This document shows, in pieces, positions 1 to 64,000 of a stretch of DNA of 64,000 nt. A model generated the notes under the pieces. That model was given only the letters and a program-made list of their open reading frames with translations. It ran no database searches and was not told the origin of the DNA. Position 1 is the stretch's first letter. Each line of letters begins with the position of its first letter. Made by a program: the position numbers and the translations under genes. This stretch comes from a virus (Duplodnaviria; Caudoviricetes): the IMG/VR virus record IMGVR_UViG_3300032227_000993. The stretch is one strand, 5' to 3'.

Positions 1-1001
1 TTGTTAAGTGTGAATAAGCCTTGGAATTGTGTTACAATATTGCCTGTGGTTGTTTGCGGACCAACGCCGTCGGCTACCAAACCGTAGTTACCAATACTAC
101 AGTCTGAACCGTTAAGTGTACAGAAGCCGCCGGATTCTACTTGAATGCCAATATCGCAAGCAATAGTGTAAATGTTAACCAATTGACTATAGCCTGAATT
201 TACAATGTGTATGCCGTAGCCGTTTTTGTTAATAATTGTAAAGAATCCCACAATCATAGCTTTGGTACTGATTGCGCTGGTAGCATTGCCATCAATGTAA
301 ACTGCGGTTCCAGTTGTAGTGTTAGAAGTTAAATTCTGTATGTACGGACTTACAAATACGTTTTGTGTCGGTGTTGTTGGATCATAACTAAATCCGTTGG
401 CAAGATAATCTCTAATGGTGATGCCCCAAACATATGAACCGTTTCGTACATAAAATAAATCATCTGCTGGTGTAGCTGGAATCACAAAAACACTACGTAA
501 ATTGTCGCCCATTAAACTTACATTAGATGGAATAGTGATTGGGTTAGCTTCTGTATACGTGCCAGGCGCCACATGAACTGAGGTGCCGGCTGTGGCTACA
601 GCCAACGCTGCTTTAATTGTCAAGTACGGTGCGGTAATTGATCCGTTGTTGCTGTCGTTGCCGTTGGTGGCCACATAGATAATTTTGGCACTGGTTGAGA
701 TATTGGCTGTGTTACCAATGTTGCCGTAAAAGTTTTGTGCGGTCACGTTGCCAATTACATCAACGTCAGTATTGATGGAAATGTTTCCGTTGGCTGTGTG
801 TGGTTGAATAGTGTCAACCGCAATATTGCCCACAATATCTAAAGCAAACGCAGGTGAAGAATTGTTAATACCAACATAACTATTGGCAATATCTAAATAC
901 AATAACGGAGTAGTGTTAGCGGTATTGCTAAATGCCAAGCTGTTGCCGTCTCTTGCGAGAGTGCTTTGTAACATTTGTCCGGCTATTTTACTGATTGACA
1001 T
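1..1001 (-). CDS. Tail fibre/tailspike-like protein with pectin-lyase-type beta-helix (partial; runs off the left edge)
   Basis: Hand translation from ATG at 1001: MSISKIAGQMLQSTLARDG...IYVATNGNDSNNGSITAPYLTIKAALAVATAGTSVHVAPGTYTEANPITIPSNVSLMGDNLRSV. No stop before position 1. The YV-x-NG-D-N-G and V-V-PGTY motifs are typical of phage beta-helix fibre proteins. Confidence 0.7.
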   Translation of the reverse strand, partial: MSISKIAGQMLQSTLARDGNSLAFSNTANTTPLLYLDIANSYVGINNSSPAFALDIVGNIAVDTIQPHTANGNISINTDVDVIGNVTAQNFYGNIGNTANISTSAKIIYVATNGNDSNNGSITAPYLTIKAALAVATAGTSVHVAPGTYTEANPITIPSNVSLMGDNLRSVFVIPATPADDLFYVRNGSYVWGITIRDYLANGFSYDPTTPTQNVFVSPYIQNLTSNTTTGTAVYIDGNATSAISTKAMIVGFFTIINKNGYGIHIVNSGYSQLVNIYTIACDIGIQVESGGFCTLNGSDCSIGNYGLVADGVGPQTTTGNIVTQFQGLFTLN

Positions 1002-1025
1002 TTATTTTCCTGTTAAAATATTTAA

Positions 1026-1415
1026 TTAAACTGTATGTATCACGTTAATTGGTACACCAGAAGGTGGAGCACTTGTAAATGTAATATCAAATCCACCATT
1101 GACGGTGTAGGCCACTGTGGCCTGTTGATATATTGATCCAACAAAGACCATGAGTTGTGTTGCCACAGACTCCGCAATAGTCATTGTAAATATAGTTGTG
1201 GTACCGTCGCCGGTAAAATTATCAATTATGTATTGTTGAGTAGCATTCAAGCTGATGTATTCTACTCCATTAAAATATTCTATAAGACCTGTGTCAGTGT
1301 TGTATCTAATCAATCCAAACACAGGATTATTTGGTCGCGTGGCCGTAGAACCAGTGGGTAGTACTGTACCTGTACTGCCTGACAACAAACGACGATTTTT
1401 GTATAGATTTGCCAT
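1026..1415 (-). CDS. Small virion structural protein (fibre/baseplate-type beta-sandwich)
   Basis: ORF track 1026..1472; likely start MANLYK at 1415, overlapping the upstream stop. Contains P-G-T--RP...GLIRYNTD and GDGTTTIF...VFVG-IYQ...TFTSAPPSG motifs. Confidence 0.6.
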   Translation of the reverse strand: MANLYKNRRLLSGSTGTVLPTGSTATRPNNPVFGLIRYNTDTGLIEYFNGVEYISLNATQQYIIDNFTGDGTTTIFTMTIAESVATQLMVFVGSIYQQATVAYTVNGGFDITFTSAPPSGVPINVIHTV

Positions 1416-1726
1416 TAGAGAGCGGTGTAGGAGGTAATGGCGGTCACTGTGTTTGCTGATGCGTTGGCGCAAATAGTATCGCCGGGACCCAACAATAGTT
1501 TTTCAGAAAACATATACATTTGTGCTGTTTCTGACAAAGGAATAGCAATGTTTGACAGCGCAATGTTGGTGGTGTCTGGAGACTGTCCGCTGGGTACAAC
1601 ATACAGGTTGGCGTAAACATTTCCTGCTCCCCAATTGCACATGGTTAATGATGTGATAGCTGTGTTACCCACGCTGTTGTAAATTACATTGGCTGTGGTT
1701 GTAAGTGAAAATGTTGCAATAGTCAT
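1415..1726 (-). CDS. Small virion structural protein
   Basis: ORF track 1415..1762; likely start MTIATF at 1726. Thr/Asn/Ala-rich beta-type composition; coupled to its neighbours. Confidence 0.55.
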   Translation of the reverse strand: MTIATFSLTTTANVIYNSVGNTAITSLTMCNWGAGNVYANLYVVPSGQSPDTTNIALSNIAIPLSETAQMYMFSEKLLLGPGDTICANASANTVTAITSYTAL

Positions 1727-1739
1727 AGTGTTCCTTGAA

Positions 1740-2336
1740 TTAAAATATAATGCCGTAAACAATGGCTTTGTAGTTGGCTACCAGCTCATCTGCTCCACCG
1801 GCATCTGCTGATTGTGCGTATAGCCCTGTTCCGCCTGCTCCCACGGTGTTGCTGTACACCACTACCGCATTGGCCACATTGGCTGGGGCTGAGTTAATTT
1901 TATCAAATATCTGTGTGCCTGTTAATCGTAACTGGCTGGTGGCTTGGTTAAAAGTAAAATTGGCTGACGCTCCAAATGCGTTGTTGTTGTTGAACTGAAT
2001 TTGTGTGTTGGCACCGTCAGGTACGCCTGTTAAGTTGGCATAGGCGGTAATTGGAAAACCGTTGGCATAAACATTTGAACTTGTTTGCCAGGCACTAACT
2101 ATTGTGTCATAACGAAATCCAGCAAAGGTAGTTGGGCCGGTCTGCATCAGCAGGCCACCGTCGGTAATTGCGCCACTATTATTGGCTGCCACAGTAAGGA
2201 ATGGCGCAATAGTGGTCGCCGGTACAGTATAAGTAACGTTGCCGTTAAACACAGTCTGTGCATTGATCGTAAAAATACCATTACCGTCGTTACAGGTCAA
2301 CGTATAGTCGGTATTGACGTTTTTGTATGATGCCAT
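1740..2336 (-). CDS. Virion structural protein
   Basis: 198-aa ORF preceded by a TAAATA late promoter (2355-2360) and an AAGGA SD; contains the fibre-type motif GANTQIQFNNNNAFGASANFTF. Confidence 0.6.
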   Translation of the reverse strand: MASYKNVNTDYTLTCNDGNGIFTINAQTVFNGNVTYTVPATTIAPFLTVAANNSGAITDGGLLMQTGPTTFAGFRYDTIVSAWQTSSNVYANGFPITAYANLTGVPDGANTQIQFNNNNAFGASANFTFNQATSQLRLTGTQIFDKINSAPANVANAVVVYSNTVGAGGTGLYAQSADAGGADELVANYKAIVYGIIF

Positions 2337-2354
2337 TGATAAGGTCCTTTTTGT

Positions 2355-2360
2355 TATTTA
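2355..2360 (-). promoter_or_regulatory. gp55-type late promoter (TAAATA)
   Basis: TAAATA 18 nt upstream of ATG 2336, just after a terminator. Confidence 0.65.
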
Positions 2361-2376
2361 TGCCAACATCAAAGGT

Positions 2377-2405
2377 AAAAAAAATCCTCCAGTTAGGAGG
2401 ATTTT
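2377..2405 (-). terminator. Intrinsic terminator
   Basis: 10-bp stem (2381-2390 with 2396-2405) followed by a U-run on the minus strand. Confidence 0.8.
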
Positions 2406-2422
2406 AGTAATCAAGTTAATGA

Positions 2423-3037
2423 TTAAGGATTGCTTGGTACTAAAGCCATTGTAATATTGCCAGTACCATTAGTAAATGTTACTGCATCTGCGCCAGATTT
2501 AGCTGTGGTTACTACCACGTTGCTGGCTGGTTGGAAGAAGTTAACAAAATACTGTACATTATCGTAGCCTAAACCGTATTTGTTGGTCAAACGCTGTAAA
2601 TTTACGTTACCCACGTTGCCTGCTCCGTCTGGAACGCTTACGTTGATGCTCATTTGGTTCACAGTTAAACTACCGTTGGCCACGTCAGCCAAGAAAGCCA
2701 CGCCTGTAACACCAGAAGTCACGCCAGTAACCAGGTACTTGCTTTGGCCTTTTTGACGCACGATTAATGCTTCTTCGTTTTGTGTGCCATCAACGTTGGC
2801 AAATGTAGAAACTACCGGGAATGTAGCACTACCGCCATTTACGTCAACAGTACTGTTGTAAGCTGTTGTTTGTAGGTTTAAAATATTACCGCCAACTACG
2901 CCGTAAAATTGTGTGCCTGTTAAACCGCCAGGTGTAACTGGATCAGTTAATGTGTTGATCTGCGGAAAGCCAGCGTCAACTGCCAAGCCAGGTGTACCTG
3001 CATAGCCTTGTTTTTGAATTTTTAGTGGACGACCCAT
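2423..3037 (-). CDS. Virion structural protein (MGRPLK-type N-terminus)
   Basis: 204-aa ORF with strong AAGGAG SD, its own late promoter and terminator, and optimal-looking codons. Confidence 0.6.
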   Translation of the reverse strand: MGRPLKIQKQGYAGTPGLAVDAGFPQINTLTDPVTPGGLTGTQFYGVVGGNILNLQTTAYNSTVDVNGGSATFPVVSTFANVDGTQNEEALIVRQKGQSKYLVTGVTSGVTGVAFLADVANGSLTVNQMSINVSVPDGAGNVGNVNLQRLTNKYGLGYDNVQYFVNFFQPASNVVVTTAKSGADAVTFTNGTGNITMALVPSNP

Positions 3038-3136
3038 GTTGTTTTCTCCTTAAAGAAGTCCGATGCTGGTTCTAGCCAGCTACGCTGTGGGTATTAATCT
3101 CAGCATAAAACGCAGGATTGCGTTGACAAGTATTTA
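3038..3136 (-). promoter_or_regulatory. Late promoter (TAAATA 3131-3136) plus structured ~90-nt 5' leader
   Basis: Three abutting hairpins (3109-3124, 3081-3107, 3065-3080) between the promoter and the SD. Confidence 0.55.
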
Positions 3137-3186
3137 GCACCCTGTTACTTTTTTAAAGTGTGCGTTTTATTAATGTAAATATGAGT

Positions 3187-4338
3187 ATGAACTACAATGA
3201 ACTTATTGCCGCGGGCAATCAACTCCGCGCAGAACACCGGCCAGAAGAAGCATTAAAATGCTATGCTACAGCCTTGATTGATTATCCTGACTACGCTGAT
3301 GCGTTTAACAACTACGGCAACGTGATCCGCGAGTGCGGTTTTCCCACACGAGGTATTCCTTTTTTACAAAATGCCTTGGCCATTGACCCAGGTCATGCCA
3401 CAGCCGCTTTTAATTTGGCTGTGTGCTATTTGTTGGCTGGTGACTATGCCAAGGGCTGGCGCCAGTATGAAACCCGCTGGAACTATGAGCATCTCAAGGG
3501 CCTGTTGCCAGCATTTAGCCAGCCTAGATGGACTGGACAAGAGTTGGCCGGTAAGACCCTGCTGGTTTTGGGCGAGCAGGGCCACGGGGATAATATCCAA
3601 TTTATACGTTTTGTAGAACAGATTGTTGGCCTGGGAGCAAAGACCATTGTTCAAGTCACCAGCACCTTGGTTCCCTTGTTTAAAGAATCTATTTTGGCGC
3701 CTACTGAAATTATCAGTCACGAGGATGCTGTGCCGGAGTTTGATTACTGGACTCCCATTATGAGTTTGCCAGGTCCCCTGGGTATCACATTGGAAAACTT
3801 GCCGCATAAAATGCAGTATCTACGTGCTAGTGCTGCCAGTGTTCAAGAGTGGTCCAAAAGATTAGGTAAAAAATTCAAATTGCGCATAGGGTTTGCTTGG
3901 TCGGGGCGCAGAGATAGCTGGATCAATCAACACAAGGCCATGCCTTTTGATGTCATGCTGGCGTTGATTAAAAGTTGCCCAGAATACGAGTGGTACAACT
4001 TACAGTTAGATTGTACCAAGGAAGAAGAAGCAGAATTGGTGTCGGCTGGAGTCAAGATTTTCCCTGGCACTATCAATAGTTTTGCTGATACTGCCGGATT
4101 GGTTAGCCACATGGACGTGGTGATTGCTGTGGACACAGCCATGGCACACTTGGCTGGCTCACTGGGGCGACCAGTCTGGATTCCTTTGAATCAGTTTGGG
4201 CAGGATTGGCGTTGGTTGTTGAATCGTGAAGATAGCCCGTGGTATGCCAGTGCTAGATTATTTCGTCAACCGGCCCGGGGCGACTGGAACTCGGTCACTG
4301 CTCGAATACAAAAATTCTTGACGTTTTTTAAAATTTAA
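3187..4338 (+). CDS. TPR-repeat + glycosyltransferase family 9 (heptosyltransferase-like) protein
   Basis: N-terminal TPRs (YADAFNNYGNVI..., HATAAFNLAVCYL), then EQGHGDNIQF, GFAWSG and DVVIAVDTAMAHLAGSLGRPVW GT-B motifs. Start refined to 3187, 5 nt after TAAATA. Confidence 0.85.
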   Translation: MNYNELIAAGNQLRAEHRPEEALKCYATALIDYPDYADAFNNYGNVIRECGFPTRGIPFLQNALAIDPGHATAAFNLAVCYLLAGDYAKGWRQYETRWNYEHLKGLLPAFSQPRWTGQELAGKTLLVLGEQGHGDNIQFIRFVEQIVGLGAKTIVQVTSTLVPLFKESILAPTEIISHEDAVPEFDYWTPIMSLPGPLGITLENLPHKMQYLRASAASVQEWSKRLGKKFKLRIGFAWSGRRDSWINQHKAMPFDVMLALIKSCPEYEWYNLQLDCTKEEEAELVSAGVKIFPGTINSFADTAGLVSHMDVVIAVDTAMAHLAGSLGRPVWIPLNQFGQDWRWLLNREDSPWYASARLFRQPARGDWNSVTARIQKFLTFFKI

Positions 4339-4343
4339 GTCAC

Positions 4344-4368
4344 AAAAAAGCACCCGGCGGTGCTTTTT
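4344..4368. terminator. Bidirectional intrinsic terminator
   Basis: AAAAAAGCACC-CGGC-GGTGCTTTTT between convergent genes. Confidence 0.85.
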
Positions 4369-4373
4369 GTTTG

Positions 4374-4694
4374 TTAGTTGCCAGTAAATGAGTATGCGGC
4401 GCCACTGGTAAATGTACCGCCTGTGATGGTAATTGTCTGTGCTCCTGGATCTGTGCTGACTACAGTAGCTCCAGGTATTTGATTTACTAGCCATCCTGGA
4501 CCAATGTCATTGTAACTTGGTTTAGGAGAATAGGGCCATCCGCCACCACCTTGGAAGAAGAATCCAACAGCGCCGTCGCCGCCGGCTACATTTTGAATTT
4601 CAATGGTGGACATACCTTGATAAATTCCGTGATTACCAAACTTAATACCGCCACCTACGCTAATGCCACCGCCGATTGTGATTGGTGCTGCCAT
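4374..4694 (-). CDS. Small putative virion protein (IGGGIxxGGGI N-terminus)
   Basis: 106-aa ORF with AGGA SD; shares its N-terminal motif with the 49-aa ORF at 9232-9381. Confidence 0.6.
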   Translation of the reverse strand: MAAPITIGGGISVGGGIKFGNHGIYQGMSTIEIQNVAGGDGAVGFFFQGGGGWPYSPKPSYNDIGPGWLVNQIPGATVVSTDPGAQTITITGGTFTSGAAYSFTGN

Positions 4695-4716
4695 GATTTA
4701 TTTTCCTTTTAAAATA

Positions 4717-5754
4717 TTATGACCAGTAAATGATCTCTTTGGTCGTTGGGTTGTATGCCATGTTAAAAAATCCTGCTGGCAAACTGCCGTTGACTATGGT
4801 ACGAATTGGTGCTACTACTAAAGTATTTGCTGTAGTGTTGTTTAAGTAAGTGCCAGTAGCGTTAAGAACAATACTATTATTTCCTTGTGCGTTAGCACCT
4901 GCTTGTGTTCCAATAGCAATAGCGTTAACACCTTGATTGTTTACTCCGGCTTCAAACCCAATAGCAATAGAAAGTTCGCCTTGTTCTACCGAAGCAGCAC
5001 TTGCGCCAATGGCAATAGCATTGGCACCTTGTGTATCATTGGCAGCGGCACGACCAACAGCAACAGCACCAACACCTTGATCAACTTGACCAGCAATGAA
5101 TCCAACAGCTACTCCGTCTTTTCCTTGAACGGAGCCGCCTGCTTGTTGACCAACCGATACAGCAGTTTCGCCTTGTTGAGCGGCTCCGGCGGCCGAACCA
5201 ATGGCAACAGCACCATCGCCCTGATCAGTGTGTGCGGCGTTTTGTCCAATGGCAATAGCAGCGTATCCTTGGTCGGTGTCGCCTACAAAGTTACCGATAG
5301 CGATTGCGCCATCTTTTTGGTCTGTTGTTCCAGCTTGTGAACCAATGGCAATGGCCAATTCCGCTTGATTTGTAACACCGGCGTTGGTACCAATAGCAAT
5401 AGTGGTATTACCTTGTGTGTTGGCACCAGCGTTGGTACCAATAGCAATAGCATTGGCGCCCTGAGCTGTGATATTGCCTGCTTCTTGGCCTAACGCGATC
5501 GTAGTAGGACCTGCAGCATTATTTTTGTCGCCTAAGGTAGCCCAGGTTGTTGCTCCGCCGCCACCGCTGATGGCAGTGAGTTGACCTAAGTTATTACCTA
5601 TGTAAAGTGCAGGAGGATCTACTACTAAATTAACCACTAACTCACCCGGTCTAGCATTGCCATCATAGTTTACAATGGTCTCTTGCGCATTGTCTTTCAT
5701 TACTGCGCGGCTAATGCCGGTAATATCTGAATATGGGGGTGGGTTGTTTGCCAT
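4717..5754 (-). CDS. Fibre-like protein with YadA/Hep_Hag-type head repeats
   Basis: Many ~14-aa repeats of type AIAIG--AG---QG. Start refined to MANNPP at 5754 (TAAATA 5778-5783, AGGA SD). Confidence 0.75.
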   Translation of the reverse strand: MANNPPPYSDITGISRAVMKDNAQETIVNYDGNARPGELVVNLVVDPPALYIGNNLGQLTAISGGGGATTWATLGDKNNAAGPTTIALGQEAGNITAQGANAIAIGTNAGANTQGNTTIAIGTNAGVTNQAELAIAIGSQAGTTDQKDGAIAIGNFVGDTDQGYAAIAIGQNAAHTDQGDGAVAIGSAAGAAQQGETAVSVGQQAGGSVQGKDGVAVGFIAGQVDQGVGAVAVGRAAANDTQGANAIAIGASAASVEQGELSIAIGFEAGVNNQGVNAIAIGTQAGANAQGNNSIVLNATGTYLNNTTANTLVVAPIRTIVNGSLPAGFFNMAYNPTTKEIIYWS

Positions 5755-5797
5755 CTGGTGTCCTGTATGTTGTATTGTATTTAGTATTTGAGCCAAC

Positions 5798-5819
5798 AAA
5801 AAAGCACCCTTGGGTGCTT
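5798..5819 (-). terminator. Intrinsic terminator
   Basis: AAGCACC-CAAG-GGTGCTT followed by a U-run. Confidence 0.8.
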
Positions 5820-5900
5820 GATTGCGTTAATATTACCGAGTTATCCGACCCACCAGCCGAACGAGTTATACTCCGAACGGTCAGGAGTTTGCTTTGTTAC
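5798..5900 (-). ncRNA. Candidate ~100-nt small RNA
   Basis: TAAATA at 5904-5909 followed by an ATG-free segment with two hairpins (5870-5888, 5843-5862) and a terminator (5798-5819). Confidence 0.45.
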
Positions 5901-5957
5901 TAGTATTTAGTGGGTACTAGACAAGCCCAATAAAAACTTTAAAAAGTCAATTGCAAT

Positions 5958-6266
5958 TCACCTAGATTTTGCAATTTCATCTTTGACTTCGTTGTATGTT
6001 CGAATTATCTGTAGAGTCGGTGTAACCAATTTATTAGTGTAAGGGGTAGACATTGTCTGCCATTCTTCTTCACTGACCGAACTAATAACCATGATTGAAT
6101 ACTCGTGTCCGTCAGCGGTGTGCAGTTTTACTGTGTCAAAACCCAAGCCAGACTGACTTGCTGTGAGTAGTGCTTTACCTAGCTCTTTTAATGCGGCTTT
6201 TTCGCCTACTATGTAGGCGGTTGTTTGCGGTTCGTCGTGCGGGTATAGATGTAATCTTGATTTCAT
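5958..6266 (-). CDS. Hypothetical protein coupled to the DnaE-like gene
   Basis: 102-aa ORF overlapping the upstream stop by 4 nt (ATGA). Confidence 0.65.
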   Translation of the reverse strand: MKSRLHLYPHDEPQTTAYIVGEKAALKELGKALLTASQSGLGFDTVKLHTADGHEYSIMVISSVSEEEWQTMSTPYTNKLVTPTLQIIRTYNEVKDEIAKSR

Positions 6267-7936
6267 TGTATATGGGCAATTTCTTTCAAAGTCAATTTTT
6301 TACTTTTATAAACTTTAACACATTCTGATCTATTTGTATAGTCCAATTTGCCCTTTCCCCATAATATTGGACTGTCGTGGAATTTGGCCGCATAAGGCAA
6401 CATGACGTCTAAATAACGACCGTTGCCTGTGCCCAGAGTCACAAAGGTCACATGATTTTTAGGGCCACTACGAAACACACGATAGTTAGCCACCAGCCCT
6501 AAAAATTCAACTTGTCCAGGTGTGCGTACTTCGGTACAGGCCGGTATGAATCGCTCACTGGACCAGCGTCCGGTAGCGGCCAGCTCAGCACATTCGCCGC
6601 CGGTGGTTATGCTGGGCACAGCGCCGGCCAGTTTGGCTTCTTGCCAGTAGACCCAGCGACTGTAACTGCCTTGACAGTGGCGCAGGCAAGCAGACCAAAA
6701 TGCCTCAGGGTTGTGTGCCTTGTGATAGGCCAAGGCCCAGATCAGTCGCCCCAGATTGGTGGCATGAGCACGGCACAGACCAAAGTGACTGAGCTCACGC
6801 AGGGCCGATAGTACAGCATCGCGCCGGGGGTGATCGCCAATCAACTGCATAAACTCATAGATTTTTTCTTCATTTTTCTTGGCAAATGCTCGGCGCCACA
6901 TATCGGCGGTGTATTGGTCACATTGCAGAATTTGGCTGATCAGCTGGATTGCGTCATCTTCAAACACTATGGTACCGTCTAGAGTGTCTTGACTGAAATC
7001 TTGAAAGGCCGACGCTTTGCGGCGTCCTTGTGTGGCCACGGGTCGTATCAGGGCCGTGGCCAAGGTACAATCGCTTTTACTAGAGACTCTAAGTGCGCGG
7101 AAAAGTCGTTTCATAGCAGGACTTTCGCCTTGTGTTACTCCTAACACATCACCGCGTGCCAATAACGCACTGGTAGCTTCGTCATATTCTGGATAATCAG
7201 CCAGTGGCCGTTGATCTATGTCCCATAGCTGGCTTAATCCACGATTGGCCAGGATGTCTATTTTGAAATGTTCAAGATCTTCTACTTCATATTTGTCTAG
7301 TAAGATCTGATTTTCGCCATTGATTAAACTTCGAGGAACAGCACGATCAAATATTATAATACCGCCGCAATGCTTTGATATACAACGTTTTTTACCTAGC
7401 AATTTATTAGTTATTCTGTTGGCTTCGGCTATTTCTTCTGGGGGTAATACTTGATCAAATTCAAATCCTCGTTTTAGTGTGCCTTTGGCACCTAATCTTT
7501 TGGCAGCCTCTCTACGAGCCGATTTTTCTTTGTACATGACATAGTTGCTGACTCTAGCACTTTGACCAGGCCAACGATGGAATATGCGATTCATTACCGT
7601 GGCCTGTTGCCAATGCGGAAAGTCTAAATCAATATCAGGCAAATCATCTCGTTTAGGATTCATGAAACGAGCCAAGGGTATGCGTTCAGCAACCGGATCT
7701 ATGTCACTAATGCCCATTAGCCAACATATCAAACTAGACCCTGCGCTACCTCTAGTGATATGTGGGATATCTCGAGTAAGATCAAGTATTTCTCTTACAC
7801 GTAAAAAATGTTTTGCAAAACCTAATTGTGCTACAAGTTCTAATTCTTCTTGTAATCTTATTTCATATTCTTCAATGTTGGGTAGGGGTCTAGTAAATTT
7901 TTTAATTAAAGTTTCAAGCGGTTCATATCTGTCCAT
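6263..7936 (-). CDS. dnaE: Compact C-family DNA polymerase (DnaE alpha-subunit-like), lacking the PHP domain
   Basis: Motifs RGSAGSSL, RF-NP-R-DLPDIDLDF (catalytic Asp pair), HCGGIII, KIDIL, GVTQ-ES, RAHA and a C-terminal OB-like segment. Only 557 aa. Confidence 0.88.
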   Translation of the reverse strand: MDRYEPLETLIKKFTRPLPNIEEYEIRLQEELELVAQLGFAKHFLRVREILDLTRDIPHITRGSAGSSLICWLMGISDIDPVAERIPLARFMNPKRDDLPDIDLDFPHWQQATVMNRIFHRWPGQSARVSNYVMYKEKSARREAAKRLGAKGTLKRGFEFDQVLPPEEIAEANRITNKLLGKKRCISKHCGGIIIFDRAVPRSLINGENQILLDKYEVEDLEHFKIDILANRGLSQLWDIDQRPLADYPEYDEATSALLARGDVLGVTQGESPAMKRLFRALRVSSKSDCTLATALIRPVATQGRRKASAFQDFSQDTLDGTIVFEDDAIQLISQILQCDQYTADMWRRAFAKKNEEKIYEFMQLIGDHPRRDAVLSALRELSHFGLCRAHATNLGRLIWALAYHKAHNPEAFWSACLRHCQGSYSRWVYWQEAKLAGAVPSITTGGECAELAATGRWSSERFIPACTEVRTPGQVEFLGLVANYRVFRSGPKNHVTFVTLGTGNGRYLDVMLPYAAKFHDSPILWGKGKLDYTNRSECVKVYKSKKLTLKEIAHIQ

Positions 7937-7984
7937 GGATGCCTTTGGTGTGATGTTTTTTTTGATGCCTTACCAAGATATTTA
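7937..7984 (-). promoter_or_regulatory. Late promoter and leader with two AAGGCATC motifs
   Basis: TAAATA at 7979-7984; AAGGCATC at 7964-7971 and 7938-7945, the latter over the ribosome-binding region. Confidence 0.55.
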
Positions 7985-8005
7985 TTGACAGATATTTTGG
8001 TCAAC

Positions 8006-8029
8006 AAAAAACCTGCCAAAGCAGGTTTT
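8006..8029 (-). terminator. Intrinsic terminator (probably the original capsid-gene terminator)
   Basis: AAAACCTGC-TTTG-GCAGGTTTTTT on the minus strand. Confidence 0.8.
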
Positions 8030-8051
8030 CTAAAACAAAGTAATTCTCTGA

Positions 8052-8078
8052 TTAAGAGAAAGACAAATTTTGAATGCC
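8052..8078 (-). pseudogene. Orphan remnant of the major capsid protein C-terminus
   Basis: GGC ATT CAA AAT TTG TCT TTC TCT TAA = GIQNLSFS*, versus AVQNLSFS* at the end of gp23 (10318-10344). Confidence 0.75.
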
Positions 8079-8091
8079 TTGCGGTGCTTGA

Positions 8092-9219
8092 TTATGCTCC
8101 AACAGGTGTTACAGTAACAATAATACTGGGACTTGCTGGATAGCCAACTGTGACATTTCCTGCCAGGGTTGGAAATCTAAAGTTAGTATTAGTTGCTGCA
8201 TAGGCTATTTCATAGTAGTCGCCAGCGGCGGTCACATTGGCCATGATATTCCAACTTTGGACTGTTTGAACAGTATTATCTAAAGTAAAAAATCCGCCTG
8301 TATCGGGAACGGCTGTGCCGTTTTTCTTGAACCATATGTATGCTGTAGAGCCGCCGCCGCCCACAGTTTTGTCAATCTGTGCGCTGAACTGGATGTTGTA
8401 CAAGCCAGTTTTATTAATAATAATACGACTGTTACTGGCACCTGTACCCAACTGTATATTATTGTGCCCGTCGGTATTGTTTAATAAAAAGTTATAGGCT
8501 GTGTTGGCCGAAGCTACAGTTTGTGTGAGATTACTCCAAAATTGTCCGTAAGCTGGTGTATAACTGATGTTGCCCGAAACTGATAAATTACCGAGTAAGG
8601 TCACATTACCAGTGGCTGGATCAGCATCATTAAATGGATCAATAATGATATCGCCAATACCGGCCACTGAGTTTGAAGATAGATACAACTCGTTGTCGGT
8701 GGTTGCCAAGGCTGAAGTGTTTACCAATGGTGTGGCAATGTTCACAGCTGAAAACAAAGTGTCGCCCAACACTGATAAGTTTCCACTGATTTCTGTAACA
8801 GTGGAACTGACAACTACAGAATTGTTGGAGCCGGCAATGTTGAGTGTGATATTGCCCGAGTTGGCCAGGGTAAGTGTGGTGTTGCCGGCTATTAGGTTTG
8901 CTTGTAATCCAGGAACCCCGTTGACTTGTAGTACGCCGTTGAAAACTGTAAGTTCAGCTGTGAGATTACTGGCCACATTTGAGTCGGTGATGTAAATTGT
9001 TCCTGGGCCTAGCCATAAGTTGGCCCAACGATTAGTGGCGTTGCCCAAGAAATAGGTGTTGTCAGCAGCAGGAGTAATGTTGCCAGCTGTGGTGTTTACA
9101 TAGGTTTTGAGTGTAGACCCACTCACGTGATATGTTGCGCCTGAGGAGTCAGTGGGCAACAATGACGTATCTGTCATGGTGGTTAAGTTAGGTAAGCCTG
9201 TGATATTTACGTTTGCCAT
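8092..9219 (-). CDS. Fibre-like virion protein with probable C1q/TNF-like (BclA-C-type) C-terminal domain
   Basis: MANVNITGLP N-terminus; ITPAADNTYFLGNATNRWANLW fibre motif; C-terminal YGQF...TGLYNIQFSAQI...WFKKNG...YYEI jelly-roll pattern. Confidence 0.6.
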   Translation of the reverse strand: MANVNITGLPNLTTMTDTSLLPTDSSGATYHVSGSTLKTYVNTTAGNITPAADNTYFLGNATNRWANLWLGPGTIYITDSNVASNLTAELTVFNGVLQVNGVPGLQANLIAGNTTLTLANSGNITLNIAGSNNSVVVSSTVTEISGNLSVLGDTLFSAVNIATPLVNTSALATTDNELYLSSNSVAGIGDIIIDPFNDADPATGNVTLLGNLSVSGNISYTPAYGQFWSNLTQTVASANTAYNFLLNNTDGHNNIQLGTGASNSRIIINKTGLYNIQFSAQIDKTVGGGGSTAYIWFKKNGTAVPDTGGFFTLDNTVQTVQSWNIMANVTAAGDYYEIAYAATNTNFRFPTLAGNVTVGYPASPSIIVTVTPVGA

Positions 9220-9231
9220 TTTATTTTTCCG

Positions 9232-9381
9232 TTAAAGTGTTACCAAGTCATCGCCAGAAAGCGTGACCAGTTGGTCGCCAGCAAGCGTAACAAGATTTTG
9301 AGGAGCAGGTGGGGTCACAGCAAAATTTCCAATGCTAATGCCGCCGCCAATTTCAATACCTCCACCTATCGCTATCGCCAT
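9232..9381 (-). CDS. 49-aa mini-protein (below the ORF-track cutoff)
   Basis: Hand translation: MAIAIGGGIEIGGGISIGNFAVTPPAPQNLVTLAGDQLVTLSGDDLVTL*. AGGA SD upstream; motif shared with 4374-4694. Confidence 0.7.
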   Translation of the reverse strand: MAIAIGGGIEIGGGISIGNFAVTPPAPQNLVTLAGDQLVTLSGDDLVTL

Positions 9382-9426
9382 GATTCGGATTCCTGTTATT
9401 ATATTGTATTTAGCTGTTTTTACAGT

Positions 9427-10200
9427 TTACACCGTGCCAGCGAGCGTAGGCGCTATAACGGGCTTATGTTTACACTTGTCGCCGTGAAAAGCGTTGTATC
9501 TTGCTTTGCTTGCTTGTACTGGGCAATACGGACATTGTATTTTTGTTTGGGTGTAATGTTTACCTTCTGCTATTAGTTTAGCTACGGTGGCACTAATAGC
9601 ATCGCCTTGCTTTTTAGGTTTAGCTTTTCCTTTTGTGCCTTTAGATATTGCGTCTCGCTGTTGTTTACTCATTGGGCCGCGGGCTTTTCCTTTAAGCGAT
9701 TTAGAAATATTTTCTTTTTGTTCAGCTGTTCTTTTTTGCCCGGTGCGTTTTGCTACACCTTTAGCAACAGACTCCGCACTCATTACTCTGCCCTCGGCTG
9801 CTTTTTTATTTTTTTCTATTTGGGCGACAGACGCTGGTACGCCTTTGTTATGAGCAGGGCGGCCTTTCATAGTAGCTGAATGTACTATTGAAAATTCTTT
9901 TTTAAGGTTCTCGTACACTCTGCTTGTAATTTTAGTTTCGTAGCGTTGAGTACAATGACCGTTGCGTTTCATTCCGTTTAACGCATAAATCATTTTTGCT
10001 CTTGCTTCGCCTTTTTGTGTTTTTACTAACAGCCAATGGCAAATAAAATGTTCCCTTGCTGTTAAATTTACTAAATTTTCTTTGTTATCACTCCCGCCCA
10101 AACTGACAGGAATAATATGGTGGCGTTCTGTGTAGCCATCTACGGTGCGTAGTTTAGCGTTTGATACAATAGAGTTATACCACTTTTCGTATTTGTTCAT
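9427..10200 (-). mobile_element. Free-standing HNH homing endonuclease with NUMOD3-like repeats and a C-terminal Cys/His motif
   Basis: ERHHIIPVSLGGSDNKENLVNLTAREHFICHWLL (HNH); basic K--IS-SLKG repeats; CPYC...HGDKCKH tail. Confidence 0.85.
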
Positions 10201-10205
10201 AATAG

Positions 10206-10244
10206 TATTTAGTATAGTTTAACATTCACGTAATATTATGTCAA
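10206..10244 (-). promoter_or_regulatory. Dual promoter of the HNH gene: sigma70-type plus late
   Basis: TTGACA (10239-10244)-N17-TAAACT (10216-10221) with a TGn extension, then TAAATA (10206-10211) 5 nt before ATG. Confidence 0.6.
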
Positions 10245-10245
10245 C

Positions 10246-10270
10246 AAAAAACCCACCGAAGTGGGTTTTT
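10246..10270 (-). terminator. Intrinsic terminator after the capsid gene
   Basis: AAAAACCCAC-TTCG-GTGGGTTTTTT (UUCG loop). Confidence 0.88.
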
Positions 10271-10317
10271 GTTTGTTGCTTTGTTGTCCAAATACTTTGG
10301 ACAAAACTTTTCGTTGA

Positions 10318-11514
10318 TTAACTAAACGAGAGGTTTTGTACCGCAATTTCACCAACATAGTCTGCTGCATTTCCAAAGGAACTGGCAGTATTCGTGAGTT
10401 CGACGAATCCGTAGCGTGTCATAAATGATACGACTGGTTCGAAAGTTGTTGGATCCAATACAACACCACTACTCATCAGGGGAATGTATGGGCAATAGAA
10501 CGCAGCGGCATCAGCCTCTGAAGAACCTTTGTAACCAACCAATACTGATTGTGTATCTGGAGCATAGCTGTTTACAAACACACGGAGTGCGCCATTCAAT
10601 GTACCAACAAACTTGGTGTTTGTAGGAGCTTCAAATGTGCCTTCTGTTGTGCGAGCAAAAGCACTAGTTGTAGCAGATTGCAATACTGTTAAAGCAGCTG
10701 AACTAACAACAGCCCAGTTACCAGCGCCACGACGTGTGCGCTGAGCGATCAAGTTAGCAACGCGGTTGATCAACACAGCCAAAGCTGCATGCTCATCACC
10801 CACGAATGTTGCTGTACCAGATACAGTAGCTTGGTTGTATGTGTACTCAGTAGCAGCCAAAGCACTCAATGACAAGAGGATCTCTTGGTCGATCTCAGCA
10901 GTAATTTCTTGTGCGAGAGCAGCCATGATTTCAGCTTCTACGTCAATACCGTGCATAGCTTGTGCGTCTTGAGCAGATTCAAATGTCCAACGAGCTTGTA
11001 ACTTACGTGTCTTTGCTTCAACAGCTTGTTTCAAGATCTGGATACTGATCTGCTTACCGCCTGTACCTTCCATTGTACTTGTGTTGTTACCAGTATAACC
11101 AGTAGCAGTTGTAGTACCTTGTGGAACTGTAGAGTATGCTGTAGCAATGGTGAATGGGCTTAGGGCTTCTTGACCAGCTGTTACAGATGTTGCGGCTAAA
11201 CTATTGTCAGTCAAAGACTGAGCATAGCGTACACGCAATGTGTGGATTTGGGATACTGGGCCAGTCATTGGCTGTACACCAACCAACTCGTTAGCGATAA
11301 CGGTTGGCATTACACGACGGATAACTGGAAGAATCACACGATTCAAAGTAGCGATGTTACCACTAGCTGTTGAACCTGCTGATGCGTTTTCTTTCAAATA
11401 CTTACGTGTGTTTTCGAGGATAACACTCATTGAGTTACGCTTAGAACCTTGCAAACCTTCTAAGAGTGCGTCTTTAGTGTCGCCCCAACGGCTTTCTAAT
11501 AAATCTTGTGACAT
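10318..11514 (-). CDS. gp23: Major capsid protein, T4 gp23-like
   Basis: LVGVQPMTGPVSQIHTLR, VEAKTRKLQARWTFESAQDAQAMHGIDVEAE, YCPYIPL, FMTRYG motifs. Confidence 0.97.
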   Translation of the reverse strand: MSQDLLESRWGDTKDALLEGLQGSKRNSMSVILENTRKYLKENASAGSTASGNIATLNRVILPVIRRVMPTVIANELVGVQPMTGPVSQIHTLRVRYAQSLTDNSLAATSVTAGQEALSPFTIATAYSTVPQGTTTATGYTGNNTSTMEGTGGKQISIQILKQAVEAKTRKLQARWTFESAQDAQAMHGIDVEAEIMAALAQEITAEIDQEILLSLSALAATEYTYNQATVSGTATFVGDEHAALAVLINRVANLIAQRTRRGAGNWAVVSSAALTVLQSATTSAFARTTEGTFEAPTNTKFVGTLNGALRVFVNSYAPDTQSVLVGYKGSSEADAAAFYCPYIPLMSSGVVLDPTTFEPVVSFMTRYGFVELTNTASSFGNAADYVGEIAVQNLSFS

Positions 11515-11544
11515 TTAAGTCTCCTTTTTCTAATATCTTTTAAA

Positions 11545-12645
11545 TTACAGCCCTGCCAACCGCTTCAAGTCGATAACGTTGCTGTTTTCTTCAGCTTCAC
11601 TATCTTGCTCTTGGACACGGGCAGATTTATCGCCAGTTACTTCAGACAATGACTCAGTGATTACTTTATGGGCTTTCACTGCGCGACTTTCCAAAACAGC
11701 CGGTAGATACTTTTCGAATGCGTTTTTCAAACGTGGAGTTTGAACGCTTTCGAGTAAATTACGCATAACTTCTGCTTTCTCTTCGTTAAGAGGAGCCAAC
11801 AGTTCGTCTAATGTAGCTTGACGCTGATTAGATTCTTTAAGAATACGTACTTCACGTTCTTTGGATTCAACTAAGACAGTTGCTTTCTTAGCGAATTTGA
11901 TGGCTTCAGCAATCTTTTGATCTTTCTGAGCAATAGTGTTGTGTAACTTGCGAACTTCCGCTTTCTCATTTAAATGAGTTGCGCCAAATTCTGCACTGTA
12001 TGCTTCAAAAATACGACGTCCAAAATTGTTCTCGCGAGCAACTTGGATATCTTCTTTCAATTGACTGAGTTCAGCCTTGAGGTGTTTGGAAACAACTTGT
12101 GTCATCTTTTCAGCAGATTCTTTTACGAAACGGCTCTTCAAACTTTCCAACTGGCCACGTGCTTGAGAAACTAAGCGAACTTTGGTTTCTACAACATCAC
12201 GCTTGTCAGCGGCAAATTCTTGGATTTCACGAGCTAACGCATGAACGATGAAACCTTCCAATTTCTGGAGGCCTTCGTTATGTGTTTTACGGTCTCTGCG
12301 CAATTCGCCAATTTCTTCTGCCAATTTAGAAACCATGAAGCCGTTGAACTTGGCTGCTGATTCTTTCATTGTGCGTTGGAAGTTAACGCGGTCTTCGGCA
12401 AGTGCTTGCTTTTCAGCACGTACTTGCTCAACTTCTGCGATGAGACTTTCTGTTACCATACGATCAAGGGCTTCGACCATCACTTGTTTGTCATGCTCAT
12501 AGCGTTGTGCAAACTCTTCGCGGAGTTCTGCACGTGCGGCTTCTTTGGCTTCAACAATCTTGGCTTCCCAAGCTTCGTTGATTTCAGCTTTCGCTTCCTC
12601 AGTAACCAGCTCACTATCTAATAACGGCTTTAGTGCGTCTAGCAT
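11545..12645 (-). CDS. gp22: Prohead scaffolding protein, gp22-like
   Basis: Acidic coiled-coil protein between protease and capsid genes; likely start MLDAL at 12645. Confidence 0.8.
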   Translation of the reverse strand: MLDALKPLLDSELVTEEAKAEINEAWEAKIVEAKEAARAELREEFAQRYEHDKQVMVEALDRMVTESLIAEVEQVRAEKQALAEDRVNFQRTMKESAAKFNGFMVSKLAEEIGELRRDRKTHNEGLQKLEGFIVHALAREIQEFAADKRDVVETKVRLVSQARGQLESLKSRFVKESAEKMTQVVSKHLKAELSQLKEDIQVARENNFGRRIFEAYSAEFGATHLNEKAEVRKLHNTIAQKDQKIAEAIKFAKKATVLVESKEREVRILKESNQRQATLDELLAPLNEEKAEVMRNLLESVQTPRLKNAFEKYLPAVLESRAVKAHKVITESLSEVTGDKSARVQEQDSEAEENSNVIDLKRLAGL

Positions 12646-12646
12646 T

Positions 12647-13300
12647 TTATTTCCCTTCAATCTTGAGACCACGTATCAAACGAATTACTTCGTTTTGAAC
12701 GTATCTCTGTGCTTTATTGCTCTTAGCTGGGTCCTTGTACATTTCCAAAATCTTTTGTCCGCCGGTATGATTTAACAAACCTTCGTAAATTGCTGTTGGA
12801 TAAGCATTGGGAGCACTTGGCTGAGCAACTACATCAACAGTGACTATTTCAAAGTCACTGACGTGTCCATTAGCGTCGTTTACATTTCCAGATCCACGAC
12901 TGCTAACACCTAATTTAACACCACTGTCTAACATGGTCTTGACCAGTTGGCCCATTGGTGTAGGTAATATCTTGAGTTTGCCATAGCCACAAGGACCATC
13001 CATCCACATATTTTCAATCATGTGACTCACACGATCCAAATTAATCTTCAAGTCATCTGGGTGATCTACTTCACCCAACACAGAGTGACCTGTTTTAATT
13101 TGTTCGTTGATGGTGCCTACTGCTTTGGCGATTTCATTCACAGGATATACACGCTCATTTGCATTGCGAACTCCGCCTTCAATGCAAATACCCTTCATGT
13201 AAAGGGTCTTACCAGAACCATCAGCGGCTTCCTCAGTCAAAAGTTCTACTTTTGCCTGAGAGAAGCTTAGATGTTCCTTAAGATAAGTGTTGCGAGCCAT
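12647..13300 (-). CDS. gp21: Prohead core protease, gp21-like
   Basis: NANERVYP, GEVDHP and KLGVSSRGSG catalytic motifs. Confidence 0.93.
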   Translation of the reverse strand: MARNTYLKEHLSFSQAKVELLTEEAADGSGKTLYMKGICIEGGVRNANERVYPVNEIAKAVGTINEQIKTGHSVLGEVDHPDDLKINLDRVSHMIENMWMDGPCGYGKLKILPTPMGQLVKTMLDSGVKLGVSSRGSGNVNDANGHVSDFEIVTVDVVAQPSAPNAYPTAIYEGLLNHTGGQKILEMYKDPAKSNKAQRYVQNEVIRLIRGLKIEGK

Positions 13301-13309
13301 ATCTATGGA

Positions 13310-14209
13310 TTAACCTTTTGGAAAAGGTGTGCGACTATTTGTACCTGCAGCCTGTGTCATTGTTGGCTTTGGTGCGGCTTCTAACTTGCTACCGTCTTTG
13401 GCTGGAGTATTTTTAAAACTACCTGCGCCTTTTACGGATGTTTCGCCTTTACTGTACTCATTGCTTGGCTTTTTGTAAGCTGATGTACCATCTGGATTTG
13501 CTTCAGAAGCTACATTGCGTACTGGCTTTGCGGCCATTCCAGCTGCGCCAGAGTTGGCTGCCACTGGGGACTTAGAATTAGCACCGTTGTCGCCGTGTGT
13601 TGGGTTAGCAACTTTAGCTAAACTGATGTTTTCTGTCATTGGCACGTCTTGAAATTCGCTTGTATCATCTTGAGCGTATGCGTCGCCGCCTACTTCGTCG
13701 TCAATACTGATCATTTCTTCGCCGGATTCTTCGCCTGTGTCGTCGCCTAACAATGCTTCAAATTCAGCCATCAATTCGTCTAACTTATCTTCTAAGTCAA
13801 CAACGCGATCTTCCATGTCGCCTTCTTCAGCGTCATGATCATGTTCCATATCTTTGGTTTCTTCTTCGCCAGCTTCTTCGGCTTCGTCGTCAAATTCTGC
13901 GTCAGACTCTTCTGTCATGCCTGATTCATCAGTGTCAACATCAGCGATCAAATCATCAGCTGCGTCGCCGCCCATATCTTCATCAGCACGTTCTTTTTTG
14001 TCTTCTGCATCATCATACTCGATGTCTTTTTTAACTTCTTTGGCAGCACGTTCTGCGTGATCGTCTTCTTCTGCGTCAGACTCTTCGTTCATTAGGTTCT
14101 CATAGATTTCGCGTGATTTCTCAACTACGATATCATGGAATAATTCTTTAGCTTTCGCTTCTTCATCGTTAATTACATACTCAATTAACTGTTCAAATTT
14201 CGATGTCAT
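13310..14209 (-). CDS. Highly acidic prohead core protein (gp67-like position)
   Basis: Extremely D/E-rich; lies between portal and protease; late promoter TAAATA at 14239-14244 and AGGAGA SD. Confidence 0.6.
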   Translation of the reverse strand: MTSKFEQLIEYVINDEEAKAKELFHDIVVEKSREIYENLMNEESDAEEDDHAERAAKEVKKDIEYDDAEDKKERADEDMGGDAADDLIADVDTDESGMTEESDAEFDDEAEEAGEEETKDMEHDHDAEEGDMEDRVVDLEDKLDELMAEFEALLGDDTGEESGEEMISIDDEVGGDAYAQDDTSEFQDVPMTENISLAKVANPTHGDNGANSKSPVAANSGAAGMAAKPVRNVASEANPDGTSAYKKPSNEYSKGETSVKGAGSFKNTPAKDGSKLEAAPKPTMTQAAGTNSRTPFPKG

Positions 14210-14316
14210 TTATTTCTCCTTTAGAATGGCTCGTGCTGTATTTACACCTATATTATAATATAGGTGCTTTTAGTATGTAAAATTGGTTGTTTTTGTGGAC
14301 TTTTGTGTAGTTTTTG

Positions 14317-14535
14317 TTACACAACAGGTTCTGGTGGTGGCGCATATTGCATACGCACCAGTTTGAGTTTTTCTTTGTATTCAGCATTGCGAACATCGGA
14401 TAGTTCGCGTAATTTCTTGATTTGACGCAGAGTTAATCGTGTTTTACGTAGGTCTTTGAGCGTGGTTTGGCTGTTATCTTGCTCAAGATCTTGGTATGCG
14501 CTGGGGCTACGAGTGTAAAGTTCTGTAAGAATCAT
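14317..14535 (-). CDS. Small hypothetical head-module protein
   Basis: 72-aa ORF with TAAATA (14541-14546) 5 nt upstream. Confidence 0.65.
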   Translation of the reverse strand: MILTELYTRSPSAYQDLEQDNSQTTLKDLRKTRLTLRQIKKLRELSDVRNAEYKEKLKLVRMQYAPPPEPVV

Positions 14536-14562
14536 ACCAATATTTAGTTATTTTTTAGTAGA

Positions 14563-16392
14563 TTAGAGGCCTGCGCCAGTAGGTGCTGCGCCGGCTGTAG
14601 GGGTAGCCATGCCAGATGGAGGTGCTCCGCCTTCGGGTGCTCCGCCAATATCTCCGCCCATGTCTAGATCGCCGCCTAATTCTTCGCCGGTGGCAATGTC
14701 AGATTCCATGCCGCCTGGCGTTACACCCACGCTGCGTAGGTCTGAACCGGAGGCTGCAAGCTCTGGATTTTCACGTTCTTCACGCCATAACTGCTCGTTC
14801 TCAAGGATTTCTTCCTTGGTCAAGCCCAAATAGCGTTCTAATAAGAAACGTTTACTCAAGTATGGCAAGGGTTCTATGGCACTGAATGCTTGAATTCTGG
14901 TATTATCTAGCTCGACCTGACGGTAACTGGCAAAGTTTTGCGGTTCACACAGCTTGATATTAAACAAACCTGCGTCAATGTTAAAGCCTCTCCAAGACAA
15001 GAAGAGTTTAAATTCTGTGTCCAGCTTTTGCATGATGAGCTTCTGCAACCGTTCACAGTACTTGTTAAATCGATATTCTTGGATCAATGCTGTGCCTACT
15101 TTACCATCGTTCATGGTAGCGCCACTATCATCTGGTCCGGTTGGCAAATAGCTGCTTGGTACCCGTAATCCACGTGCCATTTTGTTGTTGAAGTATTTTA
15201 AATCGTCAATCTCACCTAGGTTTTGTCCGCCTGGAAGAACTTCAACTGAACTTCCACGACCTTCAGCAGTTTGTGGAAAGAAATAATCTTCATTGGTTGA
15301 CAATGGATTGTAACTTGCGTCCATCATATTGCCGCCGCCACCGGTTGTGGTAGGAATTCTGCGCTGATGCATTTCATTTTTGACACGTTCTACAAATTGC
15401 ATGGCCATGTGACTTGGCATATTGCCCACGTCAATCTTGAATAATCTGCGTTCTGGAGCACGTTGTACACGATAGATAAGCACAGCATCTTCTAACAGTT
15501 CTTTTTGTTTGTAAACTTTGTAGATGTTTTCTAGGATACTCTGTCCAAATGGCCAAAAGTAATCTAAGCCTTCATTCAAACTCAAATGTACGATGTGCTT
15601 GGCATCTAAACAGCTTTCATTCATGGCCTGTGTAAAGCGACTGTTGCCTACTCCGCCTCCACCGCCACCACCTGCTCCGCCGTTGGGCGCATTGTAGTTG
15701 TTGCCTGTGGTCACAGAGCCTGTGGCACGACTTACATAATAGTCTGATGTTGTTTTTGCTGCCATGCTCATGTTTTGAAAGTTAGGATTGATGTCGCGAA
15801 TAACATACTGCTCAGGACGTTTACCTTCTGATTCGTTGACAATAACACGGGCCACTTTGATCATGTCAATCCAGAACAGTTCAAATGTTTCAGGATCACG
15901 AACAAATATTTGATCGCCGTACTTGATAGTGTTACGGAATAACTTGAAAATGCGTTGATCAAGTTTATTCATTTTGGTCCATTGTTTTAATTGTTTTTTA
16001 ACAATTTCAATTTCATGATCTGATGGTTGATCATTAAAATCAATGTCAAATGGAGTTTGATTGTCTAAGTTGTTTTGTGTACTAAATTCAGCAATAATAT
16101 CCAAGCAGGCATTTACTTCTGAATCGCAATCCATATTTTCATATTGATTGTAGCGTTCTAAACGATTAGGGTGTCCTGAATACACTTCAGGCAGTCTGCT
16201 TGCGTAGTTACGAAAGGCAAAATCGTTACCGGTTCCAGATTCATAGTTAGAACCAGCGCGGTTGTAGCCAGGCAATCCCATGTTGTTTTTGCCTGAAATT
16301 GGGCTGAGTTGCCCTAATTGATTTACGTCAGCGACCTTAAAGTACTTGCGCCAACCGCCGTTGCGACCATTACGTCCGTTGTTATCTGCCAT
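14563..16392 (-). CDS. gp20: Portal protein, gp20-like
   Basis: LEDAVLIYRVQRAPERRLFKIDVGNMP, EDYFFPQTAEGRGSSVEVLPGGQNLGEIDDLKYF, LRVPSS motifs. Confidence 0.96.
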   Translation of the reverse strand: MADNNGRNGRNGGWRKYFKVADVNQLGQLSPISGKNNMGLPGYNRAGSNYESGTGNDFAFRNYASRLPEVYSGHPNRLERYNQYENMDCDSEVNACLDIIAEFSTQNNLDNQTPFDIDFNDQPSDHEIEIVKKQLKQWTKMNKLDQRIFKLFRNTIKYGDQIFVRDPETFELFWIDMIKVARVIVNESEGKRPEQYVIRDINPNFQNMSMAAKTTSDYYVSRATGSVTTGNNYNAPNGGAGGGGGGGVGNSRFTQAMNESCLDAKHIVHLSLNEGLDYFWPFGQSILENIYKVYKQKELLEDAVLIYRVQRAPERRLFKIDVGNMPSHMAMQFVERVKNEMHQRRIPTTTGGGGNMMDASYNPLSTNEDYFFPQTAEGRGSSVEVLPGGQNLGEIDDLKYFNNKMARGLRVPSSYLPTGPDDSGATMNDGKVGTALIQEYRFNKYCERLQKLIMQKLDTEFKLFLSWRGFNIDAGLFNIKLCEPQNFASYRQVELDNTRIQAFSAIEPLPYLSKRFLLERYLGLTKEEILENEQLWREERENPELAASGSDLRSVGVTPGGMESDIATGEELGGDLDMGGDIGGAPEGGAPPSGMATPTAGAAPTGAGL

Positions 16393-16431
16393 AGTATATT
16401 ATTTAGCGTATTTTTTACGATACAATTTTAA

Positions 16432-23908: not shown

Positions 23909-25009
23909 TTAATTTGTTTCCCATCCTACCGCATACGCTTGGTCAACCACTTTACTCGAACATTTTTGTCCGCATTCGACCCACGTTTTTGTAGGATCGG
24001 TGAAGCCGTTGCTACATTTGCTCCATAACGGATCATTGATAATTTCCTCAAACGATCTGTTGTTTAAATTCATTGTATCTCTATGTTTGGCAAAAAAACT
24101 ATCTTGCCAGTTGATTGTTTTATCATCGTAGGTTAAACTTGTGTAAGGAAAACTAGTCCAAGAACACGGAAAAATCACACCCTCGGCATTGACATACACA
24201 CCGCGATTTCCAATTTCACATAGTGGAATAATAGGAGCATCTTTGTATTCTTCTTTAATTTTGTAATACTGTTTTTTGTTGTGTTCTAGATAATCTACAT
24301 TATCTTGTACTCGCCCGCTGATATTAACAACTTCTCTTTCATAACGATGAGTAGAACTGATAAACTCGGGCCTAGGCTCTAACGGATCTGTGTCGCCACC
24401 GTATCCTCCGTACACGCTGCCAAATTTTGTACTACGAGTCCATTGAACAGCATCCATGTCTAACGCACGAGCTTGATCAACAATGTTGTCTAAGTGATCT
24501 TGATTAAAACTAAAAATAATTGTGGCCCACGCTAAAAACACATCTTTATTAACTTCGCGAACTGCTTTGATACCAGAGATAATACTGTCAAAATTACTAT
24601 TAATTCGATACAAGTTATTACTAGCATCATCGTACCCATCAATGCTAAAGTTAATTGTATCTCGATCGTTGAGTACCGATGCTAATTCACGCCACCATTC
24701 GGGCTTTTTGTAACTGCCGTTGGTTATTGTAAAAATATGAATATTAGGATTAACTGATTTGATGTATCTACAGATCTCAATGTATTCTTTACAATAGATA
24801 GGATCGCCCACATCACCACACATGGTAACACGCTTGACATGATTTGTTAACATATCTACTGTAAAAAACTTTTTTACAAACTCCAAAGTCATATTTTTAT
24901 TAAGCCACGGAGTGTCAGGATGTTCAACTCGAGGACATCTTGGACATTTTAATGCGCACACAGCACTTGGTTCCAAGTGCCAATGATAGAATTGCCAGTT
25001 TATTGCCAT
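23909..25009 (-). CDS. Radical SAM protein with SPASM/Twitch-like C-terminus
   Basis: CALKCPRC (CxxxCxxC), GDVGDP, TNGS, C-terminal C...V--EG-IFPC...C...C--KC. Confidence 0.88.
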   Translation of the reverse strand: MAINWQFYHWHLEPSAVCALKCPRCPRVEHPDTPWLNKNMTLEFVKKFFTVDMLTNHVKRVTMCGDVGDPIYCKEYIEICRYIKSVNPNIHIFTITNGSYKKPEWWRELASVLNDRDTINFSIDGYDDASNNLYRINSNFDSIISGIKAVREVNKDVFLAWATIIFSFNQDHLDNIVDQARALDMDAVQWTRSTKFGSVYGGYGGDTDPLEPRPEFISSTHRYEREVVNISGRVQDNVDYLEHNKKQYYKIKEEYKDAPIIPLCEIGNRGVYVNAEGVIFPCSWTSFPYTSLTYDDKTINWQDSFFAKHRDTMNLNNRSFEEIINDPLWSKCSNGFTDPTKTWVECGQKCSSKVVDQAYAVGWETN

Positions 25010-25521
25010 AAGTCTACTCGCTTGATGTGTGGTTTGGACATGGTTTGAATAACTTCCTTGGCAACAAACTCCGCAGACATTTTTTTAACATCCAAATGAG
25101 CAATCATCTGTGTGTCAATGGCACCAGGATTAATCAATTTAATATCACATTTACCTAGCTTAACAAATTTAGTAAAGGCCTGTTGTAACGCAGATTTGTG
25201 AATACGATAACTCATGTATTCATATTCTTTTTCTTTCTCGATGCGAGTGTAATCAACAATAGAACTACCAATATTGATGATTTGTTTTTTAGGATCATCC
25301 TGCCAAGCATAAAAAAACTGTTCTAAAACAGTGACTTGCGCCCACTGATCGTAGGCACAGTTAACGCAAACATCATAATGATAAAAATTAGGACCCCAAG
25401 ACTTGACATTGTGTATGTCGTGACCTGTAGCACGACTAATTTGTGTAACTGTATGAGCTTGCTCTAGCTGGTTGGCTAAGGCCTGAGCAAGTCCAGAGAT
25501 ACCGGTTATTAAAATATTCAT
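25000..25521 (-). CDS. Short-chain dehydrogenase/reductase (SDR)
   Basis: ILITG-SGLAQAL Rossmann start, NCA, IINIGS, YRIHK (YxxxK), INPGAIDT. Confidence 0.8.
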   Translation of the reverse strand: MNILITGISGLAQALANQLEQAHTVTQISRATGHDIHNVKSWGPNFYHYDVCVNCAYDQWAQVTVLEQFFYAWQDDPKKQIINIGSSIVDYTRIEKEKEYEYMSYRIHKSALQQAFTKFVKLGKCDIKLINPGAIDTQMIAHLDVKKMSAEFVAKEVIQTMSKPHIKRVDLWQ

Positions 25522-26144
25522 TTTAAATCTGTCAAAATTTGTAAAAACTTCTTGGGCTTGTCGTTAAACAAGTGATAATTATCGCTGCTATGAAACAATT
25601 CTCTTTTAAAAATAGTAGCATCACCTTGATGCCACTCTTGTCCTACATATTTTAAACTAAGAAACAATCGGTCATCGTTCCAACAATGCGATAAATTTTT
25701 ATTCCAAAAATCTAAGTCTACAGGATGTTCAACAGGCGGATTGTTTTCTTTGTAAATGTAAAAATCATTGTAGTCAGCAGTTTGATCAAAAAAGATAGTA
25801 CGGCTTTTGTAATCCTCAAACGGAATTAATAAACTGTACCACGGTTTACTTCCTTTAACTTCACGAATGTAGTCGCAGTGAATATCCCACGGCAAAAATA
25901 ATTCAACATAATCTACTTCGATAACTGTGTGCTCACCTAAAATGTCATACATTTTATCTTTTAAAATGTCAGCCAGCTGATCTGTGTCATTCCAAGTATG
26001 CCAACTTTGCGTAGCCACCAATCGGTCAGCAAATTTTCCCTCTTTAGCAACATATTCTTCCTGCGGCCAAGATAAAGCAATGCTGTGTAAGTCGGCCAAC
26101 TGGTCCTTAGACAACCAATTAGTCAGTTCGTAGATGTCTTTCAT
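25518..26144 (-). CDS. Putative 2OG-Fe(II) oxygenase-like protein
   Basis: IHCD (HxD) and distal FHSS His; DSBH-like pattern LLIP...TIFF...W--GD-TIF. Confidence 0.5.
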   Translation of the reverse strand: MKDIYELTNWLSKDQLADLHSIALSWPQEEYVAKEGKFADRLVATQSWHTWNDTDQLADILKDKMYDILGEHTVIEVDYVELFLPWDIHCDYIREVKGSKPWYSLLIPFEDYKSRTIFFDQTADYNDFYIYKENNPPVEHPVDLDFWNKNLSHCWNDDRLFLSLKYVGQEWHQGDATIFKRELFHSSDNYHLFNDKPKKFLQILTDLK

Positions 26145-27628
26145 GCTGTTTCCTTCAACATTACACTAAACTTTTTCTTATCTAACAATGTAGATTTCTC
26201 GGCCAAGGTCTTCAACACCAATAATTCTTCACGTACTCTGGGCATAGGATAACCTAGTTTAACACATAACTCATGTATCTCCAACCTTCGTTTTATTCGT
26301 TCTCGCAAGGTGTTATTGTTACAAGACCAACTGTACAAACTGTCAAACTTGATGGTGTCATTTAAGTCAATACCTAGATCAGTAACCATACTCATGATAG
26401 GAGTATGCTCATACAAGTGCATGGTGATGCCCCAGCGAATCATAAAGATAGTACCAGAGTCAGCATATTTTTTGTATCTGATAAGAGCATTGATGTTTTC
26501 TTGATGATCATACTCAGATTCAGTAGGATATCCCACTATCATTAATAAAATGTTAGGAATACCCCAACGAGCACATTGTTCAAAGTGATAATCAATATCT
26601 GAATTGGAAAATTTCTTCTTCATATGATTACGAATATCGTTACTAAAACTTTCAATGCCAGTGATAAGCATACTACAACCAGCCAAGTGCATTAATTCGT
26701 AGGTGATTTCTTTTTGATGTTCAGCCGGTCTACAAATAAACTGTCCTTGATAACGAATGGGTTGTAATTCAGGATGTTTTTGTTTTTCATTGTACAGTAA
26801 CTCGTTGAATTTGTTGAAATTACTAACACTACCGTTGATTAAGCTATCGGTAAATTCAAATTCGGTAATACCATATTCATAAAAATGTTTTTTAATTTCA
26901 TCAACAACACTTTGAGCATCTCTGTAACGAAACTTGGGCCAAGTCAGTTCAATATCACAAAATGTGCATTGTCTTACGCATCCGCGGCTGCCTGTAATTA
27001 GAATTTTTTTATTTTGATATCTACTCATATCAAAATATTCGTATGTAGGAATAGGCAACACATTTAAGTCTTCGATTTGAATAGGATTGTTATTGTTTAT
27101 TCCATTGTAAGGCAATTCTTTTTTGAGCAACTTGTCTAGTGTAATTTCGCCTTCACCAAAGATAACATAGTGAGATAATTTGTGTTTTAGTAAATATTCA
27201 CCAAATATTTCTTTGTTACTGGCACTGGTATCTGTAGATACTCCTGAGCCGCCGGTGACGCTGGGTACATCGCAAACTTCAGAATACCAATCTAATACTT
27301 TAGTGGCAATTTTATTACTCCAGTAGCTGAATACACTAAAACAAACATATTCGGTTTCAGAATTGACTTTGCTAGCCAGTTGATTAACAAAGACATTTTT
27401 TAATTTTTCTTCCAGGCCTGGATTTAACTCTTCTGTAGCAAAAGAGCACCACGCTTCTAAATTTTCCCACTCGGTATCAGACAACGCATCTAATAGATCC
27501 AAATTGTAATCAAATATAGTAACATCGTATCCGTTGTTTTTTGCTATGCTTGATAAAATAGCCAAAGCACCAGGAGGAAAATTAGTTTCCACCTTGGGTA
27601 GCGAAACAAGCACAATGTTTTTCATCAA
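26141..27628 (-). CDS. B12-binding-type radical SAM protein
   Basis: N-terminal P--LAILSS...SVFSY...GG-G...GEGE domain, SRGCVRQCTFC, FTDSLING, GIESFS, MIVGYPTE. Confidence 0.88.
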   Translation of the reverse strand: MMKNIVLVSLPKVETNFPPGALAILSSIAKNNGYDVTIFDYNLDLLDALSDTEWENLEAWCSFATEELNPGLEEKLKNVFVNQLASKVNSETEYVCFSVFSYWSNKIATKVLDWYSEVCDVPSVTGGSGVSTDTSASNKEIFGEYLLKHKLSHYVIFGEGEITLDKLLKKELPYNGINNNNPIQIEDLNVLPIPTYEYFDMSRYQNKKILITGSRGCVRQCTFCDIELTWPKFRYRDAQSVVDEIKKHFYEYGITEFEFTDSLINGSVSNFNKFNELLYNEKQKHPELQPIRYQGQFICRPAEHQKEITYELMHLAGCSMLITGIESFSNDIRNHMKKKFSNSDIDYHFEQCARWGIPNILLMIVGYPTESEYDHQENINALIRYKKYADSGTIFMIRWGITMHLYEHTPIMSMVTDLGIDLNDTIKFDSLYSWSCNNNTLRERIKRRLEIHELCVKLGYPMPRVREELLVLKTLAEKSTLLDKKKFSVMLKETA

Positions 27629-28035
27629 TTGATTAATTTTTTAATTTCGTTTACTATTTCTGGATGAAGATTATCTACACCAATGTATTTGTCGTAGAAA
27701 TGTTCAACATTTTTTTGCTCTTCAGGCAAAGAATCAATCCGCCCTTGAATATCTTTGTTGCGATAATCTTGAAAAAAGTTATTGCTAATTGTAAATTGTA
27801 TTTTGTGATCTTGAAGTAAAATGTTAGCAAGCCAATAATCAACCATGATGTTATTGTATCTAACAATAGGCTTTATTTTATGTGGCTTAAACTCAACCGC
27901 AATGTCAACAGGCAATGCATCGTCAAAGGTAACTACAATGTTACTAGTAGCATATTCTTCTTTGACTAAGCTATTATTTATAAAAACTTTGACAAATTCA
28001 AAATTGTTGATGTCGGCCACTTCTAAACTGTTCAT
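27625..28035 (-). CDS. Hypothetical protein
   Basis: 136-aa ORF overlapping both neighbours by 4 nt. Confidence 0.6.
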   Translation of the reverse strand: MNSLEVADINNFEFVKVFINNSLVKEEYATSNIVVTFDDALPVDIAVEFKPHKIKPIVRYNNIMVDYWLANILLQDHKIQFTISNNFFQDYRNKDIQGRIDSLPEEQKNVEHFYDKYIGVDNLHPEIVNEIKKLIN

Positions 28036-29795
28036 GCCACCTCAATATCTGTGTTGTAACTAGTAAATCCACCTTCCTTTACAACCTTTAGTATGTTTTC
28101 CACCCGACCAGCCAACTCATCTCTATGTGAAACAAGCCATATCGACTTATGTCGTTCACGTGACATCTGCTTTAATAATGCCAATGCTGACTCAACACCC
28201 TGCGTATCTAACCCGTTGTCAATCATCTCGTCAATAAACAACACGTTGATAGGTGTGTAAAGCGATTCAAACACATCTCTAAATGCCCATGCCATACTTA
28301 GTATCAATCTATTGCGTTCACCTCTGGACAGATTATCAAAGTCCAACTCACGACCCAGTTCTTCAATACTAACAGTCAAGTCATTTTGGAATACTACAGT
28401 ATGCGGAAGACCAATACGATCTAAGTAATGTGTTAAGCGAGCGTTCAAGTAAGATAAGTTCTGCTCAATAATCTTTTTACGAATAAACGAATCCTTGCTT
28501 GTTAACAATTTAAGTAGGAACTCTTGATGTTCTTGTAAACGAGTCAGCTCGTTTAGTTGATCGTAAGTAACCTCTTCTACGGCTTGTGTTTGCATGTCCG
28601 TGATTTGCTCGGCATATGGATCCACTTCGGCAGTTTTATCTTCTAACTGCTTTTGTAAGTTAGCCAAGGTGGCACGATGTTGAATAGCCTGCTCTTCCTT
28701 ATCATAAAACATTTTAGGAGGCTTGCCTAACGTGCCCAGGGCGTCGTGGGCATCCTGTAGGCTTGCCAGTCCAATAGCATATTCTTCGCAACTCGCTCTA
28801 GCCGTTGCCAGTTCGCTCTTCTTGCCCGCCATGACCTGTTCGTGCTTCTGGTCGTGAAAGGCTTGACCGCACGTATGGCAGGTATGTGATTTGAGAGTTT
28901 CGATTTCCTTTTCCAACTTAGCCACAGTTTTAGCTTCACGGGCTTGGTCCAGTTTCCCCCTGCTGATTGCAGACGCAAAATCGTTGATATCTTTACGTTT
29001 CTGATCCCATAAGGTGTGCGCTTTGTGAGCCTCAATCTCCGCATCAATGTCGATCTCTTGTAGTGTCGCCAGCGCGGTCGTAATTTTAGTTTTCTCTTCT
29101 TCATTTTTCGTGACCCACAAAGTTTGTCTACGTTTTAATGCTTCGATCTGTTCTTCGATGCGCTTGTTAGCATCTTGTACAGCACGAATTCTAAATTCTT
29201 CTTTGGTAATATCATCCTTGGTAGTGCGATTAAGTTCTTTAATCTTATCAGCACGTTCACTCAGCATGGTAATACCCAACAACTGTTCAATGATAGTTCT
29301 TTGATCGTTGGCCTTTAACGACAAAAACGGTTCAGTGTAGGTATTCAACGCCATGATATGCTTGAACATATCATGACTCATGCCCAGTATGTCCTCAACG
29401 GCGTCTTGTGTTTCGCGACTGTCGCCTTGTGCGTTGTCTGTGCTTTCTGTTTCTGTGTTGTTTACATAAAACTTTAAGATGTTAGGTTTGCGACCACGTT
29501 CAATTTTGTAATCTACATTGCCAACACTAAAGTCTAACGACACCAACATATTCTTACCGTTAGTTTTATTAACCAAATTATCCTTGCGGATGTTGCTTAA
29601 TGCTGTGCCATACATGGCATAGCTCAACGCATTGATTATGGTAGTTTTACCAGTGCCATTGCGGCTACCGTCGCCGCCTAAGTCTAAGTTTTCACCTAAC
29701 ACCAGAGTAAGGTCTTTTCGGTCAAAGTCAATGGCTTGAGTGGAGTTGCCCACACTCATAAAATTCTTTACGGTTAACTTCTTTATATTGATCAT
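28032..29795 (-). CDS. gp46: Recombination endonuclease ATPase subunit (gp46/SbcC/Rad50-like)
   Basis: NGTGKTT Walker A, CHTC zinc hook, LSRGE signature, LFIDE Walker B, VSHR. Confidence 0.95.
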   Translation of the reverse strand: MINIKKLTVKNFMSVGNSTQAIDFDRKDLTLVLGENLDLGGDGSRNGTGKTTIINALSYAMYGTALSNIRKDNLVNKTNGKNMLVSLDFSVGNVDYKIERGRKPNILKFYVNNTETESTDNAQGDSRETQDAVEDILGMSHDMFKHIMALNTYTEPFLSLKANDQRTIIEQLLGITMLSERADKIKELNRTTKDDITKEEFRIRAVQDANKRIEEQIEALKRRQTLWVTKNEEEKTKITTALATLQEIDIDAEIEAHKAHTLWDQKRKDINDFASAISRGKLDQAREAKTVAKLEKEIETLKSHTCHTCGQAFHDQKHEQVMAGKKSELATARASCEEYAIGLASLQDAHDALGTLGKPPKMFYDKEEQAIQHRATLANLQKQLEDKTAEVDPYAEQITDMQTQAVEEVTYDQLNELTRLQEHQEFLLKLLTSKDSFIRKKIIEQNLSYLNARLTHYLDRIGLPHTVVFQNDLTVSIEELGRELDFDNLSRGERNRLILSMAWAFRDVFESLYTPINVLFIDEMIDNGLDTQGVESALALLKQMSRERHKSIWLVSHRDELAGRVENILKVVKEGGFTSYNTDIEVA

Positions 29796-30559
29796 ATAGG
29801 TTTGTTTTTCATAGCCTCTTTGTGACTATTGTACAGAGTATTTTCTATTTTTCCTAGCTGTTCGGTTGAATACCACTCCAAATCTACTCTAGGCATTATG
29901 TACTGTTTGATAAAATCAAAGTGTATCAGCGGACAAGGTTGAACATAGGTTTTAAGATCCACATCAGCATACTTACTGTAGTATCTAAAATTCTCCATGC
30001 CTCTGTATTCTTGGTGCCATAGCCAATTGTTGTTGTTTATGTCCATGTCTTTCAAAAACGGTAAACAATATGTTAATAAAAATTTAAAAGATTTATTCTT
30101 TTTTTCCAACAACATGGTAGCATAATCTATGTACATCTTTGTTCTATTTTGATGTTGCTGATATGAAATAAATTTGTTATGATATTCTTGAACGAATTCG
30201 TTTTTGCTGGCACTACTAATCCAGTAACTATTATTTTTTATTGACAACACGTTTTCATTGTAAACGGGATCTTTGTCAATTTGCTCCTGCCAAAAAGTTT
30301 TAATATCTGGTGCGTGTTTTAATAATAAATCTAACCGATTGACTTGAGTCCACTGGAACAAAATCACATCAGCAGAGTCAATGTGTGCCCGTAAGCACTC
30401 GGTCATGTATTCGTTGCCGGCCCCATACCTAGACAGATTAGTTAAGTTAACATTTGCAGCCATTTGTTGTACCAGTTCTGGCCACTTGATGTAATTTCTA
30501 TACCACGGCGGAGTTGCGTTGCTATCACCAAACCCATCAGCAATAGTTAATAAATTCAT
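29792..30559 (-). CDS. SGNH/GDSL-hydrolase-like protein
   Basis: GFGDS block and NLSRYGAGN block followed by ILFQWT--NRLD. Confidence 0.45.
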   Translation of the reverse strand: MNLLTIADGFGDSNATPPWYRNYIKWPELVQQMAANVNLTNLSRYGAGNEYMTECLRAHIDSADVILFQWTQVNRLDLLLKHAPDIKTFWQEQIDKDPVYNENVLSIKNNSYWISSASKNEFVQEYHNKFISYQQHQNRTKMYIDYATMLLEKKNKSFKFLLTYCLPFLKDMDINNNNWLWHQEYRGMENFRYYSKYADVDLKTYVQPCPLIHFDFIKQYIMPRVDLEWYSTEQLGKIENTLYNSHKEAMKNKPI

Positions 30560-31386
30560 AATACTCCTTGGTCAATTAACCAGTGTCGTATTTGATTGGT
30601 ATCATTAAAAAAGTCTGGCATTTTGGTATGCTCAACTTCAATGTTGTATGTTAACCAAATATAATAATAAACAACAGCTTGTGTCCATACATCAGTTATG
30701 TGTGACAGTAAAAAATTTTCATCACGCTTAATGTACTCCATAATTTTCTGTGCCTGCAACACAGGATCAATGTAAAGTTTATTGGCACGGTACCACTCTT
30801 GATGTGTAGCACTAAAATCAGTTAACTTGATGCCAGCAGATTCAATCCTTGATTTAAAAATATCATAATCAACAATTTCTGCTATGTCTATGTTTACGCA
30901 ATCATCTTCAGGATTCCACAAGCTTCGAGTAGGATGATGTTTTAAAAAATAGAGAAATTTTTGTCGCTTGCCCCAATCCTGGTCGGTCCAATACAAATTT
31001 TTTAGGCAATGTTCTTCTAACGAAGATCTCATGGCTTTCACAATCATGGTGTGTATTCCAATAGGAAACGACCACTTGCTGTATGTAACTTTTAGAACTG
31101 TAGACTTAGGAATAAATGTTTTGAATTTTTTAGATTGAGAAGGCGCTCCGTTGTCAATCAGCACACAGTGATTTCTATTCGGATCAAATTTGTAGTCGTA
31201 GCGGTCAGGATCAAACTTCCATTTTGGAGCCACCGGACTAAAGGCATGGCTATTGCCATCCTTGGCAAAAGCCAAATCGGTCAACGGTCTGGTAAAATTA
31301 TCACCGTACAACGAAATTACAGCAGAGATGTAATGGCCAAATCCGCCACTGGGATACCAGATACAATAAATGTTATTCATGTGCAA
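30556..31386 (-). CDS. Hypothetical enzyme (possible sulfotransferase-like P-loop fold); paralogue of 32381-33172
   Basis: YCIWYPSGGFGHYI N-terminal loop; clear similarity to the upstream paralogue. Confidence 0.45.
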   Translation of the reverse strand: MHMNNIYCIWYPSGGFGHYISAVISLYGDNFTRPLTDLAFAKDGNSHAFSPVAPKWKFDPDRYDYKFDPNRNHCVLIDNGAPSQSKKFKTFIPKSTVLKVTYSKWSFPIGIHTMIVKAMRSSLEEHCLKNLYWTDQDWGKRQKFLYFLKHHPTRSLWNPEDDCVNIDIAEIVDYDIFKSRIESAGIKLTDFSATHQEWYRANKLYIDPVLQAQKIMEYIKRDENFLLSHITDVWTQAVVYYYIWLTYNIEVEHTKMPDFFNDTNQIRHWLIDQGVL

Positions 31387-31942
31387 CTTTAAAGATTATC
31401 TCTAACAGCGGATTATTTGTTGTGACATCATAAGAAAATTTTTCCACAATGTAACCGCTGACCTGTAGATTATGTAGGTTGTGTATGCGATCTGTAAGTC
31501 GGTTGTCATCAATAAAAGTAGGATTGACTCGGAAAATTATGCGTTCAGGATTGCACAAACTGCTAATATCTGATAGTGTTTTACTGAATTCTTCAACTGT
31601 TAGATATCTTAAAAAACTTGATCTATCAAAAACCAATGTGGATTTTTCTACAGTAATTTGCGGCCACATAGGTTCAACTCCAGGTTTTGAAACAAACGTG
31701 TAATCGTACATATTGGGCTCATCTTTAAATCTTGTGGTGGCCCAGAAGTTTTTTTCAACACTGGTGATATTAGAATTTGGAAATAATCTTTTGTAATACC
31801 ATCCGCAACAATCAAAAATCACAAATCTAGCACCAGGATAGCTGCTTAAATTAACTAAATTATTTATTGTGTCAAACTGTTGTCTATAGGCCTGTTGATA
31901 GAATGCCAAATGATTTTCAGAAATGTATTTAGGGGCTAGCAC
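31373..31942 (-). CDS. Hypothetical protein (possible degenerate methyltransferase fold)
   Basis: 189-aa ORF in the coupled operon; weak VIFDCCGW...TSVE pattern only. Confidence 0.45.
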   Translation of the reverse strand: MLAPKYISENHLAFYQQAYRQQFDTINNLVNLSSYPGARFVIFDCCGWYYKRLFPNSNITSVEKNFWATTRFKDEPNMYDYTFVSKPGVEPMWPQITVEKSTLVFDRSSFLRYLTVEEFSKTLSDISSLCNPERIIFRVNPTFIDDNRLTDRIHNLHNLQVSGYIVEKFSYDVTTNNPLLEIIFKVAHE

Positions 31943-32384
31943 GTTGACAATGTATCCATGTTAAAGGTTGAACAAAATTAAAAGCGGTTCCAAGGTCGTT
32001 ATCATAAGTTCCTTGGTTTACTAAATTAAAATCTTGCGGTATGGCATATTGTTTTACCGCTGAAAGAATGTTGGCTCCTGCGCTGGATTCACTGCTGATA
32101 CTATTTTTTGTATCGTTGCCCAGCAAGTAATATCTATTTATACCAATGTACACTTCATTAATATTATTGGTAATGTGTTGGGCACACAATTTTACAATAT
32201 CTGAAAACCATACATGATGATTAATAATTAGAACTAAACAATTGGAGTTGGCATCTATGTTTAACATGGCTTTAAACTCCTCATCCGGCCCGACAAAATT
32301 TACCGGCCGTTGGCCAAAGATATTTAAAATAATTTTATCTTGATCGCAAGTGCCATCTTTAAGTTGTACGGTACGCCAGGTCAT
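31929..32384 (-). CDS. Hypothetical protein
   Basis: 151-aa ORF in the coupled operon. Confidence 0.55.
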   Translation of the reverse strand: MTWRTVQLKDGTCDQDKIILNIFGQRPVNFVGPDEEFKAMLNIDANSNCLVLIINHHVWFSDIVKLCAQHITNNINEVYIGINRYYLLGNDTKNSISSESSAGANILSAVKQYAIPQDFNLVNQGTYDNDLGTAFNFVQPLTWIHCQRASP

Positions 32385-33172
32385 TGACTGTTACTCCAAT
32401 CTACAATTTGTTGTGTGTTGGTAAAAAACGTGTTTGGCAAAGTAATACTAGGATATTCTAAACTTAAGTAAAATAATGTAATGGCCTGAGTCAACGGATC
32501 TTGTATTTGTAGATCTCGTAGGTTGTGATTCTTCACATCGCCGACTACTTGCTTTGCTATTTCTAAAGGCATTAAATACACAGCATTTGCTGCGTACCAG
32601 CTATCCCATAATGTTTTAAAATCAGATAATACAATACCAAAAGATTCCAACTGGTCTTTAAATCTATTATATTCAAACAAATCTGATATTTCTAAATTTA
32701 AACAGTCGGGATCAGGCTTGTAATAATTTCTAATCTTGCTATCTAACAATACATCTAAATAATTTGTTCTCAAGGTGTCGATATCATCAGTATCTAACAA
32801 CTTGTAGTGTTCTACAATAGATTTTCTCATGGCCTTAATGGCATACGTTTGCATAACTAGAGGCCAACTTTGATCGTTGTAACAAATTTTTATTATTGTT
32901 GCGCCTGGAAAGAAACTTTTCCATTTGATATCAGGATTTCCTATTCCGTTATCAATTAATACAATATCGTTGATATCAGGATCAAACTTGTAATTGTAGT
33001 GGCCTTGGCTGTGCATGTATTTTGGTGCGGTTGTTAAATACTGATGACTACGGCCCTCCGAATCAAAATTTAAAACAGAATTTGTTCGTTTAAAATTATC
33101 GCCATGCAAACTCAGTACTGCGTTGATGTAGTGGCCAAATCCACCGCTGGGATACCATACACAATAAATCAT
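32381..33172 (-). CDS. Hypothetical enzyme; paralogue of 30556-31386
   Basis: YCVWYPSGGFGHYINAVLSLHGDNF, VLIDNG and KAMRKS shared with the paralogue. Confidence 0.45.
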   Translation of the reverse strand: MIYCVWYPSGGFGHYINAVLSLHGDNFKRTNSVLNFDSEGRSHQYLTTAPKYMHSQGHYNYKFDPDINDIVLIDNGIGNPDIKWKSFFPGATIIKICYNDQSWPLVMQTYAIKAMRKSIVEHYKLLDTDDIDTLRTNYLDVLLDSKIRNYYKPDPDCLNLEISDLFEYNRFKDQLESFGIVLSDFKTLWDSWYAANAVYLMPLEIAKQVVGDVKNHNLRDLQIQDPLTQAITLFYLSLEYPSITLPNTFFTNTQQIVDWSNSQ

Positions 33173-34185
33173 AAGCTCTGATAAATTTTTAATAACAACG
33201 CATTATCGTAAAAATCTGAAGCAATATTGGTAAGTTGATCAGTAACAATTTGATCTACCGATTCAAAATGGACCTCGCCTGGCGCCAAATCAAACTCTAC
33301 ATCAGTTTTCTTTGCTGGAATCAACGCCATCTCACGTAGATTGTAATCTCGAATAAATGTTTCTTTGATGTAGTTGGCTTCTTCGTAGCTGATATCGATG
33401 TCTAGCTCAACACGCACGTGCATGTTGGGCTTAAAGATACTGGCACCATGATCGATGGCTTCACTTAACTTCATTACACGATACAAGGGTTGGCCAGGCC
33501 AGGCAAAATACTCTTCAGGCTTGCCCCACTCTAGTACCATCATGCCTCGAGCTTCGTCGCTGGCATCAGCAAAGTTATGTGGGAAACAGTTGCCAATGTA
33601 GGTAATGTTTCCTTTGTGTTGTCGCATATGAAAATGCCCCGAAAACACTTTTTCAATTCCAGTAAATTGTTCAATAGTAACTTCGCCGTGATCCGGCATG
33701 GCCACACGAGCATTCATTAAAAAGTGTGGAAGCTCAAAATGTCCAAACATATACTTACAGGACATTTTGCTTAATTTTTTATGATCGTCGCCTACCAGCC
33801 AAGGAGCAATAATACAATCGCCGCTATGAAACCAATCATTGACAATAACAATATTAGGTAAATGCTTGGCCCATTCAGCCCCATGGATGTCACGTTTATC
33901 ACGATAGTACAAGTCGTGATTACCAGGAATAAAATAAAACTTATCAAAAGCAGCACTTAGTTTCTCCAGGGCTTGTACGCTGAACTGTAGCGTTTGTAAA
34001 TTGATGCTGGCACGATGGTTGTGCCAATCGCCAAGAAACATACCGGTTTCGCAACCTTCTTCCTTGGCCTTGGCAATAAACCAGTCAATAAATTGTTCAC
34101 AATCACGATTGTGGACCAAACTATTACTTTTAAGTCCCCAATGAATGTCTGTACAAACTGCTACCTTACGGAATAAATTCGTCAT
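33169..34185 (-). CDS. gp47: Recombination endonuclease nuclease subunit (gp47/SbcD/Mre11-like)
   Basis: TDIHWG, LGDWH, GNHD, GHFE and GHFH metallophosphoesterase motifs. Confidence 0.95.
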   Translation of the reverse strand: MTNLFRKVAVCTDIHWGLKSNSLVHNRDCEQFIDWFIAKAKEEGCETGMFLGDWHNHRASINLQTLQFSVQALEKLSAAFDKFYFIPGNHDLYYRDKRDIHGAEWAKHLPNIVIVNDWFHSGDCIIAPWLVGDDHKKLSKMSCKYMFGHFELPHFLMNARVAMPDHGEVTIEQFTGIEKVFSGHFHMRQHKGNITYIGNCFPHNFADASDEARGMMVLEWGKPEEYFAWPGQPLYRVMKLSEAIDHGASIFKPNMHVRVELDIDISYEEANYIKETFIRDYNLREMALIPAKKTDVEFDLAPGEVHFESVDQIVTDQLTNIASDFYDNALLLKIYQSL

Positions 34186-34215
34186 ATCGCTTATTGTATA
34201 CTATTGTTTTGGGTT

Positions 34216-35151
34216 TTACGACTGTTCTGGCGAAGCTCCATTCAAGGCTTCCCACTCTTCACCGGTGTAGATCTTGACCTTGTACCCTTGATTAGGATCC
34301 TTTTTGCCTGCGTTCTGGCGGGTCCATGAAGGGTTTAGTCCAGCTTGCTCTAACATATCATCACGGATGTTTTGATTTTTCTTTTCTAAATTTAAAATTC
34401 TAGTAAACGAGTTGGTAATTGCTGCTGTGTAATATGCAAAGGGATTTTGTGATTTAAACTCATCAAATTGTAGTCCAATTTGACTCAACTGTAGCAGAGC
34501 TTGACCGCGCATTTCTTCGTTGTAGGTGTAGCCACGCCAGTTACTACGTGTGGCATAACGCTCACATAATTTTAAATACATATGACTCAGAATACGGGTA
34601 GTTTGCCCGTGGTCTTTGCTAAACTCGCCCTTTTCTAAGTCTCCTATCCAGTGACTCTTGCCCACCAGGAACGGTTTTTTATCTGCGTCTAACCGATAGT
34701 GATAAAACGGAGGAAACGGAACACGAACGTGTTTTTCATCTAGCACAGGCACATCTAATAACTCTGCCAACGGATCATCTTCGGCCACATCAAGCTCAAA
34801 GATATCTTCTAATTTTTTCTTTTTTGCTTGTGTTTTGGGAATTTTTTTAGGCGCCATAGGTATGTGTTCCCAGCATACAACACGGAAAACCAAATCCGTA
34901 TTGGCAATTTTCTTAGGATCTATTATGATACCTTCACGTTTTAGCCGATCTGCTTTGTTGCGACGAGCTTCTGCTATCGTGCGCTGATTAATTTTAGCAA
35001 GGGTGGGCAAAATAATATCATATTGATGATCGTTTACTGGGTCCGTAAAAGAACAATATGAGTTCTTGCTTAGGTGAATTTGCTTTAAAATGTCTCTGTT
35101 ATTTAGATAATTCTTAGGGACTGTGGGTCCTTTAGGGGCGATTGTAGCCAA
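34216..35151 (-). CDS. gp55: Late-transcription sigma factor, gp55-like
   Basis: NYLNNRDIL, RYATRSNWRGYTYNEEM, FDEFKSQNPFAYYT...EKK. TTG start with AGGAGA SD. Confidence 0.9.
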   Translation of the reverse strand: MATIAPKGPTVPKNYLNNRDILKQIHLSKNSYCSFTDPVNDHQYDIILPTLAKINQRTIAEARRNKADRLKREGIIIDPKKIANTDLVFRVVCWEHIPMAPKKIPKTQAKKKKLEDIFELDVAEDDPLAELLDVPVLDEKHVRVPFPPFYHYRLDADKKPFLVGKSHWIGDLEKGEFSKDHGQTTRILSHMYLKLCERYATRSNWRGYTYNEEMRGQALLQLSQIGLQFDEFKSQNPFAYYTAAITNSFTRILNLEKKNQNIRDDMLEQAGLNPSWTRQNAGKKDPNQGYKVKIYTGEEWEALNGASPEQS

Positions 35152-35175
35152 TGTAAATCTCCTAGTAATGTTGTT

Positions 35176-35203
35176 ATTTTAACACAGATTGACCTCTTGT
35201 CAA
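35176..35203 (-). promoter_or_regulatory. Host sigma70-type promoter for gp55
   Basis: TTGACA (35198-35203)-N16-TAAAAT (35176-35181) with a TGn extended -10. Confidence 0.65.
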
Positions 35204-35238
35204 CCTTTATTCTTAATCTGAGCCGTTTATTTTGCCGC

Positions 35239-35244
35239 TAAATA
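35239..35244 (+). promoter_or_regulatory. Late promoter of the baseplate operon
   Basis: TAAATA 21 nt before ATG 35266; AGGA SD between. Confidence 0.65.
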
Positions 35245-35265
35245 CTCAATAGGACAAATTGATCA

Positions 35266-36570
35266 ATGGCAACAATAGGAATAGACCCTTTCGCTGGATT
35301 AGCAGGCACAACACCCTCTGCTGCCGATACGGCCGATAATCCTGCGCCGGTTAATAACCCGCCTGACCCGCAAGTCCCATCACTACAACAACAAATTGCC
35401 AGTAATACAGTGGCCGAAAGCAGTATTGATCGAGCTCCAGCAACTGTTGGTAATCCACCTGACCCGCAAGTACCACTTCCTCAGGATGTTCCAGTTTCGG
35501 CTGGCGAAATTGATTTTGCCGCAAACCCCACAAACTTTGGCGCAACCATTCAACGATTTGATGACGGCTCTGCTTTTCAAACCTTTGATGACGGCTCAAC
35601 TCTAGCTACCACAGCCGACGGAAATTTTACATCATCTCCGGCTGCTGTGGACAATGCCAACTACTACGCAGAACAAGCCGGCCCGCCCAGTGAAGGCAAT
35701 GTTGATGTGGCCGGAGCAGAAGCTGCTGCCAACGCTGCTAAAATTGCTGCTGGTACACAACTGGCACAGCAACAAACAGCAATAGCCACTCAGCGTGGAC
35801 AAAAACAAAACGGCGACTGGCGTGTTCGTTTACAACTAGCACCTCAGAGCAACTATTTATACAATGATCCAAATCCAGGAATTCTTCAGCCGCTGAGAAA
35901 CACAAACGGAGTTATTTTTCCATACACTCCTAAAATTGACATGAGTTACCGTGCTAACTATCAGGCCACAGATATTACACACTCTAACTACAAGAATTAT
36001 TTTTATCAAAGCAGTGAAGTCAGTGATATCAGCTTGACAGCACATTTTACAGCACAGAGTACTTCCGACGCTAATTATGTATTAGCTGTGATACACTTTT
36101 TTAGAACTGCCACCAAAATGTTTTATGGACAAGATGCTCAACGAGGAAGTCCTCCGCCTATGGTATTTTTATCGGGCTACGGCGACTATCAGTTCAATAA
36201 CCATGCTTGTTTAATAGCAGATTTTGGTTACTCATTGCCAGACGATGTTGATTACATTCGTGCTCAAGCCACAAACATCACAGGTTTGCCAACAGCCAAT
36301 GTCCGTGCTAGACAAACAGTGGCCACAAATAATATCTTTGCATCAATACAAAGACTATCCAACGCATTTACAACCAAGGGCGCATTGCCTCCAACTCCGT
36401 ATGGTACCTTGCCAGGACCACAGACCGGCATTGGCAATCCAACCTATGTACCAACCAAGTTGGATATTACATTGAAACTGATTCCAGTGGTTAGTCGTCA
36501 AAAAGTCAGCCAACAGTTTAGTGTTAAAAACTTTGCCAATGGTAACTTACTCAAAGGAGGCTTTTGGTAA
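35266..36570 (+). CDS. Tail-tube initiator / baseplate cap-like protein with low-complexity N-terminus
   Basis: C-terminal half GVIFPYTP...THSNY...FTAQ...GSPPP...GYGDYQF...LPDDVDYI resembles contractile-tail tube initiators. N-terminus has NPPDPQVP and FDDGS duplications. Confidence 0.55.
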   Translation: MATIGIDPFAGLAGTTPSAADTADNPAPVNNPPDPQVPSLQQQIASNTVAESSIDRAPATVGNPPDPQVPLPQDVPVSAGEIDFAANPTNFGATIQRFDDGSAFQTFDDGSTLATTADGNFTSSPAAVDNANYYAEQAGPPSEGNVDVAGAEAAANAAKIAAGTQLAQQQTAIATQRGQKQNGDWRVRLQLAPQSNYLYNDPNPGILQPLRNTNGVIFPYTPKIDMSYRANYQATDITHSNYKNYFYQSSEVSDISLTAHFTAQSTSDANYVLAVIHFFRTATKMFYGQDAQRGSPPPMVFLSGYGDYQFNNHACLIADFGYSLPDDVDYIRAQATNITGLPTANVRARQTVATNNIFASIQRLSNAFTTKGALPPTPYGTLPGPQTGIGNPTYVPTKLDITLKLIPVVSRQKVSQQFSVKNFANGNLLKGGFW

Positions 36571-36869
36571 TGGCCAGCTACGACGCAACATCTCCTTATT
36601 TTACCACTGGTTACAGTCAATTCTTTTTAGATACCATGACTAATCGTCCAATACCTAAAAATCCAGACGACCAGTATTTTACAATCAACGCGACATATCA
36701 GTATCGCCCAGACCTCTTGGCATATGACCTGTATGATAATTCCAACCTATGGTGGGTATTTTATCAACGCAATCCTAATACTTTACAAAAACCACCGCTG
36801 GATTTTGTATCGGGTACCCAAATTTATCTGCCAAGAATAACCACACTTCAATCAGCGTTGGGATTCTAA
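36570..36869 (+). CDS. gp53: Baseplate wedge protein, gp53/LysM-like
   Basis: YQYRPDLLAYDLY----LWWVF--RN...P--DF--G--IYLP motif. Confidence 0.75.
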   Translation: MASYDATSPYFTTGYSQFFLDTMTNRPIPKNPDDQYFTINATYQYRPDLLAYDLYDNSNLWWVFYQRNPNTLQKPPLDFVSGTQIYLPRITTLQSALGF

Positions 36870-36870
36870 C

Positions 36871-38121
36871 ATGGTTTTTAAATACATTGATATAGACCCG
36901 TCATCTGGATACGAACGCTGGTATGATTCTGAAACTGGAGCATATCAGTTACGCCCTCAGCCAACTCGTACCACACAAGAAACCCAATCAATACCAGCTG
37001 CAACATTGCCCGCTGCTGTCAACACCTCAGCAACACTGGACCAGACTGAAATTGACAAACAAGATCTACTGAATCCAATATCGTCAAGAGATACTGTAAA
37101 CACCATTGGTGCTGGTACTGTGGGTACCACAACTGCTAAGGCCAATCAGTCCAGCGGCGCCGCCGCACAAAACGATGATCAAATTAAACCAGGCACTACT
37201 GAAACCTCAGCAACAATCAATGCGGCCAACAACGGTCCTATCATACCACAACCAAATGTACTAGATCAATATGCCAGTTACACCTACAGTTTAAGTTGGT
37301 ACATACTTACCAAAGAACAATTTAATGAGTTGGCCAGCGGTCAAATTAACACAAACAAATGGATGTTGTTGATGCAGAGCGGAGGAGCACAGGCCAATGT
37401 CAACGACAACGGCCAGGGTGGTCGCAGTCCTTACTTTACATTAGACTATTACATGGATAATCTAGTTCTTGAAACTTATTTGCCAGGCGGTGGCTCAGGT
37501 GGCACATTAAACGCAAACAATGGCGGCAAACTGGAATTTACCGTGACAGAACCCAACGGCCTTACCCTGCCAAACAACCTGGCCTTGGCCTATCAAGATG
37601 CTGTTAAAAATGCCACCGGCGGAGAAAAAGAATCCTGGGCACAAGCATTGTACTGTATGGTAATTAAATTTTACGGCTATGATGATGCTGGCAATTTAAT
37701 GCAAGCTGGACGCAATGGCAATCAAAACGGAACAGAATCGGCGGCCAGTCCCAGAGCCAATGTACAAAAAATTTATCCGTTTGCTATTGAACATTTTGAT
37801 TTTCGTTTGACTAATCGTGCGGTTGAGTACAAAATACAAGCCACCTGCCCTATCTTTACACTCAACGCTTCTAGTCGTCGAGGATCTATTCCTCAACCGT
37901 TTGCGCTGGTTGGCAAGACAGTGAGCGATATTTTGCTAGGCAACGGCAGCACCGGCACTCAAGTTTCTAGAGCCGAGGATGGTCGTCCTACAGCACCTAC
38001 TACAGCGCAACCAGCTCCACAGGCTCCGGCAACACCGGCTACATTATCATCGGTAGTTACTGGACGAGACAACCCGCTGGCAACCAGTGGCGGTTTTGAT
38101 TTTACTGCTGGAAATTTTTAA
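36871..38121 (+). CDS. Baseplate hub-like protein, N-terminal part
   Basis: PNVLDQYASYTY-LSWY...F-VTEPNG-T...IKFYGYD; lies between gp53-like and gp5-like genes. Confidence 0.5.
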   Translation: MVFKYIDIDPSSGYERWYDSETGAYQLRPQPTRTTQETQSIPAATLPAAVNTSATLDQTEIDKQDLLNPISSRDTVNTIGAGTVGTTTAKANQSSGAAAQNDDQIKPGTTETSATINAANNGPIIPQPNVLDQYASYTYSLSWYILTKEQFNELASGQINTNKWMLLMQSGGAQANVNDNGQGGRSPYFTLDYYMDNLVLETYLPGGGSGGTLNANNGGKLEFTVTEPNGLTLPNNLALAYQDAVKNATGGEKESWAQALYCMVIKFYGYDDAGNLMQAGRNGNQNGTESAASPRANVQKIYPFAIEHFDFRLTNRAVEYKIQATCPIFTLNASSRRGSIPQPFALVGKTVSDILLGNGSTGTQVSRAEDGRPTAPTTAQPAPQAPATPATLSSVVTGRDNPLATSGGFDFTAGNF

Positions 38122-38122
38122 C

Positions 38123-39967
38123 ATGGCCAACATACCTTACGATCCAGCAGCTATTGCCAACAAAAGATTTGGAGGGCCTGGCGGTACTGCCACAATAGCA
38201 ACTACCGACCAGCTAAGAGCCAAACAAGCCACATTGACTAGATCATCAACTCTGGCAGAAGCCACACACTTGGCCAATCCAACAACTAACCCCGCCGGCT
38301 CACCGGCCAAGGCTCCAGCGGCACCAACTGGCAACACTACAACGGTGTTTACAGGATTATGTGATGCCATCAATGAATTTCAGCGTTCATTGGTTAGACC
38401 CGGCGGCTATGAAATAGCAGATGTGTATGAAATACAATTTTCTCCAGCGTCAATTGGCTCTTCAACAGTGGCCTTAAAAGGCGAAGCATACAAAGCATCG
38501 CCTACTAACCAACAAAAAGATCCAAGGACTCAATTAGATCAAGGAGCACAAAAGTTAGATCTTACCGGCCGTATTGTTCAAGTAGGGCAAGGTACACAAA
38601 TTGTTCAGTTTATTGATCAGGTCATGCGACAAAGCAGTTACATCACAGACCAAGCTAATTTTACCATTGAAGAAAGTACTGGAAAATTAAAAGCCAAAGA
38701 AAATGCGCCAGCCAACGCAGATTTAAAATGGTACAAGATTAATTTTCAAGCAAAATCACTGGGCTTTGACAAAGGCCGCAACGACTATGCTTACCGAATG
38801 ATTTACACCATCACTCCTTACACAATCAATAAAATGGATAGCCAATATTTTCCAGACAGTAATTATCGAGGTGTTCATAAATCCTACAACTATTGGTTTA
38901 CTGGAAAAAACAATTCTGTAATAAGTTTTGAACAAGACTACAATAATATGTACTACACTATTTTAGCACAGACAGTTGGCGGTGTTGGAACCGGGCCCTT
39001 GGCTGGTTTAAAAAATGTTCCAGCAACTCCATCTACCGAGCCACTTGGTAAAACAAAATCCACGTCAACTACCCCAAAATCATATGCTCCGGCAGCCAGC
39101 GTAAGTAGTCAAGGTGCCGATAATGCTGCCAACGAACTGGGCGCATCAGCTGCGGATTTTTTGTATGCCATGTCTCCGCAAGGAGAAATGAAAATACGCA
39201 TCATAGGTGACCCAGCGTGGATAGCCCAAGGCGAAATTACCAATTCAGTAAACGCAGCCACAGTCAATCTATCACCATTTTTGCCAGATGGCACCATTAA
39301 CATGGACGCTGGCCAGGTCATGTTTGATTTGTATTTTAATCGCCCAGCTGATTACAATTTTGACACAGGAGTAGTTAATGTTAATGCTCAAACAATTAAT
39401 CCTGGCGGAACATTAGCTGCACTACAACCACAAGCACACTTAACTTATATTTGCTCACAGGTAAAAAGTTATTTTAATCAAGGTAAATTTGAACAAGAAA
39501 TTACTGGCAAATCATTTAGAGATGGGTTTGATTCAGTACTATCAACAGCAGCGGCAGCACAAAAAACTCAACAAACACAACAACAGCAACGTGAACAAAA
39601 CGCCAATGATCAAGCAACGGCCAACGGGTCACGGAGTGTTACGCCTTCGGCAATCAACACCGGTTCGGATAATAGTACAGTTGGAAGAGCGCCAGAAATT
39701 GACACAGCACCAGCTGGCGACATTACCAACCCATCACCACAGCCAGCGATGCCAGCTTCACCACCTGTATCTAACGGAGATTTAACTGTGACAACTAATA
39801 GTGCTCCAGAAAATACATTAAAAGCACAGATACAAAACGTAGCAGACGCCAGTGGATTCATACAACAACCGCTGACACAAGAGCAAAGAGATATTCAATC
39901 TCTTGGATTAAAAAATACTAAAGCACAAACAATGGCAGCTAACGATGACGCAAATGGACAACTATAA
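38123..39967 (+). CDS. Baseplate hub-like protein, C-terminal part
   Basis: ATG at 38123 in the +1 frame just after the upstream stop; I-GDPAWI...FN-P-DY...F--GKFEQ motifs. Confidence 0.5.
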   Translation: MANIPYDPAAIANKRFGGPGGTATIATTDQLRAKQATLTRSSTLAEATHLANPTTNPAGSPAKAPAAPTGNTTTVFTGLCDAINEFQRSLVRPGGYEIADVYEIQFSPASIGSSTVALKGEAYKASPTNQQKDPRTQLDQGAQKLDLTGRIVQVGQGTQIVQFIDQVMRQSSYITDQANFTIEESTGKLKAKENAPANADLKWYKINFQAKSLGFDKGRNDYAYRMIYTITPYTINKMDSQYFPDSNYRGVHKSYNYWFTGKNNSVISFEQDYNNMYYTILAQTVGGVGTGPLAGLKNVPATPSTEPLGKTKSTSTTPKSYAPAASVSSQGADNAANELGASAADFLYAMSPQGEMKIRIIGDPAWIAQGEITNSVNAATVNLSPFLPDGTINMDAGQVMFDLYFNRPADYNFDTGVVNVNAQTINPGGTLAALQPQAHLTYICSQVKSYFNQGKFEQEITGKSFRDGFDSVLSTAAAAQKTQQTQQQQREQNANDQATANGSRSVTPSAINTGSDNSTVGRAPEIDTAPAGDITNPSPQPAMPASPPVSNGDLTVTTNSAPENTLKAQIQNVADASGFIQQPLTQEQRDIQSLGLKNTKAQTMAANDDANGQL

Positions 39968-41481
39968 TGGCAGTTAACGTAGAACGATCAAGAGGACGCT
40001 CGTCAAATTACAAATTTGACCGCGGTGGAATGCCAACGGACTATGGTCCGTACATAGGCGAGATAATGAACAACGTGGATCCAACACGCGGCGGCCGTGT
40101 TCAGGTCTACATTGAACAATTTGGTCAAGGTGATAAAACAAATCCATCAACCTGGCGTACCGTAAGTTATATGCCACAGTTTGCTGGAGCCTCACCCAAG
40201 TCCTCTACTTCCAAGGGCACAGGATCATTTGGTAACTTCAACAATCAAATGAGTTACGGAACACAAGCTGCTCCTCCAGATATTGGTGTTAGAGTAATGT
40301 GTATTTTTGTTGGTGGAGATCCCAGCCAAGGGTATTACATTGGTTGCGTTCCTGAACAAGGTATGAACTACATGACTCCCACCATAGGAGCCAGTAAAAA
40401 CTTTGTACCACAGAATGAAAATCAAAAAACATACTTTGCTGCTGACAAACAGCTACCTGTTATTGAAATTAATAACTCGCCAGAAAATACAGAAATAACG
40501 CAAAATCCAAAGTTCTTTGATCAACCTAAACCAGTCCATTCGTACCTCACTGGAGTAATGTTCCAACAAGGCTTGAATGGCGACCCAGTACGTGGCCCTA
40601 TCACTTCAAGTGCACAACGTGAAAGTCCAAGTACTGTGTACGGAACATCAACTCCGGGGCGTCCTATCTATCAAGGCGGTCTTGACGAAGCAACCATCAA
40701 GTCAAAATTAGCCTCAGGCGAACTCAAAGAAGAAGACATTCAAGTTATTGGCCGTCGCGGTGGACATTCAGTAATCATGGACGACGGCGATCAAGAAGGC
40801 AAAAACGCAATGATTCGTTTCCGTACTGCCAAAGGACATCAAATTACTCTAAGTGATGATGCCAACAGTTTGTACATCACCCATAGCAACGGACAAGTAT
40901 GGTTAGAATTTGGACAAGAAGGCACACTTGATGTGTTTTCAACAAATAGTATTAACTTCCGCACTCAAGGAACTCTAAACTTCCACGCAGACCAAGACAT
41001 CAATATGTTTGCCGGCGGAAAGTTCAACATGAAGAGTATGAAGGGCACAGTATTACAGTCGGAAGCCACACTTGATGTTGCCAATAAAGGCGCTATGACT
41101 TTGTTTTCTGAAGCCAAGATAGGCGTAAAGGCCAGTGGAGCACTGGCACTACAAAGTGTCACTGGCAGCTGGCGCTCAACTGGCGGCCTGGCCCTACAAG
41201 GAAACCCAATAGATCTCAATGGCGGATCCACTCAAACAGTTACCACACCCACAGGATTAATCACCTACACCATGCCAGACACATCGTTCCAAACATCAAC
41301 AGGTTGGGATGTTGCTCCTGATGGAGTAGAAAGTATTGTTACTCGTGCTCCAGCACACGAACCATGGCCATATCACAATCAAGGCGTAGCAGTCAAGGTA
41401 TCTTTGCAGCCTGGGCAACCTGGTTCACCTCCAGGCGCACCTACTATTCCAGCCGGGTCAACCATAACTAAAACAAAATAA
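39967..41481 (+). CDS. gp5: Baseplate central spike, gp5/VgrG-like (no lysozyme domain)
   Basis: N-terminal OB-type DPTRGGRVQV...PPDIGVRVMCIF; GHSVIMDDG...RTAKGHQITLSD beta-repeats; P-HEPW--H tip motif. Confidence 0.75.
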   Translation: MAVNVERSRGRSSNYKFDRGGMPTDYGPYIGEIMNNVDPTRGGRVQVYIEQFGQGDKTNPSTWRTVSYMPQFAGASPKSSTSKGTGSFGNFNNQMSYGTQAAPPDIGVRVMCIFVGGDPSQGYYIGCVPEQGMNYMTPTIGASKNFVPQNENQKTYFAADKQLPVIEINNSPENTEITQNPKFFDQPKPVHSYLTGVMFQQGLNGDPVRGPITSSAQRESPSTVYGTSTPGRPIYQGGLDEATIKSKLASGELKEEDIQVIGRRGGHSVIMDDGDQEGKNAMIRFRTAKGHQITLSDDANSLYITHSNGQVWLEFGQEGTLDVFSTNSINFRTQGTLNFHADQDINMFAGGKFNMKSMKGTVLQSEATLDVANKGAMTLFSEAKIGVKASGALALQSVTGSWRSTGGLALQGNPIDLNGGSTQTVTTPTGLITYTMPDTSFQTSTGWDVAPDGVESIVTRAPAHEPWPYHNQGVAVKVSLQPGQPGSPPGAPTIPAGSTITKTK

Positions 41482-41483
41482 TC

Positions 41484-43145
41484 ATGGCACTTTACAAATA
41501 CACCCTTCCTTCCGGTTCTGAGTTTTCATTAAATGCTCCTGATGGGACCACACAAGCTCAAGCTGATCAAATTTTTTATGAGCAAGTGGCTGCTGGTACA
41601 TTTGTAGGTTACCGTGTGGGCGATAGTTTAACTCGTCCAGAAGAAGCCTTGAGCAATTTTGGTCTTACTCGATTAGAACGTGGTACAGCAGGTGTAGATG
41701 ATAGAACATTATTGGCAATAATACAAAACTTACCGCTGGTAAGTACTCTTCCCAATTTGAATGGTGTAGTGGCAAATTCTGTAACCCAAGCAGATGTGAT
41801 TTTGGCCAAAGAAGGCCTGGGCCCCACTGCAATTGGACCATTGTCTCCGCCACAAGTACAAACTATATTGGGACAAACGTTGGCCACAGTAGATCAGCCA
41901 TCTACCGAACTTACACAGGCCAAAGGCCTAGGTGCCTATGGTCTTAACGCACTACAACTTGAAAGAGCCTGTTATCTTAAGCCTGGCACAGTTGATAGAT
42001 ATCTTGGCGGAGTGGCCAGTAATACTTTTAGCAACCCTGCCAACTTTAAAGAAGTACTAGGCACTCCTGGAATTTGGACCGGCAAGGACGGAGTGACCAG
42101 CGCAGATATGTTGTTGGCAAGTCCAGAATTACAGGCCAAAGTACAAACTACATTGATGCAAAACAGTTACAAAACCTTGGTAAGCGCAGGAGTCATTGCT
42201 CCAAAAACTCCAGCGGCTTCTCAGCCATACACCGGTGCTGGCCAAGTGTATTCAAGCTCACAAACACTGGTGGCCACTACAGCTCTTACAGTGATTGCTT
42301 CTGGTCTTGGCTACAACGGATCTAACACGTTGTTTAGTGATTTTTCTGGATTGTTTAGAACAGCTCCACCTTCTGGATCTAATATTGTGAATAATATTCC
42401 TGGCGGAGATATCACCACTTTGGCCTCAGGAGCCATATCATCAACAGCTGGGGCGGTAGCCGCAGTAGGACAGGTTAACTCAGTAAACTCAGCCCTGACA
42501 GCAGCTTCGGCGGTTACCACAGCAGTCAATCAAGACATTGGTGCTTTGGTAGCTACCAGCAGTAAAGTAGGCACAGCAGTCACTACAGCCTGGGCACAAG
42601 GAACCAAAGTTCTTGATGATCCTAAAGCGGCCGCAGATAGATTACTTGCTGGAGCACAAGATCAAGCCAACTCACTGATCACAAATATCGAAGGGCAGGT
42701 AAGAACTGCCGCTGATACTGCTAGAAATCAAGCAACTGCCCTGGTTGATCAAGGCAAGCAAGCCATGGATAATTTGGCCAAGGCCGCTAAAAACGCCGTT
42801 GCCTTTGCTGATACCAAACTCAGTAGCTTGGTGGCAGGTGTAAAAAAAGCTGCCGCATTCAGCAACACAGTCGATCGCACCACAGTAGACGCTGCTATCA
42901 CTAGAGTTATTGGCAGTGACAAAATACCTAGTCCTAAATTTGAACTGCCAAACTTGGCAAGTTTAGGAGTCACTCAAGATATTGCCAAGGCCCAAGAAAT
43001 AATTAAACAAGCACAGGCAACCAGTACAGCAATTATCAATCAAGGGCAACAATTATATGCTCAAACAACGGCACTGGGCAATCAAGCACAGGCTGCAGTC
43101 AACAATGCGCAGAATCAAATCAACATCATTACACCTCGCGGTTAA
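41484..43145 (+). CDS. Tail/baseplate-associated protein with degenerate lysozyme-like core and Ala/Gln-rich helical C-terminus
   Basis: GLGAYGLNALQLE--CYLKPG...WTGKDGV segment; amphipathic repeats at the C-terminus. Confidence 0.45.
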   Translation: MALYKYTLPSGSEFSLNAPDGTTQAQADQIFYEQVAAGTFVGYRVGDSLTRPEEALSNFGLTRLERGTAGVDDRTLLAIIQNLPLVSTLPNLNGVVANSVTQADVILAKEGLGPTAIGPLSPPQVQTILGQTLATVDQPSTELTQAKGLGAYGLNALQLERACYLKPGTVDRYLGGVASNTFSNPANFKEVLGTPGIWTGKDGVTSADMLLASPELQAKVQTTLMQNSYKTLVSAGVIAPKTPAASQPYTGAGQVYSSSQTLVATTALTVIASGLGYNGSNTLFSDFSGLFRTAPPSGSNIVNNIPGGDITTLASGAISSTAGAVAAVGQVNSVNSALTAASAVTTAVNQDIGALVATSSKVGTAVTTAWAQGTKVLDDPKAAADRLLAGAQDQANSLITNIEGQVRTAADTARNQATALVDQGKQAMDNLAKAAKNAVAFADTKLSSLVAGVKKAAAFSNTVDRTTVDAAITRVIGSDKIPSPKFELPNLASLGVTQDIAKAQEIIKQAQATSTAIINQGQQLYAQTTALGNQAQAAVNNAQNQINIITPRG

Positions 43146-43163
43146 CTACGGTAAATACACAAT

Positions 43164-43538
43164 ATGGCAACTTTCATTGGATTTAACACAATAGGACAAA
43201 ACAAACAGTTTACATCTGTTGATTTTGACCTGGTTAAAATTGATCTTCTCAACGCTTTTAACATTAGGCAAGGCGAATTGATAGGTCGACCCGGCTACGG
43301 AACAATATTGTGGGACTATCTATTTGAAAATCAAACGCAAGAAATAGAACAAGCAATCTATAATGAAGTCCAGCGAGTATGTGGTGGCGATCCAAGGATT
43401 TACTTGAACTCAACCAATGTGTACCCACAACAAAATGGTCTTTTACTTGAGTTAGAACTAATAATTGTACCCACTACAGACCCACAGCGGCTATCAATTT
43501 TCTTTGATCAAACGCAACGAATAGCTTCTTACGTATAA
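43164..43538 (+). CDS. gp25: Baseplate wedge protein, gp25-like
   Basis: DLLNAFNIRQGE---P-YG--LWDYLFE...DPRI; TAAATA at 43152-43157. Confidence 0.88.
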   Translation: MATFIGFNTIGQNKQFTSVDFDLVKIDLLNAFNIRQGELIGRPGYGTILWDYLFENQTQEIEQAIYNEVQRVCGGDPRIYLNSTNVYPQQNGLLLELELIIVPTTDPQRLSIFFDQTQRIASYV

Positions 43539-43584
43539 CTACCCAGTTTATTCCTGTAATAAATAATACAACAACGGAATAACC

Positions 43585-46500
43585 ATGGCAAAGACAACCA
43601 GACAAACTGCGATATTTGGAGTTGAAGATTGGAAAAGAATCTATCAAACTTACTCTGAAGGTAATTTTCAATCGTACGATTTTGAAACGTTGCGCAAGAG
43701 TTTTATTGATTACTTGCGCCAGTACTACCCAGAAACATTTAACGATTACATTGAGTCAAGCGAATTTATTGCCTTGTTAGATGTCATGGCCTTTATGGGA
43801 CAGGCAATAGCCTTCCGTACAGACTTAAATACCCGCGAAAATTACATAGATACAGCAGAGCGCCGTGATTCTGTTGTTAGACTTGCTAACTTGGTAAGTT
43901 ACACTCCTAAACGCAACACTGCAGCCAGCGGATATCTTAAAGTGTTTGCTGTATCCACTACAGAAAACGTGGTAGACTACAACGGCCTCAACCTTGCCAA
44001 CTTAACAATTAACTGGGCCGATCCATCAAACTTTGATTGGCAAGAACAATTTACAGCTATTATCAATGCCGCATTGGTAGATACACAGCGAGTAGGTAAT
44101 CCTGCCAACGATCAAATTATTCTTGGCGTCAATACAAAAGAATACACAATTAATTTAGTTCCTGGTTACTTGCCAGTTGTTCCATATTCGTCAGTTATCA
44201 GTGGTATTAGTATGCCATTTGAAGCAGTAAACGCATCAAGTCTTGGGTCTACTTTTGTTTATGAACCAGCTCCGCTACCCAATGGTAGATTTAATGTGTT
44301 GTATCGTAATGACGAATTGGGATTTGCCAGTGCCAACACAGGTTACTTCTTCTTTTTCAAGCAAGGTATTCTACAAAATCAAGATTTTAATTTAGCAGAA
44401 CGAATTGCTAACCGCACAGTAGATATCAACATTGAAGGCATCAACAACGAAGACGTTTGGCTTTATCAGTTAGACAACGTAGGCAACGTGACCAAAGAAT
44501 GGACTTATGTGCCATCAGTTTACGGGGCCGCCATTGAACAGATGACTCCTAACACTCGTACATTGTTCAGTACCACCAGCCGCACCAATGATCAAATTAC
44601 TTTGACATTTGGTGATGGTGTATTTTCAACCATCCCAGTTGGCCAATTCCGTAATTATGTTCGTGCCAGTAACGGCTTACAATACATTATCAATCCAGAA
44701 GAGATGCAGAGTGTACAAATTCCAATCAGCTATGTCAGTCGCGACGGTGGAATTCAAACCATTACATTTACCTGCGGCATTACTAACCCGGTAAGCAATG
44801 CGGCACCACGTGAAACTATTCAACAAATCAAAGAACGTGCTCCTGCCCGTTACTACACACAAGACCGCATGGTCAACGGCGAAGACTACACAAACTTTCC
44901 GTTTACAACATACAACTCTATTATTAAAAGTGCCGCTCTCAATCGTGCGTCTATTGGAACCAGTCGTTATCTTGATTTAGTAGACAACACAGGAAAATAT
45001 TCTTCAACAAATATTTTTTCTTCAGATGGCGCTTTGTACGAATACAATGCTACTCCAGCTTTTAGATTTACTTGGCAAACAGCCAATGACATTAACAATG
45101 TTATTCTTAATGAAATACAACCTGTGCTAATTGAAGAAGGCGCAAAACAATTTTATTATGCCAACTATCCACGTCCAAGTTTATTAACAATCAACTACAC
45201 CTGGCAAGAAAGTACCACAGTTGTAAATGAAACCACAGGTTATTTTCTTAATAGTGTTGGCACTCCAGCGCCAGTTGGCATTTATGTCAGTAACAATGCC
45301 AAATACATTGTAGAAGGTTCGTTGATTAAATTTACTCCGCCGACTGGTTATTATTTCAACGGTGACAATCAATTGGTTGCCGGAGTTCCTGTTAAAAATG
45401 ATGACAAATTAGTTATTTGGGCCAGCCCTACAGCAATTTATTTTGATGGCACCAACAACGGAGCAGGCAATTTAGCCGACGGCATGGGTCCTGTGGTATT
45501 AAACACGTATGTTCCTACTGGCGCTATTGCCAATCAAGTTATTCCATTGTTTATCACAGATCTTGGAACCACGGTACGCCAAGCCATCGCCAATCAAATT
45601 TTAACCAAGTCTAACTTTGGTCTTGGCTACAACAATCTTACAGCTACCTGGTATGTTATTACTTCCAGCAACATTGATCTCAATGCCCAATTCAGTTTGG
45701 CCAATGCCCAAAGTACAGCAGGTACAAATCTTGATGCCAGTTGGTTTATTCAATGTACCAACGATGGCACAAACTACACCGTTCAAAGTCGTAGTTTAGA
45801 TTATTTCTTTGGCAGCGTATTAGAAACACGCTTCTTCTTTTACACAGCACAACCAATTTATGATAGTCGCACTGGATCTGTTATTTCAGATTTTGTACGA
45901 GTACTTAAAACAAATAGCCAACCTGACAGCAACTATCCATTGGAAGGCGACACAACTTTAAAAATTATTGGACAACCTGTTCTTAGCGACGGCTTGGTTA
46001 ATGACTATCAGGTGTTGGTAAGTTATGCAGATAACAACACCGATGGTATTCCAGATAACCCAGATTTTTTCAATGACATTGTTGCTCCTAATGTGGCCAG
46101 TAATCAAAAATTGGTATTCTTCCAACAAACTGTTGACTTTGATAATCTTGAGCGTTACTTATTGGTAGAACCTGGCGTTGTCAACAGCGACTATCCTACA
46201 CTTGATGCTATTGAACTGGTCAAAGAACAATACGTAACTGGAAAAATATTTTATGCTTACAATCCTACAAATCAAGCAATAACTTCTACTTTTGATTACA
46301 CTCAAGGCACATTTTACACATTAACTGTGTCTTTGACAGGCACAAGAACCTTGACCCAAACTCCTGGCTGGGCTTGTGCTGTTGGCCGCCAGGCCTTGGC
46401 ATTCCAATATCGTCACAATTCACCATTGACCAATCGTATTGATCCAGGATCAACAAACATCATTGACGTTTATGTTGTCACATTAGAATACTACACCGCG

Positions 46501-47028
46501 TATCAAAGATGGATTCAAGATTCTACCAACACCGTAACTCAACCGCTACCACCAACCATTGACGAATTGACCACGGCCTACACAGGATTACAAAACTACA
46601 AAATGATCAGTGATAATATGATTATCAATAGTGTTGACTTCCAGCCGCTGTTTGGGCAAAAAGCCGACCCGGCTCTAAGAGCAACAGTCAAAGTTATTCC
46701 AGCTGCCGGCACATCAGCCAGTAATAATGAAATTAAAAATTTAGTTGTGGCTGCAATGAACGCATATTTTGATATCTCCTTATGGACTTTTGGCGAGACA
46801 TTTTACTTCTCAGAATTAGCGGCATACATACATTCACAAATTGGAACGTATGTGTCATCTGTAGTGTTAGTACCGCTTAACCCGCAAAAGAGTTTTGGAG
46901 ACTTGTATGAAATTCAGTGTGCCCCAAATCAAATTTTTGCCAACGGAGCCACAGTAAATGACATTGAAATCATTACAGCATTAACAAGTACCAATTTACA
47001 AACAGCGCCTGGTAGCGGAGTAATTTAA
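43585..47028 (+). CDS. gp6: Baseplate wedge protein, gp6-like
   Basis: DFETLRKSF..YLR...FNDYIESSE..ALLD...AFRTDLN-RE-YIDTA-RR-SV--LA--V-Y-PKR; ETI-QIK--AP--Y-TQ-R-V--EDY. Confidence 0.88.
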   Translation: MAKTTRQTAIFGVEDWKRIYQTYSEGNFQSYDFETLRKSFIDYLRQYYPETFNDYIESSEFIALLDVMAFMGQAIAFRTDLNTRENYIDTAERRDSVVRLANLVSYTPKRNTAASGYLKVFAVSTTENVVDYNGLNLANLTINWADPSNFDWQEQFTAIINAALVDTQRVGNPANDQIILGVNTKEYTINLVPGYLPVVPYSSVISGISMPFEAVNASSLGSTFVYEPAPLPNGRFNVLYRNDELGFASANTGYFFFFKQGILQNQDFNLAERIANRTVDINIEGINNEDVWLYQLDNVGNVTKEWTYVPSVYGAAIEQMTPNTRTLFSTTSRTNDQITLTFGDGVFSTIPVGQFRNYVRASNGLQYIINPEEMQSVQIPISYVSRDGGIQTITFTCGITNPVSNAAPRETIQQIKERAPARYYTQDRMVNGEDYTNFPFTTYNSIIKSAALNRASIGTSRYLDLVDNTGKYSSTNIFSSDGALYEYNATPAFRFTWQTANDINNVILNEIQPVLIEEGAKQFYYANYPRPSLLTINYTWQESTTVVNETTGYFLNSVGTPAPVGIYVSNNAKYIVEGSLIKFTPPTGYYFNGDNQLVAGVPVKNDDKLVIWASPTAIYFDGTNNGAGNLADGMGPVVLNTYVPTGAIANQVIPLFITDLGTTVRQAIANQILTKSNFGLGYNNLTATWYVITSSNIDLNAQFSLANAQSTAGTNLDASWFIQCTNDGTNYTVQSRSLDYFFGSVLETRFFFYTAQPIYDSRTGSVISDFVRVLKTNSQPDSNYPLEGDTTLKIIGQPVLSDGLVNDYQVLVSYADNNTDGIPDNPDFFNDIVAPNVASNQKLVFFQQTVDFDNLERYLLVEPGVVNSDYPTLDAIELVKEQYVTGKIFYAYNPTNQAITSTFDYTQGTFYTLTVSLTGTRTLTQTPGWACAVGRQALAFQYRHNSPLTNRIDPGSTNIIDVYVVTLEYYTAYQRWIQDSTNTVTQPLPPTIDELTTAYTGLQNYKMISDNMIINSVDFQPLFGQKADPALRATVKVIPAAGTSASNNEIKNLVVAAMNAYFDISLWTFGETFYFSELAAYIHSQIGTYVSSVVLVPLNPQKSFGDLYEIQCAPNQIFANGATVNDIEIITALTSTNLQTAPGSGVI

Positions 47029-50000
47029 TGATAGCAAAAGTTCGGTCGGTTGACTTTTTACCTGAAATATTTCAGACGCCTGTCAACAAGCAATTTTTAT
47101 CAGCGACCTTAGATCAGTTAATTCAAGAACCGCAATTTACTACCACCCAAGGTTACATTGGGCAAAAAGTAGGTCCAGGTGTACAACCAGCTGACTACTA
47201 TGTGGTAGAATCGACCAAGCAACGCACAGATTATCAATTAGAACCTGGTGTTATCAGTGTAAACCCAACTGATGGCAAAATCAGTGATGCCATTACCTAT
47301 CCTGGTATTCTTGATGCCTTATCAACACAGGGAGCCTACACAGACAATGCTACTCGGTTGTTTTCAAGTGAATATTATTCTTGGGACCCGTTTGTTGACT
47401 TTGACAAACTGGTAAATTACAGTCAATACTACTGGTTGCCAGGCGGGCCTCTAGCAGTTGATGTGTCTGCTACAGATATTCCTGCCACTGACGACATCAC
47501 TGTCACAAGAGAAAACGGCGTTTACACGTTCAGTGGATATGCTGGCTCTAATCCAACAATTACTTTATTGCGCAACGGAAGTTACAATTTTATTGTGGCA
47601 CAGAATGACTCTGTTGCTGTAGATTTTCGTGTACAAAACAACGGATCAAGATACTGGATTATTGATTTTGAAAATAATCCAACCCTCACGTTGACTCGTG
47701 GCAACACATACACATTTAATTTGTCAGTGGATGGATTCTACCCATTCTACATTAAAACACAACCCACCTTTGGTACTACCAACGTTTACAACGATGGAGT
47801 TGTCAACAACGGTGCTGCCGAAGGATTGATCACATTCACTGTGCCGCAAGATGCCCCTGACACCCTGTACTATGTAAATCCAGCAGAGTTTAATCTTCGT
47901 GGCACCATGAACATCGTAGATGCCCAACCTGGTACTGGTCCGGGCTTCTGGATCCAAGCAGCGCCAGGAATTTCAGGCCGGTTACCTTGGAGTCCTAACA
48001 TTTCAAGTCGTGATGTATTGGGTGTACTCAACAACGGCACAGATTTAGGCACAGTAACATTCAATGTTCCAGATGCTCTGGCACAGAGTTTTTACACATC
48101 CATGCCTTACATCAACTATCCAACTCCTGGAGTAGGTAAAGTTGATTTAATTGTCAACGATTTATTGTTTAATCAAATTAATGCAATATCAGTAGATCAG
48201 TTTTTAAAAAATAATCCAAATGGCATCGATGGTATTACCAATCTCAATAATCGTACCTTGGTGTTTACTACACAAACAACTGACCCAGACTCTGGCGGTT
48301 GGGAAATTGAATCAGGATTTGACCCTTTGGTTCGAACAACAGGTCAGCAAGTATCAAAAAATATTGGATTCGATGTCACCGGGCAACCCTTTGACGATTT
48401 ACCGTATGATACCATCACCACGGTAATTACAGGGGTGCCAGATCCACAAGATGGAGAAATTGGATCTTTCGATATTCTTCCGCCAAACCCAACAATTCCT
48501 AACCCACCGGCATACAGTGGTTTTGGCGGCGCCACACCAATTACTGACAAAGAAGTTCAGTTCAGTGTATGGCAAATCCAATATGTCAATAATGCCGATG
48601 GTGTGCCATTTATTCAATTGAATAGTATTCTACCAGTTTCTGATTTGACCCAATTTAGTATTTCCTTTGGCTCAGAATATGTCAACACCAATTGGTACAA
48701 AAATTCTTCAGGCTTCTTTGAACAGATGCCTTTGTTAACAGCAACGCTGGATACTGTTTATTATCAAGACGGAACCGATCCTGAAATCTTTGGCCCTATC
48801 AATTTGATTGATGGAGATGTCAACGCATCTATTAATATTTTAACAGACATTCTTGGACAGAAAAATTACACCAGCCCCAACGGTGTGACATTTACCAACG
48901 GTCTCAAAGTTACCTTCCGTGGAAATGTCATTCCAAGCAGTTATCAAAACGAAACCTATTATGTTTATGGAGTTGGGTCCAGTATTACATTAACCCCAGT
49001 TTCGGTATTCATTACTCCCGAACAGTCCACACAGGTAATATCTGTAGGATATGATACAACGCCCTACGATTCTACAGGATTTGATCAGTCGCTGAACGAA
49101 CCTCTCGTGCCCAATTACATGACAATCAATATGGCAAGTATTGATCAGAATCCATGGACTCGTAGCAATCGGTGGTTCCATATTGATGTTATTAGACAAG
49201 CTGCTGCTTACAATCAAACAGCGCCGCTGTTTATCAACGCACAGCGAGCCCGTCGTCCTATTTTAGAATTCCGTGCCAACACACAACTTTACAATTTTGG
49301 AACTGAAGGAATAGCGCCAGTTAATGTGATTGACTTTACAGAAACTGATGCGTTGTCAAACATCAACGGATCTACCGCCTATGCTGTTGACGGATATCAA
49401 TTCCAACAAGATAGCTTGGTTGTTTTTGCGGCCGACACAGATCCCAATGTACGAAATCAGGTGTATCAAGTTAATTTTATTGTAGTAGACCCATCGACAT
49501 CAACAGTACCTATTATTGATCTAGTTCCAACTTCTTACAGCCCAGTACAAGCAAATCAGAATACTGTATGTTTAAGTGGAACCACACTCAAAGGTGTAAG
49601 CTATTATTACACTGGTACTGAATGGATAGAAACACAACAAAAAACAAAAACTAATCAACCACCGTTGTTTGATGTCTACGATGCCGCCGGTTACAGTTTT
49701 GGCAATACAACACAATATCCAAGTACTAACTTTACTGGTTGTAAATTATTCAGCTATGCCGAAGATACCAACAACACCGTAGATCCAGTATTAGGAATTC
49801 CTTTGGCATTTTTTAGTCTAAACAATATTGGTGATATTGAGTTTAGTAATAATTTGTACACTGATACTTTTGTTTACACACCGGTATCCTCAGGTGTTAC
49901 AGTAGATGTCAGTTCAGGTTTTGTTAGACAGTACTCAACTAGAGAACTATATATTCGTGAAATTGGCTGGCAAACAGCAGCAATACCATCAACACAGCGC

Positions 50001-53000
50001 CAGCAATTCCAATTTACCTATGACGGCAATCCATTACAGTTAGATATTTTAGTTTCATCTGAAACTATTGTAACACCTATTCAAATTTTTATCAATAATG
50101 AATATCAAACACCCAATACCTATGCTGTAACTACCAATACCACTTCTAATACCACATCAATTAGATTGACCGGTACAGGATATGTTGTGGGCGATATCAT
50201 TGAGGTATTGGTATTGAGCGATCAAACAAGCGCACAAGCCTTTTATGAAGTGCCTATCAACCTTGAAAACAATCCATTCAATGCCAACTCGCCTTTCTTT
50301 ACACTTGGAACTATTCGTGGCCACTATGGCACCATCTGTGAGAATTTAATTGAACTCCGTGGCCCTATCAATGGTGCCAATAACAGTCGCGACCTTGGTG
50401 ATATTGTTCCTTACGGCACACAAATTGTACAACAGTCTGCTCCACTGACATTGGCTGGATATTTCCTTCGCAGTAACGAATACAATATTTTTGCGTCTAT
50501 TGAATACAATAGTCGTGAATACATCAAGTACAAAAATAAATTGTTGACCACTGTGGCCAACATGGATATCAGCACAACAATGACTGTGCCAGAAATTCTT
50601 GATACAGCACTTTTACAAATCAATGCTAGTCTTACCAGCTCCAGTCCGTTTTACTGGAGTGATATGTTACCGGTAGGAACCAATTTCACATCAAATTCTA
50701 CTACGATAACACCAATTAGCACACAAACATTTAATACTATTCAAACTTATGATTTTACATCATCTAACTATCTAGGTTTATTGGTATATCTTAATGGCAT
50801 TTTATTATTGCGTAATACAGATTATACAGTATCTGTAGATGCTCCTAAATTAACAATTTTAGTTCCGTTGAGTGTGGGTGATGTGGTTACAATCGATGAG
50901 TATCCTACCACAGTAGGCAACTGGTGTCCTAATACACCAACAAAGATGGGCTTGTATTCTAAGTATCGTCCTGAGATTTTCCTTGATGAAACCTACACTT
51001 CTCCTACTCTTGTAATTCGTGGGCATGATGGATCTATAACAGTGGCGTTTACTGATATCCGTGATGAAGTATTATTAGAATTTGAAAAACGCATTTACAA
51101 TAACATTAAAGTTGACGATAATCCAATTCCGCTTTCGACAGATCAAGTTACTCCCAACTTCTTCCCAGCAGAAACCACTGGATTGTTACCAGGCTTTTTC
51201 CGACCAACACCATACACTTTCACAGAAATTAACACAATTTTAAGTCAAAGTTTCTTGACCTGGGTTGGTCAAAATAATCTTGATTACACTCAGCAAGATT
51301 ATCAGGAAACTGATCCATTCACATACAACTACAGCCAATCTGGCAATCGTATCAATGAACAACTATTGCTAGGCAACTGGCGCGGCATTTACCGTTATTT
51401 CTACGACACAGAAACACCTAATCTCACACCATGGGAAATGCTTGGCTTCTCTGAAATGCCTGCGTGGTGGGAATTACGTTATGGTCCAGCTCCTTACACC
51501 AGTGGCAACCTGGTGCTGTGGGATGATTTAAGAATAGGTTTAGTTGCGGATCCAGTGGCACCCTACATACTTTCTGAATATGCTCGCCCTAGCCTGATCA
51601 TGAAAGGTGTGATCTCAGTAGCGGTAATCAATGGCGGATCAGGATACACTTCGCCACCTGTGGCAGTCATTTCAGCCCCACCTGCTGGCCGTGATTTTAT
51701 AGCAGCTCAGTTGGGTACTCCAGTGATTCAAAATGGCGTAATTGTGTCAATTCCAGTGATTAATTCTGGTAGAGGATACGAAACACCTCCAACAATTTCT
51801 ATTATTCCTGCCGCAGGAGATACCACCGGTACCGGAGCCACTATCACAGCCACAATCGATACGGTTGTTTCAATTCTGCCGGTTGGTTCCGAAGGCGAAT
51901 TATTGTCACCGCTTGAGTCACTAATTGGTTTCTACGATAATCTAACCTTTAAGAAATCCTGGGTAGCTGGTGACGGCGGCCCTGTACAGGCTTCCTGGTG
52001 GAAATCAAGTTCATATCCATTTGCCATCATGCGTATGTTGGCTCTTACCAAGCCGGCAGAATTTTTTGCCTTGTATGCCGATCGCGACTTGTACCGTTAC
52101 AACACTGAGTTAGGGCAATTCCTTTACAACGACCGCTATCGTTTAGATGCCAACGGTGTCCAAGTGTATGGCAATGGCATTTCAAAAGCATCCTACATCA
52201 ACTGGATTGTAGATTACAACCGACAATTGGGTATCAATTCAACTGACACACTTACTACGGCTCTGGCCAATTTAGATGTTCGTCTATGCTATCGTATTGG
52301 CGGCTTCTCTGATCCGGTGTATCTTGCGGTTTACACCGAACGCAATGGTCCAGGATCAACAAATAATTCCTTGTTAATTCCGCCCGAAAGCTATGAAATT
52401 TTATTCTACAAGAACCAACCATTTGATCAGCTTACTTACAGCGCACTCATCATTGAACAGACACAAAATGAAAACGGCGTAATAACATATTCTGTTTATG
52501 GTTACAGTAACATGCAACCTTACTTCAATGTCCAGGTTAGTAGCCCTGTTGGATTGTATGAAACATTAGAAGCTGGCGGACTTGCTGTACAAGTGCCAAT
52601 ACAATACACACAAAATGTAGCCCAAGTTCCTTATGGATACTCATTTACCAATGCTGCTGGTGTTTGCGATTTTATTTTGGGATACGGTACATATCTTGAA
52701 AGCCAAGGACTAATATTTGATGATCGATTCAACGGATATGAACTAAACTGGAAGCAAATGGCCAAAGAGTTCTTGTACTTTGCGGCACAAGGCTGGGCTC
52801 CGGGCACAATGATAAATCTAAATCCAGTGGCTACCACTCTTAAAGCAGTCAAGCCAATCAGCATTGTTGATACCATTGCCAGCCTTACACCTGAAAATAT
52901 GTTGCTTGATCAATATCGTTTCGTATTGGAAGCTCGTAATTTAGTTATTAATCGTGAAAACAATGTATTCTCTATCACTTCAACCAATGGCCAAACAATT

Positions 53001-56000
53001 AGTTTTATAACATTGCGCTATACCAACTACGAAGACATGATTGTATTTGATAATACAAGTCAGTACAATGATTTAATTTATGATCCCAGCACCGGTGCTC
53101 GTCAAACACGATTGAGTTTTAATGCCTTTGTTACTACTGAGTGGGATGGTCAATTAAATGCCCAGGGCTTTATTACTAATTTAGACAATGTTAAACAATG
53201 GGAAACATATCAAAAGTACACCAAAGGCGACATTGTTCTATACAAAAATACCTACTGGCAGGCCTTGGACATTGTCCAGCCTTCTGAAGAATTTAACTAC
53301 AATTCGTGGACCAAGAGTGATTATCAATTAATCGACCGAGGATTATTGCCTAACTTGGCCAACAAAGCAGATCAGCTGGCCAACACATATTCTATCTACG
53401 ATATCAATTTAGCCAGTGACAATGATTTATTTGCGTTTGGATTAATTGGTTTCCGTCCACGCCAGTATATGTCAGATTTAAATCTGGACAGCGTGACACA
53501 GGTTCAACTGTACCAGCAATTTTTAGGTACCAAAGGAACAGTTCGTGCCGCAGAAATCTTCAGTCGAGCAGATCTTGGCAAAGAGTCTGGCGAATATCAA
53601 ATTTATGAAAATTGGGCTGTACTGGCTGGCACCTACGGGGCACAAGCCAATAAAAGTTTCTTTGAATTAAATCTAAATGAAGCGGATCTTAGATCTAATC
53701 CAAGTACAGTACAAATCATCAACCCAGGCGAAACAAGCCAAGCCGACCAGGCTATTTTGTTACAAAATATCTGGAGAGAAAGTTACAAAATCAACTCAAC
53801 TGATATTTTGCCTACTGTGTACGAAAGCGGCAACGGCTTCCCATCAGCTGGTTATGTTTCTCTTGATGATGTAGATATCACAGTATTTGATATTAAAAAT
53901 CCTGCAGCCATTGCCGCAGATATTGAAACTATTGGCATTGGAACCTACATCTGGATTGCCAAAATTAATCCCTACAACTGGGGCGTGTACCGCACAAACA
54001 AAGTACCAGGTCAACTGTCAGTAATAAGTGACAATTATGATGGCACAAGTATTGCGTTGTTTACCACGGCTCACGGATTAACCACCGGCGATACCATTGT
54101 TATTAGAGAATTTAATCTCAGTGTCAACGGTGTTTATCGTGTGTTATCTACTCCGTCAATCACCACAATCACCATCGCATTTGCTTTTGTCAATACAAAT
54201 CAAACATCTGTGTCTGGCACAGGAATAGTGTATGAATTACAAAGTGCTCGAGTAAGTCAAGCCAGTGATATTGCTACTTTGCCTTATGTCAATCGTTTGA
54301 TTCCTGGAGAAAAAGTCTGGGTAGATGACAACGGTGATGGCCTGTGGGAAGTGCTTGAAAAACAATCTCCGTTTACTCTCAGCAATACTCTTATCTCAGG
54401 ATTAACAGCCACAGCCAACTATGGACTCAGTGTAGCTCAAACAGTTGACAGCATTGCCGCCTTGGTAGGCGCTCCTGGAGCAGCCAGCGGCACTGGATTG
54501 GTGTACACTTATGTCCGCGATATCAACTTGGATTACATCTTTAATGGTGTAATAAGTTTAACTGCTACTGGCACCGCGGGCTTTGGTAACATTGTCTTTA
54601 TTGGAAATCAAAATTGGGCCGCAGTTGGAGCAAGTTTAAGTAACAGCGGCGCAGGGTATGTTGCTGTGATGTATCGTGTGAGTGGTAGCAGTGATTTTAC
54701 TATTACACAACTATTAGTGGCACCAGATTTGAATTTTTCTAACATTGGCTTTGGTGCTGCTGTTACAATCAGTGATGATGAGCGTTGGATGTACATAAGT
54801 GCCCCGTCAATCAATACTGTCTATGCCTACCAGCGGATTGAGGTACAAAGTCAAACCGCATCATACATTACCAACGGATTGACAAATACATTCAACTACA
54901 GCAATACCATTCAAATTGATCCAACAAATCCAAATCAATTAAGTGTTACACTTGGCCGTAGAACTTGTATTCTTGGCATTGACTACAACATTAACGATTC
55001 AGTTGTAATTTTTGAATATATTCCGGCCGCTGGACAATCATTGATTGTTTCACGCAACTTGACATCACAGCTTGATGCCACTACATATTATGACATTCAC
55101 CAAAATTCAACCAGCGGAATAGGTACTGGAGCAGTATTTGTAATATCTAATATACGTGGTACCTATTCTGTGGCATTAGATAATGGCGGAGTTGCTTATG
55201 CTGTTGGCAATACACTAACAATTAGCTACACACAAATTTCCCCCACAGGATCTGCTGCTAATAATTTAACAATCACCGTGACATCGGTTGATGGCGTTGG
55301 TGGCATTACTGAATTTACCTTTGCTGGTTCAGGAGTAGCAAATACATCTGTGTTTGCTCTTGATACAACATTGTACACTGCAACTACTATTGAAACATTC
55401 TCAATCGTGGTTAATCAAGAAATTCAACGTCCATACATTGATTATACATTCAATGAAACTACAACACAAGTTACTTTTATAACTGTTCCGCCTGCCGGAG
55501 CAACTATTATTGCCAATGCTGGATCATACTGGCAATATCTTGATACTGTCAACAACCCTGCTTCTACTGCTGGCGACAACTATGGCGCAAGTTTATCAAC
55601 ATCAACTGACGGTCGATTATTGGTTGTTGGAGCTCCGCAGGCAGAAGCCGATGGTATTATTGAAGCTGGACAGGTTTACACTTACGATCGTAGTGTAACT
55701 CGTTATCTTGTTACCGACGCTGCTCAACTAACCTATGCTATTCCAACACCTGTAACCCAACCTATTGCAGTAAGTGTAAATGGTACGTTCCTACTATCAA
55801 CCAACCAGGCTGTTGACGGACAATACAGCGTGAGCGGCAGTAATGTGTTGTTTACCAATATTACCCTTAATGTAGGCGACAACATTGAAATTGAAACAAA
55901 TCAATTTACGCTGTTGCAGAGTTTTAATTCAAGCACACCGTCTTACCAAGCAACATATGGAACAGCCGTTGATACGTGTCCACAGAATTGTAGTTTTTAT

Positions 56001-59000
56001 GTTGGCGCTCCGCTTGACAGTACCTATTTGGCGCAGTCAGGATCAGTTGATCATTTGGTCAATCAATCAAGAGTCTACGGAGTAACAACATCAACCATTG
56101 CTAATCCAGCATTGACCGGCGGAGATAATATTCGTATCAACGACATCGCTTTAAGAATTCCAGATGCTCCGTACAATAATGTTGAAGGTTTAGCAGCCGC
56201 TATTAATACAGCAGACATTCCAAATGTAATAGCCACAGCCACTTCAAATCTTGAATTTGTAGGCGACGGCATAACTACCGCCTATGACATCGGAACACTT
56301 TATTCCGCAGCAGCTTCATACACCACGGTAGTTTACATTTCAGATTCGTTGCAGGTTGAGGGAGTAGACTATTCGTATGATCCAGCAACACAAAAAATTT
56401 ATTTTGTAGTTGCTCCAACAGCAGGAACTTTGATTGTTATTGTGTCGGGTCGTATTACAATTTCCGTACAAAATCAAGCGGCAGCCAACCCGTCGGCCAT
56501 GCTCACTGTATTGCCGGGTAATATTGGCACAGCATTTGATGAGCTTGGATTTAATACCTTTGTATTCACACAACAAATTCTCAGCCCAGCACCTACTGTG
56601 TATGGCCTATTTGGATCATCACTTAGCATAGATTCAAGTGCTGTTAATTTAGTAGTTGGTTCACCAAACGGCAATGTTTACGAACCAATGATATTTGACA
56701 ATGGCAACACTTATTTTGATGATCGTAGCACCACATTCTACAATCCAATTCCTAATAGTGGAGTAGCCTACACATACGATTATTTCCCAAGCAGTAAAAA
56801 ATCAATCCTTACTCCGGGACAATTTGCTTTTGGCCAACAAATTTACAATACAAAGGAACAAACTGGCGATTCGTTTGCATTCTCAGTAAATTACACCACA
56901 GGCAGATTATTGGTTGGCGCATTAGGAGATATTAACAATACTGCCTATGGTTATTCTACAGTATTTAGAAACTACACCAACTCACCAGCCTGGGCACAAA
57001 TCCGTGTTCAACAGCCGGTGGTAAATGTTGATCAAATCAATAGTGTGTTTATGTACAATAGATTATTAAACAGCACACAAACCTACTTTGATTTTATTGA
57101 TCCGCTACAAGGCAAGATCCTTGGAGCCGCACGTCGCAACATTGACTACATTGGCGCTGTAGATCCTGCTCAATACAACACAGGCCCTGTACACAATAAC
57201 GGCAATCAGTGGGGAAGCGAACACATTGGAGAAATGTGGTGGGATACCGACACAGTAAGATTTATTGATCCAAACCAGGATGACATAGTGTATGCCAGTC
57301 GCAAATGGGCCTCGTCATTTCCTGGCAGCAGGGTAGACATCTATCAATGGATCAGTAGTGATGTTCCGCCGGCAAGTTACACTGGCGCAGGAACACCCTT
57401 GGGCAATGCAAGCTATACTGTAGGATCAGTATTGGGACAAAATAATGTATTCCAGACAATTTACTACTATTGGGTTCGTGGCCTTACTACCATTGCTGAA
57501 GGCTCTGGCAAAACACTAAGTTCATCTGGTATTTCAAGTTACATTCTTGATCCGCGCAATAGTGGCATACCATACATTGCTGCTCTCAACGCAAATACCA
57601 TAGCACTTTACAATGCCGCTCCGTATTTGTCAGCCGACACTTCTATTATTAGCATAGGTTTTGATCGTGTGCTTACAAGTGCCAATATTCATCAAGAATA
57701 CGAACTTATTGCTGATGGAATTGCTGATTCGTTCTTGAATACAAACTTGCATCGTAAATTCCTTGACAGTTTCTGCGGAGTCAATGCAGCAGGCGCTCTT
57801 GTGCCTGATCCAAACTTGCCCAAAGGCGAGCGGTACGGAGTTCAATTCCTTCCACGCCAGTCAATGTTTGTTGATAGATTTGCAGCCTTACAAAATTATC
57901 TTGGTCGAGCCAATACTATTCTCAAACAATTTCCTATTGTTGAAATGCGATCTTTCAGTTTACTCAATGCGGCTGAGCCTGTTCCGCAGTCAACAGTTAT
58001 TGTTGACGGAACCACAGTAACTGTTTGGAATTTGGAAGTTGCTAACCTTGAAATTTTAGCCTTCCAAAATTTAGCCGCAGTTCCTGTGGGCTACAAATAT
58101 CTTGTGTTGTCAGACAGCAGTCAAGATGGCCGCTGGACAATTTACACAGTTACTGAATCAAGAACATTGATGTTGTCTCGAGTTCAAAGTTATGACACTC
58201 CATTGTATTGGTATTACACTAACTGGTATTTGCCTGGCTACAACAGCAGTACAGCACCAAAAGCCGCAGTTCAGCTATTTGCTGATTTGGCATCATTAAG
58301 CTACACAGTAGTGCCAATAGGCGCCAGTGCTCGCGTCATCAATAACGGCGCTGGAAAATATGAAATTTATCTTCGCACAGGATTAAATCCAACAACAGAT
58401 TGGCAGCGAGTTGGCTTAGAAGACGGAACAATACAATTTAAAGAAGAATTATGGGATTATGCTCTTGGCGGCTTTGGATTTGATTCTGAAGTGTTTGATG
58501 CACAATACTTTGATGAAGAACCAGTTGTAGAAACACGCTACATACTTCGCGCTCTTAACGAAGAAATTTATGTAGACGAATTAGCCATTGAGCGTAATAA
58601 AGCACTCATGTTGATGTTTAATTTTGTGTATACAGAATTTACAAGCCCTGAATGGTTGACTAAAACCAGTTTAGTGGATGTCAATCACAAGATTCGTTCA
58701 TTGTTACCATACCAAACTTATCTACAAGATAATCAAAACTTTGTTCTTCAGTACTTTAACGAGGTCAAACCATATCACGTACAAGTACGCCAGTTCAATT
58801 TAATTTATTCTGGTGACGATACCTACCAAGGTGATGTAACCGATTATGATGTACCAGCCTTTTACAATCGTGATTTGGAAATTCCGCAATTTGTTAGCCC
58901 AATACTAACACCGTATGATTTGTCTCAAGTGTCTACACCCACCAACACTTTCAGCAATACTGAGCCAGACGCACAAATTTGGCTTGAAACTCCGTGGAAT

Positions 59001-61796
59001 GAATGGTTCAATAACTATTTGCTGAGTGTTCAAGGAGCCACAGTAGTCAGCGGCGGTGACGGATACACTATTGCTCCTATTGTTGAAGTAACTGGTAATT
59101 GTGTTGTTCCGGCTGTGATGACAGCAACAATCAATAGTGTTGGTCGTGTGATTGCTATTAATATTGTGTCTCCGGGATCAGGCTATTCATCTACTGCAAC
59201 TATTACAATCTCCGGCGGAAACTTGCCAGCTGATCCAACACCTTGGGCCGCTGGATTAAATGTATCATCATCAGCATACATTATTTCCTTATCAAACAGC
59301 ATATATGAAGTGGCCACCGGTGGTACTTTAGGAAATGTATCTCCAACTGGCACAGTTGATCAAGTCAACGGCAATGTTGCGCTGGTGTACATGGGAACAG
59401 TGGCAGTTGCTACAGCACAAATGGGTAACCCACTGGTGCGCTCAATTAAAACCACAATCAAGTATGACCGTTACCAATACAGTTCAACTATTGTTCCGTG
59501 GGTATCCGGCGACACATACGCTACAGGAACTCAAGTTCGTTATGACGCCAAAGTATGGGAAGCACTCACTACAGTTTCTAACACTATATTTGATCCAGAT
59601 CAGTGGGATTTAGTTAATGCATCCAGCCTCAGCGGCGCTGATCGTACCATGGGTATGTACGAGCCAACTCCTAATCAGCCTGGCTTGAGCTGGCCACTGT
59701 TGGTTGATGGAGTTGATTATCCAGGTGTACAAGTAGCCGGAGTAGCATTTGATTTAGATCCAGGATTTGATCGTGCTCCGTTTGATACCACTCCTTTTGA
59801 CAACAGCTTTACAGAACCAAGCGGTCGTGTTACATTTGACCCTGCTCTTCTTGACACGATCTACGCAAGTAATTACGCAGATACATTCTTAGGAACACGT
59901 CTATCTGATATCAATGTTGACGGTGGCGCATACGTAGATACCTATTCAAGTCACGCACCAGAAGAATTAGTTCCTGGAGCAATGTTTGATACCTTGGACA
60001 TTCGTGTTTACACCACCCCGGGTGCTGACTGGGCAGGAAACGGACATGGATTCCCAGCTGCCTCACAACGTTTTACCTACACAACAACAGCTCCTACTTA
60101 CAATTTTGCTGATATTTTACCCTATCCTGTTGTTATTGCTCTGACTAATCAAACTGCCAAAGCAGGACTAAATGAGGGTACAGATTACACCATTGATTGG
60201 GAAAATTTAACAGTTACAATTATTGACAATGTAGCCAATGGCTCTACTATCAGTATTACTGTTTATGAATTAGGCGGTGGAAATCAATTGTACAAGAACA
60301 TCTACAATGGCGCAGATGTTGGAGATACTATTGTGGTACCACTGCAGTTTGCTTCAATTTACGAATTTGCTATTTTTGTCAACGGCGTACAAACTACTGA
60401 CTTTGTGTTCACAGACAACACCACAGTAACATATGGCACAACATTGATTACATTTGGAACAACCTACACCAACGCTGATTTTATTTCGTTAGTAGCAATT
60501 GGACCCACTACCATTGATGGTGTTACCACAGATTATTCATGGAGTATTCCAGTAACACAATTAATTGAAGTTGATTTGATAGGACAGCTTACATTTGACT
60601 TGGACAATAGTTTAGATTACACAAATTCTGTTAATCCTGTAATTACGGTCAACGGAGTCCGTGCTGTCACTGCCGGCGGCATAGAATATGTAAGTGACGG
60701 AACAACTACGTCTTATCTAGTGGCCCAGCGTTTAGGATTTGATCAAATTGAGGTAACTGATTCAACAGTATTTGTTTATTGTGATAATATTTTACAAACT
60801 GCTGGCTATTTTGTTAACCCATCATCCGCTGGCGCCACTGTTCAATTCACCACAGTTCCTGCAGCTGGTGTTTTAATTTACATCGCTGTAACAACTAATG
60901 TACAAGCTGTAATAGATACTACCACAGCCACAGTATCATTTAATCCTACAGGCGGTTTGATTCCTAGCCTAGGTGATATCATTGCTGTAACTACATTTAA
61001 TGATGTTCGTGAACAGGGCTTGGCAACCAAAGTATTTGTTGGGCCAGTGAGTGACGGTGGAGTTATTTTAGTTGAAGGATACGACACTACATTATTTGAT
61101 GCGGCCACGGTCAATTTCACTCCTGGATCATACAACTATACTGTTGGTGTTGAGTCTTTGGAAAATGCCCTGTATTTAAATCGTCATATTACTGAAACAA
61201 ATCGTATTTTGGTAACATTAAATGGCCAAATTCTAACACCAGACATAAACTACACATTGTACAATGGCCCACTTGCTGATGACCCAGCCTATGGAACAGA
61301 ACTTATTTTAAATTCTGGCATATTGCAAGTAACTGATGTAGTGATGGTTACATTACTTACTGAATCTGTTGTGCCAGAAGCCATGGCATTCCGTATTTTC
61401 CAAGATATGCGTGGCGTACAGTTGACATATCGTATTACTCCATCAACAACTACTACAGTGGCGCAGGCAGTTTCACCTACTGATGACATTATCTATGTGG
61501 TCAATGCTAGTAACCTAAGCCAACCAAATTTTGCTGCTAACTTGTGGGGCGTGGTAACCATTGATGGCGAGCGTATTATGTATCGCGAGCGTGATACTAC
61601 AGCCAATACTATCAGCAGCCTGATCCGTGGCACAGCAGGTACAGGAGCGGATAGTCATGCAGTTGGTGCCAGTGCCTATGACATGGGTCGCGGCAACGCA
61701 TTACCAATGGAATATCAAGACCACATTGTAAGTACTACAATATTAGCTGACGGCACTGAAACAGTATTCGTTGCTCCCAACATAAATTTAGATTGA
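47028..61796 (+). CDS. Giant (4,922 aa) baseplate wedge/fibre-attachment protein (gp7-like position)
   Basis: Uninterrupted ORF coupled to gp6; FG-GAP-like repeats (YGLSVA, FGAAVTIS, YGASLS, FGSSLSID); GxGY repeats; repeated DG-T--F...F---P--G modules. Confidence 0.8.
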   Translation: MIAKVRSVDFLPEIFQTPVNKQFLSATLDQLIQEPQFTTTQGYIGQKVGPGVQPADYYVVESTKQRTDYQLEPGVISVNPTDGKISDAITYPGILDALSTQGAYTDNATRLFSSEYYSWDPFVDFDKLVNYSQYYWLPGGPLAVDVSATDIPATDDITVTRENGVYTFSGYAGSNPTITLLRNGSYNFIVAQNDSVAVDFRVQNNGSRYWIIDFENNPTLTLTRGNTYTFNLSVDGFYPFYIKTQPTFGTTNVYNDGVVNNGAAEGLITFTVPQDAPDTLYYVNPAEFNLRGTMNIVDAQPGTGPGFWIQAAPGISGRLPWSPNISSRDVLGVLNNGTDLGTVTFNVPDALAQSFYTSMPYINYPTPGVGKVDLIVNDLLFNQINAISVDQFLKNNPNGIDGITNLNNRTLVFTTQTTDPDSGGWEIESGFDPLVRTTGQQVSKNIGFDVTGQPFDDLPYDTITTVITGVPDPQDGEIGSFDILPPNPTIPNPPAYSGFGGATPITDKEVQFSVWQIQYVNNADGVPFIQLNSILPVSDLTQFSISFGSEYVNTNWYKNSSGFFEQMPLLTATLDTVYYQDGTDPEIFGPINLIDGDVNASINILTDILGQKNYTSPNGVTFTNGLKVTFRGNVIPSSYQNETYYVYGVGSSITLTPVSVFITPEQSTQVISVGYDTTPYDSTGFDQSLNEPLVPNYMTINMASIDQNPWTRSNRWFHIDVIRQAAAYNQTAPLFINAQRARRPILEFRANTQLYNFGTEGIAPVNVIDFTETDALSNINGSTAYAVDGYQFQQDSLVVFAADTDPNVRNQVYQVNFIVVDPSTSTVPIIDLVPTSYSPVQANQNTVCLSGTTLKGVSYYYTGTEWIETQQKTKTNQPPLFDVYDAAGYSFGNTTQYPSTNFTGCKLFSYAEDTNNTVDPVLGIPLAFFSLNNIGDIEFSNNLYTDTFVYTPVSSGVTVDVSSGFVRQYSTRELYIREIGWQTAAIPSTQRQQFQFTYDGNPLQLDILVSSETIVTPIQIFINNEYQTPNTYAVTTNTTSNTTSIRLTGTGYVVGDIIEVLVLSDQTSAQAFYEVPINLENNPFNANSPFFTLGTIRGHYGTICENLIELRGPINGANNSRDLGDIVPYGTQIVQQSAPLTLAGYFLRSNEYNIFASIEYNSREYIKYKNKLLTTVANMDISTTMTVPEILDTALLQINASLTSSSPFYWSDMLPVGTNFTSNSTTITPISTQTFNTIQTYDFTSSNYLGLLVYLNGILLLRNTDYTVSVDAPKLTILVPLSVGDVVTIDEYPTTVGNWCPNTPTKMGLYSKYRPEIFLDETYTSPTLVIRGHDGSITVAFTDIRDEVLLEFEKRIYNNIKVDDNPIPLSTDQVTPNFFPAETTGLLPGFFRPTPYTFTEINTILSQSFLTWVGQNNLDYTQQDYQETDPFTYNYSQSGNRINEQLLLGNWRGIYRYFYDTETPNLTPWEMLGFSEMPAWWELRYGPAPYTSGNLVLWDDLRIGLVADPVAPYILSEYARPSLIMKGVISVAVINGGSGYTSPPVAVISAPPAGRDFIAAQLGTPVIQNGVIVSIPVINSGRGYETPPTISIIPAAGDTTGTGATITATIDTVVSILPVGSEGELLSPLESLIGFYDNLTFKKSWVAGDGGPVQASWWKSSSYPFAIMRMLALTKPAEFFALYADRDLYRYNTELGQFLYNDRYRLDANGVQVYGNGISKASYINWIVDYNRQLGINSTDTLTTALANLDVRLCYRIGGFSDPVYLAVYTERNGPGSTNNSLLIPPESYEILFYKNQPFDQLTYSALIIEQTQNENGVITYSVYGYSNMQPYFNVQVSSPVGLYETLEAGGLAVQVPIQYTQNVAQVPYGYSFTNAAGVCDFILGYGTYLESQGLIFDDRFNGYELNWKQMAKEFLYFAAQGWAPGTMINLNPVATTLKAVKPISIVDTIASLTPENMLLDQYRFVLEARNLVINRENNVFSITSTNGQTISFITLRYTNYEDMIVFDNTSQYNDLIYDPSTGARQTRLSFNAFVTTEWDGQLNAQGFITNLDNVKQWETYQKYTKGDIVLYKNTYWQALDIVQPSEEFNYNSWTKSDYQLIDRGLLPNLANKADQLANTYSIYDINLASDNDLFAFGLIGFRPRQYMSDLNLDSVTQVQLYQQFLGTKGTVRAAEIFSRADLGKESGEYQIYENWAVLAGTYGAQANKSFFELNLNEADLRSNPSTVQIINPGETSQADQAILLQNIWRESYKINSTDILPTVYESGNGFPSAGYVSLDDVDITVFDIKNPAAIAADIETIGIGTYIWIAKINPYNWGVYRTNKVPGQLSVISDNYDGTSIALFTTAHGLTTGDTIVIREFNLSVNGVYRVLSTPSITTITIAFAFVNTNQTSVSGTGIVYELQSARVSQASDIATLPYVNRLIPGEKVWVDDNGDGLWEVLEKQSPFTLSNTLISGLTATANYGLSVAQTVDSIAALVGAPGAASGTGLVYTYVRDINLDYIFNGVISLTATGTAGFGNIVFIGNQNWAAVGASLSNSGAGYVAVMYRVSGSSDFTITQLLVAPDLNFSNIGFGAAVTISDDERWMYISAPSINTVYAYQRIEVQSQTASYITNGLTNTFNYSNTIQIDPTNPNQLSVTLGRRTCILGIDYNINDSVVIFEYIPAAGQSLIVSRNLTSQLDATTYYDIHQNSTSGIGTGAVFVISNIRGTYSVALDNGGVAYAVGNTLTISYTQISPTGSAANNLTITVTSVDGVGGITEFTFAGSGVANTSVFALDTTLYTATTIETFSIVVNQEIQRPYIDYTFNETTTQVTFITVPPAGATIIANAGSYWQYLDTVNNPASTAGDNYGASLSTSTDGRLLVVGAPQAEADGIIEAGQVYTYDRSVTRYLVTDAAQLTYAIPTPVTQPIAVSVNGTFLLSTNQAVDGQYSVSGSNVLFTNITLNVGDNIEIETNQFTLLQSFNSSTPSYQATYGTAVDTCPQNCSFYVGAPLDSTYLAQSGSVDHLVNQSRVYGVTTSTIANPALTGGDNIRINDIALRIPDAPYNNVEGLAAAINTADIPNVIATATSNLEFVGDGITTAYDIGTLYSAAASYTTVVYISDSLQVEGVDYSYDPATQKIYFVVAPTAGTLIVIVSGRITISVQNQAAANPSAMLTVLPGNIGTAFDELGFNTFVFTQQILSPAPTVYGLFGSSLSIDSSAVNLVVGSPNGNVYEPMIFDNGNTYFDDRSTTFYNPIPNSGVAYTYDYFPSSKKSILTPGQFAFGQQIYNTKEQTGDSFAFSVNYTTGRLLVGALGDINNTAYGYSTVFRNYTNSPAWAQIRVQQPVVNVDQINSVFMYNRLLNSTQTYFDFIDPLQGKILGAARRNIDYIGAVDPAQYNTGPVHNNGNQWGSEHIGEMWWDTDTVRFIDPNQDDIVYASRKWASSFPGSRVDIYQWISSDVPPASYTGAGTPLGNASYTVGSVLGQNNVFQTIYYYWVRGLTTIAEGSGKTLSSSGISSYILDPRNSGIPYIAALNANTIALYNAAPYLSADTSIISIGFDRVLTSANIHQEYELIADGIADSFLNTNLHRKFLDSFCGVNAAGALVPDPNLPKGERYGVQFLPRQSMFVDRFAALQNYLGRANTILKQFPIVEMRSFSLLNAAEPVPQSTVIVDGTTVTVWNLEVANLEILAFQNLAAVPVGYKYLVLSDSSQDGRWTIYTVTESRTLMLSRVQSYDTPLYWYYTNWYLPGYNSSTAPKAAVQLFADLASLSYTVVPIGASARVINNGAGKYEIYLRTGLNPTTDWQRVGLEDGTIQFKEELWDYALGGFGFDSEVFDAQYFDEEPVVETRYILRALNEEIYVDELAIERNKALMLMFNFVYTEFTSPEWLTKTSLVDVNHKIRSLLPYQTYLQDNQNFVLQYFNEVKPYHVQVRQFNLIYSGDDTYQGDVTDYDVPAFYNRDLEIPQFVSPILTPYDLSQVSTPTNTFSNTEPDAQIWLETPWNEWFNNYLLSVQGATVVSGGDGYTIAPIVEVTGNCVVPAVMTATINSVGRVIAINIVSPGSGYSSTATITISGGNLPADPTPWAAGLNVSSSAYIISLSNSIYEVATGGTLGNVSPTGTVDQVNGNVALVYMGTVAVATAQMGNPLVRSIKTTIKYDRYQYSSTIVPWVSGDTYATGTQVRYDAKVWEALTTVSNTIFDPDQWDLVNASSLSGADRTMGMYEPTPNQPGLSWPLLVDGVDYPGVQVAGVAFDLDPGFDRAPFDTTPFDNSFTEPSGRVTFDPALLDTIYASNYADTFLGTRLSDINVDGGAYVDTYSSHAPEELVPGAMFDTLDIRVYTTPGADWAGNGHGFPAASQRFTYTTTAPTYNFADILPYPVVIALTNQTAKAGLNEGTDYTIDWENLTVTIIDNVANGSTISITVYELGGGNQLYKNIYNGADVGDTIVVPLQFASIYEFAIFVNGVQTTDFVFTDNTTVTYGTTLITFGTTYTNADFISLVAIGPTTIDGVTTDYSWSIPVTQLIEVDLIGQLTFDLDNSLDYTNSVNPVITVNGVRAVTAGGIEYVSDGTTTSYLVAQRLGFDQIEVTDSTVFVYCDNILQTAGYFVNPSSAGATVQFTTVPAAGVLIYIAVTTNVQAVIDTTTATVSFNPTGGLIPSLGDIIAVTTFNDVREQGLATKVFVGPVSDGGVILVEGYDTTLFDAATVNFTPGSYNYTVGVESLENALYLNRHITETNRILVTLNGQILTPDINYTLYNGPLADDPAYGTELILNSGILQVTDVVMVTLLTESVVPEAMAFRIFQDMRGVQLTYRITPSTTTTVAQAVSPTDDIIYVVNASNLSQPNFAANLWGVVTIDGERIMYRERDTTANTISSLIRGTAGTGADSHAVGASAYDMGRGNALPMEYQDHIVSTTILADGTETVFVAPNINLD

Positions 61797-61802
61797 TAAG
61801 AT

Positions 61803-63752
61803 ATGGCCGTTGAACTTCCACAACCATTTGACTCAACTGACTATGATTCTCCTACCGTAGGTAACGTGTTAGAGACATTGCCTGGGCAGTTTGATTTTAG
61901 CAACATTACTCTTACACCTACCACTGTGGCTAATGCTGTAATTGGCGTGGCCTACACACAGCAAATTACAATTTCTGGTGGCTTGGCGCCATACGGCAAC
62001 TTATTTGTTAGTGCTGGTAATTTACCTGCTAATTTGTCTTTGAGTTCTACAACCAATGATTTAGTTAATAATATTGCCAATGCCAATATTACTGGAATAC
62101 CTACTAACTATGGAAATATTACTTTTACAATCCAAGGCAATGATGTAATAGCCAACGTAAGTTTTCCTACTCAACAAACATACAATTTATTAGTAAATTA
62201 TCCTACCATCACAATATCTCCCGGCAGTTTGACCAACGCGGTTGTAGGGCAAAGTTACAGTCAAGCATTTACAGCCAGCGGTGGCACCGGCCCATACACT
62301 TACAGTAATGTAGGAAACTTACCGCCGTCATTGTCGTTAAGTGGTAGCGGCAGTTTAACTGGGAATATCACAACTACTACTACACCACAGAGTTTAACAA
62401 TACGAGCCACTGATAGTTATGGCAGTACAGGTAATGCCACTTACAGTTTAACCGTCACTCGCCCAACCATTACTATTGCTCCAAGCACATTATCAAATGC
62501 TACCACTGGATCAAGTTATTCTGCTAACATCACAGCCGCTGGCGGAACAGCCCCGTATTCATATGCTGTTACCGGAAATACTCTTCCTAACAATTTATCA
62601 TTAAATGCCAACACCGGAGTACTGTCGGGTGTTGTTATTGCTGATGGAATTGGTAATTTTTCTATTACAGCAACAGACTTTTACAGCACAACTGCCACTA
62701 ACAATTATTCGTTAACCACAGTTGATCCAACTATTTTAATTAGCCCATCGACAATATCAAACGGAGTAGTAGGAACAGCCTACACTCAAATATTTACATC
62801 CAGCGGTGGCACCGGCCCGTACACATATTCTGTAACCGGTGGGACACTACCGGCTAATTTGGTATTGGCTACCACGGGTAATTTGTCTGGTACGCCTAAT
62901 ACAGCTGCCACATCAAATTTTACAATTACCAGTACAGACACATTTAGTACAACAGGATCGTTTACTTACAGCAATGTTGTAATGACATCTCCAACTATCA
63001 GTTTGTCTCCAACTACATTTGCCAACGCCACAGCTGACTCACCATACTCAGCTAACGTTTTTGCTTTTGGCGGCATTGCTCCGTACACCTTTGCGGTTAC
63101 CAGCGGTACATTTCCACCTGGCTTAAACTTAAGTAATTCTGGAGCCATTACAGGAATACCAACTTCTGTTAGTACATTTAATTTTACTATCACAGCCAGC
63201 GACTTGTACAGTAGCACAGGCAATAGAAATTACAATATATTAGTAAATCCTCCAATAATAACAATTAGTCCGCTAACGATTCCTCAAGCGGTTGCCAATG
63301 TATCTTACACAGCAACCTTTACAGCCGCCGGCGGCACAGCACCCTACACTTACACCTCGGCTGAACTGCCGGCTGGTATGTCACTGGCATCCAGCACTGG
63401 TGTATTATCAGGCACACCGTTGGTCAATGGGTATCAACCATTTGTGGTTGTCGCCACAGACGATAACGGATATCCGGGCTCTCGGTTGTACAATTTTGTA
63501 GTTGCTCCCAATGTTCCATCATCTGCTATCCGAGTATTTGTAGGCGGAATTCTACAAACTTCTGGATACACCGTCACATCAAAATCTCCAGCAACTATCA
63601 CATTTGATGAACCACCGCCCGAAGGTGTAGATGTAACAATAGCAGTACTTCAGGGTGAAACTTGGTATCAACCCGGGCCTTATTCTGCGTCCGATGGTGT
63701 ACCGTTACAAGAGACAGAAACAACGGCCGCAAGGTTTTTGCGTGGCCTATAA
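61803..63752 (+). CDS. Virion protein with six putative-Ig (He_PIG-type) repeats
   Basis: Six I-ISP--L-NA--G--YS--FTASGGT-PY...LP-GL-L...G-LSGTP units. Confidence 0.8.
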   Translation: MAVELPQPFDSTDYDSPTVGNVLETLPGQFDFSNITLTPTTVANAVIGVAYTQQITISGGLAPYGNLFVSAGNLPANLSLSSTTNDLVNNIANANITGIPTNYGNITFTIQGNDVIANVSFPTQQTYNLLVNYPTITISPGSLTNAVVGQSYSQAFTASGGTGPYTYSNVGNLPPSLSLSGSGSLTGNITTTTTPQSLTIRATDSYGSTGNATYSLTVTRPTITIAPSTLSNATTGSSYSANITAAGGTAPYSYAVTGNTLPNNLSLNANTGVLSGVVIADGIGNFSITATDFYSTTATNNYSLTTVDPTILISPSTISNGVVGTAYTQIFTSSGGTGPYTYSVTGGTLPANLVLATTGNLSGTPNTAATSNFTITSTDTFSTTGSFTYSNVVMTSPTISLSPTTFANATADSPYSANVFAFGGIAPYTFAVTSGTFPPGLNLSNSGAITGIPTSVSTFNFTITASDLYSSTGNRNYNILVNPPIITISPLTIPQAVANVSYTATFTAAGGTAPYTYTSAELPAGMSLASSTGVLSGTPLVNGYQPFVVVATDDNGYPGSRLYNFVVAPNVPSSAIRVFVGGILQTSGYTVTSKSPATITFDEPPPEGVDVTIAVLQGETWYQPGPYSASDGVPLQETETTAARFLRGL

Positions 63753-63769
63753 CTATGGTAAATAAGAAT

Positions 63770-63916
63770 ATGAATGAAAATAACCAATTATCACAGCCTG
63801 TACCGGCTCCAAAGCCGGAAAAGCGCCCAGACGACACTGGCCGCGTTGGTGTAGAAGGGTTTGTTAAGATTTTTGATCCTAACAGCCGTAAAGTATTTGT
63901 GGAGCAGCAAGCATGA
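63770..63916 (+). CDS. 48-aa small protein
   Basis: MNENNQLSQPVPAPKPEKRPDDTGRVGVEGFVKIFDPNSRKVFVEQQA*. TAAATA (63759-63764) lies 5 nt upstream. Confidence 0.65.
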   Translation: MNENNQLSQPVPAPKPEKRPDDTGRVGVEGFVKIFDPNSRKVFVEQQA

Positions 63917-64000
63917 TTATCCAACCAGGTCTAGCTAAAATTGAAGGGTTTGTCAAAATTACTGACAGAAATTCTGGCGAAATTTTGGTAGACAAAAAGA
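63913..64000 (+). CDS. Virion structural protein (partial; runs off the right edge)
   Basis: ATGA overlap; MIIQPGLAKIEGFVKITDRNSGEILVDK shares EGFVKI-D-NS with the preceding small ORF. Confidence 0.55.
   Translation, partial: MIIQPGLAKIEGFVKITDRNSGEILVDKK

Follow-up and report, generated by a model that had tools for sequence, protein, structure and literature searches.

A second capsid gene end downstream of a free-standing HNH endonuclease gene in a T4-like phage

Free-standing homing endonuclease genes of the seg and mob kind in T-even phages undergo 'intronless homing', with co-conversion and marker exclusion (reviewed in PMC2988022). The same review covers trans-homing, in which T4 mobE mobilises the I-TevIII intron, and autorepression by I-TevI, whose operator and homing site match at 15 of 20 positions. 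HEG islands have been described by Barth, Dunham & Seed (2023; PMC10448857). In the hyperplastic regions of T4-type phages, modular shuffling involves PeSL cassettes (promoter-early stem-loops; PMC2839356, PMC4122927).

Here we describe a locus from an uncultured freshwater T4-like phage of 361 kb, analysed in a window of 64,000 nucleotides and compared with a context set of about 180 related contigs. An earlier note on this DNA had pointed to an HNH gene and two further genes lying between two ends of the gp23-type capsid gene, and all of the elements that it named are present where it placed them.

The slot between the capsid and TPR genes

The features of the locus are as follows; L103 is the closest relative.

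3160..4338, + strand: TPR/glycosyltransferase-9-like gene (Pfam), convergent
4348..5754, - strand: YadA-head-repeat fibre gene (4717-5754), 106-aa gene (4374-4694) and terminator 4 (4348-4365)
5796..5957, - strand: non-coding spacer with the intact terminator 3 at its end (AATCAAGCACC-CAAG-GGTGCTT..., stem 5802-5819)
5958..7936, - strand: PHP-less DnaE-like polymerase gene (6263-7936; Pfam DNA_pol3_alpha, E=2e-37) and coupled 102-aa gene (5958-6266)
8006..8029, - strand: terminator 2, the orphan end's own; stem-loop with T-run, folds well; TTGACC (8004-7999) follows
8043..8074, - strand: orphan capsid 3′ end of the nuclease-free type: (I)QNLSFS codons, stop and conserved post-stop TCAGAGAAT
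8075..8076, - strand: two junction bases, CA, from neither parent sequence (by comparison with the terminator of L103 and the capsid consensus of nuclease-free alleles)
8077..8093, - strand: truncated terminator (17 nt): only the 5′ arm, the GCAA loop and the first 2 nt of the 3′ arm; shares bases with the fibre stop codon
8092..9219, - strand: fibre-like gene, 375 aa (phrog_1171, E=9e-4)
9232..9381, - strand: mini-ORF, 49 codons, predicted as a gene in two assemblies
9427..10200, - strand: free-standing HNH homing endonuclease gene, 257 aa (phrog_655 'homing endonuclease', E=1.6e-51)
10217..10233, - strand: degenerate version of an element that is conserved just upstream of the nuclease's late promoter; more than three mismatches to any capsid end
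10247..10270, - strand: terminator 1, behind the capsid gene (folding at -26.5 kcal/mol, z -4.3)
10318..10353, - strand: recoded capsid 3′ end of the nuclease-associated type, last 11 codons and stop (Leu CTC, Ser TCG, Phe TTT, Ser AGT)
10318..11514, - strand: gp23-type major capsid protein gene, 398 aa (Pfam Gp23, E=1e-95)

The capsid reading frame is unbroken and ends in ...EIAVQNLSFS*, and its product is 80-97% identical in amino acids to those of IMG/VR relatives; public phage genomes are too distant, matching in the capsid gene only, at 66-68% nucleotide identity. Directly after terminator 1, a consensus scan finds a sigma70-like promoter (TTGACA 10244-10239, 17-nt spacing, TAAACT 10221-10216) and a late-promoter-like CTAAATA (10212-10206), and this terminator and promoter layout is the same in the relatives. 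Neither tRNA genes nor the GGGATGGGAAG motif that is conserved in relatives were found in the window.

The gap between the capsid and TPR genes serves as a slot of variable gene content and, at the same time, as homing site for a free-standing endonuclease family. The TPR gene anchors the slot on the right, and in the simplest relatives (L010, L015, L018, L068) it follows the capsid gene directly, with 64-70 nt between them. The two-gene DnaE module is placed elsewhere in relatives: in G001, whose genome is complete, it and the capsid gene are about 200 kb apart; in L226 and L216 it adjoins the capsid gene but is inverted, and none of 80 DnaE loci has a capsid gene upstream in the same orientation.

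The mini-ORF has no family match in Pfam or phrog. All that it retains is the Gly-rich N-terminal motif of a family whose members include a 148-aa L103 gene and, at 4374-4694, the 106-aa gene; the mini-ORF may thus be a paralogue that was truncated. The fibre-like protein resembles fibre and spike proteins in its N-terminal part, and its C-terminal head (residues 210-373) is 69-72% identical to the heads of the L088-L090 fibres, whose N-terminus differs. Its atlas neighbours are viral without exception, some of them C1q-like. Relatives L084-L091 were searched for a donor of the fibre gene and were rejected: the genes lie in other contexts there, without the AAGCACC-type terminator.

The orphan capsid end and its join

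The second copy of the capsid end lies 2.2 kb downstream of the capsid stop. It is untranslated, having no start codon and being out of frame with the fibre gene. Positions 8074..8043 match the capsid 3′ end and post-stop bases of relatives (90.6% over 32 nt in L013, 88.9% over 36 nt in L016), and the orphan end together with terminator 2 matches L032 at 77.6% over 76 nt (E=6e-8) and L059 over 68 nt. The alignments thus indicate that the orphan is a true homologue of the capsid gene end and not a chance resemblance. When 137 loci were scanned with tolerance for mismatches, no other distal copy on the direct strand came within one mismatch of a real capsid end. The earlier note's reading of GIQNLSFS* is indeed present at 8078-8052, but the homology does not extend before TTCAAAAT (8074): 'Gly' is read from the terminator half, the join runs through the 'Ile' codon (8075-8073), and the in-frame GI... 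is incidental.

On its other side, the orphan end is fused to half a terminator. Positions 8093-8077 read AATCAAGCACC-GCAA-GG, and the arm recurs in two intact terminators of the window (4348-4365 and 5802-5819). In L103 a complete terminator with this arm and loop is present (about 2055-2085; fold -19.7 kcal/mol), roughly 200 nt after an HNH gene that is 87% identical to that of the window. The terminator-side join therefore falls inside a terminator that is whole in the nearest relative. Given that CA (8076-8075) comes from neither parent, the parental overlap at the join is 0-2 nt, and the GG microhomology that the earlier note proposed is at most tentative. The join is illegitimate. The arrangement of half terminator and orphan end was found in no relative compared, although other scars occur at the same site, as tandem orphan ends in L136, L137, L139, L142, L148 and L150 and as an inverted copy in L004.

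Because the genome is a metagenome scaffold, and because strain-level variation at the site is high (L267 has the same capsid protein with other 3′ codons), an assembly artefact that fused two strain variants must be considered. Assemblers join at shared k-mers, of which there are none at the junction. In a second contig, which comes from other samples, the gene order is unchanged and the fibre gene and the DnaE module are again separated by the 155-nt spacer. An artefact is for these reasons scarcely credible.

The terminator that the earlier note assigned to the remnant was confirmed by folding, and it matches, at 97% identity over 30 nt, the terminators that follow the capsid gene in L041 and L169. 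As the truncated terminator is unable to fold, the fibre gene is followed by no terminator other than terminator 2, which, to judge from the sequence, now closes the fibre transcription unit. Conceivably, then, the orphan end was co-opted, its stop-codon hairpin and terminator 2 ending the fibre transcript and insulating the DnaE module; the hairpin and post-stop bases are also conserved in nuclease-free alleles. Co-option would account for retention and not for origin, and is compatible with either break repair or shuffling. A terminator alone would suffice, with no need for a coding remnant, and no relative has the arrangement. We regard co-option as very improbable.

The earlier note had called for an allele in which the capsid gene runs straight into terminator 2. 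Cassette-free capsid genes do end with the remnant's codons and post-stop bases, so that the proposal passes the sequence test that the earlier note had set for it. A near-identical allele running from capsid gene to terminator 2 to DnaE was not found. Neither the junction nor the terminator 2/DnaE leader was matched in exact-pattern scans of metagenome and viral contigs. Exact-protein look-ups gave the arrangement already described and, apart from it, only a 1.4-kb contig that stops 58 nt past the capsid gene.

The nuclease family and the recoding of its site

The HNH protein has an intact HH...N...H motif (E-HH...N...H when aligned to a solved HNH) and passes the Pfam HNH cut-off narrowly (21.7 bits against 21.4). 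NUMOD3 is detected in it at E=4.3 only; its residues 108-244 align, at 34-50% identity, with the NUMOD3 and CxxC...HGxxC tail of the GIY-YIG nucleases that occupy the slot in some relatives, in whose tails NUMOD3 scores E=1e-9 to 1e-13. Most slot nucleases are HNH proteins, and the allele set contains two nuclease classes at one site whose putative DNA-binding tails are similar and of the NUMOD3/zinc-finger type. The gene lies outside any intron or intein beside an uninterrupted capsid gene, and no group I intron or other relevant Rfam family was detected at E<=1 in 3000-12000.

The family is tied to this site: each of the best 80 IMG/VR homologues lies 100-140 nt after this capsid gene. This bears out the view of the protein as a free-standing homing endonuclease from a family with one common site, the capsid 3′ end. 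Presence at the fixed site varies (86 occupied and 46 empty unique loci), with at least 31 changes of state on the capsid tree. Packaging-associated HNH proteins, partners of the terminase, are conserved beside terminase or portal genes throughout a phage group. We rejected this identity for the present gene, which is dispensable, as the 46 empty loci show, and sits after the capsid gene rather than by a terminase gene. The polymorphism suggests a recognition site at the capsid 3′ end, whose nuclease-free form the enzyme would be predicted to cleave.

Nuclease-bearing alleles show synonymous recoding of the last ~11 capsid codons, often with a change of stop codon from TAA to TGA. A non-TAA stop is found in 61 of 86 occupied and 2 of 46 free alleles, and Phe TTT in 47 of 86 and 2 of 46, respectively (Fisher 1e-9 to 1e-14 across the recoding associations), and the pattern is the same in both capsid clades. 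Among phylogenetically independent pairs, the recoding retains p values of 0.001-0.04, with GGR at Gly-11 at 10.6:0.1 (p~0.001). The association grows toward the 3′ end, with peaks at codons -11..-8 and -3..stop. The functional capsid end of the window is of this recoded, nuclease-associated kind, in agreement with the replacement C-terminus that had been proposed, and it is the most diverged stretch in the comparison with L103 (54-74%). The orphan end has nuclease-free codons, and its breakpoint at codon -7/-8 falls inside the recoded block, between the two peaks. Recoding is not strictly required, because seven occupied relatives have a functional end of the nuclease-free type. A sliding nearest-neighbour analysis gave no resolution of a co-conversion tract in the window's capsid gene, because all relatives are 80-93% identical. 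The ~130 allele comparisons amount to a natural experiment on target-site recoding, the stop-codon switch included.

A sequence element upstream of the HNH late promoter in relatives resembles an inverted capsid end at 13-18 of 18 positions and is possibly an operator. The background of such matches is not negligible: a scan with 89 reference 18-mers gave 76 matches in real and 35 in shuffled sequence. Long-range RNA pairing of the capsid end with this element was also considered and set aside; it is significant only in the seven tandem-remnant loci and is not general.

The earlier note went on to suggest that adhesion or decoration genes may spread as cargo driven by the nuclease, an idea that the loci do not support. 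The mini-gene and fibre gene lie beside the nuclease in none of the more than 100 other occupied loci, and L103 has the same nuclease lineage and terminator without the cargo. In 12 of 20 occupied loci there is only a nuclease cassette of about 0.9 kb, nuclease-free loci also hold varied cargo, and the amount of extra DNA does not differ between occupied and nuclease-free loci (p=0.31).

Origin of the scar and relation to known systems

Most simply, the arrangement is the product of one recombination between two genomes. One would have carried the recoded capsid end, terminator 1, the HNH gene, the mini-ORF, the fibre gene and an AAGCACC terminator with loop GCAA; the other, nuclease-free, would have had an ordinary capsid end, terminator 2 and the DnaE module onward. 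We favour, with a probability of roughly 0.6, a break made by the nuclease in the nuclease-free allele and repaired by homologous exchange in the capsid gene on one side and by an illegitimate join in the terminator loop on the other. The HNH enzyme would have cut within the last ~11 capsid codons, and repair of the left side by ordinary homologous exchange within the capsid gene would have imported the recoded end, the nuclease and whatever followed. Because the right side had no usable homology, copying would have halted in the terminator hairpin loop, and that end would have been fused illegitimately with the target's cut end at codon -7. The expected product is a functional recoded capsid end, the cassette, half a terminator and an orphan ordinary end with its own terminator. 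The cut position and the roles of the two genomes as donor and recipient are those that we infer from the scar.

Several points weigh against break repair. The slot gains and loses genes without a nuclease as well, and terminator-promoter repeats alone could drive shuffling. Long direct repeats would be expected to delete the insert and short remnants to survive, so the position of the breakpoint near the gene end may be partly a survivorship effect. In addition, the orphan end retains most of the block that differs between alleles, yet would have to escape re-cutting.

Shuffling of modules independently of the nuclease is the alternative to be weighed here: the scar would stem from illegitimate or short-homology recombination of co-infecting genomes in the hyperplastic capsid-TPR gap, with the HNH gene a bystander. 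Four terminator-promoter composites border modules at this locus, the AAGCACC-type terminator is repeated (51 copies in 36 loci), and terminators 3 and 4 have common arms. Terminator 3 and the truncated terminator form a direct repeat, and deletion of the block 8076..~5806, which lies between repeats of AATCAAGCACC-N4-GG, would restore a perfect terminator; in L103 a homologous spacer and terminator come straight after the HNH gene (84% over 63 nt). [quoted passage not shown] Here, however, a terminator loop is joined to capsid coding sequence with no second terminator, hence this was not an exchange of PeSL by PeSL. The breakpoint, moreover, falls in a stretch of ~30 nt in a 1.2-kb gene, the very stretch in which alleles with and without a nuclease diverge most; the two copies of the capsid end are of opposite allele classes; and the further scars are grouped, in occupied loci only, at these few codons. 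Shuffling without the nuclease is accordingly possible but doubtful.

Beyond the single event, nuclease breaks at the capsid 3′ end combined with illegitimate joins might be a recurrent route by which foreign modules such as fibres and the DnaE polymerase are captured into the slot. We think this unlikely; if it were true, the homing endonuclease would be an engine of gene gain, and scar breakpoints would mark its natural cut site.

With regard to known systems, the nuclease gene is like the seg and mob genes in its position in an intergenic gap by an essential conserved gene, in its variable presence among relatives, in flanking sequence that sets occupied alleles apart from empty ones, graded toward the site, and in its combination of an HNH or GIY-YIG domain with putative DNA-binding modules of NUMOD3 type and late-type promoter motifs. 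T4 segD, a GIY-YIG gene between genes 23 and 24, occupies the same neighbourhood. Unlike segD, which is antisense and has no known target, the nuclease genes described here are co-oriented with the capsid gene, and the probable target is the capsid 3′ end. The window also departs from the usual clean seg/mob product in retaining the orphan half of its target.

As in trans-homing and HEG islands, DNA beside a homing endonuclease appears to have been co-transferred in break repair, and nucleases cluster near capsid and other essential genes. The cargo in those systems is common to the exchanged alleles, whereas the mini-ORF and fibre gene accompany the nuclease in the window genome only, and their hitch-hiking is therefore a single event and not a pattern. 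The resemblance to PeSL cassettes lies in stem-loop terminators fused to sigma70-like promoters that border non-essential modules (terminator 1 with TTGACA-17-TAAACT, terminator 2 with TTGACC), in repeat copies as exchange points and in a crossover inside a loop. PeSL exchange is homologous, between one PeSL and another; here a terminator loop meets coding sequence with 0-2 nt of overlap, and terminator-terminator exchange would be possible only at the right border (5802-5824). The capsid-end-like sequence upstream of the relatives' late promoter, a putative operator, is comparable in its degree of match to the operator and homing site of I-TevI; the window's own element is degenerate.

Clean homing products erase their own history, while the present locus retains both the incoming recoded end and the original end, joined non-homologously. 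Because both halves of the event are kept, it offers a natural estimate of where the enzyme would cut, and it suggests that imperfect repair of a homing event can put foreign genes directly behind an essential structural gene. The locus thus adds to the T4 seg/mob kind, whose underlying biology is well known, and leaves the accepted picture of intronless homing unchanged.

Gene order and the second capsid end

The window comes from a 361-kb metagenome scaffold of an uncultured freshwater T4-like phage, in which the head-morphogenesis block is carried on the minus strand in the order portal, prohead protease, scaffold and gp23-type capsid gene.

Features downstream from the prohead protease gene (window coordinates; each line follows the one before)
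12647-13300, minus strand: prohead protease gene
11545-12672, minus strand: scaffold gene
10318-11514, minus strand: gp23-type capsid gene (Pfam Gp23, E=1e-95)
10247-10270: terminator 1
9427-10200: HNH gene
9232-9381: mini-ORF of 49 codons
8092-9219: fibre-like gene, 375 codons
8093-8077: partial terminator, 17 nt
8074-8043: orphan capsid end (second, untranslated capsid 3′ end)
8006-8029: terminator 2
7936-5958: PHP-less DnaE-like gene and coupled 102-aa gene
5796-5957, minus strand: non-coding spacer with a late-promoter-like motif; its 3′ end is terminator 3 (5802-5819)
Between terminators 3 and 4: YadA-repeat fibre gene, then a 106-aa gene (4374-4694)
4348-4365: terminator 4
3160-4338: TPR/glycosyltransferase gene, convergent, last in the series

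An earlier note had proposed that an HNH cassette entered at the capsid gene end by microhomology recombination, and every element that it named is present in the sequence where it was placed. In relatives, the last capsid codons, the stop and the bases after it match window positions 8074..8043 (90.6% in L013 and 88.9% in L016, two related loci); once terminator 2 is counted in, L032 and L059 match over 68-76 nt (E as low as 6e-8). Because codons, stop and post-stop bases all match the capsid ends of relatives, the orphan end reflects true homology and not a chance peptide. The remnant, which had been read as GIQNLSFS, is capsid-homologous from 8074 on, but its ‘Gly’ codon derives from the terminator and its ‘Ile’ codon spans the join. 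Two bases at the join (CA) come from neither side, and the possible overlap there is 2 nt at most.

The nearest relative, L103, whose capsid and HNH DNA is 86.6% identical to window 11334..9417, has a complete hairpin ~200 nt 3′ of its HNH gene, with the same arm and GCAA loop as the window's half terminator and with the 3′ arm and T-run that the latter lacks. Judging from this intact counterpart, the half terminator is genuine. An assembly artefact is an unlikely source of the join, because the join has no shared k-mer and because a second contig, from other samples, repeats the gene order and spacer length.

Beyond the TPR gene, the window carries an Rfam freshwater-2 RNA motif (RF02980) at 3035-3125 on the minus strand (57.8 bits, against a gathering score of 49.9), upstream of a 204-aa gene (2423-3037). 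Many relatives share this stretch at 82-93% identity, with flanks at ~65%.

Recoding of the capsid end

Capsid ends were compared in 132 unique loci, 86 occupied (with a nuclease gene after the capsid gene) and 46 empty. Over the last ~11 codons, the two kinds of allele differ in synonymous codon choice: Phe is TTT in 47/86 occupied versus 2/46 empty loci (Fisher 1e-9), and the stop is other than TAA in 61/86 versus 2/46 (Fisher 1e-14). Identical shifts are seen separately in both capsid clades, those ending in ...SFS and those ending in ...TFQ. The association with nuclease status is at background more than 35 codons upstream and peaks at codons -11..-8 and -3..stop, counted back from the capsid stop. 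A tree of upstream capsid sequence requires at least 31 changes of nuclease status, and codon states track that status in 13 phylogenetically independent pairs (Gly-11 as GGR, 10.6:0.1, p~0.001; Phe TTT, p~0.016; stop, p~0.04).

The functional capsid end of the window is of the occupied type; the orphan end, down to its conserved post-stop bases, is an empty-type one, and its break at codon -7/-8 falls between the two peaks. Window and L103 differ most at the capsid end plus terminator 1 (54-74%, with flanks at 85-99%), and next most in the putative DNA-binding part of the nuclease.

Two further observations concern this region. A 1384-nt contig (L267, from JGI 3300013295) encodes an identical 398-aa capsid protein with a TAG stop and other synonymous codons in the last dozen, which shows recoding of the capsid end at strain level with the protein unchanged. 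A ~15-nt conserved motif containing GGGATGGGAAG lies between capsid stop and terminator in many relatives of both clades (L010, L013, L068 and L006 among them); the window has no copy of it anywhere.

Origin of the scar

A single recombination between a nuclease-bearing and a nuclease-free genome would account for every junction. The nuclease-bearing parent would have supplied the recoded end, terminator 1, HNH gene, mini-ORF, fibre gene and GCAA-loop terminator, and the nuclease-free parent the ordinary end, terminator 2, DnaE module, spacer and everything from terminator 3 onward. The left crossover would have been homologous, within the capsid gene; on the right, the loop of the terminator would have been joined illegitimately to codon -7 of the target allele. 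A nuclease cut in the target allele would most simply explain why a free end lay exactly there, and the hairpin is a plausible place for copying to halt. The product would be identical if, in the other direction, the nuclease-bearing genome captured a cut fragment of the nuclease-free genome. We assign a probability of roughly 0.6 to this reading as a whole, the putative nuclease cut included.

The slot between the capsid gene and the TPR gene is hyperplastic by itself, and in the main alternative explanation, which we consider rather unlikely, shuffling of modules without a nuclease made the scar. Unrelated cargo is indeed present in nuclease-free loci as well; in one complete relative the DnaE module is ~200 kb distant, and others have it at the same slot in opposite orientation. 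Terminator-promoter composites border the modules and resemble the PeSLs of T4-type phages (PMC2839356, PMC4122927), for which a crossover has been mapped to the loop of a stem-loop (PMC2839356); removal of window 8076..~5806 would rebuild a perfect terminator. Against this, the left join does not link one terminator to another, and shuffling explains neither where that join lies nor why the two copies are of opposite allele types. The positional argument is itself weakened by survivorship, since stability is limited to short repeats.

In the complete relative G001 (L184 9445-11423), and in L226 and L216, the PHP-less DnaE gene is likewise paired with the 102-aa gene to which it is coupled in the window (5958-7936). 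The pair appears to be a movable module, because its genome position and orientation vary among relatives.

The nuclease had also been thought to spread adhesion or decoration cargo, which is not borne out: L103 has nuclease and terminator without mini-ORF or fibre gene, and extra DNA is not commoner in occupied loci. The mini-ORF and the window's fibre gene were found behind the nuclease in no other occupied locus. Cargo hitch-hiking would be a single event here at most, and is not established as a mode of spread. The scar is unusually legible as a repair record; the original observation is confirmed and its interpretation supported in part.

The C-terminal head of the fibre gene is swappable. 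Of a protein family whose members are 106-148 aa long, the mini-ORF retains just the N-terminal motif, so it may be a fragment. In the slot, fibre genes have as neighbours the genes of a family of small proteins with a Gly-rich motif at the N-terminus (IGGGI.. / IGPGW.., repeated; window 9232-9381, the 49-aa member, which looks truncated, and 4374-4694; L103 2120-2566; L097 3373-3696). In L103, a spacer and terminator homologous to window 5796-5957 directly follow the HNH gene (~1890-2085; 84% over 63 nt), and this spacer may be a small RNA gene marking the right border of the cassette in the window's nuclease lineage.

The capsid-end site and its nucleases

Other scars occur at the site. Six loci (L136, L137, L139, L142, L148 and L150) have tandem orphan ends: 0-1 nt after an empty-type functional end, the last five capsid codons plus TGA stand a second time, in occupied-type form. 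A 14-19-bp inverted partner of this second copy lies shortly before the HNH gene, so that the terminator is enclosed by the two (duplex z -3 to -5.7). At the equivalent position in L042 there is a shortened copy that has diverged further. In L004, nine capsid codons and stop (LAVQNLSFS*; 9190-9219, minus strand) are repeated in inverted orientation; this repeat abuts the real capsid stop via a shared palindrome and looks like a fold-back repair footprint. The site appears break-prone, because the scars of all these loci fall at the same few codons.

The window HNH matches the phage ‘homing endonuclease’ family phrog_655 (E=1.6e-51), and its catalytic motif is intact. IMG/VR has at least 599 contigs with a capsid gene of the window's phage family. 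Among 80 relatives collected via the capsid protein, the capsid gene is followed directly by a nuclease gene in about a quarter and not in the rest; the best 80 IMG/VR homologues of the HNH itself (42-87% aa) all sit 100-140 nt 3′ of the capsid gene of that phage family. In the simplest empty loci the convergent TPR gene starts 64-70 nt after the capsid gene, and most occupied loci are this layout plus a ~0.9-kb cassette only. Some relatives (L014, L016, L024, L032, L034, L041, L044, L045 and L057) have GIY-YIG occupants instead (Pfam SegE_GIY-YIG, SegE-like), which share with the HNH occupants only a tail of NUMOD3-plus-zinc-finger type. In L216 (6994-8487) the site holds a third type, a restriction-enzyme-like gene, followed by what is left of an older occupant's C-terminus (...YARWHGDNCK...).

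In ~45 occupied loci an inverted capsid-end-like element lies 63-110 nt beyond the capsid stop, just 5′ of the late-promoter motif of the nuclease gene. It is within 3 mismatches of some real capsid end, differs in sequence between the two capsid clades and has no match at the same position in empty loci; the window counterpart (10217-10233) is degenerate. The element is reminiscent of the I-TevI operator.

In its pattern of site occupancy, the HNH family of the window resembles the free-standing homing endonucleases of T-even phages, and in T4 itself a GIY-YIG gene, segD, lies between genes 23 and 24 (PMC2988022). The window HNH, a predicted nuclease, belongs to the free-standing homing endonucleases, a known kind.
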